From Candidatus Magasanikiibacteriota bacterium (lineage in GTDB: Bacteria > Patescibacteriota > Patescibacteriia > Magasanikbacterales > UBA922), in contig PBBY01000016.1 in NCBI GenBank assembly GCA_002716765.1, positions 47,322 to 111,321 on the forward strand: a stretch of DNA of 64,000 bases. The letters run 5' to 3'. Positions 1-64,000 of this stretch are shown piece by piece (position 1 is the first letter of the stretch; every line of letters begins with the position of its first letter). The position numbers and the translations under genes are program-made. The notes under the pieces were generated by a model. That model saw nothing but the letters and a program-made list of their open reading frames with translations, was not told the DNA's origin and did no database searches.

Positions 1-54
1 CAGACAAAAGAAAATACCCAATCAATGCTATGAGAAACCAAGTCATATATCTAT

Positions 55-1422
55 TTATAATAAATGCACATCCTCTATTTCGCTCTTTTTGTTTCGAAGT
101 ACGACATCCTCTATGTGATACACACCATTTCTTGGCGCGTCCATAAATCCTTCAACTGCAGCCTGCGCAAGCCAACCAGAATCAAGCCAGTCAAATAACC
201 ATTCATCCGTATATCGTGGATCTTCTTGCTCAAAACCGCTCCCAACCGCATGAAGCCACGCTCTATTGTATTCTTCTTGCGACCCAACAGTTGGTGCCAT
301 AATAATAGGAACACCAAGACCTGAATAAAACGATAATTCGCTCGGCTTTGTCCATAATATATCTGTATGACAAAGCTTTTCATTAAATAGTTCAAAATAA
401 CGAAATTTTGACCGATGGAATAAAATCGAGATATTTTTTTTCTGCCGTGCATTCAAGCGTAAATTACGTAATACTTTTGTATAATAATCAAAAACATCAG
501 GTCGGGACCCGGCCACCAAAATAAGTGATACACTTCCCCTTTCTATGCAATCTTTTAAACTTTTTAATATAGTAATCCCTATATCACGCTGTGCTCCAGC
601 GCCACCAACAGCAAACATAATCGTAAGCGGTCTCTTTTCTTTAATATTACAATACTGTTTACCAAGATATTCTTGTAATGTATGCGAGTATTTTTTTTGA
701 TACACACCACGTGGATCGAGCTTTCCAACACGACACCCAAGACTTTTCTTTAATATTCGCAATGTTCCTCTGGTGCCAATATTTTCTTTTGGCAAAGGAA
801 ATCCTGTAACATAGATGTTTTTTTCTTGCACACCATACCGCATTAATCGTTCTTTTACTCGCTTATTTGGTGCAAAATAGTGTATACGACTTGTTTTTGG
901 ATTTAGTGGCGCCCACGCTCTACTTACATCGCTGTCGGTGCACAAACAATAAATGTCTCCTGTGTATCCATGCTCTTCGGCAAAAAAAGCAGTGGTAAAA
1001 AAGGTGGTAATATATGGCAGCGGCTCTTTATTGAGTTTTTCTATTAAATCTTTTCCCCAACCCTTTTTAATGGCCCCATACACTTGGCGTAATTGTGCTG
1101 TTGGTCTAGATAAATCTCTTTTTGGATAAAATGGTTTAATTCTTTGTAAATAATCCATGGTACCAAAAACAATCCTTCCGATAATTGGGAGCTTTTTCAT
1201 TCGCGAGATCGTTTCGTACAAACCCCTACCACCTTCCCAACGTCTTTTGTCGCTATTAGGAACCCCCGGATATGTGTTAGCACAAATTACATCGGATCCG
1301 TTATGTTTTTTAATGGAACGAGGTCGTGTTGCAATGTCTTTTAGGGGGTATGCTGCCCGTTGATGCCCATATCCCATGTCTACCGTTACAACATATACCT
1401 TTTTTCCTCCTTTTTTTGCCAT
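55..1422 (-). CDS. Family-28-like glycosyltransferase (MGDG synthase / UgtP-like diacylglycerol glycosyltransferase)
   Basis: N-terminus MAKKGGKKVYVVTVDMGYGHQRAA resembles the UgtP/MGDG-synthase N-terminal G-x-G-H motif. Length (455 aa) and C-terminal GGAGAQ region fit GT-B fold glycosyltransferases. Confidence 0.5.
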   Translation of the reverse strand: MAKKGGKKVYVVTVDMGYGHQRAAYPLKDIATRPRSIKKHNGSDVICANTYPGVPNSDKRRWEGGRGLYETISRMKKLPIIGRIVFGTMDYLQRIKPFYPKRDLSRPTAQLRQVYGAIKKGWGKDLIEKLNKEPLPYITTFFTTAFFAEEHGYTGDIYCLCTDSDVSRAWAPLNPKTSRIHYFAPNKRVKERLMRYGVQEKNIYVTGFPLPKENIGTRGTLRILKKSLGCRVGKLDPRGVYQKKYSHTLQEYLGKQYCNIKEKRPLTIMFAVGGAGAQRDIGITILKSLKDCIERGSVSLILVAGSRPDVFDYYTKVLRNLRLNARQKKNISILFHRSKFRYFELFNEKLCHTDILWTKPSELSFYSGLGVPIIMAPTVGSQEEYNRAWLHAVGSGFEQEDPRYTDEWLFDWLDSGWLAQAAVEGFMDAPRNGVYHIEDVVLRNKKSEIEDVHLL

Positions 1423-1424
1423 AA

Positions 1425-3095
1425 TTATTTATTGTTTATAGCAGCTTGAATAAGCCCTTTAAATAATGGGTGTGGATTGAGTGGTTTTGATAAAAACTCT
1501 GGATGGAATTGCACACCAACAAAAAAAGGGTGGTTTGCAAGTTCTACAATCTCTACCAAAGATGATTCGGGATTGGTACCAACTATGCGCAAACCAGCAT
1601 TGTGTACCATTTCTTTATATTCATTATTAAATTCATACCTATGCCGATGACGTTCTGATACACTTTTGCTTTTATAGAGTTTTCTCACTCTTGATCCATG
1701 CTCCAACACACAATCATATGCACCAAGTCGCATGGTCCCACCATATCTATTTTCTTTTACGTGTTTTGCTTGGTGTGGATTAATATGGATAATTGGGTGC
1801 AAAGCTGCATCATCTACTTCAACCGTATGTGCACCTTTTTTTTGTAACACATTTCGCGCAAACTCAACCGTTGCCAGCTGCATACCATAACATATACCTA
1901 GATAAGGAATATGTTTTTTTCTGACATATGAAATAGTATTAATTATTCCTTCTATTCCTCTGGTACCAAATCCTCCGGGAACTATAATACCATTATACTT
2001 ACCAAGAGATCGTAATGTTGCCGGTTTTGCTTCAAATTCTTCTGAGTCAATCCATGTTAGTTTTGGTATAACACCATAATACCAAGCCGCATGCCGAATT
2101 GCTTCTATGACAGAAATATATGAATCAGACAGAGTAAATCCGCCAGAACCAAAATATTTTCCCACAACTCCAATATGTACTTCTTTTTTTGCTTTTTGAA
2201 TTTTTCTTTCTAATACATTCCATCGAGTTAGTTGTGTTTTTCTTGAAGATATTCCCAATGTTTTTAATAATTTGTTTCCAATATGCTGCTCATCCATTAT
2301 TCTTGGAATAGAGTAAATAGAAGAAACATTGGGTGCAGAAATACAATTATCTTTTTTTACTCCACAATGAATGGCGAGTTTTTCTTTTCTTGGTTTGTCG
2401 AGTGCAGCACTACTTCTGGCAATAATCATATCTGGTTGAATTCCAGCACCATTTAATAATCTACATGCTTGTTGTGTTGGTTTTGTTTTCATTTCACCAA
2501 TATGTGATGGAATTGGCAAGTAACTTACCAACACAAATGCCACATCATCTGGATTTGCAAGCTTCATCATTCTGGCGGCCTCTAAAAATAGAATATTTTC
2601 GTATTCACCAACCGTTCCACCAATTTCTATAATAGTAATTTCTGCAGAATTAGCACTACTTGCATGAGTTATTCTTCTGTTTATTTCTTCTGGAATATGT
2701 GGTACCACTTGCACACATTTTCCTTTATATTTCATGCTTCGCTCATTATTAATGACTTCTTGGTACACACGACCAGTTGTCATGTAATTTATTGATGTCA
2801 GGTCAACCTCTAAAAACCTTTCGTAATTTCCCATATCTTGATCTGTCTCGTCTCCATCATTTGTAACAAATACTTCGCCATGTTCTGTTGGGTTCATGGT
2901 CCCAGCATCTACATTTACATAAGGATCTGCTTTTAATGCTGTAACAGAAAAACCTTTTGCCCTAAATATTGCACCCAAAGAAGCAGTGGTTACTCCTTTT
3001 CCAACACCACTCAATACTCCACCAACAACAAAAATATATTTTGGATTTCTCTTTTTCTTATTTCTCATACATGTCAAAATTGTTTTATATTCCAT
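1425..3095 (-). CDS. pyrG: CTP synthase
   Basis: Translation has GGVLSGVGKGVTTASLGAIFRAKGFSVTALKADPYVNVDAGTMNPTEHGEVFVTNDGDETDQDMGNYERFL and a C-terminal glutamine amidotransferase region. The start is uncertain: ORF opens with GTG at 3113, ATG (MEYK) at 3095, ATG (MRNKK) at 3068. Confidence 0.9.
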   Translation of the reverse strand: MEYKTILTCMRNKKKRNPKYIFVVGGVLSGVGKGVTTASLGAIFRAKGFSVTALKADPYVNVDAGTMNPTEHGEVFVTNDGDETDQDMGNYERFLEVDLTSINYMTTGRVYQEVINNERSMKYKGKCVQVVPHIPEEINRRITHASSANSAEITIIEIGGTVGEYENILFLEAARMMKLANPDDVAFVLVSYLPIPSHIGEMKTKPTQQACRLLNGAGIQPDMIIARSSAALDKPRKEKLAIHCGVKKDNCISAPNVSSIYSIPRIMDEQHIGNKLLKTLGISSRKTQLTRWNVLERKIQKAKKEVHIGVVGKYFGSGGFTLSDSYISVIEAIRHAAWYYGVIPKLTWIDSEEFEAKPATLRSLGKYNGIIVPGGFGTRGIEGIINTISYVRKKHIPYLGICYGMQLATVEFARNVLQKKGAHTVEVDDAALHPIIHINPHQAKHVKENRYGGTMRLGAYDCVLEHGSRVRKLYKSKSVSERHRHRYEFNNEYKEMVHNAGLRIVGTNPESSLVEIVELANHPFFVGVQFHPEFLSKPLNPHPLFKGLIQAAINNK

Positions 3096-3156
3096 TATTA
3101 TACCACAAACCACAAAACAAAAAAAGGCAAGATAATTTTGCCTTTTTACTAAACAA

Positions 3157-3600
3157 CTATGCTAAAACTACACAGGTAACACGACACTGGATTTGTTCTA
3201 ATAGCGTAATTTTTACACTATGTGTTCCAGTAGACTTTATTGGATGAGGAAAAGTGACAGCACTTTCTAAAACCTTTACACCAAGTTGCGTGCTAATAGT
3301 GTCAACTATTTTTTTTGGCGTAATAGCGGCATAAAGTGTCCCCTGCTCATTAGCACTCTCTTTTATGGTGATGCTTTTTCCTTTTAACTGCGTGAGTATT
3401 TTTTTGGACTCTTTGCTTTTCTCCCTTTTTATTTTTTGTACCTTCTGTTCTTTTTGTGAAAGGTGTGTTACCACTGCTGCACTTGCTGTTTTTGCTAGTC
3501 CTTTTTTTATAAGGAAGTTTATAGCATACCCATCTGAAACGGTAACAACATCTCCTTTACTACCCGTTCCTTTTACTGATTGTGTAAGAATGACTCTCAT
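3157..3600 (-). CDS. rplI: 50S ribosomal protein L9
   Basis: MRVILTQSVKGTGSKGDVVTVSDGYAINFLIKKGLA is the canonical L9 N-domain. Start taken at the internal ATG (MRVIL) at 3600. Confidence 0.8.
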   Translation of the reverse strand: MRVILTQSVKGTGSKGDVVTVSDGYAINFLIKKGLAKTASAAVVTHLSQKEQKVQKIKREKSKESKKILTQLKGKSITIKESANEQGTLYAAITPKKIVDTISTQLGVKVLESAVTFPHPIKSTGTHSVKITLLEQIQCRVTCVVLA

Positions 3601-3718
3601 ATTATTATAATATATATTAATTACTTGTATTGTAATATACGCTTGCTTTTTATGCAAAAAATTGCTAAGATGAACCTGTTAACGTATATAAATAATAGCT
3701 TAGATTAGCCTAAATTAT

Positions 3719-4567
3719 ATGAAATCAGGATTTGTTTTACTTATTGGCCGTTCAAATGTTGGAAAATCGACACTTCTTAACACACTTGTTGGAACAAAAA
3801 TTGCTGCAACCAGCTTCCGTGCACAACTTACACGTAATATTATTCATGGTGTAATGAATACGCCAGAAGGTCAGGCTATTTTTGTGGATACCCCCGGCAT
3901 GTTTAAACATAAAAAAAGTGAGTTGACTGGAAAATTAACCGAAAAAGTAAAAAATTCATTAGAAGATATAGATGCTATTGTATATATAGTTGACCCAACC
4001 AGAGAAATTGGCGTAGAAGAACGTGCTGTTTATGGTATGATTCGTCATCTAGACATTCCCAAAATTCTTGTTATTAATAAAAGTGACTTACCAGAAAAGG
4101 AAAGAAATCACCAAAAAGCATACGAAGCGTGGTCAAAAGATTTTGAAGCAGTCCTCTCACTTTCTGCGTTACGGGGAAGCCATATTACACCATTAAAAGA
4201 ATTGGTCATGTCTTATCTTCCAGAAGGTCAAGCACTCTATCCAAATGAACAGTTGACTAATGTAGATAATTATTTTTGGGTCGCAGAAATTATACGAGAA
4301 AAAGCATTTTCTGTTTTTGACAAAGAAGTGCCGTACTCTTTAACGGTAAATGTAGAATCAATTGAGGAGAAACCAAATATTTTTGTTATTCAGGCAAATA
4401 TTTTAACGAATGAAGATAGATATAAACGTATTATTATTGGAAAAGGGGGAGGTAAACTCAAAGAAATTGGTCAAATGGCAAGAAAGGAATTAGAACAAGC
4501 CTTGCACAAAAAGGTATTTCTAGAACTGGAAGTAGAAGTAGACAAACACTGGGTTGAGCGTATATAA
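3719..4567 (+). CDS. era: GTPase Era
   Basis: G1 motif GRSNVGKST, DTPG, NKSD, and a KH-domain C-terminus (KGGGKLKEIG). Confidence 0.9.
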   Translation: MKSGFVLLIGRSNVGKSTLLNTLVGTKIAATSFRAQLTRNIIHGVMNTPEGQAIFVDTPGMFKHKKSELTGKLTEKVKNSLEDIDAIVYIVDPTREIGVEERAVYGMIRHLDIPKILVINKSDLPEKERNHQKAYEAWSKDFEAVLSLSALRGSHITPLKELVMSYLPEGQALYPNEQLTNVDNYFWVAEIIREKAFSVFDKEVPYSLTVNVESIEEKPNIFVIQANILTNEDRYKRIIIGKGGGKLKEIGQMARKELEQALHKKVFLELEVEVDKHWVERI

Positions 4568-4599
4568 TACACTAACTACTTATTTCCGCTTTTATTTGT

Positions 4600-5967
4600 A
4601 TGCTTTATCTCTATAATTCACGAACAAAAGAAAAAGAAGCCTTTGTCCCAATTTACGACCATCATGCTAATATGTATACATGCGGACCAACGGTATACAA
4701 TTATGCCCACATTGGAAACTTACGAACCTATATTTTTGAAGATATATTGCGCCGCGTATTAAAATATAATGGGTACAAAGTAAAACATGTCATGAATATT
4801 ACCGACGTTGGTCATTTAACGGATGACGCCGACCAAGGTGAGGATAAAATGGAAAAAGGGTCAAAAAGGGAGGGGAAAACGGCATGGGAAATTGCAGAAT
4901 TTTACGAAAAAGCGTTTAAAAAAGATGTAACGGCACTCAATATTCTTGAACCAACCATATGGTGCAAAGCAACTGATCACATAGAAGAACAAATCGCGAT
5001 GGTTACAGTATTACTAGAAAAAAACCATGCATACAAAACAACTGATGGTATATATTTTGACACCACATCAATTCCCGACTATGGTGAGATAGCTAATATA
5101 CAAAACCAAAAGCTTGATGCCGGATCAAGAGTAGACATGGGGGAAAAAAAGAATATTCATGATTTTGCCTTGTGGAAATTTACAAAAGAAGGTGAAAGCA
5201 GGCAAATGGAATGGGTTGCATTTGAAAAAAAGGGGTTTCCTGGCTGGCATATAGAATGTTCGGCAATGGCCGTAAAATATTTAGGTGAACAATTCGATAT
5301 TCATTGTGGTGGTATCGACCATATTCCCGTTCATCACACAAATGAAGTTGCACAAACCGAAGCGGTAACAGAAAAAAAACCTTGGGTAAAATACTGGCTT
5401 CACGGAGAATTTTTGCTTATTGAAAAAGACAAAATGGCAAAATCGGGAGAAAATTTTATCACCCTCCAAACACTTAAAGAAAAAGGAATTGACCCACTCG
5501 CCTACCGATACTTTCTTCTTCAGGCACATTACAGAAAACAATTACACTTTACATTCGAAGCATTAGAAGCTGCATCCCAAGGATTAAAGCGATTAAAACA
5601 CACCATCGCAAATATCTCAGACGAAGCCGTAGAAGACATGAGCGTGGTTGGGTCATTTTTAGAAGCAATAAACGATGATTTAAATACACCAGAAGCTTTG
5701 GCTATATTGTGGAAAGGGCTGAAAAACAATGTTGTAACAAAAGAGATGGTAACAGATTTTGATAAAGTGTTGGGTCTAAAATTACTAGATTTACAAACGA
5801 AAGAAGAAATCATTCCAGAAAATATACAAATTCTAGCAGAAAAAAGAGCGCAAGCACGAAATAATAAAGACTGGGGATTAAGCGATTCATTACGAGATGA
5901 AATAACAACACTCGGATACGACGTAGAAGACACACCAGATGGGCAGCATCTATATAAACAAGAATAA
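4600..5967 (+). CDS. cysS: Cysteine--tRNA ligase
   Basis: MYTCGPTVYNYAHIGNLRTY (HIGH region) and KMAKSGENF (KMSKS-type) motifs. N-terminus aligns with E. coli CysS. Confidence 0.9.
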   Translation: MLYLYNSRTKEKEAFVPIYDHHANMYTCGPTVYNYAHIGNLRTYIFEDILRRVLKYNGYKVKHVMNITDVGHLTDDADQGEDKMEKGSKREGKTAWEIAEFYEKAFKKDVTALNILEPTIWCKATDHIEEQIAMVTVLLEKNHAYKTTDGIYFDTTSIPDYGEIANIQNQKLDAGSRVDMGEKKNIHDFALWKFTKEGESRQMEWVAFEKKGFPGWHIECSAMAVKYLGEQFDIHCGGIDHIPVHHTNEVAQTEAVTEKKPWVKYWLHGEFLLIEKDKMAKSGENFITLQTLKEKGIDPLAYRYFLLQAHYRKQLHFTFEALEAASQGLKRLKHTIANISDEAVEDMSVVGSFLEAINDDLNTPEALAILWKGLKNNVVTKEMVTDFDKVLGLKLLDLQTKEEIIPENIQILAEKRAQARNNKDWGLSDSLRDEITTLGYDVEDTPDGQHLYKQE

Positions 5968-5987
5968 CAAGAAAAAATTCAACACTT

Positions 5988-6752
5988 ATGCCATTAACAA
6001 TAAAAAAACCAATTGTATTTTTTGACCTAGAAACAACCGGCGTTGACCCGTTTAACGACCGGATCGTTCAAATTGGTTGCATTAGGATTGAGACCAACGG
6101 ATCAAAAACAGAAAAAGAATGGCTTATTAACCCTGGAATTCCCATTCCTGCCGCTGTCTCACAAATCCACGGCATTACAGACGACATGGTAAAAGATTCA
6201 CCACATCTTGGTGATATCGCACAAGAATTAAGAGATATGTTTTTTAGTGTTGACTTAGGTGGGTATAATGCAAAAAATTTCGACATTCCATTATTAGTTC
6301 AGGAATTTTTTCGTATCGGCCTAACACTTAATATTGAAGACATAAAGATCGTGGATCCAATGAAAATATTTCAAATAAAAGAACCACGAACCCTAACCGC
6401 GGCATATAAAAAGTTTTGTAATAAAGAATTGGATAATGCGCATAATGCAATGGCAGATATTCGTGCGACTTTAGCCGTGCTAGAAGCACAAATTGACCAT
6501 TACGAAGATGTGCCAAACACAATCGAAGATATTCATGAATTTTGTTTTCCAACTGATCCGGACGCGTATGATGCAGAGGGAAAACTACGATACATCGATG
6601 GCCATTTAACGATTAATTTTGGGAAAAACAAAGGAAGAACATTGCAAGAACTTGCACTTACCGATCCAACATATTTGGAATGGATTATAAAAGGCTCGTT
6701 TTCCGACATAGTTAAAAAAGCAGTTCGCCAAGTTCTTGGATTTAAGGCATAA
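5988..6752 (+). CDS. DEDDh 3'-5' exonuclease (DnaQ / Pol III epsilon-like)
   Basis: Exo I motif FFDLETTG at N-terminus, and a later HNAMAD (Exo III H-x4-D). Confidence 0.7.
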   Translation: MPLTIKKPIVFFDLETTGVDPFNDRIVQIGCIRIETNGSKTEKEWLINPGIPIPAAVSQIHGITDDMVKDSPHLGDIAQELRDMFFSVDLGGYNAKNFDIPLLVQEFFRIGLTLNIEDIKIVDPMKIFQIKEPRTLTAAYKKFCNKELDNAHNAMADIRATLAVLEAQIDHYEDVPNTIEDIHEFCFPTDPDAYDAEGKLRYIDGHLTINFGKNKGRTLQELALTDPTYLEWIIKGSFSDIVKKAVRQVLGFKA

Positions 6753-6753
6753 A

Positions 6754-7215
6754 TTATTCTCCCAAACACGCCATCTCAATAGCAGTCGCGGCCCATGAAT
6801 CACCGTGACTTTTTTCTCCAACACTTCTTGCAAGTGCTTGTTCTTGATTTAAACAAGTAAGAATGCCAAAAATAATTGGTATGTTTTTTTGCATTTGCAA
6901 ATCCATACACCCACGTGTAACAGCATCGCTAATATATTCAAAATGCATTGTTTCTCCTTTTATAAGCACCCCAATAGGAATAATAGCATCAACATTTTCT
7001 TTTTCTATAAGTCTTTTTGCACCATACACAAGTTCATAAGAGCCAGGAACTTCGTATATAACAATATCTTTTTCTTCTACACCACGATTTTGCAGTCCGC
7101 GAATGATCTGCTCTTTTAGCGCAGTTGTACAAATGGCATTCCACCGTGCAACCACGATCCCAAAACGTAAGGCTTTTCCACTTAAATCCGGACTAAATGT
7201 AACACCCTTTTCCAT
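6754..7215 (-). CDS. ribH: 6,7-dimethyl-8-ribityllumazine synthase
   Basis: 153 aa. RFGIVVARWN..VPGSYELV..HFEY pattern aligns along the length with E. coli RibH. Confidence 0.85.
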   Translation of the reverse strand: MEKGVTFSPDLSGKALRFGIVVARWNAICTTALKEQIIRGLQNRGVEEKDIVIYEVPGSYELVYGAKRLIEKENVDAIIPIGVLIKGETMHFEYISDAVTRGCMDLQMQKNIPIIFGILTCLNQEQALARSVGEKSHGDSWAATAIEMACLGE

Positions 7216-7218
7216 ATG

Positions 7219-7845
7219 TTATATGTTAATTTTATGTTGTAATAAAAATGATTCTACGGTTGAAACAATAGCTTGTGTTTGTGCATCTATTTCTACATTA
7301 ACCAAATCTCCCACTTTTCGCGTTCCAAACAATGTATTTTCTAATGTATGCGGGATAAAGCACACAGAAAATTCCCCCTTTTCTGTGTTTGGGCTTACTA
7401 CTGTTAAACTACACCCATCTATTGCAATAAATCCTTTTTCAAGAATATATTTCATCCAAGTAACTGGCACAGAAAAGCGAATCTCCTTTCCAGAGTCTTT
7501 ATTTTCTATTATGCTAGAAATTTTAGCCGTACCATACACATGACCAGAAAGAATGTGGCCTCCTATTTCATCTGTCACTTTTGCGCTTCGTTCAAAATGA
7601 ACGTCATCTCCAACAGACAATAGCTCTAAATTAGTCTTTTTTCTTGTTTCTTGTATTATGTCACAACTCATCATACTACCCATTAGACTAGAAACAGTTA
7701 GGCACACGCCGTTTATTGCCACACTTGCACCAACAACTAACCCTTCCGAAATAGTTTCGGGGAGTATAAAAAAAAGCGAAGTAATCCCCGCCTTTTGATT
7801 GTGTTTTACCAATGATATTTTGGTATAAACTATACCAGTATACAT
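7219..7845 (-). CDS. ribE: Riboflavin synthase alpha subunit
   Basis: MYTGIV N-terminus, GASVAINGVCLTV and IAIDGCSLTV (duplicated lumazine-binding repeats). Start set at MYTGIV. Confidence 0.85.
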   Translation of the reverse strand: MYTGIVYTKISLVKHNQKAGITSLFFILPETISEGLVVGASVAINGVCLTVSSLMGSMMSCDIIQETRKKTNLELLSVGDDVHFERSAKVTDEIGGHILSGHVYGTAKISSIIENKDSGKEIRFSVPVTWMKYILEKGFIAIDGCSLTVVSPNTEKGEFSVCFIPHTLENTLFGTRKVGDLVNVEIDAQTQAIVSTVESFLLQHKINI

Positions 7846-7849
7846 ACTA

Positions 7850-8218
7850 TCAATTACTGTGATATGAATCAAAAAATGAACGTACTTTTTCTATGGCAAA
7901 TATCACAACACTTTTAAGAGTTGTCTTCCCAGAACATGGGATAATCGGACAAATAAAGGAAAGGTATTGTACCGCAATCTCTTTTCCATATAAATCAAGA
8001 TCTTGATCAAGGACATGAACCTCCACCTTTTCCCCATCTCTTGAAATAATAAGTGCACTATTATAAAAAACGTTGTCTATGATAGTAAGTGCCGCATACA
8101 CACCATCATCTAAATTAAGTATTTTAGGAGGAATAGCAAGGTTTGCTGTAGGAAAACCAAGAACACGCGCAAACTGTTCGCCTTGAATTACCATTGCGGT
8201 AAACATATTATTCTCCAT
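7850..8218 (-). CDS. Riboflavin kinase domain protein (monofunctional, no FAD synthetase domain)
   Basis: 122 aa with a GFPTANL motif typical of the riboflavin kinase domain of RibF. There is no N-terminal FMN adenylyltransferase domain. Confidence 0.7.
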   Translation of the reverse strand: MENNMFTAMVIQGEQFARVLGFPTANLAIPPKILNLDDGVYAALTIIDNVFYNSALIISRDGEKVEVHVLDQDLDLYGKEIAVQYLSFICPIIPCSGKTTLKSVVIFAIEKVRSFFDSYHSN

Positions 8219-9473
8219 GCTGAGTAATACGATTTGATTGTAATTCTTCTAATGCTCGCTCAATACCTAAATCTTTAAAGCCGTTCTCAAATTCTTCTCC
8301 TTTTTGGAACATTTCTTCTAAAACAATATCTGGCTCTATTCCCTCCTTGTCGATCCCTCTATTTTCTGGAGTAAACCATTTTGCAACAGTAAGTTTTAGT
8401 GCTGAACCATCTGGAAATTCTTCATAACTTTGTACCGACCCCTTACCAAATGTTTTGGTTCCAATTATAACAGCTTTTTTGTAATCCTGCAAAGCTCCAG
8501 CAACAATTTCTGAACCGGATGCAGTTCCTTTGTCTACTAGGATAACTGTTGGTATTTGTGCCAACCTATTTGCACCAGTTGCTACATATTCTTTTGTATT
8601 TTCCTTACTTTGAAATACTTCTCGAACAACAACCCCTTCCTCCACCCATTCGCTTGCAACCAAAACAGCGGTCTGCAAGAATCCGCCAGGATTACTTCGT
8701 AAATCTAATATAATACCTTTTGGGCTTTCATGTAGCAATTCTTTTACTTTTGTATTAAACTGATTTAATGTATCTTCGTTAAAGTAACTAATACGCAAAT
8801 ATGCAATATTGTTTTCTTTTTGTTCCCATAAGACTGTTGGGATAGTAATAACTTCTCGTACGATTGACACCTGTTCTACTGCATCCAATCCATTACGCGA
8901 TACAGTAAGCACAACCATAGTACCTGGTTTTCCTTTTATGATTTTTACGGCTTCTTCTACAGTTAGCCCTCGTGTCTCTGTGCCGTCTACTGCTAAAATT
9001 TTATCTCCGGAAGCAAGCCCCGATTTTTCTGCAGGAGTTTCTGGAAGTGGTGCAATAACAACCAGCTGCTCATCTCGAATACCAATTTCTGCACCAATCC
9101 CCCCAAATTCTCCGGATAATCCTTCGGAAAACACCTTTGCTTTTACTGGTGGTAAATATACCGAATGCTCATCATTTAATCCTGCGACCATACCTTTGAT
9201 AGCACCATGATAGAGTGGTGTCTCATCGACCGGCTGATCAACATAATTTGCTCGTACCGTTTTCCAAATCTTCCAAAACTGATTAAAGTCTATGTCTTCT
9301 GTTTGTGCTTTTTCTTTTGTATTTACCACCTGCCCTCTTACCTCAATCGAGGATTGCGATTCTTGTACGAAACCATTTTCAGCGGACCCAATATGAAAAC
9401 CAAAGAAAAAAGACAGGCAAATTGTACCAGCAATAGATAAAATAAGAATGGTATTTTTTTTAGCACAATGCAT
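8208..9473 (-). CDS. ctpA: Carboxyl-terminal processing peptidase (S41)
   Basis: N-terminal signal/TM, PDZ-like region, LRSNPGG and TASGSEI motifs of S41 peptidases. Confidence 0.8.
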   Translation of the reverse strand: MHCAKKNTILILSIAGTICLSFFFGFHIGSAENGFVQESQSSIEVRGQVVNTKEKAQTEDIDFNQFWKIWKTVRANYVDQPVDETPLYHGAIKGMVAGLNDEHSVYLPPVKAKVFSEGLSGEFGGIGAEIGIRDEQLVVIAPLPETPAEKSGLASGDKILAVDGTETRGLTVEEAVKIIKGKPGTMVVLTVSRNGLDAVEQVSIVREVITIPTVLWEQKENNIAYLRISYFNEDTLNQFNTKVKELLHESPKGIILDLRSNPGGFLQTAVLVASEWVEEGVVVREVFQSKENTKEYVATGANRLAQIPTVILVDKGTASGSEIVAGALQDYKKAVIIGTKTFGKGSVQSYEEFPDGSALKLTVAKWFTPENRGIDKEGIEPDIVLEEMFQKGEEFENGFKDLGIERALEELQSNRITQHGE

Positions 9474-9474
9474 A

Positions 9475-10782
9475 TTAGTCTTCTATTCTTTGAATATCCA
9501 CTCCAATAGCTTGAAGTCGTGGAACTAAATTTATATACGCACGTTCTATTGGATAAATATTCCGTAATGTTGATTCACCTTTTGCTGCGATTACGGCAAC
9601 AAGCAGGGCCATTGATGGTCGGATTGCCGGCACACAAATAAGCTCATTTCCAACAAGGGTTGTTGGTCCCTCTACTAACAATCTATGAATATCGAGAAGC
9701 ATGGTTTTTGCCCCAAGTTTTTGAAACTCAAGCCCATATAATGCTCTATTTTCAAACGCCCAATCATGAATCAGTGTTTTTCCTTTTGCTTTTGTTGCTA
9801 TTGGAATAAAAAATGGAAGATTATCTAAATTAAGACCAGGAAATGGCCGTCCATAAATTTTGTCTGCTGATGCCGTCAATTTTGATGGAGTGATCTTAAT
9901 ATCCACCAGGTTTGTTTTGTTGTTTTTTGCTTTCCTTTTATTTTTGAGCGTAAATTTTTGCCCCATAACACGCAGCTTCTCTAGTTCCAGCTCTAAAAAT
10001 TCAATCGGGCAACCAGTAATAGTAAGTGAGGAATTGGTGGTAATAGCCAAAGAAATAAACGCCATAGCATCAATTGGATCTGGTGTAACACAATATTCTT
10101 CCACTGAATGAAGATTAGTCACTCCGGTTATGGTGAGTGTTGTAGTGCCAATACCAGAAATTTTTGCACCAGCAGCAACCAAAAAGTGGCACAAATCTTG
10201 TACCATATAATTTGCCGAAGCCATTTTAATAGTTGTCACTCCTTTTGCTAAAACTGCACCCATTATTGCGTTTTCGGTTGTGGTGTCACCAGATTCATAC
10301 ATAACAACATGAGCTGCTTTTAGCGGCCTATTCTTAACCTCGTAATATGAATCATGTGAAGTGGCGGAAACTCCGTATTTTTCTAGTGCAAAAAGATGCG
10401 GCGCGACACTTCGTTTTCCCAAATGACACCCACCAGTTTTGTATATTTTATATTGTTTTTCAAATTTTGCGAGCGCACCCAAAAAAAGTAAAGAAATCCG
10501 CATTGATGCACAGAGTTTTTTGTCTATGTTTTCTATGTTAAGTCTTTGGGGGATTTCAACATGCAATGTGGTATTATTTAGCCATTTGTGAATTACACCA
10601 ATACCTTCAAAAAGCTGTAACAATCTTAGTACTTCTGTGACACGATCTACATCTTTGAGCACCACAAAACCACCTCGAACCATAAGACTAGCACACAAAA
10701 TAGCAATAGTACCATTTTTCCCAGAACTCACCGCAATCGAGCCATGAAGTTTTTTTCCTCCTTTTACCGTAAAATATGCCAT
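9475..10782 (-). CDS. murA: UDP-N-acetylglucosamine 1-carboxyvinyltransferase
   Basis: 435 aa. MAYFTVKGGKKLHGSIAVSSGKNGTIAILCASLM.. aligns with the MurA N-terminus. The MurA/EPSP synthase fold is evident. Confidence 0.9.
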   Translation of the reverse strand: MAYFTVKGGKKLHGSIAVSSGKNGTIAILCASLMVRGGFVVLKDVDRVTEVLRLLQLFEGIGVIHKWLNNTTLHVEIPQRLNIENIDKKLCASMRISLLFLGALAKFEKQYKIYKTGGCHLGKRSVAPHLFALEKYGVSATSHDSYYEVKNRPLKAAHVVMYESGDTTTENAIMGAVLAKGVTTIKMASANYMVQDLCHFLVAAGAKISGIGTTTLTITGVTNLHSVEEYCVTPDPIDAMAFISLAITTNSSLTITGCPIEFLELELEKLRVMGQKFTLKNKRKAKNNKTNLVDIKITPSKLTASADKIYGRPFPGLNLDNLPFFIPIATKAKGKTLIHDWAFENRALYGLEFQKLGAKTMLLDIHRLLVEGPTTLVGNELICVPAIRPSMALLVAVIAAKGESTLRNIYPIERAYINLVPRLQAIGVDIQRIED

Positions 10783-10822
10783 AATATCTTGCTAAATTCA
10801 CCTAAATACGTTACTATTGTAC

Positions 10823-12190
10823 ATGAAAAGAGTCTATTTTGCAACAATTATGAAATACCCACCATATCCAATATCACACACCGCCAGACGAATAATTATG
10901 GCACTTCTTATAGTCTCTTTTTGTGTTTTATCCCCCATTATTGTATTATATACCGCTGGATATAGGTATGATTTTTCTACAAACCGCATACTCTCCAGAG
11001 GTTCAATAAGTGTTGATATAGACACAAAAGATATTACTGTTTTTATAAACAATAAACAAATTACCCAAAAACCACCAATCCGACTTTCTAATCTTGCACC
11101 AAATAGTACATATACTATCTCTATCCAAAAAGACGGGTATCATACATGGCAACACGATGTATTGGTCAAAAGTAATCAAACCACATATATTAAGGATATT
11201 TTTTTGATTAAAAAATCTACACCAACTAATATTACAAAAAATACTCGCCATATTTCGACGCTCTCTTTTTCTCCGTCCGGTGAGTATGTACTAAAAAAGA
11301 TTAAAAGAAAAAAAGATAATACCATCATATTCCTCCTTTACTCAATAACAAAAAAAGAAGATGTTCGCCTCTTGATACCAACAACACCTCAAACAATTGT
11401 TAGCTGGTCCCCGGATAATGACCATCTGCTTATTTATGAAAAAAATAAAGCATCACACATAACAATGATAGCGGCTCATGACCCACATACTCGCCATCTT
11501 TCTCCAACACCACTAAATCTACAAGAATTTCAATGGGGAGGGGTACAAAAAAACCCTACACTATTTATGCGAAGTGAAAACGATCTCTACTATTTTTCTG
11601 AGAATATTTTTACTCGCATTGCACTACAAGTTGAGCCTGTCTGGCATGTAGACAAAAACCAAGTAATTTGGGAGTATAACAAAGAAAATAGCTATATCAC
11701 CAAAAGGAAAAACACCACCAAAGAAAATGTCTTCTACTCACAAGACCCTATTACCACCATTGTTTCAATCAACAAAGACAGGATTATTGCCAAAAAACGC
11801 CAATCAATTTCTATTATAACCAGACCAAAGCAAAATCAAGCGGCTCAAGAAAATACAATAGCAGCACATCACACTTACTATAACAACAAGAAGAAGGAAT
11901 GGATTCTGTGGTCACCTTGGGAGCTATGGTCAGTATATCCGAACGGTAACACATCCCTTCTTAACAGAACAAGTGAACCAATCTCACTTGTTCGTGAGTT
12001 TGATTCTTATGGGGTTTTACTTCTTGGTTCAAAAAACACAGTATCGGTATTTAATCCGGGGTATTATATTACCAACAATATTATTAACATCGACACAATC
12101 GAAGATATGCGGATTAACAGGACAATGGAAAAAATATATATAATCGGCACACATAATAACACATATGGTGTTTTTGAATTCTCTTATTAA
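10823..12190 (+). CDS. Membrane-anchored PEGA-domain plus PD40/TolB-like beta-propeller protein
   Basis: N-terminal TM (ALLIVSFCVLSPIIVLY). PEGA-like segment (ISVDIDTKDITVFINNKQ..YTISIQKDGYHTWQHDVLV). Repeated SxSPxG/SWSPDNDHL PD40-like motifs. The start is ambiguous (TTG 10817 / ATG 10823). Confidence 0.5.
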   Translation: MKRVYFATIMKYPPYPISHTARRIIMALLIVSFCVLSPIIVLYTAGYRYDFSTNRILSRGSISVDIDTKDITVFINNKQITQKPPIRLSNLAPNSTYTISIQKDGYHTWQHDVLVKSNQTTYIKDIFLIKKSTPTNITKNTRHISTLSFSPSGEYVLKKIKRKKDNTIIFLLYSITKKEDVRLLIPTTPQTIVSWSPDNDHLLIYEKNKASHITMIAAHDPHTRHLSPTPLNLQEFQWGGVQKNPTLFMRSENDLYYFSENIFTRIALQVEPVWHVDKNQVIWEYNKENSYITKRKNTTKENVFYSQDPITTIVSINKDRIIAKKRQSISIITRPKQNQAAQENTIAAHHTYYNNKKKEWILWSPWELWSVYPNGNTSLLNRTSEPISLVREFDSYGVLLLGSKNTVSVFNPGYYITNNIINIDTIEDMRINRTMEKIYIIGTHNNTYGVFEFSY

Positions 12191-12230
12191 TAGCCAAAAA
12201 AAATACCGATAAGATGTCGGTATTTTTTTA

Positions 12231-14651
12231 TTATGCAACTATATTTACTAATTTTCCTGGAACATATATTACTTTTTTAATCACTTTTTCTGCTAGCCAT
12301 GGTACAATATGCGCATCTGTTTTGGCTGCCGCCGTAATATCCTCTTCCGATGAATCAGCATTAACAGTAATCGTTGCTCGCAACTTTCCATTAACTTGAA
12401 TAGCGATTGTCACCTCTTCTTCTTGCAAATATTCCTCTTTATAGGCAGGCCAAGATTCGTATACAATAGTGTTGATATTACCTAGATTTTGCCACATCTG
12501 TTCTGAAATATGTGGAGCAAAAGGAGAAAGAAGTAGTATAAATTTTTCAAAATATCTTTTTGGTATTGTGTCGAGTTTCTGAAACGTATGGGATAATTCC
12601 ATCATTTTTGCCACCGCCGTATTAAAACTCATTGATTCTATATCTTCACTTACTTTTTTAATCGTTTTATGTAACGCACTCTGTGCTTCAGGATTTTCTG
12701 GGGTAGAGTCAGAAACTTTAGTTTGTAATAACCAAATCCTATCTAAAAACCGCTTCACACCAACAAGCCCATTAGTGTCCCATTCGGCAACCTGATCAAA
12801 CGGTCCCATAAACATAATATAGGTACGCAATGTGTCTGCGCCAAACTCATGTATTATGTCATCTGGATTTACCACATTTCCTTTGCTTTTACTCATTTTT
12901 TCTCCTCCTTTTGCTAAAATCATTCCATGACTTGTGCGCTTTTTATACGGTTCTTTTGTGGGAACTAAATCAATGTCAAATAAAAATTGATGCCAAAAAC
13001 GAGAATACAGTAAATGTAATACCGTGTGCTCCATACCACCATTATACCAATCAACTGGTGACCAATATGTAAGTGATTCTCTTGAGGCAAGTTCGTTGTT
13101 ATTATTTGGATCACAATAGCGCAAAAAATACCAACTTGAACCTGCCCAGTTTGGCATGGTATCTGTTTCTCTTTTTGCCGGACCAGCACATGTTGGACAA
13201 GTGGTGTTTACCCAATCAGACATAGCAGCAAGTGGAGATTCGCCAGTATCGGTTGGTTCATATTTTTCTACATGCGGAAGCTTGACTGGCAACTGATCTT
13301 CTGGCACAGGAACCCAACCGCAATCTACGCAATGAATAAGTGGAATTGGCTCTCCCCAATAGCGCTGGCGAGAGAAAACCCAATCACGGAGCTTATAATT
13401 AATAACCTTTTTTCCCCAACCTTTTTCCTCTATGTAATCCATTATTTTTTGCGTAGCCTCATGAATGTCCAAACCATTAAGAAAGCCACTATTAATCATA
13501 GTGCCAGATTCTTCTTGAACTTGTTCTATTTTAGTAATAGGTGTTGTATCACCATTTTTATCGACAACAACTCGAATAATGTCAATGTCTTTTGCTTTGG
13601 CAAATGCGAAGTCTCTTTTGTCGTGACCCGGAACACCGACGACCGCACCAGTTCCAACATTTCCAAGAACATAGTCTGCTACCCAAATTGGTATTTTTTT
13701 ATTATTTAGACTATTTATACAATAGGATCCCGTAAATACTCCTGTCTTTTCTTTATCTTCTGCGGTACGCTCTATCTCCTTTGTTAGTTTTGCTTTTTTT
13801 ACATATTCATCAACTTCTTTTTTCTTATCACTTTTAGTAATTGTGGAAACCAATGGATGTTCTGGCCCAACAACAACAAAGGTGGCTCCAAAGTTTGTGT
13901 CAGGGCGTGTTGTAAAACATACCACATTCTCCTCACTTCCTTCGACTTTATATGTAATATTTACCCCCTCCTTTCTTCCAATCCAATGCTCCTGTTGCAC
14001 TTTTGCCCGTTTTATATAATCCACCTCTTTCAATCCTTCAAGTAAACTATCTGCATATTTTGTTATAGCAAGCATCCATTGCTCTTTATCTCGTTTTTCT
14101 ACTTCTCCACCACATCTTTCACAGTTTCCACCTACTATTTCTTCATTTGCTAAACCAATTTTACAACGTATACACCAATTAATCGGCTTATTTTTTTTAT
14201 AAGCCAAACCCCGCTCAAACAATTGTAAAAAAATCCATTGTGTCCACTTATAATACTGAGGATCAGTGGTGTCTACCGTACGAGACCAATCAAAACTATA
14301 CCCAAGCAATTGGAGCTGTCGTGTAAAATTCTCTATATTTTCTTTTGTTACCTCTGCTGGCGGTCTTCCTGTTTTAATCGCATAATTTTCTGTTGGTAAA
14401 CCAAATGCATCAAATCCCATTGGAAATAAGACATTATACCCCTGCATTCTTCGTTTTCGACAAATAATATCCATTGCTGTATAGGACCGAGGATGACCAA
14501 CATGGAGCCCAGATCCCGAGGGGTATGGAAATTCTACCAAACCATAAAATTTCTTTTTTTGTGCATCTTCTTTTACTACAAAAGTCTCCTGCTCTTTCCA
14601 GTAGTCTTGCCACTTTTTTTCTATATCTTTTGGATTATACGGCGTTTGCAT
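12231..14651 (-). CDS. leuS: Leucine--tRNA ligase
   Basis: FPYPSGSGLHVGHPRSYT (HIGH) and KMSKSKGNVV motifs. 806 aa. Confidence 0.95.
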   Translation of the reverse strand: MQTPYNPKDIEKKWQDYWKEQETFVVKEDAQKKKFYGLVEFPYPSGSGLHVGHPRSYTAMDIICRKRRMQGYNVLFPMGFDAFGLPTENYAIKTGRPPAEVTKENIENFTRQLQLLGYSFDWSRTVDTTDPQYYKWTQWIFLQLFERGLAYKKNKPINWCIRCKIGLANEEIVGGNCERCGGEVEKRDKEQWMLAITKYADSLLEGLKEVDYIKRAKVQQEHWIGRKEGVNITYKVEGSEENVVCFTTRPDTNFGATFVVVGPEHPLVSTITKSDKKKEVDEYVKKAKLTKEIERTAEDKEKTGVFTGSYCINSLNNKKIPIWVADYVLGNVGTGAVVGVPGHDKRDFAFAKAKDIDIIRVVVDKNGDTTPITKIEQVQEESGTMINSGFLNGLDIHEATQKIMDYIEEKGWGKKVINYKLRDWVFSRQRYWGEPIPLIHCVDCGWVPVPEDQLPVKLPHVEKYEPTDTGESPLAAMSDWVNTTCPTCAGPAKRETDTMPNWAGSSWYFLRYCDPNNNNELASRESLTYWSPVDWYNGGMEHTVLHLLYSRFWHQFLFDIDLVPTKEPYKKRTSHGMILAKGGEKMSKSKGNVVNPDDIIHEFGADTLRTYIMFMGPFDQVAEWDTNGLVGVKRFLDRIWLLQTKVSDSTPENPEAQSALHKTIKKVSEDIESMSFNTAVAKMMELSHTFQKLDTIPKRYFEKFILLLSPFAPHISEQMWQNLGNINTIVYESWPAYKEEYLQEEEVTIAIQVNGKLRATITVNADSSEEDITAAAKTDAHIVPWLAEKVIKKVIYVPGKLVNIVA

Positions 14652-14712
14652 AGGTGATACATGTTTAAATCTATGTATATATACTACAAAGAAATAGGTA
14701 AAAAATCAAGCA

Positions 14713-14740
14713 AAATAAAAAATCACCATATTGGGTGACT
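14713..14740 (-). terminator. Terminator downstream of gdhA (hairpin tcaccatattgggtga plus U-run on the minus strand)
   Basis: Inverted repeat plus A-run on the + strand (T-run on the coding strand). Confidence 0.5.
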
Positions 14741-14751
14741 TTCTACACTCC

Positions 14752-16023
14752 TTATGCTTTCATTTTTTCTGCAATCCTTTCTAAAGCCTCAATAAATGCA
14801 GCGGTTCTCATGGAAACACCATGATATTCTTTTTTATCCCACACAGCTTCAAACGCATCTATCATAATTTTTTCGAGTTTTTGCAACACCTCTCCTTCTG
14901 TCCAATGTTCATCTTTTACGTTTTGATCCCATTCAAAATAACTCACAGTTACTCCTCCGGCATTTGCCAATACATCTGGAACAATAGTTACCCCTTTTTC
15001 AAAAAGTATTTCGTCTGCTTCTGGTGTTGTTGGTCCATTAGCAAGTTCTACAATAGCTTTTGCCTTAATATTTACTGCATTTTCTTTTGTAATAACATTT
15101 TCAAGTGCGGCAGGAACCAAAATATCCACATCAAGTTCAAGTAATTCTTCATTTGTTATAACCTGACAATTTCCTTCTGTAAGAAGTTCTGATGGTGTAC
15201 AAACGCTCCCGACACAATATACACCAAGAACACCACCCTCTTTTTTAATCTTTTCTGCTACATTTGGATCCATACCATCTTTATTATAAACCCCACCCTT
15301 TGAATCACTAATAGCGACAATCTTATACCCTAAACCATATAGAATTTTTGCCATATGTGATCCAGCATTCCCAAATCCCTGAATAGCGACAGTAGTATTT
15401 TCTGGCGCTAGGTTTTGTTTTTTTGCCAAAGCAATAACACAATACACTCCACCTTGTGCAGTAGAAAAAGAACGCCCTTCCGAACCACCATCTTCTACTG
15501 GTTTTCCAGTAATAACTCCTGGATCACTGTGACCAACTAGTGATTCATATTCATTACGCATCCATCCCATAATTTGTGGTGTAGTGTATACATCTGGTGC
15601 AGGTATATCTTTATCCGAACCAATATTACGCCAAATTTTTTGCACGAACCCACGAGAAAGTCGTTCCAACTCACCTTCTGACAATTCCTTTGGATTAACG
15701 ATAACCCCCCCTTTTCCTCCTCCCATTGGAATATTAACCGTTGCACACTTTATTGTCATCCAAAAAGATAACGCCTTTACCTCATCAAGTGAAACGTTCC
15801 AATGATATCGAATTCCTCCTTTATACGGACCAAGCGCGTTATTGTATTGCGATCTAAAACCAATAAACACCCGGGTTTCACCACTATCCATAACAATAGG
15901 AATTGCCACCGTCAAAACCCGTTCTGGTTGTTTTAGTGTAGCATAAATACTCGTACTTAAATCCATAATTTTTGCCGCTTTTTCAAGCTGTGCCATTGCA
16001 TTATCAAAAGCATTTTGAGCCAT
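14752..16023 (-). CDS. gdhA: Glutamate dehydrogenase
   Basis: GGGKGG substrate-site motif and QGFGNAGS Rossmann motif. About 420 aa. Confidence 0.9.
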   Translation of the reverse strand: MAQNAFDNAMAQLEKAAKIMDLSTSIYATLKQPERVLTVAIPIVMDSGETRVFIGFRSQYNNALGPYKGGIRYHWNVSLDEVKALSFWMTIKCATVNIPMGGGKGGVIVNPKELSEGELERLSRGFVQKIWRNIGSDKDIPAPDVYTTPQIMGWMRNEYESLVGHSDPGVITGKPVEDGGSEGRSFSTAQGGVYCVIALAKKQNLAPENTTVAIQGFGNAGSHMAKILYGLGYKIVAISDSKGGVYNKDGMDPNVAEKIKKEGGVLGVYCVGSVCTPSELLTEGNCQVITNEELLELDVDILVPAALENVITKENAVNIKAKAIVELANGPTTPEADEILFEKGVTIVPDVLANAGGVTVSYFEWDQNVKDEHWTEGEVLQKLEKIMIDAFEAVWDKKEYHGVSMRTAAFIEALERIAEKMKA

Positions 16024-16079
16024 ATATATACGTTAAAAATAGTATTAAAAGTATACCAATTTGCTGTCATGGTTACAAA

Positions 16080-16111
16080 TAAAAAATACCGATTATTATC
16101 GATATTTTTTA
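16080..16111 (-). terminator. Terminator downstream of trxA (ataccgat-tatt-atcgatat, A/T runs either side)
   Basis: 8-bp stem with one mismatch, flanked by A-run and T-run. Confidence 0.5.
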
Positions 16112-16118
16112 TAGCGTA

Positions 16119-16442
16119 TTAGCTGTGTTTTTGAATAAATTCTTGTAATTGTTCTTTTTGCAAACTACCTGTAAGCCTTTCGACTTCTTTTCCTTCCTTA
16201 AATATAATAAATGTTGGAATACTTAGCACTTCACATTTTCCAGCAATAGCCTGACCTTCATCAACATTTATTTTAGCAATTTTTATTTTTGCTGAATCCA
16301 TTTCTTCTGCTAATTGTTGTATAATTGGCCCAACCATTTGACATGGTCCACACCACGGAGCCCAAAAATCTACCAAAACAGGAATGGGTGATTTTAAGAC
16401 TTCTGCATCAAAATTTTCTTCGCTTAATATGATTTCTGCCAT
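16119..16442 (-). CDS. trxA: Thioredoxin
   Basis: WAPWCGPCQ active site. 107 aa. Confidence 0.9.
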   Translation of the reverse strand: MAEIILSEENFDAEVLKSPIPVLVDFWAPWCGPCQMVGPIIQQLAEEMDSAKIKIAKINVDEGQAIAGKCEVLSIPTFIIFKEGKEVERLTGSLQKEQLQEFIQKHS

Positions 16443-16482
16443 ACAAATAATATATAAAATTAATTATTAATCTACTATTTTC

Positions 16483-17247
16483 TTATGCCGCCATCGTGTG
16501 CTCTTGATCACTAGAATCATCAGCCTCTTCCGAACCCTTACCATCCTCTTCTAAAGCATTTTTTTCTTTTCCGTATAAAAAGTTTATCTCAAAAGGATGC
16601 GAACGTGCCGTTGCTGTGCTTGCGCTGAGTGAAACCGTAAACCCTTTTTCTCCTAAACTTGACCCCGGATTATATGGTCGTGTATTAAACTGTATGTGCG
16701 GACCTCCTGAAACTTTTATCGTTTTTTGCAATAACGCCTTCATTGCTTCTGCGGAAGAAGTTGGAATAATATAATTACGCTCACCTTCCACCTTCTGTTC
16801 CTCGCTATGCACATTACCAAAATTTACATTTTTTGCCTCAAAAACATTACCATAGCCCGCACTATGAAATCTATAGAACACTACATGAAGTGCAGCGTTT
16901 ATGTGGTCATCTAATATATGCTCTTCTAAATCAGTTGCACTAGCACTTTCCATGTCTCTTACAGTTTCAGCTGCAAGGACTTCATCATCTTCATGTATTT
17001 TTACTTCTGTTGCCGATAAAAAACCAGGTTCTGTTATAAGACGAGCTTCTGCTTGTCCAACCTTAGCCCCTTGTGAATCTACCAATTCCACAAGATCAGC
17101 GCCAATTAGGTTTCGAGAAAGTTCAACTTGTGGCGATGGTTGTTTTTTACCCTGTTCATTTGAAACTATTTCTTTTTCTGAATCTGCTTCTTGGCCAGTT
17201 TCTGGTATTCTCGTATTTTCTGGCAGCTTCTCTGATGTGTTTGCCAT
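16483..17247 (-). CDS. Hypothetical acidic protein (relatively GC-rich)
   Basis: 254-aa ORF immediately downstream of infB on the same strand. Strongly acidic N-terminus. No recognisable motif. Confidence 0.4.
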   Translation of the reverse strand: MANTSEKLPENTRIPETGQEADSEKEIVSNEQGKKQPSPQVELSRNLIGADLVELVDSQGAKVGQAEARLITEPGFLSATEVKIHEDDEVLAAETVRDMESASATDLEEHILDDHINAALHVVFYRFHSAGYGNVFEAKNVNFGNVHSEEQKVEGERNYIIPTSSAEAMKALLQKTIKVSGGPHIQFNTRPYNPGSSLGEKGFTVSLSASTATARSHPFEINFLYGKEKNALEEDGKGSEEADDSSDQEHTMAA

Positions 17248-17268
17248 AAAATTAGGATTTAATAATGC

Positions 17269-19296
17269 TTAGTCAGAAAGTGTGCGAACTTTCTTTTCTT
17301 CTGTATATACTTCTAGTATATCACCAACCTCAATTTTTGTCTTTCCTTCAAATGTAATACCACATTCTGTACCACTTGGCACCTCTTTTCTTTTTTCTTG
17401 CCCCACTTGGCAGTGTGTAATTTTTCCAAGCCCAACTTCTTCTCCATCTCGCATAATGCGTGCTATACCATCTTTTACAATTTTTCCATCTTTTACCAAA
17501 CCACCAACAATCATTGATTTTTTTTCTGTTCTAAAAATAGCTTTTATTGTTAGTTTTCCATGATCCGTTCGTATAATTTCGTATTCCAAAAGTTTTTCTA
17601 ATTCTTGATTTATCCAATCAATTAAATCGTAGATAATGCTAAATTTATGAAATTGAATATTCTTTTCTCGTAATATTTCTTCGGCACTAATACTTGGTTT
17701 TACATTAAACCCTATTAATACACCATTTCCTGCATCTGCTTTTTGCACATCTTCTTCTGTTAAGTTTCCTAACCCTTTTCCAATAATTTTTACACCAACA
17801 GAAGCGTGCTGTATTTTGTCTAGCGACCCAATAATAGCCTCTAATGAACCTAACACATCTGCACGAAGAACAATGTTTAGTGTTTTCTTTTTTGCATCAT
17901 CTTCTGTTTCGTGTTGTGCTGTCTGAACCACGTATTGACGTTGCGCACCAGTTTGCTCTGTCTTTTTTTGTTTTACATCAATCTTTTTTGCACTGTCTTG
18001 GGTACGCAAGTCTAACACATCTCCCACTTCTGGCACCACTTTAAACCCAATAATCTGAGCTGGCGTGGATGGGCCCGCTTCTTGTATTCCTTTTCCATTG
18101 TAATCTTTCATTGCCCGAACTTTACCATATACTTCATTATTTACTACCAATGCGTCGCCTTTTTTTAAGGTTCCTGCTTGAACTAAGATTGTAGACACTG
18201 GCCCAATGTTTTTGTCTACATGAGATTCAATAATGGTTCCAACAGCTGGTATAGTTGGGTCAGCTTGAATAGCATCTTCTTGCATGTCTGTGACCAAAAG
18301 TAATACATCAAGGAGTTTGTCTATATGAAGTTTCTGTTTTGCTGAAATTTGTACCGTTGGCACATCCCCACCCCATTCTTCTGCAACAATATCAAACTGA
18401 GAAAGCTCTGTCATAACCCTTTTTACGTCGGCGCTTGCTTTGTCTATTTTATTTATCGCAACAACATGTGGTATTTTTGCTGCTTTTACAATTTGAATTA
18501 CTTCTTTTGTTTGCGGCTTAACCCCATCGTCTGCCGCAACTACAATAATGGCAATATCTGCCACCTTTGCACCACGACTTCTCATAACGGTAAACGCTTC
18601 GTGTCCTGGTGTATCTATAAATGTTAATGCTCGTTCTTTTTTTGTTTTTGGGTCTTTCCAAATGGTTTGATAAGCACCAATATGCTGTGTAATACCACCA
18701 GATTCCGTTGAGGTAATATCTGTTTTACGAATAGTATCTAATAGTGATGTTTTTCCATGATCAACATGACCCATAACTACCACAACTGGTGGACGAGATA
18801 CTGTATCTCTACTCTGCTCAAGTGCCGTTTCTAATACTTCTGATTTTTTCATTTCTTCTTCTAGGTCAACAGCTTTTTCCTGTTCTTTTTCTACTGCAAA
18901 TCCAAGCTCTTCTGCCAAAACAGCAGCCGTATCAAAGTCAATATCTTGGTTTTGGTTGGCCAAAATACCATTTTTCATAAGCTCTGTAATGGCCTGACTT
19001 ACTGGAATTTCTAGTTTTTCTGCAAAATCCCTAACAGAGATAAATTCCGGAAATGAAACACCAGCACCACTTTCTTGTCGCATTGCGCGTTCTTTTAATT
19101 TTTTTTCTTCTGCTTCTTTTCGTCTTTTTCTTTCTATGTCTTTTTTTATTTTTGGCCACGCACGCATAATTTGCTGTGCTACTTTGTTGTCGATTTTTAC
19201 CGCTTTCATTCCCACGTCAAAACCATACTCCGGAAGAATTTGAAGGAGTTCTTTTGGGTGAATTCGAAGTCTTCTGGCAAGCTGTGTTACATTCAT
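17269..19296 (-). CDS. infB: Translation initiation factor IF-2
   Basis: [21 protein letters not shown] and NKID GTPase motifs with the IF-2 C-terminal domains. Confidence 0.95.
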
Positions 19297-19433
19297 AGTA
19301 CGATCTTTAGGGATTGGGTAAATAAAGTGATTGCATTATACCATAAATAGTACCAAGAGTCAATTATAACCAAAACACAAAAGAGGTGCTAAGCTCTTTA
19401 TGTTATATGTATTATTTTCCAAACTTTTCCTGA

Positions 19434-20051
19434 TTAAGGTTGTGTAGAAATAAACTGTATTAACGCAGACACGGTTCTTCCTTCTGCTATTTCTCCACTT
19501 TTACAAAGTTCTAGCACTTTTTCAAAACTATGCCATGCCGTGTCTTGATTGTGGTGCCCATCCTCTTCAACATACTCAATCTCATAATCAGTAACATCTT
19601 TTGCCAAAATATAGTACAAATCCCATTCAACAGTCGTACCGCAGACCATCCTTTTAAACACAGTCATCTCTTTTGCATCTAGACCCGCTTCTTCTTGAAA
19701 CTCTTTTCTGGCAGCGTTAATAACAACTTCTTCTGATATTTCCTTTGCTATGTATTGTTTATAGTCTTCAAACTTATCCACCACCTTTCCTCCGGGAAGT
19801 CGCCAATCAAATCGATTTTGCTCAAAACGAAACTCATGCTGCATGTAAATACTCTTATCTCGAACAGCAATAACTCTACAACCTGGTGCACGAACATATT
19901 TCTCAAAAATACGTTCTATATATCCTTGTCCTTGATCTTCTAAAACCGGAAACTCCATTAACGCGCCAATTTTAGCCTGACATAAAACTTTTGGGTCTCC
20001 TGGAAGGTGTTTCGGCTCTTCAGGTTTACGTTCACGAACAATTCTATTCAT
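19434..20051 (-). CDS. NUDIX hydrolase
   Basis: Nudix box LPGGKV..x..AARKEFQEEAGL. Confidence 0.7.
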   Translation of the reverse strand: MNRIVRERKPEEPKHLPGDPKVLCQAKIGALMEFPVLEDQGQGYIERIFEKYVRAPGCRVIAVRDKSIYMQHEFRFEQNRFDWRLPGGKVVDKFEDYKQYIAKEISEEVVINAARKEFQEEAGLDAKEMTVFKRMVCGTTVEWDLYYILAKDVTDYEIEYVEEDGHHNQDTAWHSFEKVLELCKSGEIAEGRTVSALIQFISTQP

Positions 20052-20064
20052 ATGTTAAATGATG

Positions 20065-20613
20065 TTATTTTTTTCCAAACTTTTCTGCGTACAATTTTAT
20101 TGATTTTTCAACAGCTTCTATTGCTTCTTTTTTTCCTTTAAATCCTTGAACAGTAACAGGATAATCATCCGGACTCTCTCCTTTTAAAGCTTTATACGTC
20201 TCGAAAAAGTGTGCGTATTCTCTCAATGAATGTGGGTTAACATCATCAAGGTCTTGAACATGCTCCCAACGACGGTCATCTACTGGTACTGCAATAATTT
20301 TAAAATCAGACTCACCAGTATCAATCATCTCCATTACCGCCACAGGCCGTACCGTTACTAACACACCTACTGCAAGAGGAAAACTAGAAAGTACAATAAC
20401 ATCAAGAGCATCATTATCATCCCAAAGTGTTTGGGGTGCAAAAGCATAGTCACAAGGATACGCTGCTGCGGTGTAGTTTGCACGATCAAGCGCAATTAAT
20501 CCTGTGTCTTTGTCGATTTCATATTTATTAGGAGATCCTTTTGGGATTTCAATAATACAATTAAATTCCTCTGGGGCCTTATTCCCGAGTGGAACATCAT
20601 GCCATAAATTCAT
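20065..20613 (-). CDS. ppa: Inorganic pyrophosphatase (family I)
   Basis: 182 aa. EIPKGSPNKYEIDKDTG, DALDVIVL and the Asp-rich metal site typical of family I PPases. Confidence 0.9.
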   Translation of the reverse strand: MNLWHDVPLGNKAPEEFNCIIEIPKGSPNKYEIDKDTGLIALDRANYTAAAYPCDYAFAPQTLWDDNDALDVIVLSSFPLAVGVLVTVRPVAVMEMIDTGESDFKIIAVPVDDRRWEHVQDLDDVNPHSLREYAHFFETYKALKGESPDDYPVTVQGFKGKKEAIEAVEKSIKLYAEKFGKK

Positions 20614-20675
20614 AAGAATAGAATATTAAAATTTATATATTTATAGTACTGCAAAAAGACAATAAAGGCAAGGTG

Positions 20676-21602
20676 TTACCTGTTTTTCTTTTTTGGTTTT
20701 TGCGCCAACATAATGTACCCCTGACTTTCTACAAATCGACCAAGAGTCACCATTTCTATCAATGAATATAATTCTGCAAGTGCGGTAGAATACGGATGTA
20801 GTTTTTTCTTTAAATTATATAACCACTTATTACAATTTCGTAACACGAAGAACCGTTTTTGCTTGGATAGTGCAGGATACAATTCGTCTGGATGAACAAA
20901 AAACTTTGCCCAAACCGTTGTATACATTTTTTTAATACGAAAACCAGTTTTTTGAAATAATCGCACTAATTCTTTTTTGGAATATAATGAGATATGAAAC
21001 TCCGCATGCGGATCGGTGCTTACTCCTCTTTTAAACAAATAATTTCGTATATATGCATGTTTCCCTAAAGCTGACTCACTAAAAACAGTAAAAATGCCCC
21101 CAGGTTTTACAATACGATATACATCTTTAAGCCAGCGCGGCACATCTTCTACGTGACCTAACACATCCGAAGAATAAACAATATCAAACGTATTTGCTTT
21201 ATATGGAAAATATGTCCCATTATACCATTCAACCGGTATAGTCATACCATATTTACGCATATTTTCTCGTGCCATTTCTACCTGAATATGCACCACATCT
21301 ATACCATATATTTCTACTGCGTCGCCAAAAAAATAAGTCATATCTATTAAAGACGAACCAGTCGCACAACCAACATCCAGTATTTTAATGGGTTCTTTTT
21401 TATTATGTGATTGTATATATTTTTGTATATACCGAAATAATAAAAATCGTTTTGGATAAAATATAAGCAAAAAACGATCTTTGAGCGTGACCGGCTGACT
21501 AAAGACAGGACGCGAATCCCATATTTCGGACCCATGATCATCTTTTACTCCCCAACCGCGTGTATTGTTTTTCTTGGTTTTCATACGCAAGTATTGTATC
21601 AT
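20676..21602 (-). CDS. Class I SAM-dependent methyltransferase
   Basis: Motif I ILDVGCATGSSLID. The start is uncertain: the longest ORF (to 21680) would overlap the divergent truB start, so an internal ATG (21602) was used. Confidence 0.65.
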   Translation of the reverse strand: MIQYLRMKTKKNNTRGWGVKDDHGSEIWDSRPVFSQPVTLKDRFLLIFYPKRFLLFRYIQKYIQSHNKKEPIKILDVGCATGSSLIDMTYFFGDAVEIYGIDVVHIQVEMARENMRKYGMTIPVEWYNGTYFPYKANTFDIVYSSDVLGHVEDVPRWLKDVYRIVKPGGIFTVFSESALGKHAYIRNYLFKRGVSTDPHAEFHISLYSKKELVRLFQKTGFRIKKMYTTVWAKFFVHPDELYPALSKQKRFFVLRNCNKWLYNLKKKLHPYSTALAELYSLIEMVTLGRFVESQGYIMLAQKPKKKNR

Positions 21603-21636
21603 ATACCATATATCAATCAAATAGCGTATCTGTTTT

Positions 21637-22325
21637 ATGGAAGATTTACCACACAATTCTGGGTTTTTACTTATAGACAAACCAAAAGACTGGACGAGCC
21701 ACGATGTTGTGGGTTATTTACGAAAAATAACCGGGATAAAAAAAATAGGCCACGCTGGCACACTCGATCCATTTGCCACAGGCCTGCTTATTGTTGGTGT
21801 TGGAAGAAGTGCAACAAAGCAACTCGATGATTTTAAAGGGTTACCAAAAACATATAATGCAATAATTCATCTTGGTGCCACTTCGGACACACAAGATTCC
21901 ACCGGAATAATAACAGAACAATCTAAATACACAATTCCAACACTTTCTGACATACAAAAAACGCTTCCTTCTTTTATTGGTAAACAAACACAAATACCAC
22001 CAATGCATAGCGCAAAAAAGTTAATGGACAAAAACTATACACCTTAGCAAGAAAAGGAATAGAAATAGAAAGAACACCACACGAGATTACTATTTATAAC
22101 ATTACTCAAGAAGAATATACTTTTCCCACGCTTACCATTACCGTGCATTGCTCAACTGGTACATACATTAGAACACTTGCACATGATATTGGTCAAAAAT
22201 TAACAACCGGCGCGTATTGCAAAGAACTAAGAAGAGTAAATATTGGGAAACATGACGTAGAAAAAGCGCAAAAGCCAAAAGATATAACAAAGGAAAATTG
22301 GCAAAAGTATATATTTCATATATAA
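21637..22325 (+). CDS. truB: tRNA pseudouridine(55) synthase TruB, reading frame interrupted
   Basis: N-part LLIDKPKDWTSHDVVGYLRKITGIKKIGHAGTLDPFATGLL has the catalytic Asp motif. The TruB continuation KVNGQKLYTLARKGIEIER..CSTGTYIRTLAHDIG is in the +2 frame after an A6 run at 22014-22019; inserting one A restores a roughly 229-aa TruB lacking a PUA domain. Confidence 0.75.
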
Positions 22326-22390
22326 AAAAATCCCCCGTATCGAGTACATCATAATAAATGACATAAACGACACGGGAGACGAAGTTAAAA
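22321..22390 (-). terminator. Stem-loop A1: 7-bp stem (CTCCCGT/ACGGGGG), ~40-nt conserved loop, then U-tract on the minus strand, at the 3' end of the 78-aa membrane gene
   Basis: Read on the minus strand: ctcccGTgtcg…gatACgggggattttttta. It is a paralog of A2. Confidence 0.55.
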
Positions 22391-22397
22391 GCGGTGT

Positions 22398-22634
22398 TTA
22401 TAGCCGGAAAAATTTCCAGACTACGATGCCTAGAACAACCCACCATCCTACAAATAGGTAAGTGGTGTAAATTACCACATACTTAAGGATGATTGGTTTA
22501 AAAGATCGCACCTCTTTTTTAACCATGCGCAGCCCTGCGTATGACGCATTTGTCACACGTGGGACCGTGGTTGAAATAGAGTGAAACCAAACACTCACCA
22601 CAAAACAAACGACAAATAAAACAGTGAAGACCAT
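22398..22634 (-). CDS. Small multi-pass membrane protein (paralog of the C-terminal half of 22807-23334)
   Basis: 78 aa with two hydrophobic helices. Preceded by SD AAAGGAG-9nt-ATG and a TTGACA-N18-TATACT promoter. Its 3' end abuts stem-loop A1. Confidence 0.45.
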   Translation of the reverse strand: MVFTVLFVVCFVVSVWFHSISTTVPRVTNASYAGLRMVKKEVRSFKPIILKYVVIYTTYLFVGWWVVLGIVVWKFFRL

Positions 22635-22688
22635 TTCACTTTACTCCTTTTTTTAGATTTATGGCTATAGTATATAACAAAAAATTAA

Positions 22689-22749
22689 TTTTTGTCAAGT
22701 CTATTAACACATTTGTTTATTTTTTAGCTTATTTTAGTTTATTTTAAAA
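22689..22749 (-). promoter_or_regulatory. Repeat B1: 61-nt exact copy containing the -35 TTGACA and AT-rich upstream region for the 78-aa gene (-10 TATACT at 18-nt spacing)
   Basis: Identical to 23389-23449. The minus strand reads …aatagacTTGACAaaa. Confidence 0.55.
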
Positions 22750-22750
22750 G

Positions 22751-22815
22751 CAAAAATCCCCCACATCGAGTACATCATAACTGACATTAACTACGTGGGA
22801 GACAAGTTATAGGAT
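22751..22815 (-). terminator. Stem-loop A2: same element with compensatory stem changes (CTCCCAC/GTGGGGG), overlapping the 3' end of the 176-aa membrane gene
   Basis: About 85% identical to A1. The two dinucleotide differences in the stem (GT to AC and AC to GT) are mutually compensatory. A U-tract follows on the minus strand. Confidence 0.55.
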
Positions 22816-23334
22816 ATTTTTAACCATACCAACAAACGTAGAAATTGCCTTCGAGATACTCAAGACACCAACAGAAAGCTGATATACTAACCAGGCACTA
22901 TAACTGAGTAAAACAGTAACAAAACAGCCCCATTTTACTACGATAAACGTGGTAATAGCAGAAAGAACTCTTTTGTGGCCAGGAATGAAGAATACCATCA
23001 TTCCAACCACTTTATATGCTCCAATCCACAGAAAGAGGGTGCAGCATAGCCCAACACCTATCCAAGGTAGTGGTCGACTCAACAATGCGCTAAGACCTAA
23101 GGTGGAAGGCCCATCACCCCAAAGGAAAGCTGTGACAACTCCCACAACGAGCCCCACAAACCAACTTGGAGAGCGACGAGCTCTTTTTGCTGCCCTAACC
23201 ATGATTCGCTGAATGCGCCGCTCTGACATCCACCACGTGTTCCAGGTCCACCAAGACAACACTTCAAGACAGGCCCAGATACCAATAATTTCCAAGCAGA
23301 AGCCGCCAATACTGGTAAAAAGTGAAATGATCAA
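22807..23334 (-). CDS. Multi-pass membrane protein, Trp-rich (LSWWTWNTWW), GC-rich coding sequence
   Basis: Start taken at TTG 23334, downstream of TTGACA-N17-TATTAT and SD AAGGAG. The longer ORF beginning with GTG at 23379 would include the -10 box. Four to five predicted TM helices. The C-terminal ~70 aa resemble the 78-aa neighbour (…AISTFVGMVKN vs …ASYAGLRMVKK). Confidence 0.5.
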   Translation of the reverse strand: MIISLFTSIGGFCLEIIGIWACLEVLSWWTWNTWWMSERRIQRIMVRAAKRARRSPSWFVGLVVGVVTAFLWGDGPSTLGLSALLSRPLPWIGVGLCCTLFLWIGAYKVVGMMVFFIPGHKRVLSAITTFIVVKWGCFVTVLLSYSAWLVYQLSVGVLSISKAISTFVGMVKNIL

Positions 23335-23388
23335 AATAACTCCTTTTTTTTGTATATTTTTAACAAGACATAATACCACTTTTTTCTT

Positions 23389-23449
23389 TTTTTGTCAAGT
23401 CTATTAACACATTTGTTTATTTTTTAGCTTATTTTAGTTTATTTTAAAA
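23389..23449 (-). promoter_or_regulatory. Repeat B2: 61-nt exact copy containing the -35 TTGACA for the 176-aa gene (TTGACA-N17-TATTAT)
   Basis: Identical to B1. It lies immediately downstream (minus strand) of the uvrA terminator. Confidence 0.55.
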
Positions 23450-23454
23450 ATAAA

Positions 23455-23488
23455 AACCCTCTTTATACTGTAAAGAGGGGTTTTTTTA
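23455..23488 (-). terminator. Rho-independent terminator downstream of uvrA (ccctcttta-tactg-taaagaggg with T/A runs on both sides)
   Basis: Perfect 9-bp stem and 5-nt loop, flanked by A-run and T-run. It can work in both directions. Confidence 0.7.
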
Positions 23489-23500
23489 TGGTGTGTGTAT

Positions 23501-26092
23501 TTATGGTAAGATTTTGCGTAAATACGTGCCAGTATGACTAAAACCACACCGCGCCACTTCTTCTGGTGTTCCTTCAATCACCACCTCCCCACCTTTATCT
23601 CCACCATCTGGCCCTAAGTCTATTATCCAATCCGCACATTTTATTACGTCCAAATTATGCTCAATAACCATAACAGTATTTCCCAGAGAAACGAGTCGGT
23701 CAATAACGGTTATTAATTTTTGTACATCTTCATAATGCAGTCCGGTTGTTGGCTCATCGAGTAAATAAAGTGTTTTAGTGGTATTTCTTTTTGCCAACTC
23801 TTTTGATAACTTAATTCTTTGTGCTTCTCCACCAGATAATGTTTTTGCCGATTGCCCAAGTGTTAAATATCCTAAACCAACTTGATGCAACATAGAAAGC
23901 TTATCTGAAATGGTGGGAATATCGGTAAAAAATTCTGCCGCTTCTTCTATGGTCATCTGTAATACTTCTGCGATATTCTTTTTATTGTAATACACTTGTA
24001 ATGTTTCTTTGTTAAATCTTGCACCGTTACACACATCACAAATAATTTCTACACTCGGCAAAAAGTGCATTTCTATTTCTAACATACCACGCCCTTCGCA
24101 ATGTTCGCATCTTCCGCCAGGCCTATTAAAACTAAAACGACCTTTTTTATATCCACGAATTCTTGCTTCTGGTGTTGCAGCAAAGATATCACGAATTCCA
24201 TCGTATGCTTTTGTGTATGTTGCAGGATTACTCCTAGGCGTTCTTCCAATTGCACTTTGATCAATGCGTATAATTTTATCTATATATTCAAGCCCTTTAA
24301 TCTGTTTGTGCGCGCCGATCGGTTTGTCTACATGATGCAGTTTATTTGCAATTGCGCGATGCACTATCTTATGCATAAACGTAGATTTTCCTGACCCAGA
24401 AACACCGGTTAAACACACAAAGCGGCGTAACGGAATGTTTACTCGTATATTTTTGAGATTATGCTCTGTTGCACCACTCACAACGATTTTTGGTGAATAC
24501 TTATCTACTTTTCTTCTTTTTTTTGGCAGCGCAATATGTTTTTCTCTGCGTAAATATTTTCCTGTTATTGATTGTTCCGGATCTCCTATTACCTTACAAT
24601 CGATATCTTCTATTTTTTTACTCTTCTTACCTTTTTTATGTGCATTAAGTAATGTATTTACTGGGCCAGAAAAAACAATATTTCCACCATGCACTCCTGC
24701 TCCCGGACCAATATCTACAATCCAATCACTAAGCAAAATAGTGTCTTCATCATGTTCCACCACAATAATAGTATTTCCTATATCACAAAGATTACGCAAG
24801 GTTTGAATAAGTTGATCATTATCTTTTTGATGCAAACCAATGGTTGGTTCATCTAAAACATACATTGCACCAACCAATTGCTGACCAACTTGTGATGCCA
24901 ATCTAATTCGCTGTGCCTCTCCTCCAGAAAGTGTTCCGGCACGTCTTTGGAGTGTGACATAATGTAATCCAACATTGAACAAAAACTGTATTCGATTTTG
25001 AATCTCTCGTAACGCTGCCGAAACTATATCTTGTTCCTGTTCTGAAAGTGTGTCTACTACGGTAGCAAAAAAAGTATGCGCTTCTTCAATAGTAAGACCT
25101 ACAATATCTGCAATATTTTTTTCTCCTATTTTTACACTTAACGCATGATCATTTAATCGTTTTCCATTACATGTCTTGCAAAGTTCTTCGCTAAATAATT
25201 CTGCGGTGCCAAGTCCGGTGCAATCTTTGCATTGACCATACGGGCTATTAAAGCTAAATAAGCGCGGCTCAATTTCTGGAAAACTATACCCATCTTTTGG
25301 ACATGAATATTCTGTGCTATACATTACCTCCTCTCCATTTGGAAATAAAACGGTGCACAAACCATTAGATAAATCTACCGCTGACTCAATTGCTTCTGCC
25401 AAACGCTGTTTCTCTCCGTTATCCATTTCTGCGGTAGTAATTGGTGGTGTGTCTATAACAATTTCAATGGTATGTTTTTTATTTTTTGATAATAGTATTT
25501 TTTCTCGTAAACTTTTCATTTTTCCATCAACCCGTACCTGTAAAAATCCAGCATTATACATATCATAAAGCATTTGATAGTACTCCCCTTTTCTTCCACG
25601 AACAACTGGAGCAAATATAGTACATGTCCCATCCTTTATTTTATTTTTAACCGTTGTTTTTAATGCTTTGATAATGTGTACATTCATTTCGTCCGTGGTC
25701 ATTTTTTCTATTTTTGTACCACAAACCGGACAGTGTGGTTTTCCAACTCTAGCAAAAAGGACGCGCAAATAATCATAAATTTCGGTAATTGTTGCAACCG
25801 TTGATCGTGGATTTGCACTATGCGCTTTTTGGTCGATTGAAATTCCCGGGGATAACCCTTCTATTTCATCCACGTCTGGTTTTTGCATGCCACCCAAAAA
25901 CTGCCTGGCATATGCCGAAAGACTTTCTACATATCGTCTTTGTCCTTCTGCAAAAATAGTATCAAAAGCAAGACTCGATTTTCCAGAGCCGGATAAGCCA
26001 GTAAAGACCACCATCTTGTTGCGTGGTAGTTCCACATCAATATTCTTTAAATTATGTTCGCGCGCACCTGTAATTTTTATTTTATCTTGCAT
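23501..26092 (-). CDS. uvrA: Excinuclease ABC subunit A
   Basis: Tandem ABC ATPase modules ([12 protein letters not shown].., [10 protein letters not shown]..), zinc-finger Cys clusters and the LSGGEAQR signature. 863 aa. Confidence 0.95.
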
Positions 26093-26165
26093 AAATATAG
26101 CTAAAACACAAAAACGCCCCTTTTCGGGGTATATCTATTATATGTAACTAAAAGAACATGCGTAT

Positions 26166-26193
26166 AGTATATCAACAGCCTTGCTCTTGTCAA
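26166..26193 (-). promoter_or_regulatory. Putative sigma70-type promoter for uvrA (TTGACA-N16-TATACT, minus strand)
   Basis: The minus strand reads tttcTTGACAagagcaaggctgttgaTATACT, about 70 nt upstream of the uvrA start. Confidence 0.4.
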
Positions 26194-26257
26194 ATAGAAA
26201 AAAATAGTGTAGACTATATTATTACGCTAAATTTAAGGTAATAATATTATTTACTAT

Positions 26258-26857
26258 ATGAAAAACACCACCACATTGTTTGTATGTGTGTTGACTGTTC
26301 TTATTGCCACTGGTTTTGGTTGCAAAGAACAAAACGTACAAAACGTAAACGCCACACAAAAAAAGTCAGCATTCGTTGAAAAAGAGACAGATAATACTGC
26401 GACACCCGAAGAAGTTACTGAAGAGATCGCACAAGAAGTAACACCTTCTGCAAAAAGTTCGGTAAGTGTTACTGCCCCAAAACAAGATAGCGTTTCGACC
26501 AAAATAGTATCAGTCACCGAAGTTGTTGAAACAACAAAAGAGCAAAAACACAAAACAGATTGTCCACAATCTAATCCACGAATTTTAGTAGACAGTTTTT
26601 ATGAGGCACTAAAAGGCGGAAAAGAAAAATTAGCATTAGAGTTAGTAGATATGAACGCCGAAGAATTACTTGCTTTTAAAGAAAAATGGCAACAGATTAC
26701 CGCCAATGATATTATTTATGCACAAGTGGTATACATAGACCATACCTTAGAAAATAGTAAAGAAAGAAAAGAAGTACAAGTGAGAAGAAATAATCATGTA
26801 GATATTTTCCTTACTGAAGTACGAGATGGAAAATGGTGGATTACACAAATTTCATAA
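26258..26857 (+). CDS. Hypothetical secreted/lipoprotein
   Basis: Signal peptide with Cys (LIATGFGCKEQ), then a T/E/V-rich low-complexity segment and a C-terminal globular part. Confidence 0.5.
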   Translation: MKNTTTLFVCVLTVLIATGFGCKEQNVQNVNATQKKSAFVEKETDNTATPEEVTEEIAQEVTPSAKSSVSVTAPKQDSVSTKIVSVTEVVETTKEQKHKTDCPQSNPRILVDSFYEALKGGKEKLALELVDMNAEELLAFKEKWQQITANDIIYAQVVYIDHTLENSKERKEVQVRRNNHVDIFLTEVRDGKWWITQIS

Positions 26858-26861
26858 CAAT

Positions 26862-26891
26862 AAAAAAACCCGCTTTAGCGCGGTTTTTTTG
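26862..26891. terminator. Bidirectional terminator between convergent genes (aaaaaaacccgctttagcgcggttttttt)
   Basis: GC stem with A-run and T-run on opposite sides, between 26258-26857(+) and 26875-27522(-). Confidence 0.55.
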
Positions 26892-27522
26892 TTCCAAACA
26901 TAAGTGGTTCTGGATGTGTTACTTCTTTTTGTATCCATCCTTTTAGTCTGGCGAGTTTTTCTCTCATATTGGTATGCCAAATATTTCCCACCAATCCAGA
27001 CGGGGTAATATCTGCAGCAACTCCAATGGTTTTTACCCCAAACTCATTACAAAAATACAATATTCTTGGTAAATGAAATGTCTGAGAAATAGCAATCACC
27101 TGGTCTAATTCCCAATCATATTTTGCTCTATAACAACTGGTATATGTGTTGTAGCCATGACCATCAATATCTATAATATCTTTTGGAACACCCAGTGTTA
27201 TTGCATGCGCTTTCATGGCATCTACTTCATTAAATCTTCTGGCGCCATTGTCTCCGGTCATAATCATTCTTTTTACTTTCCCATTTTTATATAATTCTAC
27301 CGCACGAACCACTCTATCTGTTTGGGCATTACTCATACTTCCATCCTCTTTCATGCCGCCACCAAAAACAAGAACTATGTTTTGTTTCGGAAGCGCCGTA
27401 ATGTCTTTTTCTATATACGAACTATACGAAAGAATGTGGAAATTCGCATACAGTAAAAATCCAAAACCAATACCGCCAAAAAGGATGATAAGACTGATAC
27501 TCTTTTTTATGTATTTTTTCAT
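26875..27522 (-). CDS. DUF218 / SanA-YdcF-like membrane-anchored protein
   Basis: N-terminal TM (SISLIILFGGIGFGFLLYA), then VLVFGGGMKEDGS..RMIMTGDNGARRFNEVDAMK matching the DUF218 fold. Start at MKKYIKK abuts the uvrB stop. Confidence 0.6.
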   Translation of the reverse strand: MKKYIKKSISLIILFGGIGFGFLLYANFHILSYSSYIEKDITALPKQNIVLVFGGGMKEDGSMSNAQTDRVVRAVELYKNGKVKRMIMTGDNGARRFNEVDAMKAHAITLGVPKDIIDIDGHGYNTYTSCYRAKYDWELDQVIAISQTFHLPRILYFCNEFGVKTIGVAADITPSGLVGNIWHTNMREKLARLKGWIQKEVTHPEPLMFGTKKPR

Positions 27523-27526
27523 ATTA

Positions 27527-29593
27527 TTATTTTTTAATATGTTTCCGGGCACGTAATTCTCGTATTTCGTCGCGCAGGATTGCTGCCAACTCAAATTCTA
27601 GTTTTTTTGCTGCGTCTTTCATTTGCACTTCTTTTTCTTGTATAATCTCGCGCATTGGCCTGGCGTCTCCAAGCAAATCTAGGGCCAGAGTATCTTGTAT
27701 CTTTTTTCCAATTTTTTTTGCGTGTTTTTGTTCTGAAGATACTATACCATATTCTTCTAACATATTCCTCATATGTTTTTGAATTGTTTTTGGTGTAATA
27801 TTGTGTGTTTTGTTATACGCCAACTGTTTTTCTCTTCTTCTGTTTGTTTCTGCAATCGCACGTTTTATAGAACCGGTAATCGTGTCGGCATATAGTATTA
27901 CTTGTCCGTTTACATTTCTTGCGGCTCGACCAATCGTTTGAATTAAGCTCGTATCACTTCGTAAAAACCCCTCTTTGTCGGCATCAAGAATAGCAACCAA
28001 AGACACTTCTGGAATATCTAACCCTTCTCGTAATAAGTTTACCCCAACCAAAATATCGTATTCACCTTTTCGAAGTGCCAAAATAATTTCTATTCGTTCA
28101 ATAGTTTTTATGTCGCTATGTAAATAGGCAACCTTGTACTGTTTTTCTTGTAAATAGTGCGACACATCTTCTGCCATTTTTTTGGTAAGTGTGGTAATAA
28201 GTACTCTTTCATTTTTTGCAATACGATCTTCTACGCGCAATATTACATCTTCCACTTGAGACAATGTCTGTTTTTTTGTTTTTTCATCCTTTTTTCCTGT
28301 AACAGGACAAATAATAATTTCTGGATCAATAAGGCCGGTTGGTCGAATAATTTGTTCTACCACTTGTCCGCTGTGTGCTATTTCATATTCTCCTGGCGTG
28401 GCAGAAACATATACAACATAATCGCGCAATGTATCAAATTCATCAAATTTTAGTGGCCTATTATCTAATGCGCTCGGAAGCCGAAATCCATGTTCTATTA
28501 ATGTTTTTTTTCTTGCCGCATCACCATTATACATACCACGAATTTGCGGCAACGTTACATGAGATTCGTCTATAATAGTTAAAAAACCATGTGTATTATG
28601 TTTTTGAGATGCATGATGAAAATAATCAAGCAAAGTAAACGGTGGTTCTCCGGATTTTCTTTCTTCGAAGTATCGTGAATAGTTTTCTATACCATTACAA
28701 TAACCAATATGCTGTATCATTTCTATATCATAATTTACTTTTCTTTTTAGTCGTTCATATTCAACCACCTTTTCCCTTTTTTCAAAATATGCCAATCGTT
28801 CCACCACATCTTTTTTAATATCTTTTATCGCACATTCTCTTGCTTTTTCACTTACCACATAATGTTTTGCAGGAAAAAACCACGCGTCGTTTACCGAGTG
28901 TAATACCTTATTTGTCACCGGATCAATACGTTCTATATGTTGAATAGTTTCGGCAATCTCACATCTATATATTACCTCTTCATTCACCGGCATAATATCA
29001 AAAATCTGACCACGCATACGAAACGTGCCACGAGTAAGATCACTATTTGTTCGTTCAAATTGCATATCTATAAGACGCTCCATCATGCCACGTCGATTGA
29101 GTGTTTGATCTTTTTCTATATGCAAAACACTTTTTTCATATTCTTTTGGCGATCCAATATTATATATGGCCGAAACCGAAGCAACGATAATAACATCTTT
29201 TTTTGTAAGAATTGCCTGTGTGCAGGCGTGGCGCAACCGATCTATTTCTTCATTAATCTGTGCCTCTTTTTCTATATAAGTATCGGTTGTTGGCATATAT
29301 GCCTCTGGCTGGTAATAATCATAATAACTCACAAAATATTCTACTGAACTATTTGGAAAGTAACCGCGAAATTCCTGACACAATTGTGCGGCAAGTGTTT
29401 TATTATGCGCAATAACCAGTGTTGGTAGCTGTGTTTTTTCTATAACATGCGCCATGGTAAATGTTTTTCCAGAACCAGTCACACCAAGGAGAGTTTGATC
29501 TTTTACCCCTTTTTGTATACCAGAAACAAGCCCTTGAATTGCTTTTGGCTGGTCTCCTGCTGGACTAAATTGTGCATTAATAGTAAATGTCAT
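27527..29593 (-). CDS. uvrB: Excinuclease ABC subunit B
   Basis: GVTGSGKTFTMAHVI Walker A, helicase motifs and a C-terminal UVR domain (ELRARKHIKK region). Start at MTFTINAQ. Confidence 0.95.
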   Translation of the reverse strand: MTFTINAQFSPAGDQPKAIQGLVSGIQKGVKDQTLLGVTGSGKTFTMAHVIEKTQLPTLVIAHNKTLAAQLCQEFRGYFPNSSVEYFVSYYDYYQPEAYMPTTDTYIEKEAQINEEIDRLRHACTQAILTKKDVIIVASVSAIYNIGSPKEYEKSVLHIEKDQTLNRRGMMERLIDMQFERTNSDLTRGTFRMRGQIFDIMPVNEEVIYRCEIAETIQHIERIDPVTNKVLHSVNDAWFFPAKHYVVSEKARECAIKDIKKDVVERLAYFEKREKVVEYERLKRKVNYDIEMIQHIGYCNGIENYSRYFEERKSGEPPFTLLDYFHHASQKHNTHGFLTIIDESHVTLPQIRGMYNGDAARKKTLIEHGFRLPSALDNRPLKFDEFDTLRDYVVYVSATPGEYEIAHSGQVVEQIIRPTGLIDPEIIICPVTGKKDEKTKKQTLSQVEDVILRVEDRIAKNERVLITTLTKKMAEDVSHYLQEKQYKVAYLHSDIKTIERIEIILALRKGEYDILVGVNLLREGLDIPEVSLVAILDADKEGFLRSDTSLIQTIGRAARNVNGQVILYADTITGSIKRAIAETNRRREKQLAYNKTHNITPKTIQKHMRNMLEEYGIVSSEQKHAKKIGKKIQDTLALDLLGDARPMREIIQEKEVQMKDAAKKLEFELAAILRDEIRELRARKHIKK

Positions 29594-29645
29594 GGTCAAA
29601 CTGTAGCAGAAAAAAACATTATATTCAATACCTGTACCTATGTTA

Positions 29646-30998
29646 TTATAATGTAAAACACTCTCCTTCTTCTGGGACAAACGCTTCAATCCCAAGCTCA
29701 TGGTGCAATTTATGTGCCAAGGCTGTTGCTGGAACGGCCTCGCCATGCACACAAAACACTGTTTTTGGCACTTTTTTGGCATGTCTTACCCAATTTACCA
29801 ACTTTTTTTGATCACCATGAGCCGAAAGAGCGCCAATTGCCGTAACTTTTGCTTTTACCGATACGCTATCGTTATGGATTGTTACCTGTCTTGCGCCTTC
29901 ATACAGTTTTCTTCCTAAAGTATTTTTAGCCTGATACCCAACAATCACTAACATTGATCGCTCATCGGGTAAATATCTTTTTGCATGATGCAGTATTCTT
30001 CCTCCATTCATCATACCAGAACCAGCAATGACACATTTTGGCCCTTTGACTGAGTTTATTTTTATTGAATCTTCTTTGCGCAATGTAAGTGTTAAATTAG
30101 GGAATTCAAAAAAATCATCTCCAGCACTATATTTTTTAAAAGCCTCCTCGTCATAATATTCTGGATGTGCTTTGTACACATCAATTGCGCGAATTGCCAT
30201 TGGGCTATCTAGAAAAATAGGAATTTTAGGAAGCAATTTTTTGTTTTCAAACATGTCGTTTAGTGTGTAGAGAATCTCTTGTGTTCTTTCCAAAGAAAAT
30301 GCTGGCATCATAATAGTACCACCGCGTGCAATTGCTTCTTTAAATATATCAAAAAATATCTTTTCTCTATCTTTTCGTGATTCGTGAAGCCTGTTTCCAT
30401 ATGTTGATTCAATAAGCAATGTGTCGAGTGAGCCAAGCTGTTCTGTTTCTCTTAGAATCGGCACATCTTTATTACCAATATCACCAGAATAACATAGTGT
30501 TTTTCCGTTTACTGAAATTTCAATAAATGCAGCACCAAAAATATGGCCCGCATCTTTAAATACCACCGAAATACCGCTTCCTAAATCAATTGTTTCATTA
30601 TACAAAACGCCAGTTGAGTGCGAATATGCTGCTTCTATGTCTTCTGGATAAAAGAGTATTGGTGACTGAAATTTTCTATTATTATAGGACATAATGTGAT
30701 AGGAATCCTCCCAAATAATTTTTGCCAACTCTTGTGTCCCTTTTGTCATGTATATTGGACCACTAAACCCTTCTTTAATAAGTTTTGGAACTCTTCCGCA
30801 ATGGTCGGCATGCGCATGACTTACCAAGACCATATCAACGCTTTTTGGATCAAATGGAAAAGTGTCGTTATTTTTTCCTTCATTAAAATCAGACCCTTGA
30901 AACATTCCACAATCAAGTAAGATTTTTTTTGATCCAGTGTCTAATAAATGACAGGATCCGGTTACCTCGTGTGCAGCACCAAAAAAAGTGATATTCAT
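29646..30998 (-). CDS. MBL-fold beta-CASP ribonuclease (RNase J / CPSF-like)
   Basis: HxHxDH motif (VSHAHADHCG) and a beta-CASP region. 450 aa. Confidence 0.7.
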   Translation of the reverse strand: MNITFFGAAHEVTGSCHLLDTGSKKILLDCGMFQGSDFNEGKNNDTFPFDPKSVDMVLVSHAHADHCGRVPKLIKEGFSGPIYMTKGTQELAKIIWEDSYHIMSYNNRKFQSPILFYPEDIEAAYSHSTGVLYNETIDLGSGISVVFKDAGHIFGAAFIEISVNGKTLCYSGDIGNKDVPILRETEQLGSLDTLLIESTYGNRLHESRKDREKIFFDIFKEAIARGGTIMMPAFSLERTQEILYTLNDMFENKKLLPKIPIFLDSPMAIRAIDVYKAHPEYYDEEAFKKYSAGDDFFEFPNLTLTLRKEDSIKINSVKGPKCVIAGSGMMNGGRILHHAKRYLPDERSMLVIVGYQAKNTLGRKLYEGARQVTIHNDSVSVKAKVTAIGALSAHGDQKKLVNWVRHAKKVPKTVFCVHGEAVPATALAHKLHHELGIEAFVPEEGECFTL

Positions 30999-31104
30999 AT
31001 CGTAAAGCTAATAGATAATAATTGACTCGTAAGTATATATAGCGTATCATATTTGACATATTATTCCTATACAATCATAAGGAAATTTGCTACCATTATA
31101 TTGT

Positions 31105-31725
31105 ATGCGAACACAAAAATACACCCCAACCCAAATACAGGAACCTGCTATTACAGAAATACATAAAAAAAAGTCATGCCTTTTCCGCACCTGTATTTCT
31201 GGCTTTGGTTGTATTATTTTGTTTATTATTGCCAGCGTCTTTTTAATAAAAAACATTACTCACCCAAGAGAAAAAAAAATAGACAAAATTCCAGACCATA
31301 TTGTTTCACATGTGCCTCTTTACGAAATAGAAAATATTTCACAAATAACAAAACGAGTTGAAACCTCTAAAGAAAGTGTTGGAAATAAACTGTTTCTGTT
31401 AATCAAACCAAGCATTTCTTTTTTAGACAGAAACACTTCACTAGATTTACAAGACACGCTCAATTTCTCCTCTAAAGACACTTCCTATTATGTTTACTCC
31501 TTTTACTGGAAAGATTTAGGTGCAAAACCTTCTTTTATTATACGTCATTATGCGCAAAAACTTACTGAAAGCGGTTTTACTATTTTAGAAAAACAAGACA
31601 AGCCTACTAAAAGCAGCTTTTCTTTTTATAAAAATGATATTCGTGGTATACTTAATGTGGTCCACACAATCGAAACCTATGGTACAAAAGGAGTGTATCT
31701 GCAAATCACCCTACCAAAAGAATAA
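31105..31725 (+). CDS. Hypothetical membrane-anchored protein
   Basis: One N-terminal TM (GFGCIILFIIASVFLI) followed by a soluble domain. Start ambiguous (TTG 31087 or ATG 31105). A TTGACT-N17-TATCAT promoter lies at 31022-31050. Confidence 0.4.
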   Translation: MRTQKYTPTQIQEPAITEIHKKKSCLFRTCISGFGCIILFIIASVFLIKNITHPREKKIDKIPDHIVSHVPLYEIENISQITKRVETSKESVGNKLFLLIKPSISFLDRNTSLDLQDTLNFSSKDTSYYVYSFYWKDLGAKPSFIIRHYAQKLTESGFTILEKQDKPTKSSFSFYKNDIRGILNVVHTIETYGTKGVYLQITLPKE

Positions 31726-31750
31726 TTTTTACCCCAATAACCCGCCTTCT

Positions 31751-32671
31751 ATGGCAATTAAAAAAATCACAACAGACAAATTATCTTGGATTAATATAGA
31801 CCAAGTAAATAACGAGGCTATTACATTTTTAAAAAGTGAATACAACTTTCACCACTTAGACTTGGAAGATATTCAAGGTGAAACGCAAACACCAAAACTT
31901 GATACATATAAAAATTATCTTTTTTTAGTTATACAAGTACCACACTGGAACGAAGAAACAAAATCAATAAAAACGCATGAAGTTGATATTTTTATAGGAG
32001 ATGGATTTCTTATAACCATACAACATACCAAGTCCAAAGAGGTAAAGAACTTTTTTTACAGATGTATGAAAAAAAAGCGAATCAAAAAAGAATGGATGCG
32101 ATCTAATTCTGGCTATTTACTGTACTCACTCCTAGAATCTCTTTTTAAGGATTTTCAACCAACACTGAACAAAATTGGGAAAGAGCTTACCAAAATAGAG
32201 CAAGACGTATTTGAAGGAGAGCAAAATACGCAGCTTGTTAGAGAATTAGCCATTTACCGCAGAAGTGTCCTTGCGCTTCGTCGAATCGTTGACCCGCAAC
32301 GGTATCTAATGGCAAATCTTGCCCATATCAGAAAACCATTTCTGAACGAAGAAACCAGCCTGTATTTTGATGATATTAATGACTATCTAAACAAAACATG
32401 GGCCATTATAGACACATACCGGGACAGCATTCAAGGGCTTCACGTAACGGTTGAGTCACTTATAACCCAAAAGACAAACAAGGTTATTAGCATGCTTACA
32501 GTTATTTCTGTCTGTCTTTTACCATTTACTGTTTTAGCAAGTATTTATGGTATGAACATAACAGGGTTACCATTTGCCAAAGATCCTGTATGGATCTGGA
32601 GCATGTTTGTCTTTCTTGCATTATTACTTGTAGTAATAATGCTTGTCATGCGATCAAGAAAATGGCTATAA
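31751..32671 (+). CDS. corA: Magnesium/cobalt transporter CorA
   Basis: C-terminal two TM helices with the YGMN signature (ASIYGMNITGLP). Start at MAIKK after the upstream stop. Confidence 0.8.
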   Translation: MAIKKITTDKLSWINIDQVNNEAITFLKSEYNFHHLDLEDIQGETQTPKLDTYKNYLFLVIQVPHWNEETKSIKTHEVDIFIGDGFLITIQHTKSKEVKNFFYRCMKKKRIKKEWMRSNSGYLLYSLLESLFKDFQPTLNKIGKELTKIEQDVFEGEQNTQLVRELAIYRRSVLALRRIVDPQRYLMANLAHIRKPFLNEETSLYFDDINDYLNKTWAIIDTYRDSIQGLHVTVESLITQKTNKVISMLTVISVCLLPFTVLASIYGMNITGLPFAKDPVWIWSMFVFLALLLVVIMLVMRSRKWL

Positions 32672-32675
32672 CAAC

Positions 32676-34286
32676 ATGAAGAAACTCTTTACGGCACAAT
32701 CAAAAACAATAACTGGCGCTGCTCTTGTTCTTGGAGCAGCTTCTTTTGTGAGTAGAATTATTGGTGTTATACGAGATAGAATTTTTGCACACCACTTTGG
32801 TGTAGGAGAATCTTTGGATATTTATTATGCTGCATTTAAGGTCCCAGATTTGGTGTATAATTTATTAATTGTCGGTGCACTTTCTGCTGGATTTATTCCG
32901 GTTTTTTTAGACATTTGGGTAAAAGACAAAAAAAGAGCGTGGCACGTAACCAACACTATTATTCACATCCTTGGATATACTCTTATTATTGTATTATCTC
33001 TACTGTTTGCAGCAATGCCTCATATTATACCAAAACTAGTTCCAGGGTTTTCCTCAGAAAACATACAAGAAACCGTGAAGCTTTCCAGAATCATGCTTAT
33101 TAGCCCACTCCTTTTGGGGATTAGCGGTATTATTAGTGGTGTTTTGCAATCACTAAAAAGCTTTTTTGTTTATTCGCTTACCCCAATACTTTATAATGTT
33201 GGTATTATTTTTGGTACCATATTTTTAGTACCGCTATACGGCATTTCTGGTCTTGCTTACGGCGTAATATTAGGCGCATTTTTTCATTTGTGTGTTCAAA
33301 TCCCCACACTACTTTCTCATGGGTTTACCTATTCACATTCTTATAATATTAAAGACACCTACGTAAGAAAAATTGGAAAACTTATGATTCCCAGAACACT
33401 TACCCTTGCAACACAGCAAGTACAAATTATTGTTATTACCATACTTGCTTCTACACTTACTGCGGGCAGTATATCGATATTTACTTTTGCACAAAATTTA
33501 CAATTTTTTCCTGTTGGTATTATTGGTATTTCGTTTGCACTTGCCGCCTTTCCATCTCTTTCGGAATATTATGCAAAAAAAGATGCTGCCCGTTTTATTA
33601 CTCACCTCACACTTGCTATCCGCCAAATACTTTTTCTTATAATTCCATGCACTGTCATCTTTCTTTTACTTCGAGCACAAATTGTACGCGTTGTTCTTGG
33701 TTCTGGGAAATTTGATTGGTCGGCCACCATAGTGACCGCAGATACATTAGCATTCTTCACCCTTTCTTTTTTTGCACAATGCCTTATTCCACTACTCGTT
33801 CGTGCATTTTACGCAAGACATAATACTATTTTTCCACTTATTGCCGCAATATTAAGCACTATTCTGACAATTTACCTAAGTATGATATTAAAAGACTCAA
33901 TGGGTGTTACCGGACTTGCTCTTGCTTTTTCGCTCTCTTCCTGTTTTCAGGTTGCGTTGTTATGGGTTGGATTACGAAACTACATTAGTACTTTTAAAGA
34001 AATAGGCATTGTCTCTTCTTTGTATAAAATTTGTACCGCTGCGATTATTATGGCAATTGCTGTACAATATGCAAAATACCCAATGTCAAAAATAGTAGAT
34101 ATGACAACATTTATTGGGATATTACTTCAAGGGTTTACTGTTGGTTTTACTGGTCTTTTTGTGTATATCTCTGTCTGTAAAATACTTAAAACAGAGGAGT
34201 TGCGACTCATTACCAAAAGTATACAGAGAAAATGGCTTCGCACATCACCTTTGCAACCAGAAGTTAATCAAGGAGACCAAGTGTAA
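32676..34286 (+). CDS. murJ: Lipid II flippase MurJ
   Basis: Polytopic membrane protein. N-terminus AASFVSRIIGVIRDRIFAHHFGVGESLDIYYAAFKVPDLVYNL matches the conserved MurJ N-terminus. Confidence 0.85.
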   Translation: MKKLFTAQSKTITGAALVLGAASFVSRIIGVIRDRIFAHHFGVGESLDIYYAAFKVPDLVYNLLIVGALSAGFIPVFLDIWVKDKKRAWHVTNTIIHILGYTLIIVLSLLFAAMPHIIPKLVPGFSSENIQETVKLSRIMLISPLLLGISGIISGVLQSLKSFFVYSLTPILYNVGIIFGTIFLVPLYGISGLAYGVILGAFFHLCVQIPTLLSHGFTYSHSYNIKDTYVRKIGKLMIPRTLTLATQQVQIIVITILASTLTAGSISIFTFAQNLQFFPVGIIGISFALAAFPSLSEYYAKKDAARFITHLTLAIRQILFLIIPCTVIFLLLRAQIVRVVLGSGKFDWSATIVTADTLAFFTLSFFAQCLIPLLVRAFYARHNTIFPLIAAILSTILTIYLSMILKDSMGVTGLALAFSLSSCFQVALLWVGLRNYISTFKEIGIVSSLYKICTAAIIMAIAVQYAKYPMSKIVDMTTFIGILLQGFTVGFTGLFVYISVCKILKTEELRLITKSIQRKWLRTSPLQPEVNQGDQV

Positions 34287-34380
34287 GAATTACTACCACT
34301 TTTTCTACACTATTAGCTACTACTTGTAAACAAGCAAGTGAGATGCTACAATAATTCACATACACACAAATGACATTTTT

Positions 34381-36171
34381 ATGCAAGAAATCAGAAATTT
34401 TTGTATTATTGCCCACATTGACCACGGGAAAAGCACGTTGGCAGACAGATTCCTAGAAACTACTAATACTGTAGAAAAAAGGAAAATGACCACCCAGGTT
34501 CTAGATACCATGGAATTAGAACAAGAACGTGGTATTACCATAAAGCTCCAACCGGTCAGGATGCAATACAAAGATTACACACTTAATCTTATTGATACTC
34601 CGGGACATGTAGACTTTACTTACGAGGTCTCTCGATCTTTGGCAGCAGTAGAAGGTGCCATCCTTTTGGTTGATGCAAGTCAAGGAGTACAAGCACAAAC
34701 CATTGCAAACCTATATCTTGCTCTTGACCAAGACCTAACCATTATTCCAGTGCTAAATAAAATTGATTTACCAAATGCTGACCCAAAAAAAGCCAGCGAG
34801 GAAATTATCCATCTTTTAGGCTGTAAAGAAGAAGACATTTTGCACTGTTCTGGAAAAACTGGCGAAGGTGTAGAGGCGCTACTAGACGCGGTAATTGAAA
34901 AAATACCACAACCAGACACAGAAAAACACACATTACCCGCTCGCGCTCTTATTTTTGATTCCTGTTACGATGATTACAAAGGGGTCATCGCTTCTGTTCG
35001 CATGATTGATGGACAAATCAAAAAAGGAGACAAAGTGCAGTTTATGGGAACCAAAACACAAGCAGAAGTATTAGATACTGGCCATTATACTCCAGGACTC
35101 ATGCCAGACACCATACTCGAGAATGGACAAATTGGATACATTGTGACCGGACTCAAAGAATTACGTGATGTACGTGTTGGTGATACTATTACATGCACGG
35201 ACTCCCCCGCCTTAGCACAACTTCCTGGGTATAAAGAAGTTAAACCAATGGTTTTTGCTGGTATTTTTCCACAAGAAGGCGATGATTACAGTGCACTTCG
35301 TGATGCAATGGACAAATTAAAACTGAGTGACTCAGCATTGTCTTATGAACCAGAACACTCACAAGCACTTGGTTTTGGATTTCGTTGTGGATTTCTTGGC
35401 ATGCTTCATTTAGAAATCTTTCAGGAACGTGTAAAACGAGAGTTTGGCTTACATATTGTGGCCACTGTTCCTAGTGTTGCATATCACATCCTTAAAACAA
35501 ATCAGGAAACACTCACTGTAAAAAGTCCGCAAGATTTACCAGACGTACAACATATTGAATCCATAGAAGAGCCGTGGATGACAGTAGATATTATTACCCC
35601 GGAAAATTATATTGGTAATGTTATGGGACTGGTCTCGGAAAGAAAAGGACAATACACCACCACCGAATATTTAAGCACCGGATCTGATCAACGAGCAATT
35701 TTACATTATTTTATGCCACTTGCATCGCTTATTACCGACTTTTATGATAAACTTAAAACAGTGACCAGCGGCTATGCATCATTAAGTTATGAATTTAAGG
35801 AATACAAAAAAACAGATGTTATAAAGTTGGATATTTTAGTTGCTGAAGAAAAAGTAGAAGCACTTTCTACACTTGTATGGCGAGATGATGCCTTTAAAAT
35901 AGGAAAACAAATCGTTTCTTCACTAAAAGATACATTACCAAAACAACAGTTTGTCTTAAAAATCCAAGCAGCCGTTGGTGGAAAAATCATTGCTGGGGAA
36001 CGTTTATCTGCATTACGAAAAGATGTTACCGCAAAACTCTATGGTGGTGATGTAACAAGAAAAAGAAAGTTGTTAGAAAAACAAAAGAAAGGAAAGAAAA
36101 AAATGTTAGCAATGGGAAAAGGAAAAGTAGATATCCCAACAGAAGCCTATTTAGCCGTACTAAAACGGTAA
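34381..36171 (+). CDS. lepA: Elongation factor 4
   Basis: IRNFCIIAHIDHGKSTLADR, DTPGHVDF, NKIDLP and the LepA-specific C-terminus. A TTGTAA-N17-TACAAT promoter lies at 34324-34352. Confidence 0.95.
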   Translation: MQEIRNFCIIAHIDHGKSTLADRFLETTNTVEKRKMTTQVLDTMELEQERGITIKLQPVRMQYKDYTLNLIDTPGHVDFTYEVSRSLAAVEGAILLVDASQGVQAQTIANLYLALDQDLTIIPVLNKIDLPNADPKKASEEIIHLLGCKEEDILHCSGKTGEGVEALLDAVIEKIPQPDTEKHTLPARALIFDSCYDDYKGVIASVRMIDGQIKKGDKVQFMGTKTQAEVLDTGHYTPGLMPDTILENGQIGYIVTGLKELRDVRVGDTITCTDSPALAQLPGYKEVKPMVFAGIFPQEGDDYSALRDAMDKLKLSDSALSYEPEHSQALGFGFRCGFLGMLHLEIFQERVKREFGLHIVATVPSVAYHILKTNQETLTVKSPQDLPDVQHIESIEEPWMTVDIITPENYIGNVMGLVSERKGQYTTTEYLSTGSDQRAILHYFMPLASLITDFYDKLKTVTSGYASLSYEFKEYKKTDVIKLDILVAEEKVEALSTLVWRDDAFKIGKQIVSSLKDTLPKQQFVLKIQAAVGGKIIAGERLSALRKDVTAKLYGGDVTRKRKLLEKQKKGKKKMLAMGKGKVDIPTEAYLAVLKR

Positions 36172-36180
36172 CTATTTAAT

Positions 36181-36285
36181 ATGTTTGACCCAAAAAAAGT
36201 TAGGACACTAAAAATCATCGTTGCGATTATTGGTATTTTTGGCATGCTCTTTTTTACCATAATCCCTCTCTTTTACGCACTGTAA
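36181..36285 (+). CDS. Possible 34-aa hydrophobic peptide
   Basis: ATG-initiated ORF MFDPKKVRTLKIIVAIIGIFGMLFFTIIPLFYAL with a single TM-like helix. No clear SD. It lies below the ORF-track size cutoff. Confidence 0.25.
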   Translation: MFDPKKVRTLKIIVAIIGIFGMLFFTIIPLFYAL

Positions 36286-36292
36286 TCCTAGT

Positions 36293-36700
36293 ATGAAAGA
36301 AAAGAATGCATCAAACACTCTTTTACCACACCACATCTACCAACTTAAGCTCATTTTTTTATTTGTTCTTGGGTTTTTTCTCTTTGTTTTTCTGTGGCAT
36401 ATTGCAGCAGAAAATAATGCTAATATGTACTTATATCAATGGTGGTATTTTTGGATTTGGGAATCTTTTTATGTTATTTATTTGCTAAAAGTACGCAATA
36501 CCATTCCAAAAAAAGAACGGATTAATCCAAAAAAAAGACCGATTATCTATTGGGTAATACTTGGAATAACACTTGTTGCATTGTCGCAATCCTCTTTTTC
36601 TGTAGAGAGATTTCTTGCACTTGATTATTCCTTTATTATTTTCTCCTTATTTCTTGCCGACTCATATTGGGATTTTACACAAACAATCACAAAAACATAA
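36293..36700 (+). CDS. Hypothetical membrane protein
   Basis: 135 aa with 3-4 hydrophobic helices. No motif recognised. Confidence 0.4.
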   Translation: MKEKNASNTLLPHHIYQLKLIFLFVLGFFLFVFLWHIAAENNANMYLYQWWYFWIWESFYVIYLLKVRNTIPKKERINPKKRPIIYWVILGITLVALSQSSFSVERFLALDYSFIIFSLFLADSYWDFTQTITKT

Positions 36701-36706
36701 TATTCT

Positions 36707-38473
36707 ATGGAAAAACGCTGGACAATACTAGAACCCCCGCCGCAATCTTTTTTTGATTCAAACCCAGAACAATCACGATTAGTGTTGACTTTACTATATA
36801 ACAGAGGAATACGGACACAAAAAGCAATCGATGAATTTTTAACACCAGAATATAGCAATGATGTACACGATCCTTTTTTGTTTCAAGATATGCAAAAAAC
36901 GGTAGACAGGTTATTTTTAGCTATTACACAGAACGAACACATTACCATTCATGGTGATTATGATGCGGACGGTGTTTCGGCTTCTGTTATCCTTACCGAT
37001 ACACTTACCGCACTTGGCGCAAAACATGTTGATGTATATTTACCACACAGAGAAACTGATGGGTACGGCCTAAATAAAAATACCATTAACTTTTTACATC
37101 AAAAAGGTACCAATATTATTATTACGTGTGATTGTGGTATAAGTAATGCTGCAGAAGTAGCTCATGCAAGAACAAAGAATATGGATGTTATAATTACTGA
37201 CCATCACAGTGTTCCGGAAATACTTCCAGAAGCATTTTCTATTATTCACCCAAAAGTACCAGACGAACCATATCCATGCAAAAACCTTGCTGGCGGTGCA
37301 GTGGCATTTAAACTTGCTCAAGGATTATTACACACCCATAAAAAAGATAATGACGTATTGCCAAACGGCGAAACACATGATGGATTCGAGAAATGGTTAT
37401 TAGACATGGTAGCAGTTGCCAGTGTTGCCGACATGGTTCCTCTGTTGGAAGAAACTAGAACCCTTACCAAATATGGCTTAATGGTATTAAACAAAACACG
37501 AAGATTGGGGTTAAAAAAACTCTATATAGAAACTTCCCTTTCCGACCCAGATGGCACTCTTCGAAATGAAATTGGCACAGAAACTATTGGTTTTAGAATT
37601 GCGCCACAAATTAATGCTGCCGGAAGGCTTGGTCATGCAAATACTGCATATGAACTACTTGTGGCAAAAAAAGGGACCGACGCAATAGATTTGGCTTTTG
37701 CGCTCAATGAACAAAATAACGAAAGACGCGCACTTACCATGCAATATGTTGAGGAAGCAGAAAATCAAATCGCTAACCAAACAAAAGACCTCCCGGTTAT
37801 TTTTGTGTACAGCGATAATTGGAATACCGGAATTATAGGACTCATTGCCGGAAGAATAAAAGAAAAGTATCAAAAACCAACAATCGCAATGGCACCAAAA
37901 AAAGGAGAGATTACCGGATCTGGTCGAAGCATAGACGGATTTAATTTAATAGAAGCGTTGCAAGAAAATCCAGAATTTTTTGCAAAATTTGGAGGCCATC
38001 CAATGGCTTGTGGATTTAGTTTAGCAGAACCAAACATAAAAGAAGCCATGCAAGAGGCTTTGTGTAACACCTATACCAAAAAAACGAAAAACATAGACAT
38101 GGCACCGACACTTTCCATAGACAAAGAAATAACACTAGAAGAAGTAACGTGGAATGCGCTTGAAGCAATAGAACAATGCAAACCATTTGGGCAAAACAAT
38201 CCTAAACCACTCTTTGTCGCAAAAGGAGTAACCGTTGTTAAGGTGGACAAAATGGGAAAAGATAAGTCTCATATACGACTTCAGTTGACACATACCACAA
38301 ATGTTATTAAAAAAGCGGTAGGATGGCAAATGTGTGGCCCTTTAGCAGAAAAAGATTGGGGTACACTCCTTTCACCAAACGATAAAATAGACATTGTTTT
38401 TGATATTGGAATAAATGAGTGGAACGGGAACCGAGAAATACAAATTACCCTAAAAGATATTCACAAAATATAA
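36707..38473 (+). CDS. recJ: Single-stranded-DNA-specific exonuclease RecJ
   Basis: DHH motifs (HGDYDADGVSA, ITDHH) and a DHHA1 region (GGHPMACG). Confidence 0.85.
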   Translation: MEKRWTILEPPPQSFFDSNPEQSRLVLTLLYNRGIRTQKAIDEFLTPEYSNDVHDPFLFQDMQKTVDRLFLAITQNEHITIHGDYDADGVSASVILTDTLTALGAKHVDVYLPHRETDGYGLNKNTINFLHQKGTNIIITCDCGISNAAEVAHARTKNMDVIITDHHSVPEILPEAFSIIHPKVPDEPYPCKNLAGGAVAFKLAQGLLHTHKKDNDVLPNGETHDGFEKWLLDMVAVASVADMVPLLEETRTLTKYGLMVLNKTRRLGLKKLYIETSLSDPDGTLRNEIGTETIGFRIAPQINAAGRLGHANTAYELLVAKKGTDAIDLAFALNEQNNERRALTMQYVEEAENQIANQTKDLPVIFVYSDNWNTGIIGLIAGRIKEKYQKPTIAMAPKKGEITGSGRSIDGFNLIEALQENPEFFAKFGGHPMACGFSLAEPNIKEAMQEALCNTYTKKTKNIDMAPTLSIDKEITLEEVTWNALEAIEQCKPFGQNNPKPLFVAKGVTVVKVDKMGKDKSHIRLQLTHTTNVIKKAVGWQMCGPLAEKDWGTLLSPNDKIDIVFDIGINEWNGNREIQITLKDIHKI

Positions 38474-38478
38474 TACAT

Positions 38479-38883
38479 ATGACTGTGCACATATTTACCG
38501 ATGGTGGCGCCAGAGGAAATCCTGGCCCTGCAGCTATTGGCGTAGTTATCACAAATAAAAATAATGAAGTAATACAAGAATATGGTAAATATATTGGCGA
38601 ACAAACCAATAACTTTGCCGAATATTCTGCATTAATTTACGGTCTAGAATCGGCAAAAGCCTTAGACGCAAAAGAAGTCATATGTTTTTTGGATAGCAAA
38701 TTAGTTGTAGAGCAATTAAACAGAAATTGGAAAATAAAGGAGCCAACATTACAAAAATTATTCGTGCAAGCTTGGAATGCGTTACAACACTTCTCTTCCT
38801 ATTCTCTATCATATATCCCAAGAGCAAAAAACAAAGCTGCAGACAAGCAAGTAAACATTGCTCTAGATAATTATTTACAATAA
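38479..38883 (+). CDS. rnhA: Ribonuclease HI
   Basis: IFTDGGARGNPGPAAIGVV and the conserved D/E catalytic residues. Start at MTVHIF directly after the recJ stop. Confidence 0.85.
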   Translation: MTVHIFTDGGARGNPGPAAIGVVITNKNNEVIQEYGKYIGEQTNNFAEYSALIYGLESAKALDAKEVICFLDSKLVVEQLNRNWKIKEPTLQKLFVQAWNALQHFSSYSLSYIPRAKNKAADKQVNIALDNYLQ

Positions 38884-38909
38884 AAAACAGCGCTTTCCCA
38901 AGGCGCTGT
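38882..38909 (-). terminator. Terminator of the 38946-39374 gene (acagcgc…gcgctgt hairpin plus U-run on the minus strand)
   Basis: 7-bp GC-rich stem. A-run on the + strand upstream (T-run for the minus transcript). Confidence 0.55.
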
Positions 38910-38945
38910 ACTGACGGTACCCGATACTAAAACACTATATTAAGA

Positions 38946-39374
38946 TTAAGAAAACAACCGTAGTTGTCCACCAGAAGTGTGTGTATCCAAACTATTAGCT
39001 GGTTTATAGAGTACGGTAGTCCCTCCCAATAACTTCCTAGTATGAGAGGTGCTTTGAACAAAAAAAGTAAAACCAGGAACTATTAGAGGCTTTGCGCGGC
39101 CGCGCACGCCATATGGAATTCCTGTTAGGTTTCGCACCTCGTCTCCAGAATACAGGAGTTTAGTTGCTTGTTCATAGGCGACCACCTCATTACTTTCTCG
39201 TAATATTACAGGCTTTGTGAATTCATACAATATACACCCAGCCCTAAAAGGTCTGGGAATTCCCTGTAAGAATGGCTTTACTTGTATATCTTCACACACG
39301 TCATAAAATTCGAATCTACCCTGCGGAACAATAGTGCACAAGGACGGGTCTAGCGAAACAGTTGAAATATTCAA
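38946..39374 (-). CDS. Hypothetical protein (GC-rich, contains a NotI site)
   Basis: 142-aa ORF with no recognisable motif. Followed on its strand by a hairpin plus T-run terminator at 38882-38909. Confidence 0.4.
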   Translation of the reverse strand: MNISTVSLDPSLCTIVPQGRFEFYDVCEDIQVKPFLQGIPRPFRAGCILYEFTKPVILRESNEVVAYEQATKLLYSGDEVRNLTGIPYGVRGRAKPLIVPGFTFFVQSTSHTRKLLGGTTVLYKPANSLDTHTSGGQLRLFS

Positions 39375-39495
39375 TGATATTTCCCTTTCTACTAAAAAAA
39401 CTTGGAATAAAACTTAGTGTACTATACACATAAGTTGACTAAAAAGAACATGTCTAAAAATGACATAGTGCTATTGTAGCATAAAATCAAAATAA

Positions 39496-39528
39496 TACAA
39501 AAAAGCAACCTTCCTTCGAAAGTTGCAA
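39496..39528 (-). terminator. Terminator downstream of mtnP (gcaac-cttccttcgaaa-gttgc, A/T runs on both sides)
   Basis: Hairpin flanked by A-runs. On the minus strand: gcaactttcgaaggaaggttgcttttttgtatt. Confidence 0.5.
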
Positions 39529-39561
39529 AAAAGAACAAAAAGGGTCGTACTAAGCATTGCT

Positions 39562-40443
39562 TTACTGAGAAAAAATCCAAAATAGCTTTTGCATTAACCC
39601 CTCTGGAACATATCTGGAGTCAGTCATAACTGCCCCATTGCACGCTTCGAGAATGAACGAATCTTGTTCTAAGGGGAGATTACAAGCTGCCCCCACAACA
39701 ATACGGAGTGCGGTTGAAGATAGTTGCTGCATCACCCTAGCAACTTCATCGGCCGAAACCTCACCATGGCCTGTGTACCAACAATCATAATCAGTTACCA
39801 TTGCAAGTGTTGCATAAGGAATTCCTGCTTCACGAGCAAGCTTAGCCTCTGGCAAAGCTGTCATACCAATTACATCTGCACCAAAGAGACGGTGCATATT
39901 TGATTCCGCTTTTGTGGAAAATGCTGGACCCTCCATAGCGACATATGTTCCTCCACGTTGCACAGAAACCTCCAAACTATCTGCCGCCTCAAAAAGCACA
40001 TGTGCAAGCTTTGGTGAAACTGGAGTACCAAATGGTACGTGCCCAGCAACCCCATTACCAAAAAAGGTGCACTCTCGCTTGTACGTTTTGTCGATATACT
40101 GATCAACAATCACCACATTTCCCGGCTCAATCTCCTCTTTTAGTGAACCAACAGCAGAAACGGCAATACACCACTGTGCGCCAAGTTTTTTGAGCGCCCA
40201 AATATTTGCCCGATAATTTACTTCCGATGGCAAAATACGATGACCAACGCCATGGCGTGGTAAAAAAAGAATAGACACAGTAACACCTTCTTGCCGAAGC
40301 AATCCAGATACAATAGTATCACTTGTTTCACCATATGGCGTATGAACCACCAACTCCTCTACTTCTGTAAGATGTTCTTGTAAATCATATAATCCACTTC
40401 CGCCAATAACAGCGACAGTTGGAATGTGTTTTGGTATTTTCAT
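39562..40443 (-). CDS. mtnP: S-methyl-5'-thioadenosine / purine nucleoside phosphorylase (PNP/MTAP family)
   Basis: VAVIGGSGLYDL N-terminus and the GMTALPEAKLAREAGIPYATLAMVTDYDCW phosphorylase signature. SD AAAAAGGAG lies 7 nt upstream. Confidence 0.8.
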   Translation of the reverse strand: MKIPKHIPTVAVIGGSGLYDLQEHLTEVEELVVHTPYGETSDTIVSGLLRQEGVTVSILFLPRHGVGHRILPSEVNYRANIWALKKLGAQWCIAVSAVGSLKEEIEPGNVVIVDQYIDKTYKRECTFFGNGVAGHVPFGTPVSPKLAHVLFEAADSLEVSVQRGGTYVAMEGPAFSTKAESNMHRLFGADVIGMTALPEAKLAREAGIPYATLAMVTDYDCWYTGHGEVSADEVARVMQQLSSTALRIVVGAACNLPLEQDSFILEACNGAVMTDSRYVPEGLMQKLFWIFSQ

Positions 40444-40769
40444 TGGTCACTCCTTTTTTTGAAAAAAACCACGCACGCTTTGGCATTGTAACACACTACA
40501 CCTAGACACACAAATTGAGTATTAAAAAATGACCACAGAGCGGTCAGTAAGAAAGAACTGAAAGAAAAACCTACTACCCCTTAAGAGCTAAATAAAACGC
40601 AGTTAGATTAATACATGTTGAAATGAGCAGCAAAACAGCTATCATACCACAGCCTCCAAAGAGAAATTTGCCACTACTACTCACAGATTGTGGCAAAAAA
40701 ATAAAGAAAGGATGAGTAGTGTGCTAGATATATTTATATACGTTCACCACACTACCCACCAAACACATT

Positions 40770-40816
40770 TAATTTTCCAATTATTACTCTAGGACAAATA
40801 AGATAATTTGTCAAGT
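40770..40816 (-). promoter_or_regulatory. Candidate distal promoter for mtnP with the recurring aacTTGACAaatt -35 box
   Basis: The minus strand reads aacTTGACAaattatcttatttgtccTAGAGT. It would leave a ~360-nt leader before mtnP that contains an imperfect 12-bp inverted repeat (ccactactactca…tgagtagtgtg). Confidence 0.3.
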
Positions 40817-40947
40817 TTCTACGATAGAATTACTTAAAAAATTTTGTATAAACACCTAACAAAGTCTATATTTATTTTAAACACCTTCTTCATAAAGAGA
40901 AAACACAGGCTGGCACCTGTGTAAAGTAAGAAAAGAAAAAAATAATA

Positions 40948-41337
40948 CTATTTATCACCGTTTTTAAATGATAGAAAAAAGAACAAATTGTAAAATACAA
41001 AAAATACCAAAAGGATAAGCGGATACCCATTCGAATATATAATTGCACATACCGCGCCAAAAAGTAAGGGTATTGCCTTTTCATTTTGAGGAGCATGGCA
41101 CTCTAGGTTTCCTGCCATTAGAAGCATAATTGCAATAACAACATAATCTACAAACACAAAATCCTCCCAAATAAAGAGTAAAAGAAACAAAGAGTGCACG
41201 CAAAAATGCAATAAATACGACGCGCACATATAATATAATACCACACAACCATTGTATAACAAAAAAACCAGTGTAAAATTCCACACTGGTTTTTTTGTTG
41301 CGATTAGTATTGAAACCGCAGAAGTAAAAGAAGCCAA
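40948..41337 (-). CDS. Possible membrane protein
   Basis: 129-aa hydrophobic ORF. No SD and no motif. Low coding confidence in AT-rich DNA. Confidence 0.2.
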   Translation of the reverse strand: MASFTSAVSILIATKKPVWNFTLVFLLYNGCVVLYYMCASYLLHFCVHSLFLLLFIWEDFVFVDYVVIAIMLLMAGNLECHAPQNEKAIPLLFGAVCAIIYSNGYPLILLVFFVFYNLFFFLSFKNGDK

Positions 41338-41504
41338 ATTGCTATAAATAGCGTAACTGGTAAAATAAATAATAATACCACAATAAACCCTTCTTTTAGG
41401 ATTTTTGGGATAATAGTAAGTGATTTTTGTCGTATTTGCTTCATAAATAGTATTAGAAAAATACCTATTCCTTTTGTGTCTCTTTTCATCTCACGCTTTA
41501 ACAC
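41304..41504 (-). CDS. Possible small membrane protein
   Basis: 66-aa hydrophobic ORF in the AT-rich block. It overlaps the next ORF out of frame and could be one disrupted gene. Confidence 0.2.
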   Translation of the reverse strand: MLKREMKRDTKGIGIFLILFMKQIRQKSLTIIPKILKEGFIVVLLFILPVTLFIAIWLLLLLRFQY

Positions 41505-41860
41505 CTTGGTTTTACCACAATTTCATGTTTTTGTCAAGTGTTGAGCCAAAAATACGTACAATGACCCAAAAAAACAAAAACCCACCTGCCGGAGAGTATT
41601 CTGTATATTTTAAGTAAAATTATCTATATACCATACAACTATGATATAGAAATAACTTACTCCCACACATTATCTTGCAATCTAGTTGTTAGATATGCTT
41701 CTTGTAATGGTGAGAGGATTGGGTTAAGGAACGTAGGTTAGGGGTGTAGGTCTACCGGAAGGAGAGTCGTTGGGCGCTGGTGTTCTGATCTTCTTATCTT
41801 CTTAACTCAACCACCTTCACACCAATATCCGGGTCGATCCAAGATGGACAGGTATATACC

Positions 41861-41890
41861 TTTTTTCCTCCTTTTTTTGCCACACGACGA
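41861..41890 (-). repeat. 30-nt exact copy of the first 10 codons (plus the internal AAAGGAGG) of the glycosyltransferase gene at 1393-1422
   Basis: atataccttttttcctcctttttttgcca occurs at 1393-1422 and 41861-41890. On the minus strand it reads tggcaaaaaaaggaggaaaaaaggtatat, which translates to (M)AKKGGKKVY. Confidence 0.8.
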
Positions 41891-41917
41891 CGTCCTTTTT
41901 TCTTTTTGGGAGATTTC

Positions 41918-42109
41918 TTAGTAGGCGGCGACAAAGAAGATGAAAAGAAGGAAGATAACGATGACCCCAATGGCCACCAAAATAATTTGGTTGATATCCA
42001 CAATAGCCCTTTCGTTTGCTAAAATGGTGCTCTCTATCTTATTGATATGTTGCTGCAAGTAAAAGATAAAGAGAGAGTTTAAAATATATGAGCAGCATGT
42101 TATATACAC
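41918..42109 (-). CDS. Possible small tail-anchored hydrophobic protein
   Basis: 63-aa ORF (GTG start) with a C-terminal TM (IILVAIGVIVIFLLFIFFVAAY). It lies about 200 nt downstream of the perfect TTGACA-N17-TATAAT promoter at 42316-42344. Confidence 0.2.
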   Translation of the reverse strand: MYITCCSYILNSLFIFYLQQHINKIESTILANERAIVDINQIILVAIGVIVIFLLFIFFVAAY

Positions 42110-42315
42110 AACGTATATACACCATGCTACTCATACATCACTTCATTTTCCTTCCTTTCCTATTATTGTATTGATCAGTGTAAGACTTAATTACATGAAA
42201 CCCTTACACAAGAAACGAGTACTGATCTGGGCAAGTTTAGAAATAAGACCCTTCTAGTACTTGTCGCCTCTTGTGTAGTGACTTCTGTTTTTTCTTATAA
42301 TTCATTGTAACCATG

Positions 42316-42344
42316 CATTATATCATACTTTACTACTTTTGTCA
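42316..42344 (-). promoter_or_regulatory. Perfect consensus sigma70 promoter TTGACA-N17-TATAAT on the minus strand
   Basis: The minus strand reads acacTTGACAaaagtagtaaagtatgaTATAATgcatgg. It points into the 2-kb low-coding region. Confidence 0.55.
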
Positions 42345-42504
42345 AGTGTTTTATGTGCTTTTTTGCTATATTTTTCCTAATATCCTTTTTTTAGGCTAAT
42401 TTTAGCCAATTTTTCCTGTTATTTCCCTCTATATATCCCCTATTTTTTACCATTTTTTTCTTAATATAATACTTTTATTATTTTTTTTCTTTACAAATTT
42501 ACTC

Positions 42505-42533
42505 TTTACAGGTTGCTGAAAACATGCTACAAT
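42505..42533 (+). promoter_or_regulatory. Promoter TTTACA-N17-TACAAT for the Cys-rich gene (divergent from the 42316-42344 promoter)
   Basis: tcTTTACAggttgctgaaaacatgcTACAATctag, about 30 nt upstream of SD+ATG at 42566. Confidence 0.5.
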
Positions 42534-42565
42534 CTAGCCGACCACTTACACAAAAAGGAGAAAAC

Positions 42566-42898
42566 ATGAAAGTGGACTGCCAATTTCCAAAAATAACATT
42601 ACCAAATTGCCCTACCCTGGTGGCTCGACTTCGTGCAAAACTTGCTGAGTATGAAGGACGTAATCCGTATACCTCACCCGAGTGCGATCAAGATAACTTC
42701 TTTAAGAAGGAAATCTTGAAAAGACTTATTGAGGCTGGACAAGTTACTCAAGAATGGTGTGAAAGCAGGTTCAGCGACCTCCCAAGAGATATTTATCACA
42801 CATATTATCTTGCAAATGCATTATGTGTAATAAACGCCTACTGTCTGCTAGATTTTGTAAGTATAAAAGACGGTACTGGACTTCCAAGCCCCGCTTAA
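42566..42898 (+). CDS. Hypothetical Cys-rich protein
   Basis: Start MKVDCQ with SD AAAGGAG 6 nt upstream. A TTTACA-N17-TACAAT promoter lies at 42505-42533 and a hairpin plus T-run terminator at 42939-42970. The protein has 7 Cys and no recognisable motif. Confidence 0.45.
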   Translation: MKVDCQFPKITLPNCPTLVARLRAKLAEYEGRNPYTSPECDQDNFFKKEILKRLIEAGQVTQEWCESRFSDLPRDIYHTYYLANALCVINAYCLLDFVSIKDGTGLPSPA

Positions 42899-42938
42899 AA
42901 ATATGGAAGCACACCTCTTTTCATTGTTCTTTTTTTTT

Positions 42939-42970
42939 GCGACCTCCGAAGGAAGGTTGTTTTTATTTTC
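42939..42970 (+). terminator. Terminator of the Cys-rich gene (gcgacctcc-gaa-ggaaggttg plus T-run)
   Basis: 8-bp stem with one bulge, followed by tttttatttt. Confidence 0.5.
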
Positions 42971-43065
42971 ACGGAAAATAAGGTGTCGTACAATGTTATC
43001 ATTCCCCTATTTCTTTGTGTATAAAAAAACACCCTTTCAGGTGTTTCTTTATTTGTATTTTACCT

Positions 43066-43815
43066 TTATTTTGTTAGTTCTGCCAATATTGCATCTACGT
43101 TTTCAAATGGTTGTGCGCCAGATATTACTTGTTTGTTTCCTTTTTTATCTATAATAATGGTGTGCGGTGTTCCTCTTACTCCTACTTTTGTTGCAGAAGC
43201 AATGTCTTCGTCTACATCTTTTGCTGTTTTTTGCTCACTTACACAATCAGCAAACTTCTTTTCGTTTAGTGATAACTCTTTTGCAATTTCGTTGTATTTA
43301 CTTACATTAAGTGATTTGTAATCTTCTATTAACTTGTCTGAGAACTCCCAGAATTTTCCCTGAAGACCGGCACATTCTGCTGCAACTGCTGCTGGTTTTG
43401 CGTTTTGATGAAATGATAATGGAAAATGTCTGTAAACCCATCGAACATCATCACCATATTTATCCATTACTTTTTTCATGGTTTCGTGAAATCGTGAACA
43501 AAACGGGCATTCGTAATCGGAATATTCTACCAACGTTATTTTTGCTTTTGCGTTTCCTCGTATATGATCATCTTTGGTAACTGCGGCAAGTTCCCCACTT
43601 GGTGCGACAGGTTGAGCCGCTGGTGGATTACCTGCTGCCACATGCGCTGCGGGTTGTGTTCCTGTATTTCCTCCTAAATACATATTTAATAGAATAAAAA
43701 AACCAATAGTACACAATAATAATATTCCACCAACAGCACCAATAACAAACATTTGGGTTGGTGATAAATTACATACATATGAACTAGTTGTTCCACATTT
43801 TTCCTTTGAATTCAT
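43066..43815 (-). CDS. DsbA-family thiol:disulfide oxidoreductase, membrane-anchored
   Basis: CPFC active site (YSDYECPFCSRFH) and an N-terminal TM. Start at MNSKEK chosen; the longer TTG-initiated form is possible. Confidence 0.75.
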   Translation of the reverse strand: MNSKEKCGTTSSYVCNLSPTQMFVIGAVGGILLLCTIGFFILLNMYLGGNTGTQPAAHVAAGNPPAAQPVAPSGELAAVTKDDHIRGNAKAKITLVEYSDYECPFCSRFHETMKKVMDKYGDDVRWVYRHFPLSFHQNAKPAAVAAECAGLQGKFWEFSDKLIEDYKSLNVSKYNEIAKELSLNEKKFADCVSEQKTAKDVDEDIASATKVGVRGTPHTIIIDKKGNKQVISGAQPFENVDAILAELTK

Positions 43816-43883
43816 AATTGAAAACTTAAATAAATAGTGTAAATAGTATAACAAAAACGAGCAGGTCCAACAAGTAAATAGTG

Positions 43884-45197
43884 TTAATAGTCTTTTATAA
43901 GATATGTAAGTGGATTTAGTGGGATACCATTTTTTCGTACTTCAAAATGTAAATGTGGTCCAGTCGTAAACGGCCCTGCGCCAACAGTTCCTGGCATCCC
44001 ACCAGAGTAACCTATAACTTCCCCTCGGGTCACAAACTGATCTTCTGAGACTATTATTTTTGCTGCATGACCATACACAGTAGACAATCCTCCGGAGTGA
44101 ATAAGCATAATATAACCATAACATGACGCTTTGGAGCAACGTCTTGCTCGACCAACATATCCGGAGGCCACTGCTTTTAATGGCGTACCTTGTGCTGCAC
44201 GAATATCTATTGCGTTATGCTCAAATATGTGTCGGTATGGGTAGTCTGGATCTCTGTAACGTGTGGTAATATACCTACTTTGTGTAGGCCAAGAAAGTGA
44301 CGTAGCATTATCTCCTTTTAAATTATCGAGCTTGTCTTGATCTTGAAGTTTTCCTCTGATTTCTTTTTCTATACCAGAAATTTCATTTTCTATATCTTGG
44401 TATTGTTTTTTTAATTGTTTGAGTAATGTATTATATGTTCTTTCAGAAGATTGTGTTTGTTCCAGCAATACTCTTTTTGCATATTTTCGCTCTTCTAGAT
44501 CTGTCTTTTTTTGAGTAATTTCTTCTTGGAAATTTTCTAATAATTCCTGCTTATTCTTTTTTTCTAAAACCTTTTCTTCTAATTGTGTTTTTGCAATACG
44601 TAGCGATTGTACATTTGCTCCCAAATTTGATTCAACCGTTTCTAAATATTGCAGTGAATTATAAAAATCCGAAAAACTATTGTAGTTTGTTGCTATTTCT
44701 ATATACTTCTTAGAATCATTTTGATGAATAGCTCGCAATAATTCTGCAATCATTATTTTTTGTCTTTCTAATACATGTTGCTTTTCTTCTATAGAAAGCT
44801 CAAAAGCACGCACTTCTAAAGCCACAGCATCTATGTTTTGCTGCGTTGCTTCTATTTCTAATTGCACTTCTGCTACACGATTATCTAAGATAGCTGTTTG
44901 ATTGGCTAATGATGTTGCTTGTAATCTTTTTGCAGCTATTTTCTTTTTGTATGCTTGAATACTTTTTTCTAATTTCGCTACCTTTTCTTTTTTTTCGCTA
45001 ATTTTTTGTTGTAAAACAGATACTTCTTCATTACTTCCACCGGATTCAAGATTGTGCGTATGAAGGTGACCATGACCATGACTATGATAAAGCGCACCAA
45101 AAACAGCTGTTGGTGCAAGAATACAAAAAAAGCACAACCCAGTCATAATATAACTGACATGTTTTGAACAAAGAAAGTTTTGAGCAAAACCATGCAT
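43884..45197 (-). CDS. M23 family metallopeptidase with N-terminal coiled coil (EnvC-like)
   Basis: Signal peptide, about 250 aa of heptad-rich coiled coil, and a C-terminal M23 domain (HxxxD … GPHLHFEV). Confidence 0.8.
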   Translation of the reverse strand: MHGFAQNFLCSKHVSYIMTGLCFFCILAPTAVFGALYHSHGHGHLHTHNLESGGSNEEVSVLQQKISEKKEKVAKLEKSIQAYKKKIAAKRLQATSLANQTAILDNRVAEVQLEIEATQQNIDAVALEVRAFELSIEEKQHVLERQKIMIAELLRAIHQNDSKKYIEIATNYNSFSDFYNSLQYLETVESNLGANVQSLRIAKTQLEEKVLEKKNKQELLENFQEEITQKKTDLEERKYAKRVLLEQTQSSERTYNTLLKQLKKQYQDIENEISGIEKEIRGKLQDQDKLDNLKGDNATSLSWPTQSRYITTRYRDPDYPYRHIFEHNAIDIRAAQGTPLKAVASGYVGRARRCSKASCYGYIMLIHSGGLSTVYGHAAKIIVSEDQFVTRGEVIGYSGGMPGTVGAGPFTTGPHLHFEVRKNGIPLNPLTYLIKDY

Positions 45198-45198
45198 A

Positions 45199-46302
45199 TT
45201 ACTTTTGTAGTTTAACCACTTGTGTTGGATACGCAAAACCAATATTATTTTTGGTAAATTCTTCTAAAATAGCAAAGAGTATTTTTTCTTTAACCGTTAC
45301 GTAATCAATAAATTGATTTGAATTAACATAATACACACAATCAAAGTTCAAACTAAAATCACCAAAAGCAGAAAAATTACATCGATCAAAGTCTACTATA
45401 CTATTCTTTTTAATTACGTGCCCCACAATACCCGGAATTGACTCAAGCTTCTTTTTTGACGTTTCATATTCTACACCAAAAGTAAATGACTCTCTTCTTC
45501 TTTTTAATTGACCAAAATTTTGAATTTGTGCGTTGGTAATTTCTTTATTTGGCATAACTAATTCTTCTCCACGGAGCGTTTCTATTCTGGTTGTTTTAAG
45601 TCCAATATACCGAACTGTTCCACTACTTTCACCAATCGCAATATAATCCCCAACCTGGAATGGCTTATCCATAAATATAGAAAATGAGCTAAAAAAATCA
45701 CTGAGTACATTTTGGAGCGCCAATGCAACTGCAATACCACCAATACCAAGACTAGCAACAAAAGCGGTTACATTTATTCCAAGATTAGACAAAATAACTA
45801 ATATAACAAGGACCCACAATATTGCTACAATAAATGATCGTAAAATACGCAACATAGCTTTTGCATGCCCTCTTCCCTTTTTTGTTACTCGTCCTAAATA
45901 TATTTCTACCAAAGCATCAAAAAAGTCGGCAATAGCGTGTATAATTTCATACACCACAAGTAGCAACAAAACAACACTTACCACTTGCATTACACGTTGC
46001 GGCATTGTAATATGCTGCAATGCAATGTACAGAGAAATACTAATGTAAAACTTTGACTGAAGCCCATGAATAAACGCAATAACCGCATCATCGTATTGAT
46101 TTTTGGTCTTTTTTGCTAAAGTAACCGCCCTTTTTAATACAATTGAGCGAAATATATGCAACGCAATCATCGCGACTATAAAATAACAGGCCGCCAATAG
46201 ATATTGCCACATTGAGTTACTAAATAATTCATATTGCTGCAATATATGCAAAACAACTTCCATAAATAGATAGTTAATAATTATACATATAGTATACACC
46301 AA
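45199..46302 (-). CDS. mscS: Mechanosensitive channel MscS family
   Basis: TM3-like GIGGIAVALALQNVLSDFFS followed by the beta-domain (GDYIAIGESSGTVRYIGLKTTRIETLRGEELVMPNKEI). Confidence 0.85.
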   Translation of the reverse strand: MVYTICIIINYLFMEVVLHILQQYELFSNSMWQYLLAACYFIVAMIALHIFRSIVLKRAVTLAKKTKNQYDDAVIAFIHGLQSKFYISISLYIALQHITMPQRVMQVVSVVLLLLVVYEIIHAIADFFDALVEIYLGRVTKKGRGHAKAMLRILRSFIVAILWVLVILVILSNLGINVTAFVASLGIGGIAVALALQNVLSDFFSSFSIFMDKPFQVGDYIAIGESSGTVRYIGLKTTRIETLRGEELVMPNKEITNAQIQNFGQLKRRRESFTFGVEYETSKKKLESIPGIVGHVIKKNSIVDFDRCNFSAFGDFSLNFDCVYYVNSNQFIDYVTVKEKILFAILEEFTKNNIGFAYPTQVVKLQK

Positions 46303-46313
46303 AAAGTGTTGTG

Positions 46314-47621
46314 TTACATCCCCTCAACAAGCGGTTTTAATTTCTTTTTCCCCTTTTTTCCTAAAACTTCTCTTTGAAACAAAATAAGACCGAGAATACT
46401 TACAAGTATTACAGCAAGTAAAGCTGCAGATGCGTAGATCGCATCAAACATGTGGTGTGTTAACGCAACAGTAATAAAAACTAAACCAACCTCACCACGA
46501 ATACTCATTGCATATCCCACAAGTCTCCCATCTTTCTCCTTTGCAAAGAAATATTTAACAAGATACTTCCCAAAGAAACCTAGTCCTGTAAAAATCAAAG
46601 CAAGTAACCACACCTCCCAAGAAAGCAGCGCTTCTCGTGGTAACATAGTACCAAGACTAACAAGAAACGCTCCAACAAAAATGTGAGTATACCCTTCTAT
46701 TTTTTCCCACGCAGTCTTTTTTATAGAATTGTCAACCTTTGATAAAACAACTCCTATACCAAAAGCGCCAAGAACTGGCTCAAGACCAGCAACCCCGGCA
46801 ATTGCAGAAGCAAGAATAAGTGCACCAAAGAAGAATCGCGTGTACAACTGCGTCCCATCGTTAGCATAATGCCGATCAAGATATTGTGCAATCTTATCTG
46901 CAACACCACTAACCCAAAGCAGATACGTACCAATAACAAAAAATCCGATTACTAGTAATATAATAATAAATGGGGCAACTGCTGTATACCCTTGAGACAC
47001 TTTTAGTAGTGTGGTTAGAATAATTACACCTAAAATATTGTCTATTAATGCACCACCAACTATTTTATTCCCAAGATTCGTTTGTAGCATATTTGCACGC
47101 TTAAGCAACTCAACAGATAAACCAACAGAAGTGGCTGTAAAAATACCCCCTAAGAAAAGTGCTGAAACGATCGACATGTCTAAAACAAAATACCCAAACA
47201 AACCAAGTGTACAAAGAGGAACACGAACACCAACAACCGCCACACGTGTGGCAAGAGCCGTGTTTTTTTTCAGTAGCAATGGGTCAAAATGTAACCCAGC
47301 CTCAAATAAAATAAATAACACACCAGCAACACGCGCTAACTCTACACCAACACTATATGCATCAAGCACCCCAAAAAATGCTGGACCAACCAAGACACCC
47401 ATAATAATCTTTCCTGCCATTGGAGCAGTACCAAAGAAGAGGGCTAATCTCCGACCAAAAGAAGCAAACAGTGCTAAAAATGCCACATCTACAAGTATAG
47501 GCATAATAATCCGCATATCATCGCTATGGCTCATTTCTAAACCAATGCGTAAATAGTATAAGGTTAGGCAAAGTATAGCTAACTCAAATACTAATAAAAA
47601 AAAGGTTTGTATTTTTTTCAT
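46314..47621 (-). CDS. Cation:proton antiporter (CPA family Na+/H+ or K+/H+ exchanger)
   Basis: 435 aa with 11-12 TM helices and Gly-rich helices typical of CPA transporters. No soluble domain. Confidence 0.6.
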   Translation of the reverse strand: MKKIQTFFLLVFELAILCLTLYYLRIGLEMSHSDDMRIIMPILVDVAFLALFASFGRRLALFFGTAPMAGKIIMGVLVGPAFFGVLDAYSVGVELARVAGVLFILFEAGLHFDPLLLKKNTALATRVAVVGVRVPLCTLGLFGYFVLDMSIVSALFLGGIFTATSVGLSVELLKRANMLQTNLGNKIVGGALIDNILGVIILTTLLKVSQGYTAVAPFIIILLVIGFFVIGTYLLWVSGVADKIAQYLDRHYANDGTQLYTRFFFGALILASAIAGVAGLEPVLGAFGIGVVLSKVDNSIKKTAWEKIEGYTHIFVGAFLVSLGTMLPREALLSWEVWLLALIFTGLGFFGKYLVKYFFAKEKDGRLVGYAMSIRGEVGLVFITVALTHHMFDAIYASAALLAVILVSILGLILFQREVLGKKGKKKLKPLVEGM

Positions 47622-47726
47622 ATGTCTATTACATAATATTTTATTATCTCAAAATAAGATAAAGAAGAGTAAAGATGCATGCTATGCATTATATATTTCA
47701 TATAATACACTAATTTCACTAAAATG

Positions 47727-47756
47727 TAAAAAAACGAATCGAAATTCGTTTTTTAT
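47727..47756. terminator. Terminator after atpC at the end of the atp operon (acgaat-cgaa-attcgt with A/T runs)
   Basis: 6-bp stem, GNRA-like loop, A-run upstream and T-run downstream on the + strand. Confidence 0.55.
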
Positions 47757-47774
47757 GCAATACATTATATGTAG

Positions 47775-48185
47775 TTATTTCCTATACCTATTACCCACAG
47801 ATATACGGACAAGTTCTTTTTCTAGTTTTGCTTGAATACGTGCAAAATCAATATCAAGCATATCCTGCTTTTGTGCCATAAGCTCTTCTGCCTTCTTTTT
47901 TGCTGCTTCGGCACGAGCAACATCAAGATGCTCAACCCGCTCAGAGGTATTTGCAAGCACAACAACCTCACCTTCTGGCGACACCTCCACAACACCATGT
48001 GATACAGATAACACTTGGGTATTCTGGTCTTTTTCTACCAGAAGCTCTCCGGGAACAACCACAGAAATAAGTGCTGCATGATCCGGTAGCAATGTAATAA
48101 CCCCATCCTTCGTTGGAACAGAAACCGAGAGCACTGTATCATCGTTGTATGTAACACCATATGGTGTTGCAAGAGTAAATTTCAT
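47775..48185 (-). CDS. atpC: ATP synthase F1 epsilon subunit
   Basis: 136 aa. Beta-sandwich N-domain (LSVSVPTKDGVITLLPDHAALI) and a C-terminal helical hairpin. Last gene of the atp cluster, followed by a hairpin terminator. Confidence 0.85.
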   Translation of the reverse strand: MKFTLATPYGVTYNDDTVLSVSVPTKDGVITLLPDHAALISVVVPGELLVEKDQNTQVLSVSHGVVEVSPEGEVVVLANTSERVEHLDVARAEAAKKKAEELMAQKQDMLDIDFARIQAKLEKELVRISVGNRYRK

Positions 48186-48205
48186 AGAAATAATGTAATA
48201 TCTAT

Positions 48206-48880
48206 CTATTTTTTTAACGTCACACCTGTAATAACAATAGGGTCAACTGGATTATCCCTTCCATCTGTTTGGGATGACTCAATCGTAGTAACAACATCCA
48301 TACCCTCAACAACATAACCAAAGTTTGTGTGTCGCATATCTAGGTGTGGTGTTTCTTCTGCGGTCACAATAAAAAACTGAGATCCGTTTGTATTTGGTCC
48401 GGCATTTGCCATAGCTAAAGATCCACGAACAATCTTATGCGTGTTAAATTCATCACCAAAACGATATTCTGGTCCACCTGTCCCGTGTTGCATTCTGTCT
48501 GAATTTTTACTTAACGGATCACCACCTTGAATCATGAAATTGGGAATAACACGATGGAATGTAGTGTCATTGTAAAAACCTGACTCAGCGAGGTTAAGGA
48601 AATTGTTTACTGTAATTGGCGATTCTTCACCATAAAACGCTAAAGTAATATCCCCTTTATTAGTATGTAAGACTGCACCAGAATAGGTTTGGCGTAAATC
48701 TTTGTGATCTGGGAGGTGTGTTGTTTTTTCCATATGTTTTTTTGAATTAATAATCTCTTTAGAATCTACTTTTTTTGAGTCATTAATATTATTAGTAGGC
48801 ACAGATGTTTGTCTAGCGCAACCAGAAACAATCAAAACCATGATTATTACAAAGAAACGAATGACATGTTGTTTAGTCAT
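48206..48880 (-). CDS. Peptidyl-prolyl cis-trans isomerase (cyclophilin), lipoprotein
   Basis: FHRVIPNFMIQGGDP cyclophilin signature. N-terminal signal with lipobox-like IVSGC. Confidence 0.85.
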   Translation of the reverse strand: MTKQHVIRFFVIIMVLIVSGCARQTSVPTNNINDSKKVDSKEIINSKKHMEKTTHLPDHKDLRQTYSGAVLHTNKGDITLAFYGEESPITVNNFLNLAESGFYNDTTFHRVIPNFMIQGGDPLSKNSDRMQHGTGGPEYRFGDEFNTHKIVRGSLAMANAGPNTNGSQFFIVTAEETPHLDMRHTNFGYVVEGMDVVTTIESSQTDGRDNPVDPIVITGVTLKK

Positions 48881-48896
48881 AAGAGAGAAAATAAGA

Positions 48897-51285
<2,389 letters not shown>

Positions 51286-51316
51286 ACTTGTTGGTTAATA
51301 GAAATAGTTGGACTAT

Positions 51317-52807
51317 TTATGCATTATATTGATCACAAATATCCTTCAAGCCACCCTGCACATCATCATTCCACACGCCGTCACGAATACTTTCCAGAAT
51401 AGCAGACTTAGTCTTTCGCGCAAATGTAATGAGTTTTTCTTGCTCACTCTGTATATCTGCTACAGGAACAGCATCAAAATACCCATTTCCAGCAGCGTAA
51501 ATAACCAACACCTGCTCTTCTACAACCATTGGTGCATATTGTGGCTGTTTTAATAATTCTGCAAGTCTTTGACCTCTGTCAATTTGTTTTTTTGTATCTA
51601 CATCAAGATCGCTACTAAATTGCGCAAAGGCTTCAAGTTCACGAAACTGCGCCAGACTTAATTTCAGTGAACCAGCAACTTTTTTCATTGGTTTTTTCTG
51701 TGCGTTTCCCCCAACACGTGATACAGAAAGCCCAACATTTAGTGCAGGTCTTACCCCTTTGTTAAAAAGCTGAGTCTCTAGATAAATTTGACCATCTGTA
51801 ATGGAAATAACATTTGTAGGAATATATGCCCCAACATCACCTGCTTGTGTTTCAATAATTGGCAAAGCTGTAATTGAACCACCTCCATTTTTTTCATCTA
51901 AATTACAGGCACGCTCAAGAAGACGAGAATGCAAATAAAACACATCTCCAGGATATGCTTCACGTCCCGGTGGCCTTCGAAGAAGCAGGGACATTTCTCT
52001 GTATGCCCAAGCTTGTTTTGTAAGATCATCATACACAACAAGGACGTCTTTACCCTTATCCGCAAAATATTCTGCAATTGTTGCTCCTGTATATGGTGCT
52101 AAAAAACTCATTGGCGCTGGCTCACTAGCAGCAGCCGAAACAACAACCGTGTAATCCATAGCACCTGCCTCACTAAGTTTAGAAACAATCCGTGCCACTT
52201 TTGACTCTTTTTGACCAATAGCAACATAAACACAAATCATGTCTTGATCTTTTTGATTTAGTATAGTATCTATGGCAATAGCTGTTTTTCCTGTCTGGCG
52301 GTCACCAATAATAAGTTCTCGCTGACCTCTTCCAATTGGAATAAGTGCGTCGATCGCCTTGATACCAGTTTGCATCGGCTGGTTCACTGGTGTTCGAGTC
52401 ATTACTCCGGGAGCCACACGTTCAATAGGATACTCTTTTTTTCCTTTAATAGACGCCTTACCGTCGACAGGCTCCCCAAGAGCATTTACCACACGACCAA
52501 TAAGTGCATCTGAAACAGGAATGGACATAATTTTTCCCGTACGCTCAACAACATCCCCTTCTTTAATATTGGTATAGTCACCTAGAATAATAGCACCAAC
52601 AGTATCCTCTTCAAGATTTAGTGCAAGACCACGTGTACCGTCCTCAAAAACAACCATTTCTTGTGATTGACAGCCAGATATTCCGCTCATTCGCACAATA
52701 CCATCACCAACCTCAATCACTCGACCAACCTCTACAACTTCTGGCTTGGTATCAAAATCATTAATTTGTTTTTTTAGCTTTGCAACTACTTGATCTGTAT
52801 ATGACAT
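51317..52807 (-). CDS. atpA: ATP synthase F1 alpha subunit
   Basis: Walker [10 protein letters not shown]. 496 aa. Confidence 0.95.
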
Positions 52808-52831
52808 ATAATAAATGAAAAAATATAATAG

Positions 52832-53218
52832 TTATAACTGGTGTGCCATCCTGTTAAGAATAGTACGAAAGCTCGCATCAATACGCTTTCCTTCAAAAGC
52901 TACCACGACTCCCCCAATGACTGAAGGGTCCACCACCTGCTTAACCATACTTTCGTCAAAGGAAAATGTTTTAGCGAGTTCCTTTTTCTGTTTTTCAGAT
53001 AAGGGAAAGGCGGTGGTAACAGATGCAGGAGTAACACCCTCTGCCTTCTGTGCATATTGGATAAACGAATGAATAATGTATGGTATTTTTGCCTTCATTT
53101 GTTGCGCAACAACCAGACGTAAAAATACTTTTATCGTCTTATCCACATCTTTTTTCTGACAATCTTTAGTAAGAAGGTATAATATTTTACCCATTTGTTG
53201 TGGTATAAGTTTGGGCAT
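52832..53218 (-). CDS. atpH: ATP synthase F1 delta subunit (OSCP), short form
   Basis: C-terminal DPSVIGGVVVAFEGKRIDASFRTILN matches the OSCP C-terminus. Start placed at MPKLIP just after the atpF stop. Confidence 0.7.
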   Translation of the reverse strand: MPKLIPQQMGKILYLLTKDCQKKDVDKTIKVFLRLVVAQQMKAKIPYIIHSFIQYAQKAEGVTPASVTTAFPLSEKQKKELAKTFSFDESMVKQVVDPSVIGGVVVAFEGKRIDASFRTILNRMAHQL

Positions 53219-53219
53219 A

Positions 53220-53726
53220 CTATTGGATACTCTTAATAATATCTGCAATGTTTTTTGTACTCTTCTTACTATCCATCTCATTCCCAAGAAGTTTTTTTGC
53301 CACTTCAACAACCAAAGATACTGCTTCAGCTCTTATTTCTTCTTTCATTTGTTTTTTTTCTTGCTTAATATGCGTCTTTGCTTCAAAAACGAGTTTCTCG
53401 ACATCTTCTTTTGCCTTGTTTCTCATTGTCTCGGCAACAGTTTTTGCCTCATCATGAGATTTTTCTACTATAATATTCCCCTCTTTCTTTGCCTGACTTA
53501 TTATCTCTTTTGCTTTTTGTTCCGCAACCTCCATTACAGTCTTTGACTGAGTAAAATTATCAAGCCCCTCTTGAATCATTTTTTTTCGCTCATCAATAAC
53601 ACGTAATAATGGAGGAAAAATAAAGCGCTTTATTAGTAAGAAGACAATAAAAAAATTAATAAGATTAAATAAACCCATTCGCCAATCAAAGCCTACTTTT
53701 GCCAATGTATCAATAATAAATTCCAT
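53220..53726 (-). CDS. atpF: ATP synthase Fo subunit b
   Basis: N-terminal TM (LFNLINFFIVFLLI), then a long charged helix (EAKTVAETMRNKAKEDVEKL…). Confidence 0.8.
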   Translation of the reverse strand: MEFIIDTLAKVGFDWRMGLFNLINFFIVFLLIKRFIFPPLLRVIDERKKMIQEGLDNFTQSKTVMEVAEQKAKEIISQAKKEGNIIVEKSHDEAKTVAETMRNKAKEDVEKLVFEAKTHIKQEKKQMKEEIRAEAVSLVVEVAKKLLGNEMDSKKSTKNIADIIKSIQ

Positions 53727-53825
53727 AAGATTATAAGAATAACGCAAGATGAAAAGTTCTATAAGAGAGGATCTCTCTTATACAACTCCCCACCCGTCAT
53801 TTAAGACAGGTTGAGTAAATCAAAA

Positions 53826-54041
53826 CTATACAATAAAGAATGCCACGAACGCATAAATAGCTGTTGACTCAGCAAGAGCAACCCCAATAATCATCTTTGT
53901 AAATATACTTCCTTCCATTTTTGGATTTCTTCCTATTGCCTCAAGTGCTTTTCCAATAAGATACCCTTCACCAATACCGGACCCAAACATTGAGATTGTA
54001 CACAAACCCTTTGCAATAAGTTTTGCTGATTCTATTTCCAT
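53826..54041 (-). CDS. atpE: ATP synthase Fo subunit c
   Basis: 71-aa hairpin proteolipid with a GSGIGEGY-type Gly-rich helix 1 and the conserved carboxylate helix 2 (VALAESTAIYAFV). Confidence 0.85.
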   Translation of the reverse strand: MEIESAKLIAKGLCTISMFGSGIGEGYLIGKALEAIGRNPKMEGSIFTKMIIGVALAESTAIYAFVAFFIV

Positions 54042-54131
54042 ATATAAAATTACTAAATGCACAATAACTGTGCCTAAATTAATTACCATTTCAAAGGTGT
54101 TTTATATAAACACCCTTAATAAGATAATAAA

Positions 54132-54914
54132 CTACCCATCACTTGGTCTTACTGCTAAAGAGTAGTATGCCGCAGTAAGTGCACCAAAGACAAGTGCTTG
54201 TAAAATACCAACTAGCAAATTCATAGCAAGCCATGGAGCAGGAATAATTAACGCAAAAGACCCAAGAAGAATTGCTGCTAGCACATCTCCGGCAAACATA
54301 TTTCCAAATAGACGTAACGAAAGCGAAATTACTTTTGCTATTTCAGACACTATATCAAGTAAACCAATAAAAAAGTCTACAATCGCCAAACAGCCGGCAC
54401 CAAAACCCTCTCTAAACCCCAGAAACACTTCTTTAAATTTGAAGAACTTGCCCAGGTGCCCAAAAAATCCCCACGAAACAATACTTGCAATATTAGTAAA
54501 TATAATCATCGCAAGCGCAATACTAAATGTCATATTAAAATCATTTGTTGCAGTCCTAAACAATTGAACCCCATCAAACGTAACCGAAGAAATTCCAGGA
54601 ATAAGCCCAATAAGATTACCCATCCCTAAAAAAATAAACAATGTCCCGATAAGAGGCAAAAGCACTTGTGCGGCAGCACGAGAACCAACTACCGAAGTTA
54701 GAAGATCAAGAATTGCACCAACAAGCATTTCTATAGAAATCTGAAAACGACCCGCTCTTGTCTTTGTAAACCAAGACGCCCAGACAGCCATAAGAAAGAT
54801 GCAAAATAGAACTAAAACACCCATAAGCATGGCGTTTGTAAGCGGGATACCAAAAAATTCTACGACAGTTTCTGGTTGAACATTAGGTTGTGGTGTTGTA
54901 ACTTGAAAAAACAT
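54132..54914 (-). CDS. atpB: ATP synthase Fo subunit a
   Basis: 260 aa, 5-6 TM. Conserved Arg-containing helix (ISLSLRLFGNMFAGDV). Confidence 0.85.
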   Translation of the reverse strand: MFFQVTTPQPNVQPETVVEFFGIPLTNAMLMGVLVLFCIFLMAVWASWFTKTRAGRFQISIEMLVGAILDLLTSVVGSRAAAQVLLPLIGTLFIFLGMGNLIGLIPGISSVTFDGVQLFRTATNDFNMTFSIALAMIIFTNIASIVSWGFFGHLGKFFKFKEVFLGFREGFGAGCLAIVDFFIGLLDIVSEIAKVISLSLRLFGNMFAGDVLAAILLGSFALIIPAPWLAMNLLVGILQALVFGALTAAYYSLAVRPSDG

Positions 54915-54923
54915 AAATAGTAT

Positions 54924-55199
54924 TTACTTATTCTCTCCTTTCTCTGATTCTTCCCTTTCTAAAGCAGCAAACTCTTTGTTAAGTTTTGTATATAGTCGAA
55001 TAACCCATACCCAAGAAAAAACAAAAGATACAAATAGACAGGCAAGCGTTCCATACGGTCGGATATTATACCGAAGATCAATAGCTTTTCCAGAAAAATA
55101 TGCAACAACAACTGGTATACCAAATATCAACAATATACGAAACATTAACATAAATGTTTTTTGTAGTAATATTTCTTTTTTACTACTTATATCAGACAT
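54924..55199 (-). CDS. AtpI/AtpZ-like small membrane protein
   Basis: 91 aa with two TM helices, directly upstream of atpB in the operon. Confidence 0.4.
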   Translation of the reverse strand: MSDISSKKEILLQKTFMLMFRILLIFGIPVVVAYFSGKAIDLRYNIRPYGTLACLFVSFVFSWVWVIRLYTKLNKEFAALEREESEKGENK

Positions 55200-55360
55200 A
55201 AAACTTGGATTAATTCACGAAAAGTATACCAACCAAAAACTGAACTGTCAATACACTCTTATTTTAATGAATTTCCCATAAGGAAGCAAATCGCCATAAA
55301 TTATCATAATACAGACATCAAATTCCTTTAGCAAAAACATAGAGGATATGACAAAACCCT

Positions 55361-55882
55361 TTATATCAGACCCAATTCTTTTATTTTATCAAGCGCAGTG
55401 CAGGTTATCCGCCGCTTACCAACTTGGTATATATTTTGAGCCAAACGGAGCGCTTGTTCATATGGTAACCACATACACTCATCAAAGTCTGTTTCTGCCA
55501 TAGTAAGGTTTTCTGTTGTTGCGTGCAGTACCATAAAGAAGTATGTTTTTCCTAACATAAAAACCTCCTTGCCACTATCTGTAAACAATGCCCGCGACCC
55601 TTGTTTACTTTCTGGAAACATCAGGGAATCTTTACCAACACAAACACCTCCCTCTTTTACCGTATCCATAAAACTATCTCCAAGCTCTTCAGTCATTTCT
55701 CTTTTTATAGCCTGTTGAATTGTTTCGTTATTATCTATCCCACCTTGTGGAAATTGCCACAAATTATATTGTTCCGAATAGACAAAAAGTACTTTTTTAT
55801 TATATATAAAACACCCAACCACTTGTGGGCGCATTCCTTCTTTTCTAATTTCATCTATTGCTAAAAGCGTTGGACTATTCAT
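55361..55882 (-). CDS. NUDIX hydrolase
   Basis: Nudix box GGIDNNETIQQAIKREMTEELG. Confidence 0.7.
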   Translation of the reverse strand: MNSPTLLAIDEIRKEGMRPQVVGCFIYNKKVLFVYSEQYNLWQFPQGGIDNNETIQQAIKREMTEELGDSFMDTVKEGGVCVGKDSLMFPESKQGSRALFTDSGKEVFMLGKTYFFMVLHATTENLTMAETDFDECMWLPYEQALRLAQNIYQVGKRRITCTALDKIKELGLI

Positions 55883-55890
55883 AGTTAGGT

Positions 55891-56736
55891 TTATATCATT
55901 AAACGTGTAAAAATTCTTTGTGCATTTTTTGTGGTAATGTCTGCCACCTCTTCAAAACTCATTCCTTTTATTTCTGCAATTGTTTTTGCCACCTCCTCTA
56001 CCATAAATGGCTCATTTCTTTTTCCCCTAAATGCTTGAGGCGCTAAATATGGCGCATCTGTTTCTATTAACATGCGATCAACTGGAATATTTTTTACAAC
56101 ATGAATTAATTCTTCTTGTGGTGTTGGGTTTGTTTTTTTCGCAGGAAACGAAATAATACCCGTAAAACCTAAACATAGATTATATTTCATGTATTCTTGG
56201 GCAAACTCCCAATTTCCTGTATAACAATGTACCGTTCCTGAAATTGGATAATCTATTTTTGATAAAATGTTGAGCAATTCCTTGTGCCCATCCCGACAAT
56301 GAATAACAACTGGCAAATCATGTTTGTGCGCAAAAGCAATATGATCTAAAAAAACATGAGTCTGCTTTTCTAAAACCTCTTCTTTTGAAACCTCTTTTGG
56401 TAAATGAAATAAATCAATCCCCGTCTCACCAATAGCTATTACTTTTTTTGATTGAACAAGTTGACTATAAAATGCACTATCAAAAGATTCTTCGCGAGAT
56501 AAAAAAGATGTTTCTTCTTCGTCAATATGTGTAGCATGTAAATGGACCGGATGTGTGCCGATGGTTGCATATACATTGGTATATGCTTCTGCCAAAGCAA
56601 CTGCTTTTTTACTGGTATTTTTTTGCGTACCAACAACATTTAATATAATATTCCGAGAGATCGCTCGATCAATCACTTCTGTAGCATCTGCTTTATATGC
56701 ATCAAATTGTACATGACAATGAGTGTCTACCAACAT
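55891..56736 (-). CDS. tatD: TatD-family metal-dependent DNase/hydrolase
   Basis: MLVDTHCHVQFDAY N-terminal motif. 281 aa TIM-barrel hydrolase pattern. Confidence 0.85.
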   Translation of the reverse strand: MLVDTHCHVQFDAYKADATEVIDRAISRNIILNVVGTQKNTSKKAVALAEAYTNVYATIGTHPVHLHATHIDEEETSFLSREESFDSAFYSQLVQSKKVIAIGETGIDLFHLPKEVSKEEVLEKQTHVFLDHIAFAHKHDLPVVIHCRDGHKELLNILSKIDYPISGTVHCYTGNWEFAQEYMKYNLCLGFTGIISFPAKKTNPTPQEELIHVVKNIPVDRMLIETDAPYLAPQAFRGKRNEPFMVEEVAKTIAEIKGMSFEEVADITTKNAQRIFTRLMI

Positions 56737-56739
56737 ATA

Positions 56740-57276
56740 TTAAGAGACTATTCGTTCTACAAAATCGATAGTAGTTTCAAGCACACGCATGGCCTCTGGT
56801 GCAAATGGAAGTAACATATCGATTGTACCAAGTGCATATGGCGCGACAATTGATTCTGCCACCTTCGCTATAATGGTGTCTGAAAAGGGATACTTTACAA
56901 TTAAGTAGACTAAAAATCCCACTGTTATAATTCCTTCAGCAGCACCAAACACAGCACCAGCTAGACGGTTAAATGCCGCGATAAATGGGAGTTTGGCAAC
57001 AACATTAAGCACTTTTCCAATAAACCAAAAAACAATACCAACTAAACGATTTATAATAATAAACGCAACAATAAACATGACGATTCTGGCGGTATTACCA
57101 CTCCACCCAACATAATTCATAAGCCACCCAGCCATTACTTCATAATACCTACTAGCCAAATATACCCCAAGAATGGTTCCAAAAAGCGATCCAAGTGCCT
57201 GAATAAACCCAACCCAAAGACCAAATAGTGCAAAGGCAGCAATAGCTACCAAAAGAAGAATGTCAAAAAACCCCAT
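56740..57276 (-). CDS. cvpA: CvpA-family membrane protein
   Basis: MGFFDILLLVAIAAFALFGLWVGFIQ N-terminus typical of CvpA. Four TM helices. Confidence 0.7.
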   Translation of the reverse strand: MGFFDILLLVAIAAFALFGLWVGFIQALGSLFGTILGVYLASRYYEVMAGWLMNYVGWSGNTARIVMFIVAFIIINRLVGIVFWFIGKVLNVVAKLPFIAAFNRLAGAVFGAAEGIITVGFLVYLIVKYPFSDTIIAKVAESIVAPYALGTIDMLLPFAPEAMRVLETTIDFVERIVS

Positions 57277-57306
57277 AAGCTAATAAATAAATAAGTAAGA
57301 AAGTAA

Positions 57307-58806
57307 TTATACTTTGTTAAATAAATTTTCTCCTTTTACTACCACTCGCCCTTCTTGAAACCCTCCCCACTGTACCATATCGGTAAACTGAGTAGAATTA
57401 TCTAAAACACCACCCAGCTTTTGAGATAATTTTTCTGCTGCTTCTGGAATAATAGGTGTAATAGCAATAGTAATATGCCGTAAACACTCAACAAGTCTGT
57501 AAAGTAACTGATCAATATTTTGCTTTTCTTTTACTTTTTTCCATGGCTCTTCTGCAGATATAGTAGTATCGCACGCATGAACCAGTTTACAAATTATTTC
57601 TATTACTTTATGGAAATCGAATGATGTCATTGCTAATTGATACTCTTGCCAGAATTTTTCAGTTGCGAAAATATCTTCGGCAAACTTTGGTACTTTTCCA
57701 TTGGCGTATTTTTCTATCATCGTCAATATTCTAGACGTCAAGTTTCCGATTCCGTTTACCAAATGAGCGGTATAATACTCTTCACATTTTTGTGACGTGT
57801 AATCTCCATCATCAAAACTTGGTAATGCGCCCAATAAATAAAAACGTAATGCATCTGATCCGTATTTACCAACCTCTTCAACAGGGTCTATCACATTACC
57901 AATACTTTTACTCATTTTTTTATCATCCGACGTAATAAATCCATGAATATATATTTGTTTTGAGTGTGGTATTCCGGCAGAACACAGCATGGCTTGCCAC
58001 ATCGCAGATTGCTGTCGTAAATTATCTTTTCCGGCAACTTGTGTTCCTGGCCAATAGAGTTGAAAACCCCCCTCTTCTTTTGGCCAGTCAATCGTTGAGA
58101 TATAGTTTACCAACGCATCAAACCACACATACATAACATGTGCCTCATCTCCTGGAACAGGAACACCCCATGGCATTTTTTCTTTTATACGAGAAATGCT
58201 AAAATCTTGCAACCCGCCAGCTACAAAATTACGAATTTCTAATAGTCGATTTTTTGGTATAACAAATTCTGGATTATTATCGTATAAGTCTAATAATACT
58301 TGCTCATAGCGTGAAAATCGGAAAAAATAGTTTTCTTCATTAATATGTTCTATGGTGTATGTTGGGTGAATAGGGCACTTACCTTCAACAATTTCTGAAT
58401 CTGTTTTTTCTAATTCGCACCCAACACAATACTTTACTGTGTAGTTCTTTTTATATATATCGCCATTTTTTTCACATCGTCGCCAAAACTCCTGTGCAGC
58501 CTGAATATGTTTTTTGTCCGTGGTTCGAATAAAATGTGTATACGACAAATTTAGTGTAGACTTTAGTGCATCAAATTGCTTAGCAAATCCATCGCAATAT
58601 GTTTGTGGGTTCATTCCAGACTCAATGGATTTTCGGTAAATTTTTACCCCATGCTCATCTACTCCTGTATTAAACACAATGTCTTTTCCTAAAAGATGGT
58701 GAAACCGCGCCAACACATCTGCTTGAACAAATTCTAGCGCATGACCTAAATGCGGTTTTGCATTTACGTAAGGAAGTGTTGTAGTTATGTAATATGTCTC
58801 TTTCAT
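57307..58806 (-). CDS. metG: Methionine--tRNA ligase (short form)
   Basis: YYITTTLPYVNAKPHLGHALEFVQADVLARF (HIGH-type) and KMSKSIGNVI motifs. Start at MKETYY; the longer ORF to 58875 is possible. Confidence 0.9.
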   Translation of the reverse strand: MKETYYITTTLPYVNAKPHLGHALEFVQADVLARFHHLLGKDIVFNTGVDEHGVKIYRKSIESGMNPQTYCDGFAKQFDALKSTLNLSYTHFIRTTDKKHIQAAQEFWRRCEKNGDIYKKNYTVKYCVGCELEKTDSEIVEGKCPIHPTYTIEHINEENYFFRFSRYEQVLLDLYDNNPEFVIPKNRLLEIRNFVAGGLQDFSISRIKEKMPWGVPVPGDEAHVMYVWFDALVNYISTIDWPKEEGGFQLYWPGTQVAGKDNLRQQSAMWQAMLCSAGIPHSKQIYIHGFITSDDKKMSKSIGNVIDPVEEVGKYGSDALRFYLLGALPSFDDGDYTSQKCEEYYTAHLVNGIGNLTSRILTMIEKYANGKVPKFAEDIFATEKFWQEYQLAMTSFDFHKVIEIICKLVHACDTTISAEEPWKKVKEKQNIDQLLYRLVECLRHITIAITPIIPEAAEKLSQKLGGVLDNSTQFTDMVQWGGFQEGRVVVKGENLFNKV

Positions 58807-58944
58807 ACCTATAATTAATACCTTATCAATTATACCTATGATAGCACTTTCCTTAACTGCTGTCCACGAAAACACAAAAGTGGTGGCAATTCATAAAAAT
58901 ATTTGATATACTATATACAATTACCTATTTTTTATAGTAATAAA

Positions 58945-59520
58945 ATGGAACCTAAAAAAACAACACAACAGGAAGCTGAGGTACGACAACCAGAGGAATA
59001 TTTACCCAAGACAATACAACCAGAATATACCCGACCCACCCAACCAAAAGAGTTAGAAAAACCACCAATACCGCCGGAATTACCAAAAGAAGAAAAGGTA
59101 TATCAAGAATCAAAAGAAGTACCAAAAACAGCACAAGTCCCAGAAGCACCGCCAAAAAAGACAGAAGAAGGTATAGACAGATTAACAAAACTATTAAAAA
59201 GAAAGAAGCCTAAAAAAACACACATTCCACAAGTGCGAAACGACTTAACGGTGCAAATCGAAAAAATCTTAGAAGAAGGTCTAAAAGATGCCTACCAAGA
59301 GTTAACCATTACCCAAAAACAAGAATTTAAAATAAAAGGCGAAGAAATTACCTACGAAATCCAACAACTCGTAGGAGAAAACCGTGTAAAAGTAAAAAAA
59401 ATATTTACCCTTATTTTAGAGTGGCTTAAACTGCTTCCAGGAGTGAACAAATTCTTTTTAGAACAGGAAGCTAAAATTAAAGCCGATAAAATCATTTCTG
59501 TAAATAACAGATCTTCATAA
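58945..59520 (+). CDS. Hypothetical P/K/E-rich protein, disordered N-half and structured C-half
   Basis: Low-complexity PKE/PPE repeats then a helical C-terminal domain. Its stop is 1 nt before the next ATG, so the two genes are translationally coupled. Start ambiguous (TTG 58903 / ATG 58945). Confidence 0.4.
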   Translation: MEPKKTTQQEAEVRQPEEYLPKTIQPEYTRPTQPKELEKPPIPPELPKEEKVYQESKEVPKTAQVPEAPPKKTEEGIDRLTKLLKRKKPKKTHIPQVRNDLTVQIEKILEEGLKDAYQELTITQKQEFKIKGEEITYEIQQLVGENRVKVKKIFTLILEWLKLLPGVNKFFLEQEAKIKADKIISVNNRSS

Positions 59521-59521
59521 T

Positions 59522-62095
59522 ATGCCACTTTTTTTGTTGCAATTTTTTGCTCCACAAGCACAACAACCACGAATTACGACACAACTGGGTGATGTGTTTG
59601 ATTTTTTTTGGATAGGAATATTTATTGCCACACTACTCGCTATTATATCTATAGCCTATATTTTAAGAAAAGTATTACATGCAAAATCAAAATCAGTTAA
59701 CGCATTCGACAGAAAGGTAGTCCAGATCTCCGTACCAAAAGAAAGAAAATCAGAAGGGCAAGGTGGTCAGGCTGGCCAAGAAGACAGACTCGAACAAATA
59801 AAGGAAGAAATTGGTATTACCGAAACCTTTTTTTCTACGATTGCAGGGTTACGTGCAAAAAAAGGCATAAAAAGATGGTTTTTTGGCAGAGAGGATCTAT
59901 TTTCTTTTGAAATGGTTATGCGAGATAGTTTGATTTATTTTTATATTGATGCAAGAAAAGAGCATATAGCACTTATAGAGCAACAAATTCACGCACAATT
60001 TCCATACGCACAAATTGATGAAATGGTGGATTATAATATTTTCAATGAAAAGAGTACTATTGTTGGCGCCCATGTCTATGGCGCAAAAAAGCATGTGTTC
60101 CCACTAAAGACATACAAAACAATGGACTCAGATCCACTTTCTGGATTACTCAATGTGTTGGCAAAGATCCGAGAACAAAATAGCTCTGCCGCGATTCAAT
60201 ATGTGGTGCGTAGCGCAAAGAAAAAATGGCGTCGTGAAGCAATTCGTATTGTTCGAGAAGTGAAAAAAGGGCAAAAGTTTGAACAAGTTGCCATTGAATC
60301 AGGGTTTTCACGTAGCATACGAAAAACAACCGAATTTGTTGGAAGCATGTTTTCTAAAAAAACAGAGCAAGAAAGTCATTATCAACTTTCTGCAATGGAA
60401 GAAGAGATGCTTAAAGGAATCGAAGAAAAAATAAGTAAAGGTGGATTAGACGTTACCATCCGATTATTAAGTATTTCAGATAATGAAGCAATAGCAAAAT
60501 CAAACCTTGATAACCTTATAAATGCCTACAGTCAATACAATTTATACCGTTTTGGTAATGTATTTAAAGCTGCGATCCCAAGAAATCAAAAACAGCTTAT
60601 CCGTGACTTCATATTTCGCTCTTTTCACGAAACAAAACACATTGTCTGTAATACCGAAGAAATGTCATCACTATGGCATTTACCAATCCATTCTACAGAA
60701 GCACCAAATATTGCATGGCTAAAAGGAAGAAGTGCTCCACCACCAACAAATTTACCAAAAGAAGGATTATCGCTTGGCTTTGTTGACTATCGCGGTATTC
60801 GTAATGAAATTAAATTAAAACAAAAAGATAGGCAAAGACATCTATATATCATAGGAAAATCAGGAAGTGGAAAATCGGTTACCATTGCAAATCTTGCTAT
60901 TCAAGATGTGCAAAATGGACATGGTGTGTGCATTGTTGACCCACATGGAGATTTGGTTGAAGCAGTTTTAGAACATGTACCAAAACACCGCGCTGATGAT
61001 GTAATTATTTTTGACCCATCCGACACCGAAAGACCAATTGGACTAAACATGCTTGAAGCAAAAACAAAAGATGAAATGGATTTTGCGGTACAAGAAATGA
61101 TTGGTATTTTTTATAAACTTTTTCCACCAGAAATGATTGGGCCAATGTTTGAACACACCATGAGAAATGTTATGCTTACGTTAATGGCAAACCATGAAAA
61201 CCCTGGAACTGTTATAGACATACCAAGAATGTTAGTTGATGATGACTATGTAAAACGGTACCTAGATAAAGTAACCGATCCAGTGGTAAGAACATATTGG
61301 GAAAAAGAAATGGCGCAAACCACACAACACACCAAATCAGAGATGCTTGGTTATCTTATTTCAAAAATTGGACGGTTTGTTGGAAATGAAATGATGAGAA
61401 ATATCATGGGACAACAAAAGTCTGGGTTCAACTTTAGAGACATAATGGATAATCAAAAAATATTATTAGTTAATTTAGCAAAAGGAAAAACTGGAGAAGT
61501 AAATTCCAAACTTCTTGGTTTAATTGTTGTAGCAAAACTCCAAATGGCCGCAATGGGAAGAGCCGACATGGCTGAAGACCAGCGAAAGGATTTCTTTCTG
61601 TATATTGATGAGTTTCAAAACTTTATTACTGATTCTATTGCCACCATACTTTCAGAAGCCCGTAAATATAGATTAGATCTTATTGTTGCCCACCAATACA
61701 TGGGGCAGTTAGTAGACGACAAAGGAAAGCCAGAAATTCGAGAAGCTGTTCTTGGAAATGTAGGAAGTATGATGGTTGGTCGTATTGGCCCAGAAGATTC
61801 AGAAATACTTGCAAAAGAATATGCTCCGGTTTTTGGTTCCTATGATTTACTTAATGCACCACAGTTTTCATTCTACACAAAAGTACTCATAGACAATCAG
61901 GCAAGCAAGCCGTTCTTAATGGGCGCCTACCCCCCAGTTGAAGGAAACAGAGAACTTGGTAACACAATCAAGCAGTTGTCACGCCTAAAGTTTGGTCGAG
62001 ACAAAAGAATCGTTGAAGAAGAAATTCTAGAAAGAACCAAACTAGATAACCCTGGTGCACAAAGTAGCTCAGATTTAGCAGATATGACCTTGTAA
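59522..62095 (+). CDS. Membrane-anchored P-loop ATPase of the TraD/VirD4/HerA-FtsK superfamily (type IV coupling-protein-like) with an unknown ~400-aa N-terminal domain
   Basis: One N-terminal TM (FFWIGIFIATLLAIISIAYIL). Walker A IIGKSGSGKS, then VDPHGD (DPKGE/DPHGEY-like), Walker B FFLYIDEFQNF and IVAHQYMGQL (Q-x2-QL motif of TraG/VirD4). Confidence 0.6.
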   Translation: MPLFLLQFFAPQAQQPRITTQLGDVFDFFWIGIFIATLLAIISIAYILRKVLHAKSKSVNAFDRKVVQISVPKERKSEGQGGQAGQEDRLEQIKEEIGITETFFSTIAGLRAKKGIKRWFFGREDLFSFEMVMRDSLIYFYIDARKEHIALIEQQIHAQFPYAQIDEMVDYNIFNEKSTIVGAHVYGAKKHVFPLKTYKTMDSDPLSGLLNVLAKIREQNSSAAIQYVVRSAKKKWRREAIRIVREVKKGQKFEQVAIESGFSRSIRKTTEFVGSMFSKKTEQESHYQLSAMEEEMLKGIEEKISKGGLDVTIRLLSISDNEAIAKSNLDNLINAYSQYNLYRFGNVFKAAIPRNQKQLIRDFIFRSFHETKHIVCNTEEMSSLWHLPIHSTEAPNIAWLKGRSAPPPTNLPKEGLSLGFVDYRGIRNEIKLKQKDRQRHLYIIGKSGSGKSVTIANLAIQDVQNGHGVCIVDPHGDLVEAVLEHVPKHRADDVIIFDPSDTERPIGLNMLEAKTKDEMDFAVQEMIGIFYKLFPPEMIGPMFEHTMRNVMLTLMANHENPGTVIDIPRMLVDDDYVKRYLDKVTDPVVRTYWEKEMAQTTQHTKSEMLGYLISKIGRFVGNEMMRNIMGQQKSGFNFRDIMDNQKILLVNLAKGKTGEVNSKLLGLIVVAKLQMAAMGRADMAEDQRKDFFLYIDEFQNFITDSIATILSEARKYRLDLIVAHQYMGQLVDDKGKPEIREAVLGNVGSMMVGRIGPEDSEILAKEYAPVFGSYDLLNAPQFSFYTKVLIDNQASKPFLMGAYPPVEGNRELGNTIKQLSRLKFGRDKRIVEEEILERTKLDNPGAQSSSDLADMTL

Positions 62096-62146
62096 TAAAT
62101 AACCTAAACGTCTAACAAGTTCATATTCACGAAAGACTAGTACTAT

Positions 62147-62182
62147 AAAAAAACACCCGCCTCAAGCGGATGTTTTTGTTTG
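62147..62182. terminator. Bidirectional terminator between the ATPase gene and the SWIB gene (aaaaaaacacccgcctcaagcggatgtttttg)
   Basis: GC stem ccgc/gcgg with a flanking A-run and T-run, between convergent genes. Confidence 0.55.
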
Positions 62183-62183
62183 A

Positions 62184-62450
62184 CTATGCGTCTGGATTTG
62201 TAAGATGTCCTGAAACAAGTTTTGTCATTTCGAACATATTTACTTCGTCTTTTCCAAATATTGGTCGAAGGTTGTCATCTGCAAATATGTTTCTTTTGTT
62301 TTCTGGGTTTTGCAAGTTATTTTTCTTGATATACTCCCACATTTTTTTTACAACTTCTGTTCTTGGTAGCGGTCCTTTTCCTACCACTGCTTCTAGTTCA
62401 GCAGAAAGGTTTAATGGTCTTGCCAAAGCGGGATTGAGTTTTCTTGCCAT
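62184..62450 (-). CDS. SWIB/MDM2-domain protein
   Basis: 88 aa. LSAELEAVVG…RTEVVKKMWEYIKKNNLQNPENKRNIFADDNLRPIFGKDEVNMFEMTKLVSGHL matches the SWIB domain consensus. Confidence 0.7.
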   Translation of the reverse strand: MARKLNPALARPLNLSAELEAVVGKGPLPRTEVVKKMWEYIKKNNLQNPENKRNIFADDNLRPIFGKDEVNMFEMTKLVSGHLTNPDA

Positions 62451-62610
62451 ACATTTTTATATTTAAAAATAAAATGAATTAATAGTAATTTTATATCCAA
62501 GAGTATAGCATATTACCATATATTGCGCAAGTCGGTGTGCATACACACTCATTTACCTAAATACAAATATACTATATACTACGGATAAATTAACATATCT
62601 ATCAATCCGT

Positions 62611-64000
62611 ATGGCATTATACCACAAGCACAGACCACAGTCATTTTCTTCTATTATCGGACAAGACCATATTATTCAAACGATTACAAACCAGATTATT
62701 ACGCAGGCTACAGCCCATGCCTATCTTTTCTCTGGTCCAAGAGGTGTAGGAAAAACAACCACTGCCAGATTACTCGCAAAAGCCATAAATTGTCCTAGAA
62801 TTGCACCCGACAGTGCAGAGCCGGACAACGAATCCCCAGAGGCAAAAGAAATCACACAAGGTCGCTCAATAGATGTGATAGAAATAGATGCCGCGAGTCA
62901 CACTGGCGTAGACAATGTTCGAGAAAATATTATTGAAAATGCACAATTTAAACCAACAACACTAGCATATAAAGTCTTTATTATAGACGAAGTACACATG
63001 CTTTCTACAAGTGCGTTTAATGCACTACTTAAAACACTCGAAGAACCACCAAGTCATATTGTGTTTATTCTTGCCACAACAGAATTACACAAAATTCCAG
63101 ATACGATTATTTCTCGTTGTCAGCGATTTTCTTTTTCTCATATATCGCAAGATGCTATGAAAAAATATCTTAAATCTGTTGCAAAAGAAGAAGGTATTAC
63201 CATTGATGAAACCGTATTAGGTCATATTATTGCAAAAAGTGATGGCTGTGTAAGAGATGCAATAAATACCCTTGAGCAGGCCATGGCTACCGGCGAAAAA
63301 CATATTACCGCTGAATCCACATCTTTTCTGTTACCAGAATCCACATCATCCCAATCAGCGGAATTTATTTCTGCAATCAGTGAAAACAGCATACAAAACG
63401 CACTTACCATATTACAAAACATATATTCTTCTGGAATAAACCTTACACACTTTACTGATGAAGTTATTAGACAATTACGCAACGTCCTTATTTCTCATTT
63501 AGGAAAAACAGGGAATACAGGAGCCATCACACAAAATAACAACCAGGATTTTACCACACTCTTGCAAAAAAATAGCATGGAAATTATTGGCATAATAGAT
63601 ATACTTATAAAAAGAAAAAACCAAATAAAAGCAAGTCCCCTGCCACAACTCCCACTGGAAATTGCCGTATTTGAGATATGTGCAAACAACACACAAGCTA
63701 CCAAAGAAAGTGCTTCTTTCACCCCAACCCAAACTAAAAAAGAAGCTAAAAGAAAAGAAACCCTAAAACCTGTCCAAGAAAGTACTGTGGATGAGCACGA
63801 GAAATCAGAAGAAATACACCATGAACATACTACTAAATCTACTAACACTGAAATAATATCCCATGATGAGGTGTTAAAAAAATGGCAATCTGTAATTGAG
63901 AGTCTCACATCACTCTCCCCTTCACTTGTTTCCTTATTACGAACTGCCGAGCTTATTAAGACCGAACAAAATGTTATTACAATTTCTGTTGAATTCCCAT
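62611..64000 (+). CDS. dnaX: DNA polymerase III subunit gamma/tau (5' part; runs off the window)
   Basis: MALYHKHRPQSFSSIIGQDHI…AHAYLFSGPRGVGKTTTARLLAKAINC, IDAASHTGVDNVR, FIIDEVHML and SRCQRFSF clamp-loader motifs. This + strand ORF is not in the supplied track because no stop falls inside the window. Confidence 0.9.
   Translation, partial: MALYHKHRPQSFSSIIGQDHIIQTITNQIITQATAHAYLFSGPRGVGKTTTARLLAKAINCPRIAPDSAEPDNESPEAKEITQGRSIDVIEIDAASHTGVDNVRENIIENAQFKPTTLAYKVFIIDEVHMLSTSAFNALLKTLEEPPSHIVFILATTELHKIPDTIISRCQRFSFSHISQDAMKKYLKSVAKEEGITIDETVLGHIIAKSDGCVRDAINTLEQAMATGEKHITAESTSFLLPESTSSQSAEFISAISENSIQNALTILQNIYSSGINLTHFTDEVIRQLRNVLISHLGKTGNTGAITQNNNQDFTTLLQKNSMEIIGIIDILIKRKNQIKASPLPQLPLEIAVFEICANNTQATKESASFTPTQTKKEAKRKETLKPVQESTVDEHEKSEEIHHEHTTKSTNTEIISHDEVLKKWQSVIESLTSLSPSLVSLLRTAELIKTEQNVITISVEFP

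Follow-up and report, generated by a model that had tools for sequence, protein, structure and literature searches.

Immediately 3′ of truB, this marine Candidatus Magasanikbacteria genome carries two minus-strand units, each comprising an AT-rich upstream module, a predicted near-consensus sigma-70 promoter, a Shine-Dalgarno sequence, a membrane-protein ORF and a terminator-like hairpin followed by a U-run, and related genomes hold different sets of such units at the same site. We consider it probable that the locus is a strain-variable array of promoter-ORF-terminator cassettes, in which the repeated promoter-upstream (P) and hairpin (H) modules serve as junctions for homologous recombination.

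Layout of the locus

Within the window, by which we mean the whole 64 kb stretch of DNA analysed, the array reads uvrA-term-[P-175-H][P-78-H]-truB, where the numbers are the lengths in amino acids (aa) of the encoded proteins. Its features are as follows:

21637–22325, plus strand: truB, convergent with the unit, a conserved gene that anchors the cassette array
22323–22380, minus strand: H module after the 78-aa gene (stem-loop 22330–22380, U-run 22323–22329), touching the truB stop codon
22398–22634, minus strand: gene for the 78-aa two-helix membrane protein, with an ATG start and an AAGGAG Shine-Dalgarno sequence
22669–22674, minus strand: predicted -10 box TATACT of the 78-aa gene (18-nt spacer, 11/12 consensus positions)
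22689–22759, minus strand: P module copy 2 (motif 22721–22737, -35 box TTGACA 22693–22698)
22751–22803, minus strand: H module after the 175-aa gene (stem-loop 22756–22803, U-run 22751–22755)
22807–23334, minus strand: GC-rich gene for the 175-aa polytopic membrane protein, with a TTG start at 23334 and an AAGGAG Shine-Dalgarno sequence
23370–23375, minus strand: predicted -10 box TATTAT of the 175-aa gene (17-nt spacer, TG just upstream, 11/12 consensus positions)
23389–23459, minus strand: P module copy 1, with phased A-tracts (motif CTAAAATAAGCTAAAAA 23421–23437, -35 box TTGACA 23393–23398)
23449–23487, minus strand: predicted intrinsic terminator of uvrA (-13.2 kcal/mol, z -4.4)

An initial sequence-only reading had described a tandemly duplicated promoter, membrane-protein gene and stem-loop cassette; the two separate units and their duplicated P and H modules stand, while the genes themselves are not duplicated. 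Of the two protein lengths it proposed, 78 aa was correct, and the value of about 176 aa becomes 175 aa when the gene is read from its TTG start.

The neighbouring genes encode UvrB, a DUF218 protein, a 199-aa protein without an assigned function, UvrA, TruB, a methyltransferase, PPase, a NUDIX protein and IF2, and no integrase or recombinase gene was found within ~6 kb on either side of the array. It had been proposed that truB and uvrA both converge on the unit, but uvrA lies upstream and is co-directional, so that only truB is convergent; nor is truB-[insert]-uvrA a conserved frame, uvrA lying within 5 kb of truB at 0/79 related genome loci. The best TruB match is to a Candidatus Magasanikbacteria MAG (84% identity), and the window's own truB is interrupted, an A-run at ~22014–22019 being shorter by 1 nt. 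A scan of the window detected no tRNA or tmRNA. Published work on hypervariable regions and membrane proteins in connection with Magasanikbacteria was searched, and nothing relevant emerged.

Promoter-upstream and terminator modules

Re-alignment bore out the 61-nt identical upstream repeat with its TTGACA box, which forms the exact core of a 71-nt direct repeat (22689–22759 and 23389–23459, 96% identity); across the 64 kb, a 28-mer from this repeat has only 2 sites, where 0 are expected. As had also been proposed, each unit has its own -10 box and an AAGGAG-led start codon. Both candidate promoters combine sigma-70-type hexamers, 16–18 nt spacing and a position upstream of the Shine-Dalgarno sequence and start codon, they are the top two promoter-like sites of the region by consensus scoring, and their position is kept in the aligned orthologous promoters; all of this points to promoter activity of the P modules, as predicted from consensus matches.

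The upstream module carries an invariant motif, TAAAATAAGC(C/T)AAAAA, which occurs once per P module at every cassette-bearing locus and, written as TAAAATAAGCY-AAAAA, is unchanged in 6/6 aligned promoter regions from two lineages and both cassette types. A-tracts are spaced ~10–11 nt apart in the P modules, and this phasing is kept across lineages and at a third, unlinked promoter in the window (~42.3 kb), where the same motif is displaced by ~21 nt, or two helical turns. In being AT-rich, with A-tracts ~10–11 nt apart right upstream of a consensus -35 box, the modules resemble phased A-tract or UP-element promoters (e.g. the rrn P1 type); what sets the P block apart is a partly palindromic 16-nt motif (GGCTAAAAT(A/T)AGCC) that does not vary between lineages. 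The motif may act as curved DNA or an UP element, or as an operator, and its invariance and partial palindromy suggest a site for a specific protein, which might operate alongside curvature or in its place. The modules do not behave as a dispersed repeat element of the REP, MITE or Correia-like kind, each having two copies in the 64 kb window, and a search of the truB neighbourhoods of 79 other genomes turned up none, bar one probably chance match to the motif in one of them.

Each unit also ends in one of two paralogous stem-loops (repeat family D4), as first proposed. The hairpin at 22330–22380 has a predicted energy of -29.6 kcal/mol (z -5.9) as minus-strand RNA vs. -14.1 as plus-strand RNA, and that at 22756–22803 has -20.6 kcal/mol (z -3.2) vs. 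-8.6; G-U pairs are possible on the minus strand only, and the tails are U7 after the 78-aa gene and U5 after the 175-aa gene. Two stem positions differ between the copies by a double compensatory change (G-C to A-U and U-A to C-G), and the copies of the sister lineage form 9–11 bp stems followed by U7–8. Both modules thus show a stem-loop and a U-run just past a stop codon, and they fold well only as minus-strand RNA, which argues that they are intrinsic (Rho-independent) terminators of the minus-strand genes, with termination itself predicted from fold energies. Rfam searches, with E values up to 10 admitted for the locus and the gathering score applied to the whole window, gave no match to the H hairpins, and the sub-threshold matches were confined to the uvrA terminator, a hairpin unlike the H modules whose U-run passes straight into P module copy 1. 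Since each cassette has a promoter and a terminator of its own, the two genes would be transcribed as separate monocistronic units from similarly built strong promoters, and would probably be co-regulated.

The membrane-protein genes

Both window proteins are helical membrane proteins, and they had been thought to be paralogous over their last ~70 aa, a similarity that we were unable to recover: BLASTP gave E=2.6, and the Smith-Waterman score (36, vs. a shuffle mean of 35.1) was equalled or bettered by 809/2000 shuffles. The 108-aa and 175-aa proteins of the sister lineage likewise lack detectable similarity to each other, so neither pair resembles the product of a tandem gene duplication; what is duplicated is the regulatory modules and not the whole cassette. 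The 78-aa protein is instead a weak homolog of the sister-lineage 108-aa protein (E 5e-4, 31 aligned residues), with an alignment score reached by 1/2000 shuffles (p about 5e-4).

In agreement with the remark that neither protein has a recognised motif, the 175-, 78- and 108-aa proteins had no significant or curated-cut-off match in Pfam, NCBIfam, PHROGs, PADLOC or PDB sequences (best E=0.02). Apart from P0006, a 2931-aa Gly/Leu-rich repeat protein that we regard as a compositional false positive, a profile search of 1.84 billion protein representatives returned the clade's own members only, namely family members, a frameshift chimera (P0005) and a distant fragment (P0007). An AlphaFold2 model built on the 3-sequence alignment had a pLDDT of 46.8, too low for use. 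The 175-aa protein thus forms an orphan family confined to a marine Magasanikbacteria clade; no relatives were found in viral contigs, and tblastn found no homologs in 79 truB neighbourhoods. No GTDB representative genome has the gene, not even the MAG that carries the 108-aa gene alone; its product is dispensable and most likely an accessory envelope or membrane component.

In the 175-aa gene, codon positions 1, 2 and 3 hold 13, 8 and 29 substitutions, codon changes are synonymous in 23 cases and non-synonymous in 13, and the gene is under purifying selection; the 108-aa gene has no third-position bias and at least as many non-synonymous as synonymous changes, although these counts are tiny. 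We also considered an ORF on the strand antisense to the GC-rich stretch of the 175-aa gene, present in both lineages, and rejected it, as its extent is not conserved and the substitutions fit the sense frame.

Computing GC in windows upheld the view that the longer gene is GC-richer (47–55% at 23000–23300 vs. ~36.6% for the window), and the excess extends to third codon positions (GC3 0.43 in the 175-aa gene and 0.44 in the 78-aa gene, vs. 0.23–0.28 in neighbouring genes). This had been taken as a sign of recent acquisition or a different origin. Orthologs of the 175-aa gene adjoin truB in three marine Candidatus Magasanikbacteria lineages with TruB proteins 74–84% identical; a distant relative is among the genomes that carry it, there directly convergent with truB. 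In the three lineages the GC3 of the gene is 0.43, 0.51 and 0.51, vs. 0.23–0.28 for truB, each ortholog lying ~0.2 above the adjacent truB. Because the orthologs adjoin truB in three lineages and are all GC3-rich, the gene is not a recent arrival, and that part of the claim fails; the part that sets the locus apart from the ordinary core genome holds, in that the presence of the cassette varies between near-identical genomes and its sequence is far more diverged than that of its flanks.

Array states and the origin of the variation

Three array states occur among relatives. Besides the window state, four contigs of the sister lineage (L008, L101, L103 and L104) read 117aa-term-[P-108-H][P-175-H]-truB, and a sister genotype (L010 and L091–L100) reads 117aa-term-[P-108-H]-truB, a state for which several samples yielded at least 22 contigs and GTDB one MAG. 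The window order is the reverse of that in the sister lineage, insofar as the weak homology between the 78- and 108-aa proteins makes their cassettes equivalent. An alignment of L008 with L010 has 96% and 91% identity on the two sides of the junction, and both L008 hairpin regions match one and the same 62-nt stretch of L010; the single hairpin of L010 and L091 is chimeric, joining the 5′ flank of hairpin H-A to the 3′ flank of hairpin H-B, with the crossover inside an identical core of at least 23 nt. As the 108-only contigs appear to represent one clonal genotype, judged by their identical statistics, this deletion may be a single event and not recurrent turnover.

Divergence, too, is limited to the cassette. 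The near-identical sisters L008 and L001 show 0–2 differences per 100 nt outside it, vs. 76 differences in the 800 nt between the hairpins, so that divergence rises from ~1% to ~9.5% in a step exactly between the hairpins (identity 90.5% in the 175-aa gene, 99.0% in truB and 99.3% in the 108-aa gene). The two paralogous modules in the window are 100% identical over 61 nt, vs. ~70% for orthologous modules between lineages, and this greater likeness within than between genomes points to gene conversion or recent recombination. A diversity-generating retroelement does not account for the pattern, the differences being spread over the whole cassette, including the promoter.

We propose that the P and H modules, with ~25–70 nt of identity, would be long enough to serve as homologous-recombination junctions. 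Recombination between two H modules would delete a cassette, a state that is seen in nature; the reversed order found in the window could arise when an excised unit re-enters at a P module, or when a duplication is followed by a deletion; and recombination inside the flanking modules could bring in divergent alleles of a cassette. If recombination is frequent, GC-biased gene conversion or exchange with a GC-richer pool might in turn keep the GC3 of the cassette ORFs persistently high. The recombination pathway, any circular intermediate and the cause of the high GC3 are conjectural parts of this proposal, and neither circular nor intermediate forms were seen.

The main alternative, which we judge unlikely, is that regulatory constraint alone keeps the repeats as a shared UP element, curved DNA or operator for a single transcription factor plus an efficient terminator, the cassette loss being a one-off deletion and the divergence and GC3 the outcome of selection on a fast-evolving surface or membrane protein, with no ongoing exchange. 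The invariance of the motif, the A-tract phasing retained across lineages and at the unlinked third promoter, the compensatory changes that preserve pairing in the terminator stem and the apparent clonality of the 108-only contigs would all be expected under such constraint, and relaxed or diversifying selection instead of allele exchange could produce the high cassette divergence. Against it, high divergence extends to synonymous sites and to the non-coding P-B module, the divergence boundaries are sharp and coincide with the hairpins, paralogous modules are closer within a genome than orthologous modules are between lineages, and gene order varies between lineages. Very improbable, and largely refuted, is the model of a tandem duplication of the whole unit, with diverged paralogous proteins and a GC-rich copy newly acquired from elsewhere. 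In its favour, duplication of the P and H modules is real, both products are helical membrane proteins, and GC and GC3 are anomalous; yet neither the window pair nor the sister-lineage pair shows protein similarity, the small gene has an ortholog of its own in the sister lineage, and the 175-aa gene is old at the locus in three lineages and always GC3-rich. In their tandem units with a promoter, a small hydrophobic ORF and a terminator each, the Escherichia coli LDR loci (ldr/rdl type I toxin-antitoxin) and similar small-hydrophobic-peptide loci resemble the array; LDR repeats the whole unit, including the ~35-aa toxin ORF, and encodes an antisense RNA, whereas the ORFs here are unrelated and, at 78 and 175 aa, exceed the < ~60 aa of type I toxins, and no plus-strand promoter-like site lies inside 22398–23334.

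Integron cassette arrays likewise consist of short ORF units that each end in a hairpin-forming repeat, and their presence and order vary between close strains with junctions in the repeats. The precise presence or absence of a cassette, the junction inside a hairpin and the permuted order of ORF-plus-hairpin units could therefore suggest a site-specific system in which the hairpins are attC-like single-stranded recombination sites for a dedicated recombinase, but we hold this to be highly improbable. No IntI tyrosine recombinase gene adjoins the array, nor does any other integrase or recombinase lie within ~6 kb on either side, there is no attI, and inspection by eye of both strands revealed no GTTRRRY/RYYYAAC pair (attC boxes R''/L''/L'/R') at the base of either hairpin. 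The cassettes have their own promoters and are not promoterless units read from a Pc, the U-runs and G-U pairs mark the hairpins as minus-strand RNA terminators, and an identical crossover core of at least 23 nt suffices for homologous recombination; recombination between identical repeats of 23–70 nt is most simply taken to be homologous (RecA-type). To an assembly artefact (repeat collapse, expansion or a chimeric join) we give next to no credence: one short contig (L006) does stop inside the repeat, but the two repeats and the two genes lie together in each of at least three independent assemblies (the TARA scaffold L003, plus L004 and L005), which match at 99.9–100% identity, and the sister-lineage states recur in many samples.

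The recombination-junction reading that we prefer also places the array close to the flexible genomic islets of marine bacteria and to direct-repeat deletion, which likewise involve an accessory gene at a fixed site beside a housekeeping anchor, a gene that varies within a species-level population, diverges far more than its flanks and is atypical in composition. It differs in holding one or two genes only, in lying in a streamlined CPR genome, and in that the bounding repeats are the genes' own promoter and terminator modules and not tRNA genes, IS elements or att sites. More speculatively, and with little expectation that it holds in full, one might envisage a recombinase-independent, integron-like system in streamlined CPR genomes, which have few mobile-element enzymes, with the shared upstream motif placing all such cassettes, and at least the unlinked ~42.3 kb locus, under one regulator: homologous recombination at module junctions would cut out self-expressing membrane-protein cassettes, put them back in a different order and let strains trade them, and the GC3 enrichment at this hotspot would be a lasting trace of GC-biased gene conversion. 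The module copy counts (two copies each) cover the 64 kb window, which lends no support to a genome-wide system.

The genomes of CPR bacteria (Patescibacteria) are tiny, the cells are believed to live attached to hosts, and most of their membrane and surface proteins are uncharacterised. A strain-variable islet is thus kept even in a tiny CPR genome, and in the reading proposed here an accessory membrane protein would be lost, reordered and allele-swapped at junctions that are its own promoter and terminator. The locus offers a PCR-sized marker for the population structure of marine Magasanikbacteria and, for a phylum in which we know of no genetic tools, a candidate pair of strong promoter and terminator whose upstream motif is conserved. 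It also offers a natural test case for a rise in GC3 through local recombination in an AT-rich genome, and the two orphan membrane-protein families are candidates for roles in host or phage interaction.

Layout of the two-cassette array

Read on the minus strand from 23500 to 22320, the window carries two consecutive cassettes, each composed of a promoter-upstream module (P), an open reading frame and a terminator hairpin module (H), lying between uvrA and the convergent truB:

23449-23487, minus: short terminator hairpin after the uvrA stop codon
Minus: predicted promoter and start region of the 175-codon ORF (AT-rich block with TTGACA at its end, 17 nt, TATTAT, AAGGAG, TTG start)
23334-22807, minus: 175-codon ORF
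22803-22751, minus: long hairpin and U-run after the 175-codon ORF
Minus: predicted promoter and start region of the 78-codon ORF (AT-rich block of identical type with TTGACA at its end, 18 nt, TATACT, AAGGAG, ATG start)
22634-22398, minus: 78-codon ORF
22380-22323, minus: long hairpin paralogous to the first, with U7, adjoining the stop codon of convergent truB

The separately built, duplicated promoter and stem-loop units described in the sequence-only reading were confirmed by a repeat finder, promoter scores, hairpin folds and assembly comparison. The promoter repeat (22689-22759 and 23389-23459) is 71 nt long and 96% identical between its copies, 61 nt matching exactly; the two hairpins share a 29-nt seed at 93%; both cassette promoters match 11 of 12 consensus positions and are the region's top predicted promoters; and three or more assemblies produced independently run across both units with identities of ≥99.9%. 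A 28-mer of the promoter repeat had no further copy in the window (0 expected by chance). uvrA, which had been described as converging on the unit, is in fact upstream and co-directional.

Predicted folding energies of the hairpins are -29.6 and -20.6 kcal/mol (z -5.9 and -3.2) for the minus-strand transcript, the plus strand folding about half as stably because of G-U pairs, and the copies differ at two stem positions, each a double compensatory change; they are therefore predicted to act as intrinsic terminators for the minus-strand genes. No Rfam family matched them. At 23477, the uvrA terminator stem reads CCCC in the window; contigs L004 and L005 have CCC there, which makes the stem perfect. 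truB is split in the window (ORFs 21637-22047 and 22143-22325), with A6 at 22014-22019 vs. A7 in an otherwise 99.97% identical TARA scaffold (L003) that encodes an intact 229-aa TruB; the split is probably a homopolymer assembly error, possibly a strain-specific pseudogene.

Cassette genes and their proteins

In the 175-aa protein, about five hydrophobic helices, the first with a Trp-rich end, are accompanied by a loop that is strongly basic (SERRIQRIMVRAAKRARR); in the 78-aa protein, a basic loop separates two hydrophobic helices. Neither matched Pfam, NCBIfam, PHROGs, PADLOC or PDB sequences, and the proposal that they are paralogs did not hold up (BLASTP E=2.6; local alignment score equal to the shuffle mean). 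A search of 5.8 billion clusters yielded just two others for the 175-aa protein (63% and 60% identity) and none for the 78-aa protein; profile searching across 1.84 billion representatives added one distant fragment (P0007) and no other credible match, and the AlphaFold2 pLDDT of 46.8 was too low for use. One database protein of 159 aa (P0005) matches the 175-aa family exactly through residues 1-68 and then continues as Arg/Gly-rich out-of-frame sequence, and is therefore a frameshifted or chimeric call of the same GC-rich gene.

Substitutions between orthologs of the 175-aa gene (13/8/29 by codon position; 23 synonymous vs. 13 non-synonymous codon changes) indicate that it is a genuine protein-coding gene on which purifying selection acts. 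The few substitutions available for a 108-aa gene of the sister lineage, which encodes a two-helix membrane protein, lack third-position bias.

Array states and promoter modules in relatives

The closest match to the window TruB (84%) is from a marine Candidatus Magasanikbacteria MAG, followed by other Magasanikbacteria and Patescibacteria. The divergent methyltransferase-truB pair (window 20676-22325) is kept in eight other Magasanikbacteria loci; a truB-insert-uvrA synteny is not, uvrA lying within 5 kb of truB in 0 of 79 related loci, and no cassette protein homologs were found in those loci, GTDB representatives or viral contigs. The truB 3' side is therefore a synteny breakpoint with clade-specific genes.

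In the sister lineage (L008, L101, L103 and L104; partially L001 and L002), the order is glycosyltransferase, 117-aa gene, terminator, [P-108aa-H], [P-175aa-H] and convergent truB. The 108-aa and 78-aa proteins appear weakly but significantly similar (42% over 31 residues, E 5e-4; score reached by 1 of 2000 shuffles), and therefore the same two gene types occur in both lineages in opposite order. A widely sampled genotype, represented by at least 22 contigs of several projects (among them L010, a GTDB representative MAG, and L091-L100), instead carries 117aa-terminator-[P-108aa-H]-truB, with the 175-aa cassette absent. Its single hairpin combines the 5' flank and stem of the first sister-lineage hairpin (H-A) with the 3' flank of the second (H-B), the crossover falling within the shared core CCCTCATGTCGTATGATGTGGGG plus T-run, and 62 nt of L010 align with each of the two L008 hairpin regions. 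Since a 175-type gene is also directly convergent on truB in the more distant L009 (TruB 74% identical), the gene is ancestral here and the 108-only state arose from it later, by a deletion between direct repeats that may have been a single clonal event; this natural loss shows that the 175-aa protein is dispensable. Identity between L008 and L010 shifts from 96% upstream to 91% downstream of the cassette site, which may bound segments differing in recombination history.

The sister lineage likewise duplicates its upstream module (~48 nt, TTTTTTTATTATATAAATAAAAATATGsyTAAAATAAGCCAAAAA) and ~60 nt around the hairpin. A 16-nt motif, TAAAATAAGC(C/T)AAAAA, is invariant in both lineages and both cassette types, with one copy in each P module of all cassette-bearing loci; upstream of the -35 box, A-tracts lie ~10-11 nt apart. 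In a third promoter of this architecture (42318-42405, minus strand), the motif takes a perfectly palindromic form (GGCTAAAATTAGCC) displaced ~21 nt, accompanied by phased A-tracts and the cassettes' -35 context CTTGACAAAA, then 17 nt and TATAAT. The motif and phased A-tracts suggest a curved-DNA/UP-like element, or an operator common to several promoters.

Downstream of the predicted third promoter lie ~750 nt (to ~41575) without any ORF of at least 70 aa, containing a long perfect hairpin (~42080-42142) along with what may be an ORF for a hydrophobic 26-aa peptide, and ending at terminator CCGGCAGGTGGGTTTTTGTTTTTTT; Rfam gave no match there at gathering score. Exact CTTGACAAAA matches number four in the window, all minus strand (0.6 expected by chance); the fourth promoter-like site (41529-41538) has two small hydrophobic ORFs directly downstream, one of 66 aa (41304-41504) and one of 129 aa (40948-41337). 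In a distant Magasanikiibacteriota genome (L020, 7527-7600), an exact TAAAATAAGCCAAAAA copy directly after the RNase Y stop codon overlaps a promoter-like TTGACT...TATACT, with a terminator-like hairpin immediately after; this may be a chance match.

Proposed exchange at the flanking modules

Paralogous modules within each genome resemble each other more closely (61 nt 100% identical in the window) than orthologous modules of different lineages do (~70%), which indicates that modules recently recombined or underwent gene conversion with one another. Flanks of L008 and L001 differ at 0-2 positions per 100 nt, and the stretch from ~5800 to 6600 at 76 in 800 nt, extending from H-A to H-B and including the non-coding promoter module between them (P-B); gene identities are 99.3% (108-aa gene), 90.5% (175-aa gene) and 99.0% (truB). 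Relaxed or diversifying selection by itself fits this cassette-limited divergence less well: since synonymous and non-coding sites have diverged and the boundaries fall at repeats, the most economical explanation is import of divergent alleles by recombination in the flanking modules.

The long gene is indeed GC-rich (47-55% at 23000-23300), and GC3 is 0.43 and 0.44 in the 175-aa and 78-aa genes vs. 0.23-0.28 in eight neighbouring genes. GC3 of the 175-type gene exceeds that of adjacent truB by ~0.2 in all three lineages, and so lasting an excess argues against a recent foreign origin not yet equilibrated, as had been proposed; it would fit exchange with a pool richer in GC, or a recombination hotspot at which gene conversion is biased towards GC. 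The sequence-only description of the feature was largely accurate, and its interpretation as paralogs and a recent acquisition is replaced.

We infer a recombination mechanism for the array states from sequence comparison. An ancestral array T0-P-S-H-P-L-H (T0, preceding terminator; S, small gene; L, 175-aa gene) would have lost P-L-H by H x H recombination, giving the L010 state, and the excised unit, or a sister copy, could have recombined with the P module upstream of S, yielding T0-P-L-H-P-S-H, the window order; unequal crossing-over followed by deletions would have an equal outcome. No integrase occurs among neighbouring genes, nor attC core sites or dispersed module copies in the window, so a dedicated site-specific recombination system is unlikely. 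The array is a variant of flexible islets and of repeat-mediated deletion, both known phenomena, and is modular like integrons, but without the integrase. The locus is real and well-defined, and is best read as an array of modular, recombining cassettes that carry orphan genes for accessory membrane proteins in a CPR bacterium.

Follow-up and report, generated by a model that had tools for sequence, protein, structure and literature searches.

Two similar hairpin-forming sequences, A1 and A2, follow two small genes in the region between uvrA and truB of the stretch of DNA analysed here (64,000 nucleotides, hereafter the window), and the question is what these sequences do and why they resemble each other. 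The initial annotation described them as paralogous RNA stem-loops whose conserved loop might bind a protein or another RNA. Their gene context, folding, occurrence in relatives and similarity to known families lead us to conclude that A1 and A2 are very probably two copies of one plain Rho-independent (intrinsic) terminator module, designated T, a reading drawn from the sequences and their predicted folds.

Genes and repeats between uvrA and truB

Read along the minus strand, the order is uvrA, a short terminator, a repeat designated R, gene1, A2, a second R, gene2, A1 and the end of the convergent truB gene. The features are the following, with positions given in the window.

23501-23503, minus strand: stop codon of uvrA.
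23457-23479, minus strand: short terminator of uvrA, with a stem of 9-10 bp, a loop of 3-5 nt and a folding energy of -13.1 kcal/mol.
23389-23459, minus strand: copy 1 of R, upstream of gene1, with the -35 element TTGACA at 23393-23398.
23370-23375, minus strand: -10 element of the R copy 1 promoter, TG-n-TATTAT, 17 nt after TTGACA.
22807-23334, minus strand: gene1, 175 aa, with a TTG start, the ribosome-binding site AGGAG 5 nt upstream and a stop codon at 22807-22809.
22745-22816, minus strand: A2, putative terminator module T of gene1, located by its fold and by the covariance model.
22756-22803, minus strand: hairpin of A2, with a U5 run at 22752-22756, then GCUUUU.
22689-22759, minus strand: copy 2 of R, predicted to drive gene2, with the -35 element TTGACA at 22693-22698.
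22669-22674, minus strand: -10 element of the R copy 2 promoter, TATACT, just outside the repeat, at a spacing of 18 nt (scan score 11/12).
22398-22634, minus strand: gene2, 78 aa, with an ATG start, the ribosome-binding site AAGGAG 9 nt upstream and a stop codon at 22398-22400.
22319-22393, minus strand: A1, putative terminator module T of gene2, located by its fold and by the covariance model.
22384-22391, minus strand: 5' flank of A1, CTTTTAAC.
22330-22380, minus strand: hairpin of A1, in which the lower stem pairs 22368-22380 with 22330-22342, the upper stem pairs 22358-22365 with 22345-22352, and the apical loop is 22353-22357.
22324-22330, minus strand: U-tract of A1 (U7), which overlaps the stop codon of the convergent truB.
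22143-22325, plus strand: 3' part of truB, whose stop codon (22323-22325) lies in the A-run that is the A1 U-tract on the opposite strand.

Because promoters and ribosome-binding sites delimit each of them, gene1 and gene2 are taken to be two monocistronic units. R is a promoter-upstream module of 71 nt with A-tract units phased at about 10 nt; its two copies are 96% identical, and it is also kept in relatives. The uvrA terminator, which is unrelated in sequence to A1 and A2, provides an example of an ordinary terminator in this genome. The truncated TruB stub of the window is MBH41682.1, from a marine Candidatus Magasanikbacteria (Patescibacteria) metagenome-assembled genome, and Tara Oceans contigs are 99.9-100% identical to the window.

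The product of gene1 is a multi-pass membrane protein of an orphan family restricted to this lineage and separate from the gene2 family. The gene1 family comprised 3 clusters among 5.8 billion proteins, and an exhaustive HMMER search returned only 5 relatives among 1.84 billion representatives; in the related loci L020, L026, L027 and L033, gene1 is convergent to truB. The gene2 protein has two hydrophobic segments (by eye), occurs in identical form on 4 marine contigs and has a homologue of 78 aa in L034. Together with gene2', X1, X2 and a 108-aa protein, it makes up a single small family whose members have two hydrophobic segments and share a Y..IYT.Y.FGGWW motif. Neither gene1 nor the other cargo gave a match in Pfam, NCBIfam, PHROGs or PADLOC. 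Paralogy of gene1 and gene2 was considered and rejected, BLASTP having detected no similarity between them (E 2.6). Several of the orphan membrane proteins of the cargo had been missed by gene callers.

Folding of A1 and A2 and of their counterparts in relatives

Comparison of A1 (CGUCUCCCGUGUCGUUUAUGUCAUUUAUUAUGAUGUACUCGAUACGGGGGAUUUUUUU on the minus strand) with A2 (UUGUCUCCCACGUAGUUAAUGUCAGUUAUGAUGUACUCGAUGUGGGGGAUUUUUGCUUUU) showed an identity of 82% over 62 columns by BLAST (E 8e-10) and of 86% without gaps (44 of 51 positions counted from the alignment), in good agreement with the roughly 85% first reported for two related elements at these positions and far more than chance would give. 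The two are separated by 7 substitutions and a 3-nt indel.

The initial annotation saw in each element a 7-bp stem closing a single-stranded, nearly invariant loop of about 40 nt, whereas folding with ViennaRNA gave one longer hairpin with two helices. In A1, a lower stem of 13 bp and an upper helix of 8 bp are separated by a 2x2 internal loop and capped by an apical loop of 5 nt (-29.6 kcal/mol, z -8.2, 82% of the ensemble); in A2, the corresponding helices have 11 and 6 bp, the internal loop is 5x5 and the apical loop has 4 nt (-20.6 kcal/mol, z -4.0). None of 200 shuffles folded as well as A1 or A2. The same two-helix hairpin was obtained as the RNAalifold consensus of four copies. Between the 7-bp arms lie 33 nt (A1) or 30 nt (A2); the two copies differ there by 3 substitutions and the 3-nt indel, and the interval is paired. 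What had been taken for a loop makes up two-thirds of a single long hairpin, its upper part, by which the terminator is extended; that the loop disappears upon folding is a caution against reading hairpins by eye.

Other parts of the first description held. The minus strand was confirmed as the RNA strand, since the plus-strand folds were weaker (-14.1 kcal/mol for A1 and -8.6 kcal/mol for A2) and the plus strand has no U-tract; because five G-U pairs turn into C-A mismatches on the complementary strand, the minus strand is the folding strand. The arms CTCCCGT/ACGGGGG of A1 and CTCCCAC/GTGGGGG of A2 do differ by a swap of two adjacent pairs with pairing retained, and at these two positions L016 has a G-U plus a C-G, a wobble intermediate from A1 to A2. 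A U-tract lies 3' of each element, as reported (U7 in A1 and U5GCU4 in A2).

The features expected of a terminator were found in both elements: each hairpin is on the coding strand and begins downstream of a stop codon, 3 nt from that of gene1 in A2 and 17 nt from that of gene2 in A1; the hairpin is stable, with a G/C-rich base (CCC/GGGGG); the U-tract has at least five U; and the stem is maintained. Ranked by stability among all hairpin-plus-T-run sites in the 64 kb, A1 came first and A2 third.

Loci of relatives at graded distances were recovered through gene1 and TruB homologues, and eight long copies of T were aligned (A1 and A2 of the window, one copy from L025, two from L034 and three from L035). 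The 13+8 bp structure was paired in 96.7% of the cells of this alignment, as against 29-55% when the partner columns were slid, which bears out the claim that the structure is maintained. Eight of the 13 lower-stem pairs vary yet stay paired: four are either C-G or U-G and one is either G-C or G-U, pair 21-57 being GU, AU or GC and pair 22-56 CG or UA. Of 500 column shuffles, only 4 reached the observed pairing or covariation score. One-sided wobble changes (G-U) predominate, with full double substitutions at one pair only; for this reason, and because the eight copies are few in number and related to each other, the covariation statistics are modest. These pairing statistics agree with the predicted minus-strand RNA helix.

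The long form of T was found in contigs whose TruB belongs to the same 90%-identity cluster, namely L016 (the same as L035_c), L025, L034_down, L034_mid, L035_a and L035_b. The copies of L025 and L034_down are near-identical, with one A-to-G difference in the upper helix; both have a 4-bp CACU/AGUG (or GGUG) helix in place of AUGUCA...UGAUGU, and the motif GAUGUACUCGAU has become AGUGUAUGCGAU or GGUGUAUGCGAU in them. L035_a and L035_b read CUUGAA instead of CUCGAU. In L020, L026 and L033, a short terminator of 9-11 bp with a 4-nt loop occupies the same position, and the upper motif is absent. This short form, CCCUCAUGUC-GUAU-GAYGUGGGGG followed by U6-7, has a folding energy of -10.8 to -17.5 kcal/mol, and its 3' arm GAUGUGGGGG with U7 recurs unchanged at the base of the long form. 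The TruB of L033 falls in the same 90%-identity cluster as that of L025, which is 96% identical to the intact TruB of the window (taken from L023). A T5-7 run abuts the G/C-rich base in all eight long copies and in all short copies. In appearance, the long form is the short terminator enlarged at its apical loop by some 27 nt of self-complementary sequence, which leaves no room for a conserved single-stranded binding platform.

The initial annotation had proposed a regulatory 3'-UTR element, in which the loop of about 40 nt would bind a protein or RNA beyond the needs of a plain terminator, as a processing site or a toxin-antitoxin-like partner. In favour of this, A1, A2, L035_c/L016 and L034_mid share an identical 3' half of the interval, UUAUGAUGUACUCGAU, and both cargo proteins are small and hydrophobic, superficially like type I toxins. 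However, the interval is paired in the minimum-free-energy folds as in the consensus fold, and its motif is altered in L025, L034_down, L035_a and L035_b and missing from the short terminators of L020, L026 and L033, that is, in near relatives. A consensus scan of 22321-22815 detected no plus-strand promoter from which an antisense partner could be made within the elements, no Rfam family matches them, and a cargo of 78-175 aa with at least two hydrophobic segments (by eye) is unlike type I toxins. We consider such a binding site very improbable. The likeness of A1 and A2 reflects the common descent of duplicated cassette boundaries and not selection for a binding site. Read-through from truB could nevertheless give an antisense RNA.

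A protein-coding explanation was rejected as well: the sole ORF covering A1, on the minus strand at 22168-22446, runs antisense to truB and appears spurious, and A2 lies outside any ORF save for the final codons of gene1.

The pyrimidine-rich conserved 5' flank, (C)TCTTTTAAC, is not required by the terminator model and counts against it. In L035 the CTTTTAAC flank expands to a (CTTT)n microsatellite.

Known families, dispersed repeats and ordinary terminators

Searching the whole window against Rfam 15 gave 0 matches at the gathering threshold. With E values up to 10 admitted over 22200-23600, only sub-threshold terminator-like matches were obtained, on the uvrA terminator; A1 and A2 gave nothing of note, their sole overlap being with snoR136 (16.9 bits, E = 10). 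Neither tRNA nor tmRNA was found. The covariance-model and motif check suggested in the initial annotation recovered A1 and A2 but no other copy in the 64-kb window: the covariance model R1, built from four copies, scored 88.8 bits on A1 and 88.8 bits on A2, and the 14-nt core motif with up to 3 mismatches occurred at chance frequency apart from the two elements, a match with 1 mismatch at 36858 lying within a coding region and without a hairpin. Exact-pattern scans gave 9 chance matches in 596 Gb of genomes, all in unrelated high-GC taxa, and 5 chance matches plus one true relative, L016, in a metagenome collection. A1 and A2 are neither a described RNA family nor a dispersed repeat.

These results bear directly on the idea that a dispersed mobile palindromic repeat (REP/BIME-, ERIC-, Correia- or MITE-like) landed here twice. 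Like REP/BIME, ERIC and Correia elements, A1 and A2 are repeated imperfect palindromes in 3'-untranslated positions that would fold in the transcript; they occur at gene 3' ends in more than one copy, and the long form resembles an insertion of a palindrome of about 27 nt in the loop of the short form. In contrast to such elements, the copies of T are confined to one island, extending from uvrA (or a glycosyltransferase gene) to truB, and each is tied to a cassette with its own promoter. The covariance model returned A1 and A2 alone, the core had no further copy in a hairpin context, and the only true match of the genome and metagenome scans was the orthologous locus L016; reading of the sequence revealed no terminal inverted repeats, target duplications or associated transposase. 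A mobile repeat is therefore an explanation to which we give almost no credence.

Comparison with Rho-independent terminators, as modelled by TransTermHP, ARNold and RNIE, showed agreement in several features. Like these, A1 and A2 follow immediately on the stop codon of a gene, on its coding strand, have a G/C-rich stem base abutting 5-7 U, fold in a strand-specific manner and keep their stem through compensatory and wobble changes. They differ in having a hairpin of 48-51 nt made of two helices (13+8 or 11+6 bp) with an internal loop between them, in the A/U- and G-U-rich composition of the upper helix, and in the conserved CTTTTAAC flank ahead of the hairpin. The stem of an intrinsic terminator usually measures 5-14 bp, and the other terminators of the window served as a further standard of size. 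The bipartite hairpin of A1, at 51 nt and 21 bp, exceeds the typical size, and the U-tract of A2 is short and interrupted; both observations speak against the terminator reading.

The unusual length and stability of the helix, and the weak U-tract of A2, would also suit a 3'-end stabiliser or an RNase III-type processing hairpin with no terminating activity of its own. This we regard as scarcely probable, given that the G/C-rich base abuts a U-tract in 8/8 long and all short copies, the geometry by which terminators are defined, and that canonical terminators, the short forms, are found at the same positions.

T is built of a 5' flank of the CTTTTAAC type, then a long hairpin of two parts whose base is G/C-rich, then a U-tract, and with T taken as a terminator we infer the following course of events from this arrangement. 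From each TTGACA-N17/18-TATAxT promoter, RNA polymerase would transcribe one small gene and then the hairpin, whose helix would close at its GGGGG/CCC base while a weak rU:dA hybrid occupies the active site, leading to release of the transcript. A1 would keep transcription of gene2 from entering truB in the antisense direction, whereas at A2, where the hairpin is weaker and the U-tract is broken, some transcription probably runs on into gene2. Protection of the 3' end of the mRNA is another probable effect of the stable hairpin.

The R-gene-T cassettes and their variation among relatives

In all relatives, copies of R and of T, the latter with its flank, hairpin and U-tract, surround each small gene of the island. 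The arrangements found in four related loci are the following.

L026: 117-aa gene, other terminator, R, 108-aa gene, T, R, gene1, T, truB.
L035: ...X1, T, R, X1, T, R, X2, T, truB.
L034: uvrA, terminator, R, X2, T, R, gene2', T, truB.
L033: R, gene1 (of the L020 type), short T, truB.

A1 resembles A2 because each gene sits in an R-gene-T cassette that has been duplicated and exchanged; the exchange would have taken place within the island by homologous recombination. Comparison of L034 with the window showed 88% identity from ppa through truB, A1, gene2, R and A2 to window position 22823, and 95% identity again from 23389, in R, into uvrA; between R and T, X2 replaces gene1. L025 and L034 resemble the window in carrying gene2'. 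Among relatives, the truB-proximal T is preceded on its 5' side by at least four different sequences, and in three of these cases (window, L016/L035 and L033) the TruB proteins belong to one 90%-identity cluster. An exact look-up of uvrA returned only the arrangement of the window itself. The contig L013 skips gene1, which could reflect either a genuine deletion or a collapse of the assembly at the 71-nt repeat.

Such variation raises the possibility that the hairpins are primarily recombination sites or homology arms of exchangeable cassettes, attC-like but integrase-free, with termination secondary. The homology between the window and L016/L035 stops exactly at the 5' edge of T (window position 22391), the replacement of gene1 by X2 in L034 is clean, the sequence next to the truB-proximal T varies as described, and many assemblies break at T or R. 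As in integron attC arrays, small variable ORFs each end in an imperfect palindrome, and cassette content differs between close relatives. However, direct reading of the sequence revealed no attC core sites: at the position of R'' (RYYYAAC) the 5' flank reads (C)TTTTAAC or CTATAAC, the first base of which is not a purine, and R' (GTTRRRY) is absent at the 3' end, which reads GGGGGAUUUUU. A non-exhaustive look through the window identified no integrase. Integron cassettes are usually without a promoter of their own, whereas every cassette of the island has a sigma-70-type promoter module as well as the U-tract geometry of a terminator. The U-tract and the G-U-dependent strand specificity point to a function in RNA, and homologous recombination requires only sequence identity, no hairpin. 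A primary role in recombination thus appears improbable, though somewhat less so than the other alternatives; a role of this kind would in any case be compatible with that of a terminator and would not replace it.

Cassette exchange is most simply explained by homologous recombination. We put forward, as a tentative proposal that is less likely than not, that R and T are the conserved boundaries of an integrase-free cassette array in which small orphan membrane-protein genes, gene1 and those of the gene2/X1/X2/108-aa family, are duplicated, deleted and swapped by homologous recombination between co-occurring marine Candidatus Magasanikbacteria strains. R and T may be passengers of tandem duplication, or homology arms maintained for cassette exchange, and a service to cassette exchange, or to insulation between cassettes, might be part of the reason why the long hairpin and the conserved flank persist.

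A literature search found no paper on intrinsic terminators in Patescibacteria. As RNA elements, A1 and A2 are of little importance, being in all probability intrinsic terminators of unusual length, and their context indicates that this streamlined CPR genome has canonical sigma-70-like promoter and hairpin-plus-U terminator sequences. Of somewhat more interest, as a modest curiosity, is the island between uvrA and truB, whose cassette cargo differs between close relatives. The proposed cassette array, if true, would mean strain-level variation of cell-surface or membrane proteins in an episymbiotic lineage, and if the turnover is real and adaptive, it would point to such variation in membrane proteins between marine Magasanikbacteria strains.

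Promoter-upstream repeat R and cassette replacement

Each cassette consists of a promoter-upstream repeat (R), a gene and a terminator module (T; flank, hairpin and U-tract). The two copies of R in the window are 96% identical:

22689-22759: R copy 2, 71 nt
23389-23459: R copy 1, 71 nt

The repeat contains A-tract units (AAAATAAAC, TAAAATAAGC and TAAAAAATAAAC) that recur with a phasing of about 10 nt, carries a terminal TTGACA, and is kept upstream of each cassette in the contigs of marine relatives (L020, L026, L027 and L033-L035). R could form curved DNA, act as an UP-like element or be bound by a regulator.

Comparison of the window with L034 showed that a 107-aa gene, X2, lies between R and T at positions 2604-2984 of that contig, while the window counterpart (22824-23388) holds gene1, which encodes a 175-aa membrane protein. 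The flanks of this swap are 88% and 95% identical, and the presence of X2 in place of gene1 is a clean cassette replacement. The same site is occupied in L035, another relative, by an X1-X1-X2 array. In L035, two T copies have a (CTTT)6-7 microsatellite directly 5' of their TTTTAAC flank, at about 2851-2885 and 3373-3405 in minus-strand sense; between the two, the repeat number differs by one unit.

A further arrangement was seen in L013 (a 717-bp contig of ERZ842402), where the end of uvrA runs over the 71-nt repeat straight into gene2, with no gene1 and no A2, the terminator of gene1, between them. The arrangement of the window is found in three long contigs with an identical uvrA, and L013 may reflect either a genuine deletion or a collapsed assembly.

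The reading frame of truB and other sites

The truB gene (window 21637-22325) is present as two ORFs, broken at an A-run at about 22015-22020 that is 1 nt short compared with relatives. An intact 229-aa TruB is encoded by the Tara scaffold L023, which has the extra A and is otherwise identical to the window; the 136-aa TruB stub stands as a "hypothetical protein" in the NCBI record (MBH41682.1). The split is probably a homopolymer assembly error.

In Rfam, the Enterococcus sRNA RefA9 matches window 23454-23517, on the uvrA terminator, below threshold (32.5 bits, where the gathering score is 49), most likely through a generic terminator likeness. An exact 29-nt repeat, ATATACCTTTTTTCCTCCTTTTTTTGCCA, occurs at 1393-1421 and 41854-41882; its minus strand reads like a ribosome-binding-site or 5'-UTR region, and it may be a leader common to two genes.

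Two relatives encode a highly conserved 117-aa soluble protein with a coiled-coil look (L026 4970-5323 and L027 4467-4820), beside a GT4 glycosyltransferase where the cassette island has its far end. These two contigs are without uvrA at the position of this gene.

Protein families of the cassettes

The product of gene1 (window 22807-23334) is a lineage-restricted orphan membrane protein, and its gene is convergent to truB in all relatives that carry it. No family match was found in Pfam, NCBIfam, PHROG or PADLOC, and the family amounts to 3 clusters in a set of 5.8 billion proteins and to 5 hits in a set of 1.84 billion representatives. For the 78-aa gene2 (window 22398-22634), the protein databases held no homologue except itself. 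This gene and its L034 homologue (2179-2415) were missed by gene callers on several contigs, including L023, and the family formed by gene2, X1 and X2 is under-represented in protein databases because these two genes were left uncalled.

Follow-up and report, generated by a model that had tools for sequence, protein, structure and literature searches.

The block between mtnP and the Cys-rich orphan gene, in the 64,000-nucleotide stretch of DNA that was analysed here (the window) and that comes from a marine 'Candidatus Magasanikbacteria' genome of the candidate phyla radiation, is probably a cluster of independent minus-strand mini transcription units, made up of overlooked small membrane-protein genes that lie beside a variable junction. 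Small genes of an ordinary kind were overlooked here; the block is not a broken gene, an assembly error, or a demonstrated toxin system. Three units (B, C, and D) would each be served by their own sigma-70-type promoter, with a TTGACA -35 and a TG-extended -10, and by their own intrinsic terminator. Their products (61 aa for B, 69 aa with two to three helices for C, and 23 aa with one helix for D) are most likely located in the cell membrane and most likely serve as small accessory or regulatory subunits. What we observed directly is conservation among relatives, signatures of coding in C and D, the anatomy of promoters and terminators, structural variation between contigs, and signals of recombination.

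Extent and setting of the block

The interval from 40444 to 42523 (2080 nt) was the longest gap between ORFs of at least 100 aa in the window, the second-longest being 1399 nt. Its GC content was 0.336 (33.6%) as against 0.366 (36.6%) for the window, and the neighbouring mtnP and Cys-rich genes reached 0.442 and 0.408, respectively; the contrast between the block and its flanks is mainly due to these two genes. The sequence-only reading had described an AT-rich, low-coding 2-kb block, and the low coding density is borne out by the largest gap in 64 kb, while the AT-richness is only modest.

Comparison with L088, a contig from another sample that is about 88% identical, showed that an RNase H gene, a hypothetical gene, mtnP, the block, and the Cys-rich gene follow one another in the same order as in the window, so that the block separates mtnP from the Cys-rich gene in a relative as well, the point on which a synteny check had been proposed. 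Parts of the block were also present on six contigs besides L088, and the minus-strand units B, C, and D were kept across eight related contigs. A scan of GTDB genomes with mtnP gave best matches of 47-54% identity in other phyla, and thus no close genome for synteny. A scan of JGI metagenomes with a concatenate of B, C, and the Cys-rich gene returned only the TARA contig itself, two of the six patterns having fallen on artificial junctions. The tRNA and tmRNA search found none, and a chromosomal replication origin was not indicated: DnaA-box near-matches numbered one in the block and 24 in the window, where 23 were expected, they formed no cluster, and the cumulative skew was monotonic over the window with no GC-skew switch.

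Table 1. Features of the block, listed from the Cys-rich gene towards mtnP; promoters and terminators are consensus matches only.
Feature	Position	Strand	Description
Cys-rich orphan gene promoter	42505-42533	+	TTTACA-N17-TACAAT; conserved in L088
Promoter A	42317-42345	-	TTGACA-N17-TATAAT with ACTTGACAAA box
Hairpin 1	42196-42290	-	Long imperfect stem downstream of promoter A
Variable segment	41739-42195		Holds hairpin 2, 63-aa ORF, 29-nt glycosyltransferase copy, GC-rich piece
Hairpin 2	42084-42138	-	Near-perfect 22-bp stem, then AUAUUUU; z = -7.6
63-aa ORF	41918-42109	-	C-terminal hydrophobic helix
Glycosyltransferase 5' end copy	41854-41882		29 nt, 100% identical to 1393-1421
115-nt piece	41624-41738	-	98-100% common to L090, L091, L094, and L096; deleted in L088 and L097
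Probable terminator of upstream transcription	41568-41597	-	Weak hairpin and UUUUUGUUUUUUU; conserved in all relatives
Promoter B	41509-41537	-	TTGACA-N17-TAAAAC, TG extension, ACTTGACAAA box; identical in 7/7 aligned sequences
Unit B	41304-41489	-	61-aa hydrophobic protein MKRDTKG...LLLRFQY; NCBI MBH41700.1
Bidirectional intrinsic terminator between B and C	41258-41293		A-run, 8-bp stem, T-run; conserved, one loop change
Promoter C	41235-41262	-	TTGTTA-N16-TATTAT, TG extension; identical in relatives
Unit C	40948-41157	-	Predicted 69-aa membrane protein, 2-3 hydrophobic helices
Unit C terminator	40903-40922	-	Stem conserved, loop variable in relatives
Promoter D	40786-40814	-	TTGACA-N17-TAGAGT, ACTTGACAAA box; -35 and spacer conserved, -10 TACAGT in relatives
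Promoter-like site antisense to D	40618-40645	+	
Unit D	40574-40645	-	23-aa hydrophobic peptide MIAVLLLISTCINLTAFYLALKG; 24 aa in relatives; GGAGG 7 nt upstream
Unit D terminator	40530-40546	-	Compensatory A-U to G-C change
mtnP own promoter	40485-40513	-	TTGTGT-N17-TACAAT, TG extension; read from sequence; conserved

Promoter boxes

Three further copies of a promoter box had been noticed on the minus strand (at about 40811, 41526, and 42339), and TTGACAAA boxes are indeed present there at 40807-40814, 41530-41537, and 42338-42345. The TTGACAAA 8-mer itself was not enriched in the window (6 observed, 8.0 expected), and the six promoters that carry it had no common upstream motif apart from the box. 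The 10-mer ACTTGACAAA occurred five times, on the minus strand only, where 0.44 copies were expected, and none of 100 shuffles reached five. The design of the units recurs outside the block: the other two ACTTGACAAA copies, at 22.7 and 23.4 kb, belong to the duplicated cassette, and the promoters that contain them would drive membrane proteins of 78 aa and about 170-190 aa, while at 39498/39499 relatives have an additional complete cassette with a promoter, a 51-aa ORF, and a terminator. The perfect promoter that had been reported is promoter A, the sole 12/12 match to TTGACA-N17-TATAAT in the window; five sites had at most one mismatch, against 0.99 expected. The second, divergent promoter that had been assigned to the Cys-rich gene was also found.

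Relatives retained the -35 box of every promoter, the start codons and terminator stems, and the ribosome-binding sites that precede C and D, and compensatory changes were seen in two terminator or UTR stems. The depth of comparison is in effect two lineages with their sub-variants, so each compensatory or synonymous change counts as one event.

Small membrane-protein units B, C, and D

Both hydrophobic ORFs of the sequence-only reading exist, one at 41304-41504 (66 aa) and one at 40948-41337 (129 aa), and the annotations of NCBI and TARA already call B and C as separate genes. The products of the small units were all hydrophobic, with GRAVY values of 1.1-1.8; transcription, translation, membrane location, and any function of the units are predictions from the sequence.

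The ORF of unit B was unbroken in all relatives, and three pipelines annotated it, with a length of 61 or 66 aa. Its hydrophobic stretch covers residues 26-61, its ribosome-binding site is weak, and its predicted leader is about 13 nt long. Fixed synonymous differences were seen at none of 43 sites, against about 13 expected, and substitutions were too few for a coding test; the coding status of B is therefore read from ORF integrity and annotation alone.

On the evidence of the aligned sequences, the 69-aa frame of unit C is the real gene within the 129-aa ORF. Its GTG start lies 5 nt after a strong ribosome-binding site, GGGAGG (41162-41167), and it was called at 69 aa in L088, L092, L093, L094, L096, and TARA. 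The proposed frame alone was stop-free and had an excess of synonymous changes (p = 0.009-0.04). Comparison of the window with L088 gave a dS of 0.22 and a dN of 0.075 (dN/dS about 0.3), the background dS between the same two sequences being 0.33-0.42 for mtnP, RNase H, and the Cys-rich gene. A remote homologue from another organism, P0131, was 35% identical (E = 1e-6); it shares its length, ribosome-binding site, and motifs with unit C and lies in another genomic context.

The ribosome-binding site and ATG of unit D were conserved, and its changes comprised 11 synonymous and 8 non-synonymous substitutions, the proposed frame alone being stop-free and rich in synonymous changes (p = 0.0005-0.002). 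With a dS of 1.3 and a dN of 0.18 between the window and L088, unit D evolves faster than the neutral background. Its 5' UTR, of about 134 nt, is structured; RNAalifold placed in it a hairpin with a compensatory pair, and paired the ribosome-binding site with the ORF.

Neither the small ORFs nor the Cys-rich protein, the 178-aa gene of contig L091, or the 51-aa ORF of relatives had a credible match in Pfam, NCBIfam, PADLOC, or PHROGs. The earlier proposal of a small-protein toxin system or a mobile-element remnant was not supported, no toxin, bacteriocin, defence, phage, or mobile-element family having been matched. A concatenated small-ORF query gave no match in a collection of 5.8 billion proteins, which is uninformative since unit B is present there, and viral contigs scanned with a 21-mer from unit B gave none.

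The 23-aa ORF with its strong ribosome-binding site, the three intrinsic terminators, the terminator between the 66-aa and 129-aa ORFs, and the two long hairpins had not been listed in the sequence-only reading.

An alternative, which we consider unlikely, is a type I toxin-antitoxin-like locus, in which D, and perhaps B, would be a membrane-damaging peptide whose translation is blocked by mRNA structure together with an antisense or nearby small RNA, such as the hairpin RNA described below. The criteria used in the search for type I toxins by Fozo et al. 2010 (PMC2887945) include a length below 70 aa, a transmembrane stretch, and a cluster of charged, polar, or aromatic residues at the C-terminus. 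B, D, and the 63-aa ORF of the variable segment, all of which are shorter than 70 aa, each contained a hydrophobic run of 15 residues or more, and B and D, with one hydrophobic helix each and their own promoters well away from the flanking genes, fit the criteria in these respects. Both end in charged or aromatic residues (LLRFQY for B; LKG for D, with LRTY in relatives), in runs of only 2-4 residues (RFQY; KG, or RTY or KAY in relatives). The structured 5' UTR and the paired ribosome-binding site of the D mRNA, the promoter-like site antisense to D, and the highly structured RNA within the block point the same way. However, no plus-strand terminator defines an antisense RNA, and the duplex energy of the hairpin RNA against the 5' regions of the three units did not exceed that of shuffles (z = -0.7 to -1.4). 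No known toxin family or PADLOC model was matched, the units had no mutual similarity beyond the promoter box and are neither paralogues nor tandem repeats, and small hydrophobic proteins with such features are mostly non-toxins.

Sequence conservation and recombination

Between the window and its relatives, 6-12 of 416 sites differed in the region 41555-41140, as against 105-118 of 696 in the adjoining segment, while relatives that are identical in the adjoining segment differed from one another at 5-9 of 417 sites in the 41555-41140 region. Sites 41541 and 41477 occurred in all four allele combinations. Homologous recombination would keep both sides of the junction near-identical between otherwise diverged lineages.

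The same conservation could be read as that of a non-coding regulatory RNA locus, in which the small ORFs, or at least B, are untranslated and the conserved DNA encodes RNAs; we hold this to be quite unlikely. Lineages that diverge by 10-17% in their genes were 97-99% identical over unit B and its surroundings (41733-41140), where fixed synonymous changes are absent, and the B transcript with its terminator folded with z = -4.7, its 5' and 3' ends pairing. Once the terminator was left out, however, neither strand of the B region showed unusual structure (z = -1.2 and -0.2), no Rfam match was obtained, and the coding signatures of C and D were clear. The within-clade diversity, higher than that of the flanks, and the four allele combinations at two sites point to recombination rather than constraint, although the low divergence of 41733-41140 could come partly from constraint at the nucleotide level. 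Translated small units remain our preferred reading of B, C, and D.

A candidate small RNA behind promoter A

Promoter A and hairpin 1 are best read as a candidate small non-coding RNA. Both hexamers and the 17-nt spacing of promoter A were kept in L088 and L097, with small differences in the spacer. Hairpin 1 folded with z = -3.8 in the window; in L088 its stem measures about 26 bp and z is -5.2, the value for the whole L088 transcript being -7.4. The sequence of hairpin 1 was about 95% conserved, with two mismatches in the window and no compensatory change. No Rfam match was found in the window at the gathering score, nor in the block or L088 at an E-value threshold, where only sub-threshold matches to hairpins or terminators appeared. 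The earlier suggestion of an RNA element in the block is probably right, a structured hairpin lying behind the perfect promoter.

In relatives of the short type, the candidate RNA would run for about 175 nt, from promoter A through the hairpin to the T-tract terminator at 41568-41597, and in the window genome a strain-specific segment of 0.46 kb would lie between hairpin 1 and that terminator. A G-U pair of the terminator in the window is G-C in relatives, and its energy alone is not significant (z = -1.3). Pairing of the hairpin RNA with the leader of the Cys-rich mRNA was also considered; the 9-nt match (z = -2.9) was not conserved in L088 by inspection and was taken as chance.

A strain-specific variable segment

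The variable segment was missing from L088 and L097, in which 42196 is joined to 41623. The resulting 572-nt difference is bordered on both sides by TTTCA(Y), TTTCA forming a microhomology at the deletion junction. In L091, an unrelated intact gene of 178 aa takes the place of the segment, contig L090 begins within it, and the junction thus exists in three non-homologous states among the related contigs. The segment holds no conserved gene and would have arisen from the insertion, deletion, and replacement that go on here in the population.

The 63-aa ORF with a C-terminal hydrophobic helix that had been predicted here does exist. Its GTG start falls within the stem of hairpin 2, it has no ribosome-binding site, it was not conserved in any relative, and it was not found in a collection of 15 billion proteins; it is probably not a gene. 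Hairpin 2, which is found in this lineage only, is a possible substitute terminator, and its comparison with Rfam gave only sub-threshold, miRNA-like matches. The copy of the glycosyltransferase 5' end, described earlier as 30 nt long, is present and fully identical with a length of 29 nt, and similarity stops at both of its edges. The GC-rich segment that had been pointed out was located at 41700-41860 (GC 0.478).

Three origins proposed for parts of the segment were rejected. The GC-rich piece showed no structure beyond that of shuffles on either strand (z = -0.06 and +1.4), which is against an SRP RNA or other structured RNA. No blastn or tblastx similarity linked the segment to the 178-aa gene of L091, and such similarity to the glycosyltransferase was limited to the 29 nt, with an unrelated C-terminus, which is against a paralogue remnant.

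The idea of decay, in the form of an accessory gene that was lost or replaced, fits the 0.46-kb segment only, in view of the 178-aa gene of L091. Supported as well is the view that the locus looks accessory and contains small hydrophobic ORFs; its promoter boxes are real, and the structure of its upstream part varies from one relative to another.

A small non-autonomous mobile element (a MITE, or a palindrome-associated element derived from IS200/IS605) inserted beside hairpin 1 would also produce a variable segment of 0.46-0.57 kb, present or absent between close lineages with sharp edges, and the flanking TTTCA(Y), the strong sub-terminal hairpin 2, and a weak AT-rich hairpin near the other end agree with it. 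We nevertheless judge such an insertion to be distinctly improbable. The microhomology at the L088 junction is equally compatible with deletion, the segment has no terminal inverted repeats, the block has no transposase, no second copy was present in the 64-kb window except for the 29-nt piece, and a 23-mer of the segment had no match in viral contigs. Moreover, the 115 nt at one end are common to deeply diverged lineages with a different interior, which favours deletion in L088 and L097 over insertion in the window.

Integrity of the block

It is very improbable that the block as a whole is the recent pseudogene of a long membrane protein or an assembly chimera. Such readings could draw on the overlap of the two hydrophobic ORFs of 66 aa and 129 aa, and on the TARA short-read assemblies, every one of which stops within 40512-40540, at the unit D terminator, with only an 18-nt overlap between the two contigs. 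The two ORFs had been thought to form a single disrupted gene; a terminator (41258-41293), a promoter, and GGGAGG lie between them in all relatives, and an intact ORF spanning B and C was found in none of seven related sequences, which keep the two separate. The possibility of a chimera, raised at the same time, is refuted by L088, which crosses the break point with its gene order kept. In relatives, an insertion/deletion polymorphism, part of which is a second copy of 45 nt from the unit C 3' end, lies just upstream of the unit D terminator, and the failure of the TARA assemblies is attributed to its coincidence with the break. The join between mtnP and the block is genuine.

Discussion

An "empty" 2-kb region of a reduced candidate-phyla-radiation genome is predicted to be packed with small, separately regulated genes. 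Standard annotation missed the 23-aa peptide, sized the 69-aa gene as 129 aa, and left the candidate small RNA unseen. In organisms that live attached to hosts, membrane proteins as small as these are candidates for a role in cell-surface biology, and the adjoining micro-hotspot is a concrete population-level example of the turnover of intergenic content in such genomes. Current understanding is not overturned; the value of these results lies in a corrected annotation and in testable candidates, namely three peptides and one RNA.

A wider reading, speculative and rather unlikely at present, is that recombination drives a system of small-protein cassettes in this episymbiotic candidate-phyla-radiation bacterium and that the block is one of its sites. 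Self-contained modules, in each of which the gene of a small membrane or secreted protein stands between a ACTTGACAAA-type promoter and a terminator, would then be gained, lost, duplicated, and swapped among co-occurring lineages. The 51-aa cassette of relatives, the duplication of modules at 22-23 kb, and the three alternative states of the junction would be examples. Such turnover would yield strain-specific surface or toxin-like peptides, and unit D, with its fast evolution and its mRNA like that of a type I toxin, is cited for it.

The window also holds a 41-nt inverted repeat (39501-39541 and 42924-42964), of which these are the sole copies. It was considered as a pair of transposon ends and rejected, the repeats being two terminators with no target duplication found.

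Comparison of the junction with replacement islands and hypervariable junctions showed that one site has non-homologous alternative contents, that metagenome contigs end at it, and that its flanks diverge little between lineages, have an excess of diversity within the clade, and contain two sites at which every one of the four allele combinations occurs. It differs from them in its tiny scale (0-0.7 kb), in a cargo that has no convincing gene, and in that no integrase, tRNA, or repeat-defined attachment site was found. Unit D resembles the type I toxin-antitoxin loci Ibs/Sib, Ldr/Rdl, TisB/IstR-1, and Zor/Orz in its short hydrophobic peptide, which has a few polar or aromatic residues at the C-terminus, its long structured 5' UTR, its isolated place in a long intergenic region, and the structured RNA nearby, whereas here no antisense RNA could be defined and neither tandem paralogues nor homology to known toxins were found. 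The candidate RNA is like intrinsically terminated bacterial small RNAs in its perfect -35/-10 sigma-70 promoter, its structured transcript (about 175 nt in the short-type relatives) ending in a U-tract, and its lack of an ORF; unlike them, it has no Rfam family or covariation support, and in the window it is split from its terminator by the variable segment.

Small membrane proteins of the E. coli type are 16-70 aa long, with one or two hydrophobic helices and their own promoter, ribosome-binding site, and terminator, and are missed or mis-called by gene finders. Those of E. coli intergenic regions were reportedly found by Hemm et al. in 2008 through searches for ribosome-binding sites and conservation. 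The units described here belong to no described family, come from an uncultured candidate-phyla-radiation bacterium, and are represented by two lineages for B, D, and the Cys-rich neighbour, and by these with one remote homologue for C. In their other traits they resemble the E. coli proteins, being small, hydrophobic, self-contained, and recognised by a conserved frame and a ribosome-binding site.

Coding content and assembly of the block

The sequence under study belongs to a marine metagenome-assembled genome (NCBI label 'Candidatus Magasanikbacteria bacterium', locus tags CL685_), where its contig measures 143,590 bp, and several TARA Oceans assemblies contain the same sequence. The block between mtnP and the Cys-rich gene had been described as low in coding sequence, and this was confirmed: positions 40444 to 42523 (2080 nt) are the longest interval of the window without an ORF of at least 100 aa. 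The second-largest such stretch (62096-63494, 1399 nt) contains an 88-aa ORF on the minus strand (62184-62450) and, over about 1 kb, nothing but short ORFs. The contrast described between an AT-rich block and GC-rich flanks held in part, the GC content of the block (0.336) being only slightly lower than the window mean (0.366), with most of the contrast due to mtnP (0.442).

An assembly chimera had to be considered because all short-read assemblies of the TARA population (four independent assemblies) stop at 40512-40540, where two TARA scaffolds overlap by only 18 nt. This possibility, raised in the sequence-only reading, was excluded by L088, a related metagenome contig from a different sample (~88% identical), which keeps the same gene order across the break point (RNase H, hypothetical gene, mtnP, block, Cys-rich gene). 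The break point falls on an insertion/deletion polymorphism just upstream of the terminator of unit D, where most relatives have 45 nt from the 3' end of unit C in duplicate; this polymorphism plausibly explains the assembly failure.

Layout and promoters of the minus-strand units

We recovered eight related contigs (L088, L090-L094, L096, and L097), which make up a single clade at ~88% identity to the window, within which L088 and L097 stand slightly apart. The minus strand of the block is laid out as predicted mini transcription units A to D. The frames of B, C, and D are unbroken in every contig that spans them, and all products of the block are strongly hydrophobic. The small-protein products gave no matches in Pfam, NCBIfam, PADLOC, and PHROGs.

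Features of the block and its neighbors, with divergence between the window and L088 (Nei-Gojobori)
Feature	Strand	Promoter	Leader and start	End	Terminator or hairpin	Length	dS	dN
Unit A	-	42345-42317			long hairpin 42290-42196			
Unit B	-	41537-41509	ATG 41489	41304	bidirectional, 41293-41258	61 codons		
Unit C	-	41262-41235	GGGAGG, GTG 41157	40948	40922-40903	69 codons	0.22	0.075
Unit D	-	40814-40786	leader ~134 nt, GGAGG, ATG 40645	40574	40546-40530	23 codons (MIAVLLLISTCINLTAFYLALKG)	1.3	0.18
mtnP (39562-40443)	-	40513-40485					0.335	0.041
RNase H							0.40	0.008
Cys-rich gene (42524-42898)	+						0.42	0.12
Hairpin 2					42138-42084			

The three minus-strand TTGACAAA boxes of the block were found where the sequence-only reading had placed them. 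This 8-mer is not enriched (6 found versus 8 expected); the 10-mer ACTTGACAAA is present in five copies, all on the minus strand, versus 0.44 expected. A -10 element lies 17-18 nt downstream of every ACTTGACAAA copy and the two copies outside the block precede genes for membrane proteins of 78 aa and ~170-190 aa, which points to this box as the genome's strong promoter for small membrane-protein genes. The perfect TTGACA-N17-TATAAT promoter that had been noted, that of unit A, is indeed there and is the sole case in 64 kb. The 78-aa and ~170-190-aa genes lie in tandem after uvrA (22300-23500). The two share a duplicated, nearly identical promoter module (71 nt, 96%) and a likewise duplicated terminator module (29 nt, 93%).

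Units C and D

In both unit C and unit D, no frame but the proposed one is stop-free, and that frame alone also has a significant synonymous excess (p = 0.009-0.04 for C and 0.0005-0.002 for D). When unit C was searched exhaustively with HMMER against 1.84 billion representatives, the matches were unit C itself and one remote homologue, P0131, located downstream of uvrC in another organism. P0131 is 35% identical to unit C (E = 1e-6), is of the same size, has a GGAGG site, and has in common with it the motifs DY-VIA, NxE, and Y-NG and a K-x-x-D tail. Unit C is thus a genuine gene for a small membrane protein. C is annotated by NCBI as 129 aa (MBH41699.1) and B as 61 aa (MBH41700.1); in TARA and other pipelines C is given 69 aa. 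The two overlapping hydrophobic ORFs once suspected of being one disrupted membrane-protein gene correspond to B and to C read from too far upstream; the genes themselves are separated by B's terminator and by C's promoter and ribosome-binding site.

Unit D has no annotation anywhere. RNAalifold retained its 5' UTR hairpin and its terminator, with one compensatory pair each, and showed the ribosome-binding site paired with ORF sequence. The synonymous divergence of unit D (pS 0.62, dS ~1.3) is three- to fourfold that of the neighboring genes and the identity of the C-D spacer is only 77%; the block is thus a patchwork in which unusually conserved segments alternate with unusually diverged ones.

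Unit B and the near-invariant segment

From 41733 to 41140 the window and its relatives are 97-99% identical, whereas the neighboring segment differs at 15-17% of sites. This identity is equally high in the ORF, terminator loop, spacer, and promoter, and unit B has no synonymous differences at 43 synonymous sites when ~13 are expected. Stable RNA structure does not account for this, the ORF region folding no better than shuffles. Relatives that are identical across the next 718-763 nt differ from one another at 5-9 of 417 sites in the near-invariant segment, and all four allele combinations are present at sites 41541 and 41477. The simplest reading of these patterns is repeated homologous exchange of the segment among lineages. 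Across the junction, 42217-42575 is ~95% conserved as well, and identity drops with distance into the Cys-rich gene. Variation in unit B is very low, and we rate it only as rather probably coding.

The variable junction and the hairpin RNA

L088 and L097 have 42196 joined directly to 41623, and the piece from 41738 to 41624 is near-perfectly common to the window, L090, L091, L094, and L096. Past 41738, L091 runs on into an unrelated 178-aa gene and L090 begins exactly there, while L096 has ~60 further bases as in L091 and then sequence of 62% GC. L096, which elsewhere is identical to the L091 type, changes abruptly at a CACAGAG/CTCTGTG inverted repeat (L096:1-407); the 62% GC part looks like a fragment of another organism's gene and L096 is probably a chimeric metagenome contig. 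The 115-nt piece (41738-41624) occurs in both deep lineages, and the short form of L088 and L097 is therefore most readily explained by loss of sequence between TTTCA microhomologies.

The window-specific segment (~41739-42195) holds a 63-aa ORF, a GC-rich piece, a copy of a glycosyltransferase start, and hairpin 2 (22 bp, z = -7.6). The 63-aa ORF, previously placed behind the perfect promoter, exists, but its GTG start lies within the hairpin stem, it has no ribosome-binding site, it is not conserved in the relatives, and it is absent from the protein collection searched. The GC-rich piece and the glycosyltransferase copy (29 nt) are likewise present but confined to this segment, and folding found no RNA structure in the GC-rich piece. 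No evidence was found for the suggested remnant mobile element: the variable segment occurs only once in the window and lacks terminal repeats and a transposase.

The hexamers and spacing of the perfect promoter are kept in the window, L088, and L097, and the predicted transcript folds into a long stem (z = -3.8 in the window and -5.2 in L088). The whole 179-nt transcript predicted for the short-type relatives, ending in a T-tract, reaches z = -7.4. This hairpin RNA, with no ORF, no Rfam match, and no covariation, is a candidate sRNA. In this genome the variable segment lies between the RNA and its original terminator; transcription may stop instead at hairpin 2, which AUAUUUU follows.

Flanking genes

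The 90% cluster of mtnP comprises eight sequences, and the nearest proteins outside it are at most 60% identical. The few of those that bear a taxon name are non-CPR (Rickettsiales, Deltaproteobacteria, Chloroflexota, and others), its GTDB matches are mostly Acidobacteriota, and, with its GC content also above the window mean, the gene looks horizontally acquired. The terminators of mtnP and the Cys-rich gene form a 41-nt inverted repeat (39501-39541 and 42924-42964, 83%) enclosing a 3.46-kb segment that runs from mtnP over the small genes to the Cys-rich orphan. These two repeat copies are the only ones of the core CGAAGGAAGGTTG in the window, and no target duplication was seen at the repeat. 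Acquisition as a small island may explain the 3.46-kb segment; alternatively, the repeat may be no more than duplicated terminator modules.

Relatives carry, at the position of 39498/39499 (L088:1133-1500), an extra self-contained cassette of ~370 nt that is missing from the window. Its 51-aa ORF, which begins with a hydrophobic anchor at the N-terminus, is preceded by AT-rich sequence, GTTGACAAAA-N17-TATTAT, and a ribosome-binding site, and a terminator follows it. The Cys-rich gene (dN/dS ~0.29) is an orphan, found among 5.8 billion proteins only as itself and one 79%-identical relative (L088), and its product has no match in Pfam, NCBIfam, PADLOC, and PHROG. Beside mtnP, a 142-aa hypothetical protein (38946-39374) matches phrog_26613 (unknown function, E = 1.3e-9); its gene has the lowest conservation among the genes of the aligned region.

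Comparison with known systems

The block is an unstable accessory locus that combines small hydrophobic ORFs with a candidate RNA; to this extent the sequence-only interpretation was right, but it was wrong about the disrupted gene and about which of the ORFs matter. The finding is ordinary in kind, consisting of unannotated small genes and a small structural hotspot, and is of some local interest for the genome biology of the candidate phyla radiation.

Features listed for type I toxin-antitoxin loci (Fozo et al. 2010, PMC2887945) include structured RNAs, a position away from neighboring genes, small size, a hydrophobic helix, and a C-terminus that is polar or aromatic, and the block shares several of them. 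Unlike such loci, it has no established antisense RNA, the defining feature, no paralogous repeats, and no homology, and for these reasons we do not claim membership. The closest functional analogy is with the small membrane proteins hidden in intergenic regions.

What the first reader, a model, noticed from the sequence alone, without database searches (positions are those of the whole stretch)
58903..62095. Translationally coupled pair: disordered P/K/E-rich protein plus membrane-anchored TraD/VirD4/HerA-like ATPase with a novel 400-aa N-terminal domain
The 857-aa protein has a single N-terminal TM helix, then about 400 aa without recognisable motifs, then a C-terminal P-loop NTPase. That domain carries Walker A GKSGSGKS, a DPHGD box, Walker B (hhhYIDEF) and a QYMGQL motif, the hallmark set of FtsK/HerA/TraG-VirD4 DNA-translocating or coupling ATPases. 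No other type IV secretion or conjugation genes are nearby (no VirB4, VirB6 or relaxase), so this is not a canonical T4SS locus. It is fused 1 nt downstream of a gene for a Pro/Lys/Glu-rich, largely disordered protein. The architecture (TM, unknown domain, coupling-type ATPase) is unusual and could be an orphan substrate-translocation or DNA-uptake/export motor, which is of interest for host-associated small-genome bacteria.
Basis: partly seen in the sequence, partly recalled or inferred. Interest (0 to 1): 0.65.

Follow-up and report, generated by a model that had tools for sequence, protein, structure and literature searches.

The report
Orphan type IV coupling ATPase pair
This gene pair from a Candidatus Magasanikbacteria (CPR) genome encodes a membrane-anchored VirD4/TraG-type "coupling" ATPase with an uncharacterised N-terminal domain (Pfam DUF8128) plus a small partner protein; the family is a core gene across CPR bacteria, and its apparent counterpart in the one genetically tractable CPR species is essential.

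Summary
Two same-strand ORFs are separated by TAA-T-ATG, and the 857-aa protein has one N-terminal TM helix, a roughly 370-aa domain, and a P-loop ATPase carrying the quoted motifs. The ATPase passes Pfam thresholds for T4CP families (TrwB_AAD_bind, TraG-D_C). The "novel" N-domain is already Pfam DUF8128, with no known function and no literature. Its predicted fold matches only VirB4 N-terminal domains in the PDB, at modest TM-score.

The family is not rare. It occurs in at least 599 species genomes spanning CPR lineages, always in housekeeping context. DUF8128-T4CPs also sit in the coupling-protein slot of conjugation modules on Bacillus, Embleya and haloarchaeal plasmids.

CPR proteins split into two clades. 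The window protein groups (91% bootstrap) with the type that includes Saccharimonadales proteins matching SEML1_0142. That gene and its small upstream neighbour are essential by Tn-seq. The other paralogue type is dispensable.

A small same-strand upstream ORF is conserved in position but not in sequence.

Best reading: a domesticated coupling ATPase, possibly the "missing" T4CP of the essential CPR type IV secretion system. The substrate and the T4SS link are inferred, not shown.

The parts
58883..58931 (+). Promoter-like hexamer pairs in the 69-bp divergent region between metG (- strand, start at 58875) and the pair
   Evidence: GTGGCA-18-TATACT with an extended TG, and TTGATA-17-TATTTT. These are consensus matches only and are not enriched over shuffles. 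They overlap the TTG at 58903, which argues for ATG 58945 as the real start.
58945..59520 (+). Small partner protein gene (191 aa from ATG; ORF listed from TTG 58903 as 205 aa)
   Evidence: public gene call of 191 aa, no Pfam on record. No TM segment. No Pfam, NCBIfam or PADLOC family above threshold.
58945..59229 (+). N-terminal P/K/E-rich low-complexity half of the partner (res 1-95)
   Evidence: 17 P, 17 K and 16 E in 95 residues (53%). Poorly alignable among homologues.
59230..59508 (+). Conserved C-terminal domain of the partner (res 96-188), motif FKxKGEE...WLKxxPGVNxFFLEQEAKIKxDKI
   Evidence: phmmer/jackhmmer hits (E 1e-8 to 1e-46) to the ORF immediately upstream of the ATPase gene in about 27 related loci. 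Alignment.
59518..59524 (+). Gene junction TAA-T-ATG (1-nt spacer), compatible with termination-reinitiation coupling
   Evidence: In related loci the gap is typically -4 to +20 nt.
59522..62095 (+). 857-aa DUF8128-T4CP ATPase gene
   Evidence: 100% identical to P0001 from a Candidatus Magasanikbacteria MAG, which carries PF26449, PF10412 and PF01935.
59603..59665 (+). Single N-terminal transmembrane helix (res 28-48). It is followed by a K/R-rich stretch, so the rest of the protein is predicted to be cytoplasmic.
   Evidence: hydropathy; helix 23-62. Topology follows the positive-inside rule and is an inference.
59705..60805 (+). DUF8128 domain (res 62-428), an alpha/beta domain with a VirB4-N-terminal-domain-like predicted fold
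   Evidence: Precomputed PF26449. 1,630 representatives at 50% clustering. AF2 pLDDT 84.8, pTM 0.83. The top 14 Foldseek PDB matches are all TrwK/VirB4 chains, E 1e-5 to 1e-3, TM ~0.40. Invariant residues E130, P194, Q226, K303, R314, R366, H386 and P388.
60809..62041 (+). T4CP-type nucleotide-binding domain (res 430-840)
   Evidence: TrwB_AAD_bind at 430-776, DUF87 at 424-521, TraG-D_C at 693-776. SXT_TraD and CD1115 VirD4-like. TrwB and DotL. Foldseek to TrwB TM 0.58-0.65, also Cagbeta, DotL and HerA.
60854..60877 (+). Walker A GKSGSGKS (res 445-452)
   Evidence: G445, G448, G450 and K451 are invariant.
60938..60952 (+). DPHGD box (res 473-477), aligned with the DPNGD of TrwB
   Evidence: alignment (ivDPhGDlve vs IVDPNGDMLS). 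D473, P474 and G476 are invariant.
61067..61408 (+). All-helical insertion within the NBD (res ~516-629), positionally equivalent to the all-alpha domain of T4CPs
   Evidence: AF2 secondary structure: helices 516-629 between strands 494-497 and 647-651. The region is covered by the TrwB_AAD_bind alignment. The equivalence is inferred.
61592..61615 (+). Walker B FFLYIDEF (res 691-698)
   Evidence: D696 and E697 are invariant.
61652..61711 (+). SEARKY ... AHQYMGQL block (res 711-730), a conserved sensor/arginine region of TraG/VirD4-type ATPases
   Evidence: E712, A713, R714, K715, Q725 and Q729 are invariant. Aligned to the TrwB 'tkGRKaGLrvvaGlQstsQL' stretch.

Best explanation
The pair is a two-gene operon for a domesticated type IV coupling-protein (T4CP, VirD4/TraG/TrwB-class) ATPase and a small accessory protein.

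Shown:
- The 857-aa protein is a member of the DUF8128-T4CP family: one N-terminal TM anchor, a cytoplasmic DUF8128 domain, and a catalytically intact T4CP-type NTPase.
- The same two-domain protein occupies the coupling-protein slot of conjugation modules on Bacillus and Embleya plasmids, next to a 'replication-relaxation' gene and beside a separate VirB4-type ATPase. In a haloarchaeal module it occurs split into two genes.
- In CPR bacteria the gene is chromosomal, lies among housekeeping genes, has no relaxase, is found across CPR lineages, and has a tree that mirrors CPR classes.
- The window protein belongs to the CPR clade that contains the Saccharimonadales type.

Inferred:
- That Saccharimonadales type includes SEML1_0142. 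It and its 139-aa upstream neighbour SEML1_0141 are scored essential by Tn-seq, whereas the second paralogue type (SEML1_0293-like) is dispensable.
- The protein forms a membrane-tethered hexameric ring. ATP hydrolysis in the ring threads a polymer substrate (nucleic acid or unfolded protein) towards a membrane channel.
- The most likely channel is the chromosomal, essential CPR type IV secretion system encoded elsewhere, which was reported to lack a recognisable coupling protein.
- The VirB4-NTD-like DUF8128 domain is the docking module to that membrane complex.
- The small upstream protein, a disordered tail plus a helical domain that evolves fast, is a lineage-specific adaptor or regulator. 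Comparable partners of other T4CPs are CagZ with Cagbeta, TraM with TraD, and DotM/IcmSW with DotL.
For: T4CP identity:
- PF10412 scores 50.1 bits (cutoff 20.5) over 430-776, PF12696 23.8 (cutoff 22), and PF01935 36.5 (cutoff 23.2).
- The best NCBIfam matches are SXT_TraD and CD1115 VirD4-like, all far below their full-family cutoffs.
- TrwB and DotL are the best PDB sequence matches. Foldseek gives TM 0.58-0.65 to TrwB, and also matches Cagbeta and DotL.
- Walker A, Walker B and the sensor residues are invariant.

DUF8128:
- Precomputed Pfam on the identical protein.
- A confident AF2 model.
- The N-domain alone matches only VirB4/TrwK among PDB folds at E <= 1e-3.

Plasmid relatives in the T4CP slot:
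- tblastn hits on 615 plasmids cover both domains.
- The DUF8128 HMM gives E 1e-37 and 1e-29 (Bacillus), 7.5e-37 (Natrinema stand-alone gene) and 2e-19 (Embleya). It gives nothing for the adjacent VirB4-type ATPases, PrgJ or PcfC.

Core CPR gene:
- More than 1,673 and 6,824 homologues.
- At least 599 species genomes across CPR lineages.
- Housekeeping neighbours.
- CPR proteins are monophyletic against the plasmid proteins at 93% bootstrap, with subclades following CPR classes.

Partner: a same-strand ORF of 90-330 aa lies directly upstream in 55 of about 79 loci, with gaps mostly -4 to +120 nt.

Essentiality link:
- Wang et al. 2023 Tables S1/S2 (PMC10633639) list SEML1_0142 as ES/ES/ES, SEML1_0141 as GD/ES/ES and SEML1_0293 as NE/NE/NE.
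- A Saccharimonadales protein of identical length (P0381, 1,019 aa, PF26449) shows matching synteny.
- The window protein groups with that type at 91% bootstrap (39.7% identity, against 33.7% to the 0293-like P0245).

Against: - No T4SS component lies near the gene in the window or in any of the 80 related loci examined. Functional linkage to the CPR T4SS is therefore pure inference.
- I could not test co-occurrence with virB4 across whole genomes.
- I did not have the SEML1_0142 sequence. Its family membership rests on product name, exact length, domain boundaries and synteny.
- The tree is neighbour-joining on a small sample.
- Canonical T4CPs have a two-TM N-terminal domain. This protein does not.
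- The partner protein is not conserved in sequence across CPR: hhalign probability is below 1% between families. A common role for these partners is therefore assumed, not shown.
- No relaxase is present, so the substrate is unknown.
Confidence: 0.55

Rival explanations
1. An autonomous membrane-anchored polymer translocase that no longer works with any T4SS. On this view a T4CP was exapted for a CPR-specific core process, such as uptake or export of nucleic acid at the host interface, or another envelope-associated housekeeping task.
For: - The gene is never linked to T4SS genes in 80 loci.
- The 2025 survey found only 148 of 5,713 CPR T4CP homologues near virB4 and raised exaptation explicitly.
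- The context is housekeeping, with DnaX-like, aaRS and ATP synthase genes nearby.
- CPR bacteria depend on host-derived nucleic acids, and the uptake route is unresolved (preprint 10.64898/2026.06.21.733656).
Against: - T4CPs are commonly encoded away from the channel genes.
- A single TM helix cannot form a channel by itself, so some partner channel is still needed.
- Plasmid relatives clearly work inside T4SS modules.
- comEC deletion does not affect Southlakia viability, so essentiality is not explained by classical DNA uptake.
Confidence: 0.3
2. A divergent VirB4-type assembly or energising ATPase (functionally VirB3-VirB4-like) rather than a substrate-receptor T4CP.
For: - The full-length model's top Foldseek hits are TrwK/VirB4 over about 930 columns.
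- The N-domain alone matches only the VirB4 N-terminal region.
- The length and two-domain plan resemble VirB4.
- The N-terminal TM helix recalls VirB3-VirB4 fusions (established knowledge of T4SS architecture).
Against: - Sequence profiles favour T4CP families. The VirB4-type models score low: AAA_10 14 bits against a cutoff of 27.5, no CagE_TrbE_VirB hit, and VirB4_plasma 22 bits against 590.
- In plasmid modules the family member co-exists with a separate VirB4-type ATPase and sits beside the relaxase-like gene.
- The global TM-score to VirB4 is only ~0.30, with rmsd 16 A.
Confidence: 0.1
3. A chromosome-segregation or division DNA pump substituting for FtsK, or a remnant of an integrated conjugative or defence element (for example a MADS mad8-like ATPase).
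For: - FtsK/HerA superfamily membership.
- DnaX-like genes lie within four genes in 20 of 80 loci.
- PADLOC mad8 is the best-scoring named profile for the core, at 65 bits.
Against: - Southlakia has its own canonical, essential FtsK with 4TM, alpha and gamma domains.
- PF01580 scores only 16.4 bits against a cutoff of 24.
- No integrase, relaxase, methyltransferase or other mad genes are nearby.
- GC content is uniform across the locus.
- Vertical, class-congruent inheritance argues against a mobile or defence island.
Confidence: 0.05

Closest known systems
Type IV coupling proteins TrwB (R388), VirD4, TraD/TraG, PcfC/CD1115 family, DotL, Cagbeta
   Same: The ATPase core has the same Walker A, DPxGD, Walker B and Q-rich blocks. 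It has a helical insertion at the all-alpha-domain position. It passes the Pfam T4CP thresholds and gives TM ~0.6 to TrwB. It is membrane anchored at the N-terminus. Some family members carry long disordered C-terminal tails, as TraD and DotL do.
   Different: It has one TM helix followed by a roughly 370-aa DUF8128 domain, instead of a compact two-TM N-terminal domain. The gene is chromosomal, vertically inherited and relaxase-less, and is unlinked to T4SS genes.
DUF8128-T4CPs of conjugation modules on Bacillus subtilis plasmids (NZ_OX419581.1, NZ_CP032854.1), an Embleya plasmid (NZ_CP108778.1) and Natrinema pNVE500
   Same: The same two-domain family: DUF8128 HMM E 1e-19 to 1e-37, full-length HMM E 1e-75 to 1e-108. 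The Embleya protein also has a single N-terminal TM helix.
   Different: These sit next to a replication-relaxation gene and a Tcp/PrgI-type T4SS with a separate VirB4-type ATPase. The Bacillus versions lack the TM helix. The Natrinema version is split into two genes. Identity to the window protein is only 22-27%, and none of them is preceded by the window-type small protein.
VirB4 (TrwK of R388; PDB 7o43, 7o42, 8rtd)
   Same: A two-domain plan (N-terminal domain plus TrwB-like ATPase). The DUF8128 model matches only the VirB4 N-terminal region among PDB folds.
   Different: No sequence-profile similarity. TM is only ~0.40 for the N-domain and ~0.30 globally. The ATPase half is closer to T4CPs by every profile.
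'T4CP homologues' of Patescibacteria (Quinonero-Coronel et al. 2025, PMC12102498) and SEML1_0142 / SEML1_0293 of Southlakia epibionticum (Wang et al. 2023, PMC10633639)
   Same: This is the same population of genes. The survey counted 5,713 VirD4-like homologues in 2,918 genomes, mostly far from virB4. Southlakia has two genes with the same layout.
   Different: The papers do not describe the DUF8128 domain, the two paralogue clades or the small upstream partner. The 2025 paper discusses only a non-essential homologue. The Tn-seq table shows that the other one, and its small neighbour, are essential.

Membership tests
T4CP (VirD4/TraG/TrwB family) | P-loop NBD of TrwB type that passes curated profile thresholds | tested here: met
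   PF10412 50.1 bits against 20.5. PF12696 23.8 against 22. Homologues also carry PF02534. TrwB is the best PDB match.
T4CP (VirD4/TraG/TrwB family) | All-alpha domain inserted in the NBD | tested here: inconclusive
   The AF2 model has a helical insertion at res 516-629 in the expected position, and the region is covered by the PF10412 alignment. No residue-level superposition was inspected.
T4CP (VirD4/TraG/TrwB family) | N-terminal membrane domain with two TM helices | tested here: not met
   There is one hydrophobic segment (res 28-48), followed by DUF8128. pCF10 PcfC shows two segments in the same test.
T4CP (VirD4/TraG/TrwB family) | Encoded with a relaxase and/or T4SS channel genes | tested here: not met
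   None in the window or within +-10 kb, and none in the related CPR loci. The feature is met for the plasmid relatives.
T4CP (VirD4/TraG/TrwB family) | Hexameric ring, nucleic-acid-stimulated ATPase, substrate recruitment | not testable with these tools
   Needs biochemistry or multimer modelling.
Pfam PF26449 (DUF8128) | Match to the family profile | tested here: met
   A precomputed PF26449 hit exists on the identical protein P0001 and on all listed homologues. The local Pfam copy lacks this model.
VirB4 | VirB4-type N-terminal domain | tested here: inconclusive
VirB4 | VirB4-type ATPase profiles (CagE_TrbE_VirB, AAA_10) and adjacency to VirB3/VirB6 | tested here: not met
   AAA_10 scores 14 bits against 27.5, and there is no PF03135 hit. 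No VirB3 or VirB6 gene is nearby.
FtsK/SpoIIIE | FtsK motor profile, 4TM N-domain, gamma domain | tested here: not met
   PF01580 scores 16.4 bits against 24, over 33 residues only. There is a single TM helix. A CPR organism has its own canonical FtsK.
HerA (HerA-NurA) | HerA central and C-terminal domains, NurA partner | tested here: not met
   DUF87 is met at 36.5 bits, but HerA_C scores 17.2 against 22 and the NCBIfam HerA models are far below cutoff. No NurA-like neighbour is present.
MADS defence system (mad8) | mad8-like ATPase within an 8-gene mad operon | tested here: not met
   The mad8 profile scores 65 bits on res 438-753. No other mad genes are present, and the neighbours are housekeeping genes.

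The most novel reading that the evidence does not exclude
DUF8128-T4CPs are the unrecognised, essential coupling ATPase of the Patescibacteria type IV secretion system. The VirB4-like N-terminal domain docks the ring onto the VirB3/VirB6 platform, which would make the family an evolutionary intermediate between VirB4 and classical T4CPs. Together with a fast-evolving small adaptor, the motor moves the substrate, possibly host-derived nucleic acid, that makes the T4SS indispensable for epibiotic life.
Probability: 0.2. Interest if true: 0.85.

Novelty: new variant of a known kind. Interest (0 to 1): 0.55.

Why it matters
The type IV secretion system is the only secretion machine shown to be essential for a CPR bacterium's growth on its host. 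Its substrate is unknown, and its coupling protein was reported missing.

This locus represents a pan-CPR, vertically inherited T4CP subfamily with an uncharacterised VirB4-like N-terminal domain. Its apparent Saccharimonadia member and that gene's small partner are essential in published Tn-seq data, yet they are not discussed in the literature I could search.

If this ATPase is the missing coupling protein, it is a direct handle for asking what CPR bacteria move across the host interface. Possible approaches are substrate cross-linking, pull-downs and Walker-motif alleles in Southlakia. The relatives on Bacillus, actinomycete and haloarchaeal plasmids would also provide tractable systems for working out what DUF8128 does.

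Tried and rejected
- A profile search of DUF8128 against PDB sequences found only low-complexity matches to designed repeat proteins, which I reject as artefacts.
- hhalign of the family profiles against single PrgJ and PcfC sequences, and BLASTP of the ATPase half against them, were too weak to discriminate T4CP from VirB4.
- I tested pGO1 TrsD (the VirB4-N-terminal-like protein abundant in CPR), TrsE and TrsK against the DUF8128 profile. There was no significant match.
- R388 (BR000038) is not in the plasmid collection.
- I looked for homology between the different upstream small-protein families. There is none: hhalign probability is below 1%, and none has a Pfam family.
- The long family members (1,000-1,570 aa) have no fused informative domains, only disordered tails.
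- L077 was suspected to be the SEML1_0293-type paralogue. It is a WWE3/Microgenomates orthologue carrying a misleading assembly label.
- The cluster look-up did not reveal a Southlakia-named sequence.
- The MADS paper gave no domain information for mad8.
- No tRNA or Rfam element was found in the window.


Full report
OBSERVATION

The two ORFs exist as described: 58903..59520 (+) and 59522..62095 (+). The junction is TAA-T-ATG.

The public gene call for the identical contig starts the first gene at ATG 58945, giving 191 aa. Promoter-like hexamers at 58883-58931 overlap the TTG at 58903. I therefore take 58945 as the start.

They are invariant or nearly invariant in an alignment of 45 homologues reaching down to 35% identity.

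The protein has one N-terminal hydrophobic helix at res 28-48. A K/R-rich stretch follows it, so the bulk of the protein should be cytoplasmic. This topology is inferred from the positive-inside rule.

The upstream protein is only half disordered. Residues 1-95 are 53% P+K+E. Residues 96-188 form a conserved, helical-looking domain.

ORGANISM AND CONTEXT

The 857-aa protein is 100% identical to a hypothetical protein of a Candidatus Magasanikbacteria MAG from a TARA Oceans assembly. GC content is uniform at about 36% across the window.

The neighbours are housekeeping genes:
- Upstream on the opposite strand: the F-type ATP synthase operon, NUDIX, TatD, CvpA and MetRS.
- Downstream: SWIB, DnaX, an ABC transporter and glycosyltransferases.
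- Elsewhere in the window: LeuRS, UvrA, UvrB, IF-2, LepA, RecJ, MurJ, CTP synthase, CysRS, MurA-like and others.

No T4SS, pilus, relaxase or integrase gene is present. No tRNA or Rfam element was found.

WHAT THE ATPASE IS

The C-terminal half passes the Pfam gathering thresholds for T4CP families: TrwB_AAD_bind at 50.1 bits over res 430-776, TraG-D_C at 23.8 bits, and DUF87 at 36.5 bits. VirB4-type and FtsK-type models stay below threshold.

The best NCBIfam matches are TraD and VirD4-like models. The best PDB sequence matches are TrwB and DotL.

A confident AF2 model (pLDDT 87, pTM 0.75) superposes on TrwB with TM 0.58-0.65. It also matches Cagbeta, DotL and HerA. The model shows an all-helical insertion at res 516-629, at the position of the T4CP all-alpha domain.

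THE N-TERMINAL DOMAIN

It is not unknown to databases. Every homologue carries a precomputed PF26449 hit, named DUF8128. The local Pfam copy lacks this model. No paper in the searchable library mentions DUF8128.

An exhaustive search with the domain alone found 1,630 representatives at 50% clustering.

A separate AF2 model of the domain is confident (pLDDT 84.8, pTM 0.83). In a Foldseek search of the PDB, its top 14 matches are all chains of TrwK/VirB4 from R388 (E 1e-5 to 1e-3, TM about 0.40). The next fold is unrelated, at E 8e-3. The full-length model also ranks VirB4 first, over about 930 aligned columns, although with a poor global TM of 0.30.

DISTRIBUTION IN CPR

The family is very large: more than 1,673 hits with the window protein and 6,824 with a Saccharimonadales member.

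The best 80 include assemblies labelled Magasanik-, Uhr-, Falkow-, Buchanan-, Komeili-, Staskawicz-, Berkel-, Peregrini-, Peri-, Morani-, Woese-, Curtiss- and Levybacteria and Paceibacterota. Assembly labels are not always reliable.

Besides the upstream ORF, the recurrent neighbour families in these loci are a DnaX-like family of about 525 aa, CysRS (the 468-aa family) and one uncharacterised family of about 211 aa. No T4SS family recurs.

THE PARTNER

The window-type small protein is found immediately upstream, on the same strand, in about 27 loci. These are exactly the loci whose ATPases are closest to the window's.

In more distant lineages, a same-strand ORF of 90-330 aa still sits directly upstream in most loci: 55 of about 79, with gaps mostly from -4 to +120 nt. 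These ORFs fall into separate sequence families with no detectable homology to each other (hhalign probability below 1%) and no Pfam family.

The pairing is therefore conserved in position and general style, a low-complexity N-terminus followed by a short helical C-terminal domain, but not in sequence.

RELATIVES OUTSIDE CPR

tblastn against 72,556 plasmids found 615 records. The main groups were Bacillus (334), Streptomyces (56), Clostridium (31), haloarchaea, Sulfolobus (12) and Thermococcus. The alignments span both domains.

- **Bacillus subtilis plasmids (two examined).** The homologue (886-913 aa) lies directly upstream of a "replication-relaxation family" gene. A Tcp/ICEBs1-like module follows, with TcpC-like and TcpE proteins (plus TcpD in one of the two), a separate VirB4-type ATPase of about 850 aa and a large VirB6-like protein. 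One plasmid also encodes a peptidoglycan endopeptidase elsewhere in the stretch.
- **Embleya plasmid.** An 812-aa homologue with a single N-terminal TM helix sits between a PrgI-family gene plus an ATPase on one side and a replication-relaxation gene plus NlpC/P60 on the other.
- **Natrinema pNVE500.** DUF8128 is a stand-alone 395-aa gene overlapping the start of the T4CP-like gene, within a cluster that also encodes a pilin and a conjugal-transfer protein.

The DUF8128 HMM hits these proteins at E 1e-19 to 1e-37. It does not hit the adjacent VirB4-type ATPases, pCF10 PrgJ or PcfC.

So DUF8128-T4CPs are the coupling proteins of a set of monoderm and archaeal conjugation modules. The CPR genes are domesticated relatives of these.

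TWO CPR PARALOGUE TYPES AND ESSENTIALITY

Quinonero-Coronel et al. (PMC12102498) counted 5,713 VirD4-like T4CP homologues in 2,918 Patescibacteria genomes. Only 148 were near virB4. Because the homologue they considered in Southlakia epibionticum is not essential, they suggested possible exaptation.

Wang et al.'s tables (PMC10633639) list two genes with this layout:
- **SEML1_0293** (921 aa, with PF10412, PF12696 and PF01935) is called NE/NE/NE.
- **SEML1_0142** (1,019 aa, "TraM recognition domain-containing protein", P-loop at res 381-800) is flagged as a core and Patescibacteria-enriched family and is called ES/ES/ES. A 139-aa hypothetical gene, SEML1_0141, lies 12 nt upstream and is called GD/ES/ES.

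I could not obtain those sequences, so I used proxies:
- A Saccharimonadales protein of identical length (P0381, PF26449) has matching synteny: [125 aa][143 aa, 6-nt gap][1,019 aa][189 aa on the opposite strand].
- A 941-aa DUF8128 protein (P0245) has a sigma-70-type gene 145 nt upstream, as SEML1_0293 does with SEML1_0294.

In neighbour-joining trees with 200 bootstraps:
- The 0293-like proteins form a separate clade (100%).
- The window protein groups with the 0142-like proteins and all other CPR orthologues (91%).
- All CPR proteins are monophyletic against the plasmid proteins (93%).

The window protein is 39.7% identical to P0381 and 33.7% identical to P0245. Within the large clade, the branching follows CPR classes, which points to vertical inheritance. 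Southlakia also has its own canonical, essential FtsK, which excludes an FtsK-replacement role.

MECHANISM

Shown: domain composition, intact catalytic motifs, family membership, operon structure, distribution and context.

Inferred: a membrane-tethered hexameric ring threads a polymer substrate. It hands the substrate to a channel, most plausibly the essential chromosomal CPR T4SS. Wang et al. described that system as lacking a recognisable coupling protein. DUF8128 would act as the docking module, and the small protein as an adaptor or regulator.

The main rival is a T4SS-independent translocase, because no genetic linkage to T4SS genes is seen anywhere. A divergent-VirB4 reading is less likely, because plasmid relatives co-exist with a separate VirB4 and the sequence profiles favour T4CPs. 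Defence-island and FtsK-like readings are disfavoured.

VERDICT

The thing is an ordinary member of a very common protein family, so it is not an oddity of this genome. The family itself is a distinct, uncharacterised variant of T4CPs. It has a VirB4-like N-domain, core status across CPR, and an apparent essential member. That makes it moderately interesting and experimentally actionable.

Noticed in passing
window 62184-62450 (- strand): An 88-aa SWIB/MDM2-domain protein (PF02201, E 4.8e-31) is encoded convergently just downstream of the ATPase gene. To my knowledge SWIB domains are mainly eukaryotic chromatin-remodelling modules and are uncommon in bacteria (Chlamydiae being the known case).
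   Followed up: no
L003:4699-5577 and 20 other related loci (positions +1 to +3, same strand): An uncharacterised family of about 211 aa, with no Pfam hit, recurs directly downstream of the DUF8128-T4CP gene in 21 of 80 loci. Its C-terminal motif is MVEGVFNGQ..IGEDG..Y.VP.NYASKSK.V.GD.L. It is absent from the window locus, where SWIB and DnaX follow instead.
   Followed up: partly
P0256, P0246 and P0253 (family members of 1,000-1,400 aa), C-terminal tails: The long S/Q/P/E-rich disordered C-terminal extensions share a short motif, FLDEWL(A/D)KRR. It faintly resembles the EWLK segment of the window's small partner and might be a short linear interaction motif.
   Followed up: no
L086:9773-10960 and 10920-14003 (Natrinema versiforme pNVE500): Here DUF8128 is a separate 395-aa gene overlapping the start of the T4CP-like ATPase gene, so the two domains can function as separate polypeptides. 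This parallels the split TrsD/TrsE arrangement of pGO1, although no sequence link to TrsD was found.
   Followed up: partly
L084 and L085 (B. subtilis plasmids NZ_OX419581.1 and NZ_CP032854.1): MOB-suite types both plasmids 'non-mobilizable'. Yet they carry a Tcp-like T4SS, a DUF8128-T4CP and a replication-relaxation family gene. They are probably conjugative, with a relaxase type that typing tools do not recognise. Of the 615 plasmid records with a match, 450 carry the same label.
   Followed up: no
L004, L006, L007, L077 and other TPA_asm loci: The organism labels of many third-party assemblies are unreliable for these contigs ('uncultured Gammaproteobacteria', 'Bdellovibrionales', 'Candidatus Saccharibacteria'). 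The proteins are 62-74% identical to Magasanikbacteria proteins, or of WWE3/Microgenomates type in the case of L077.
   Followed up: partly
L093:2758-3855 with 4001-6826; compare SEML1_0294/0293: The dispensable paralogue type of the DUF8128-T4CP is preceded by a sigma-70-family gene (Sigma70_r4 plus HARE-HTH) rather than by a small partner ORF. I saw this in P0245's locus (two assemblies, L093 and L094), and the Southlakia gene table shows the same arrangement. It is a conserved pairing that I did not explore.
   Followed up: no
window 55-1422 (- strand) and 10817-12190 (+ strand): Two mid-size ORFs have only weak annotation: a 454-aa protein with DUF6938 (E 3e-16) and a 457-aa protein with a single PEGA domain.
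   Followed up: no
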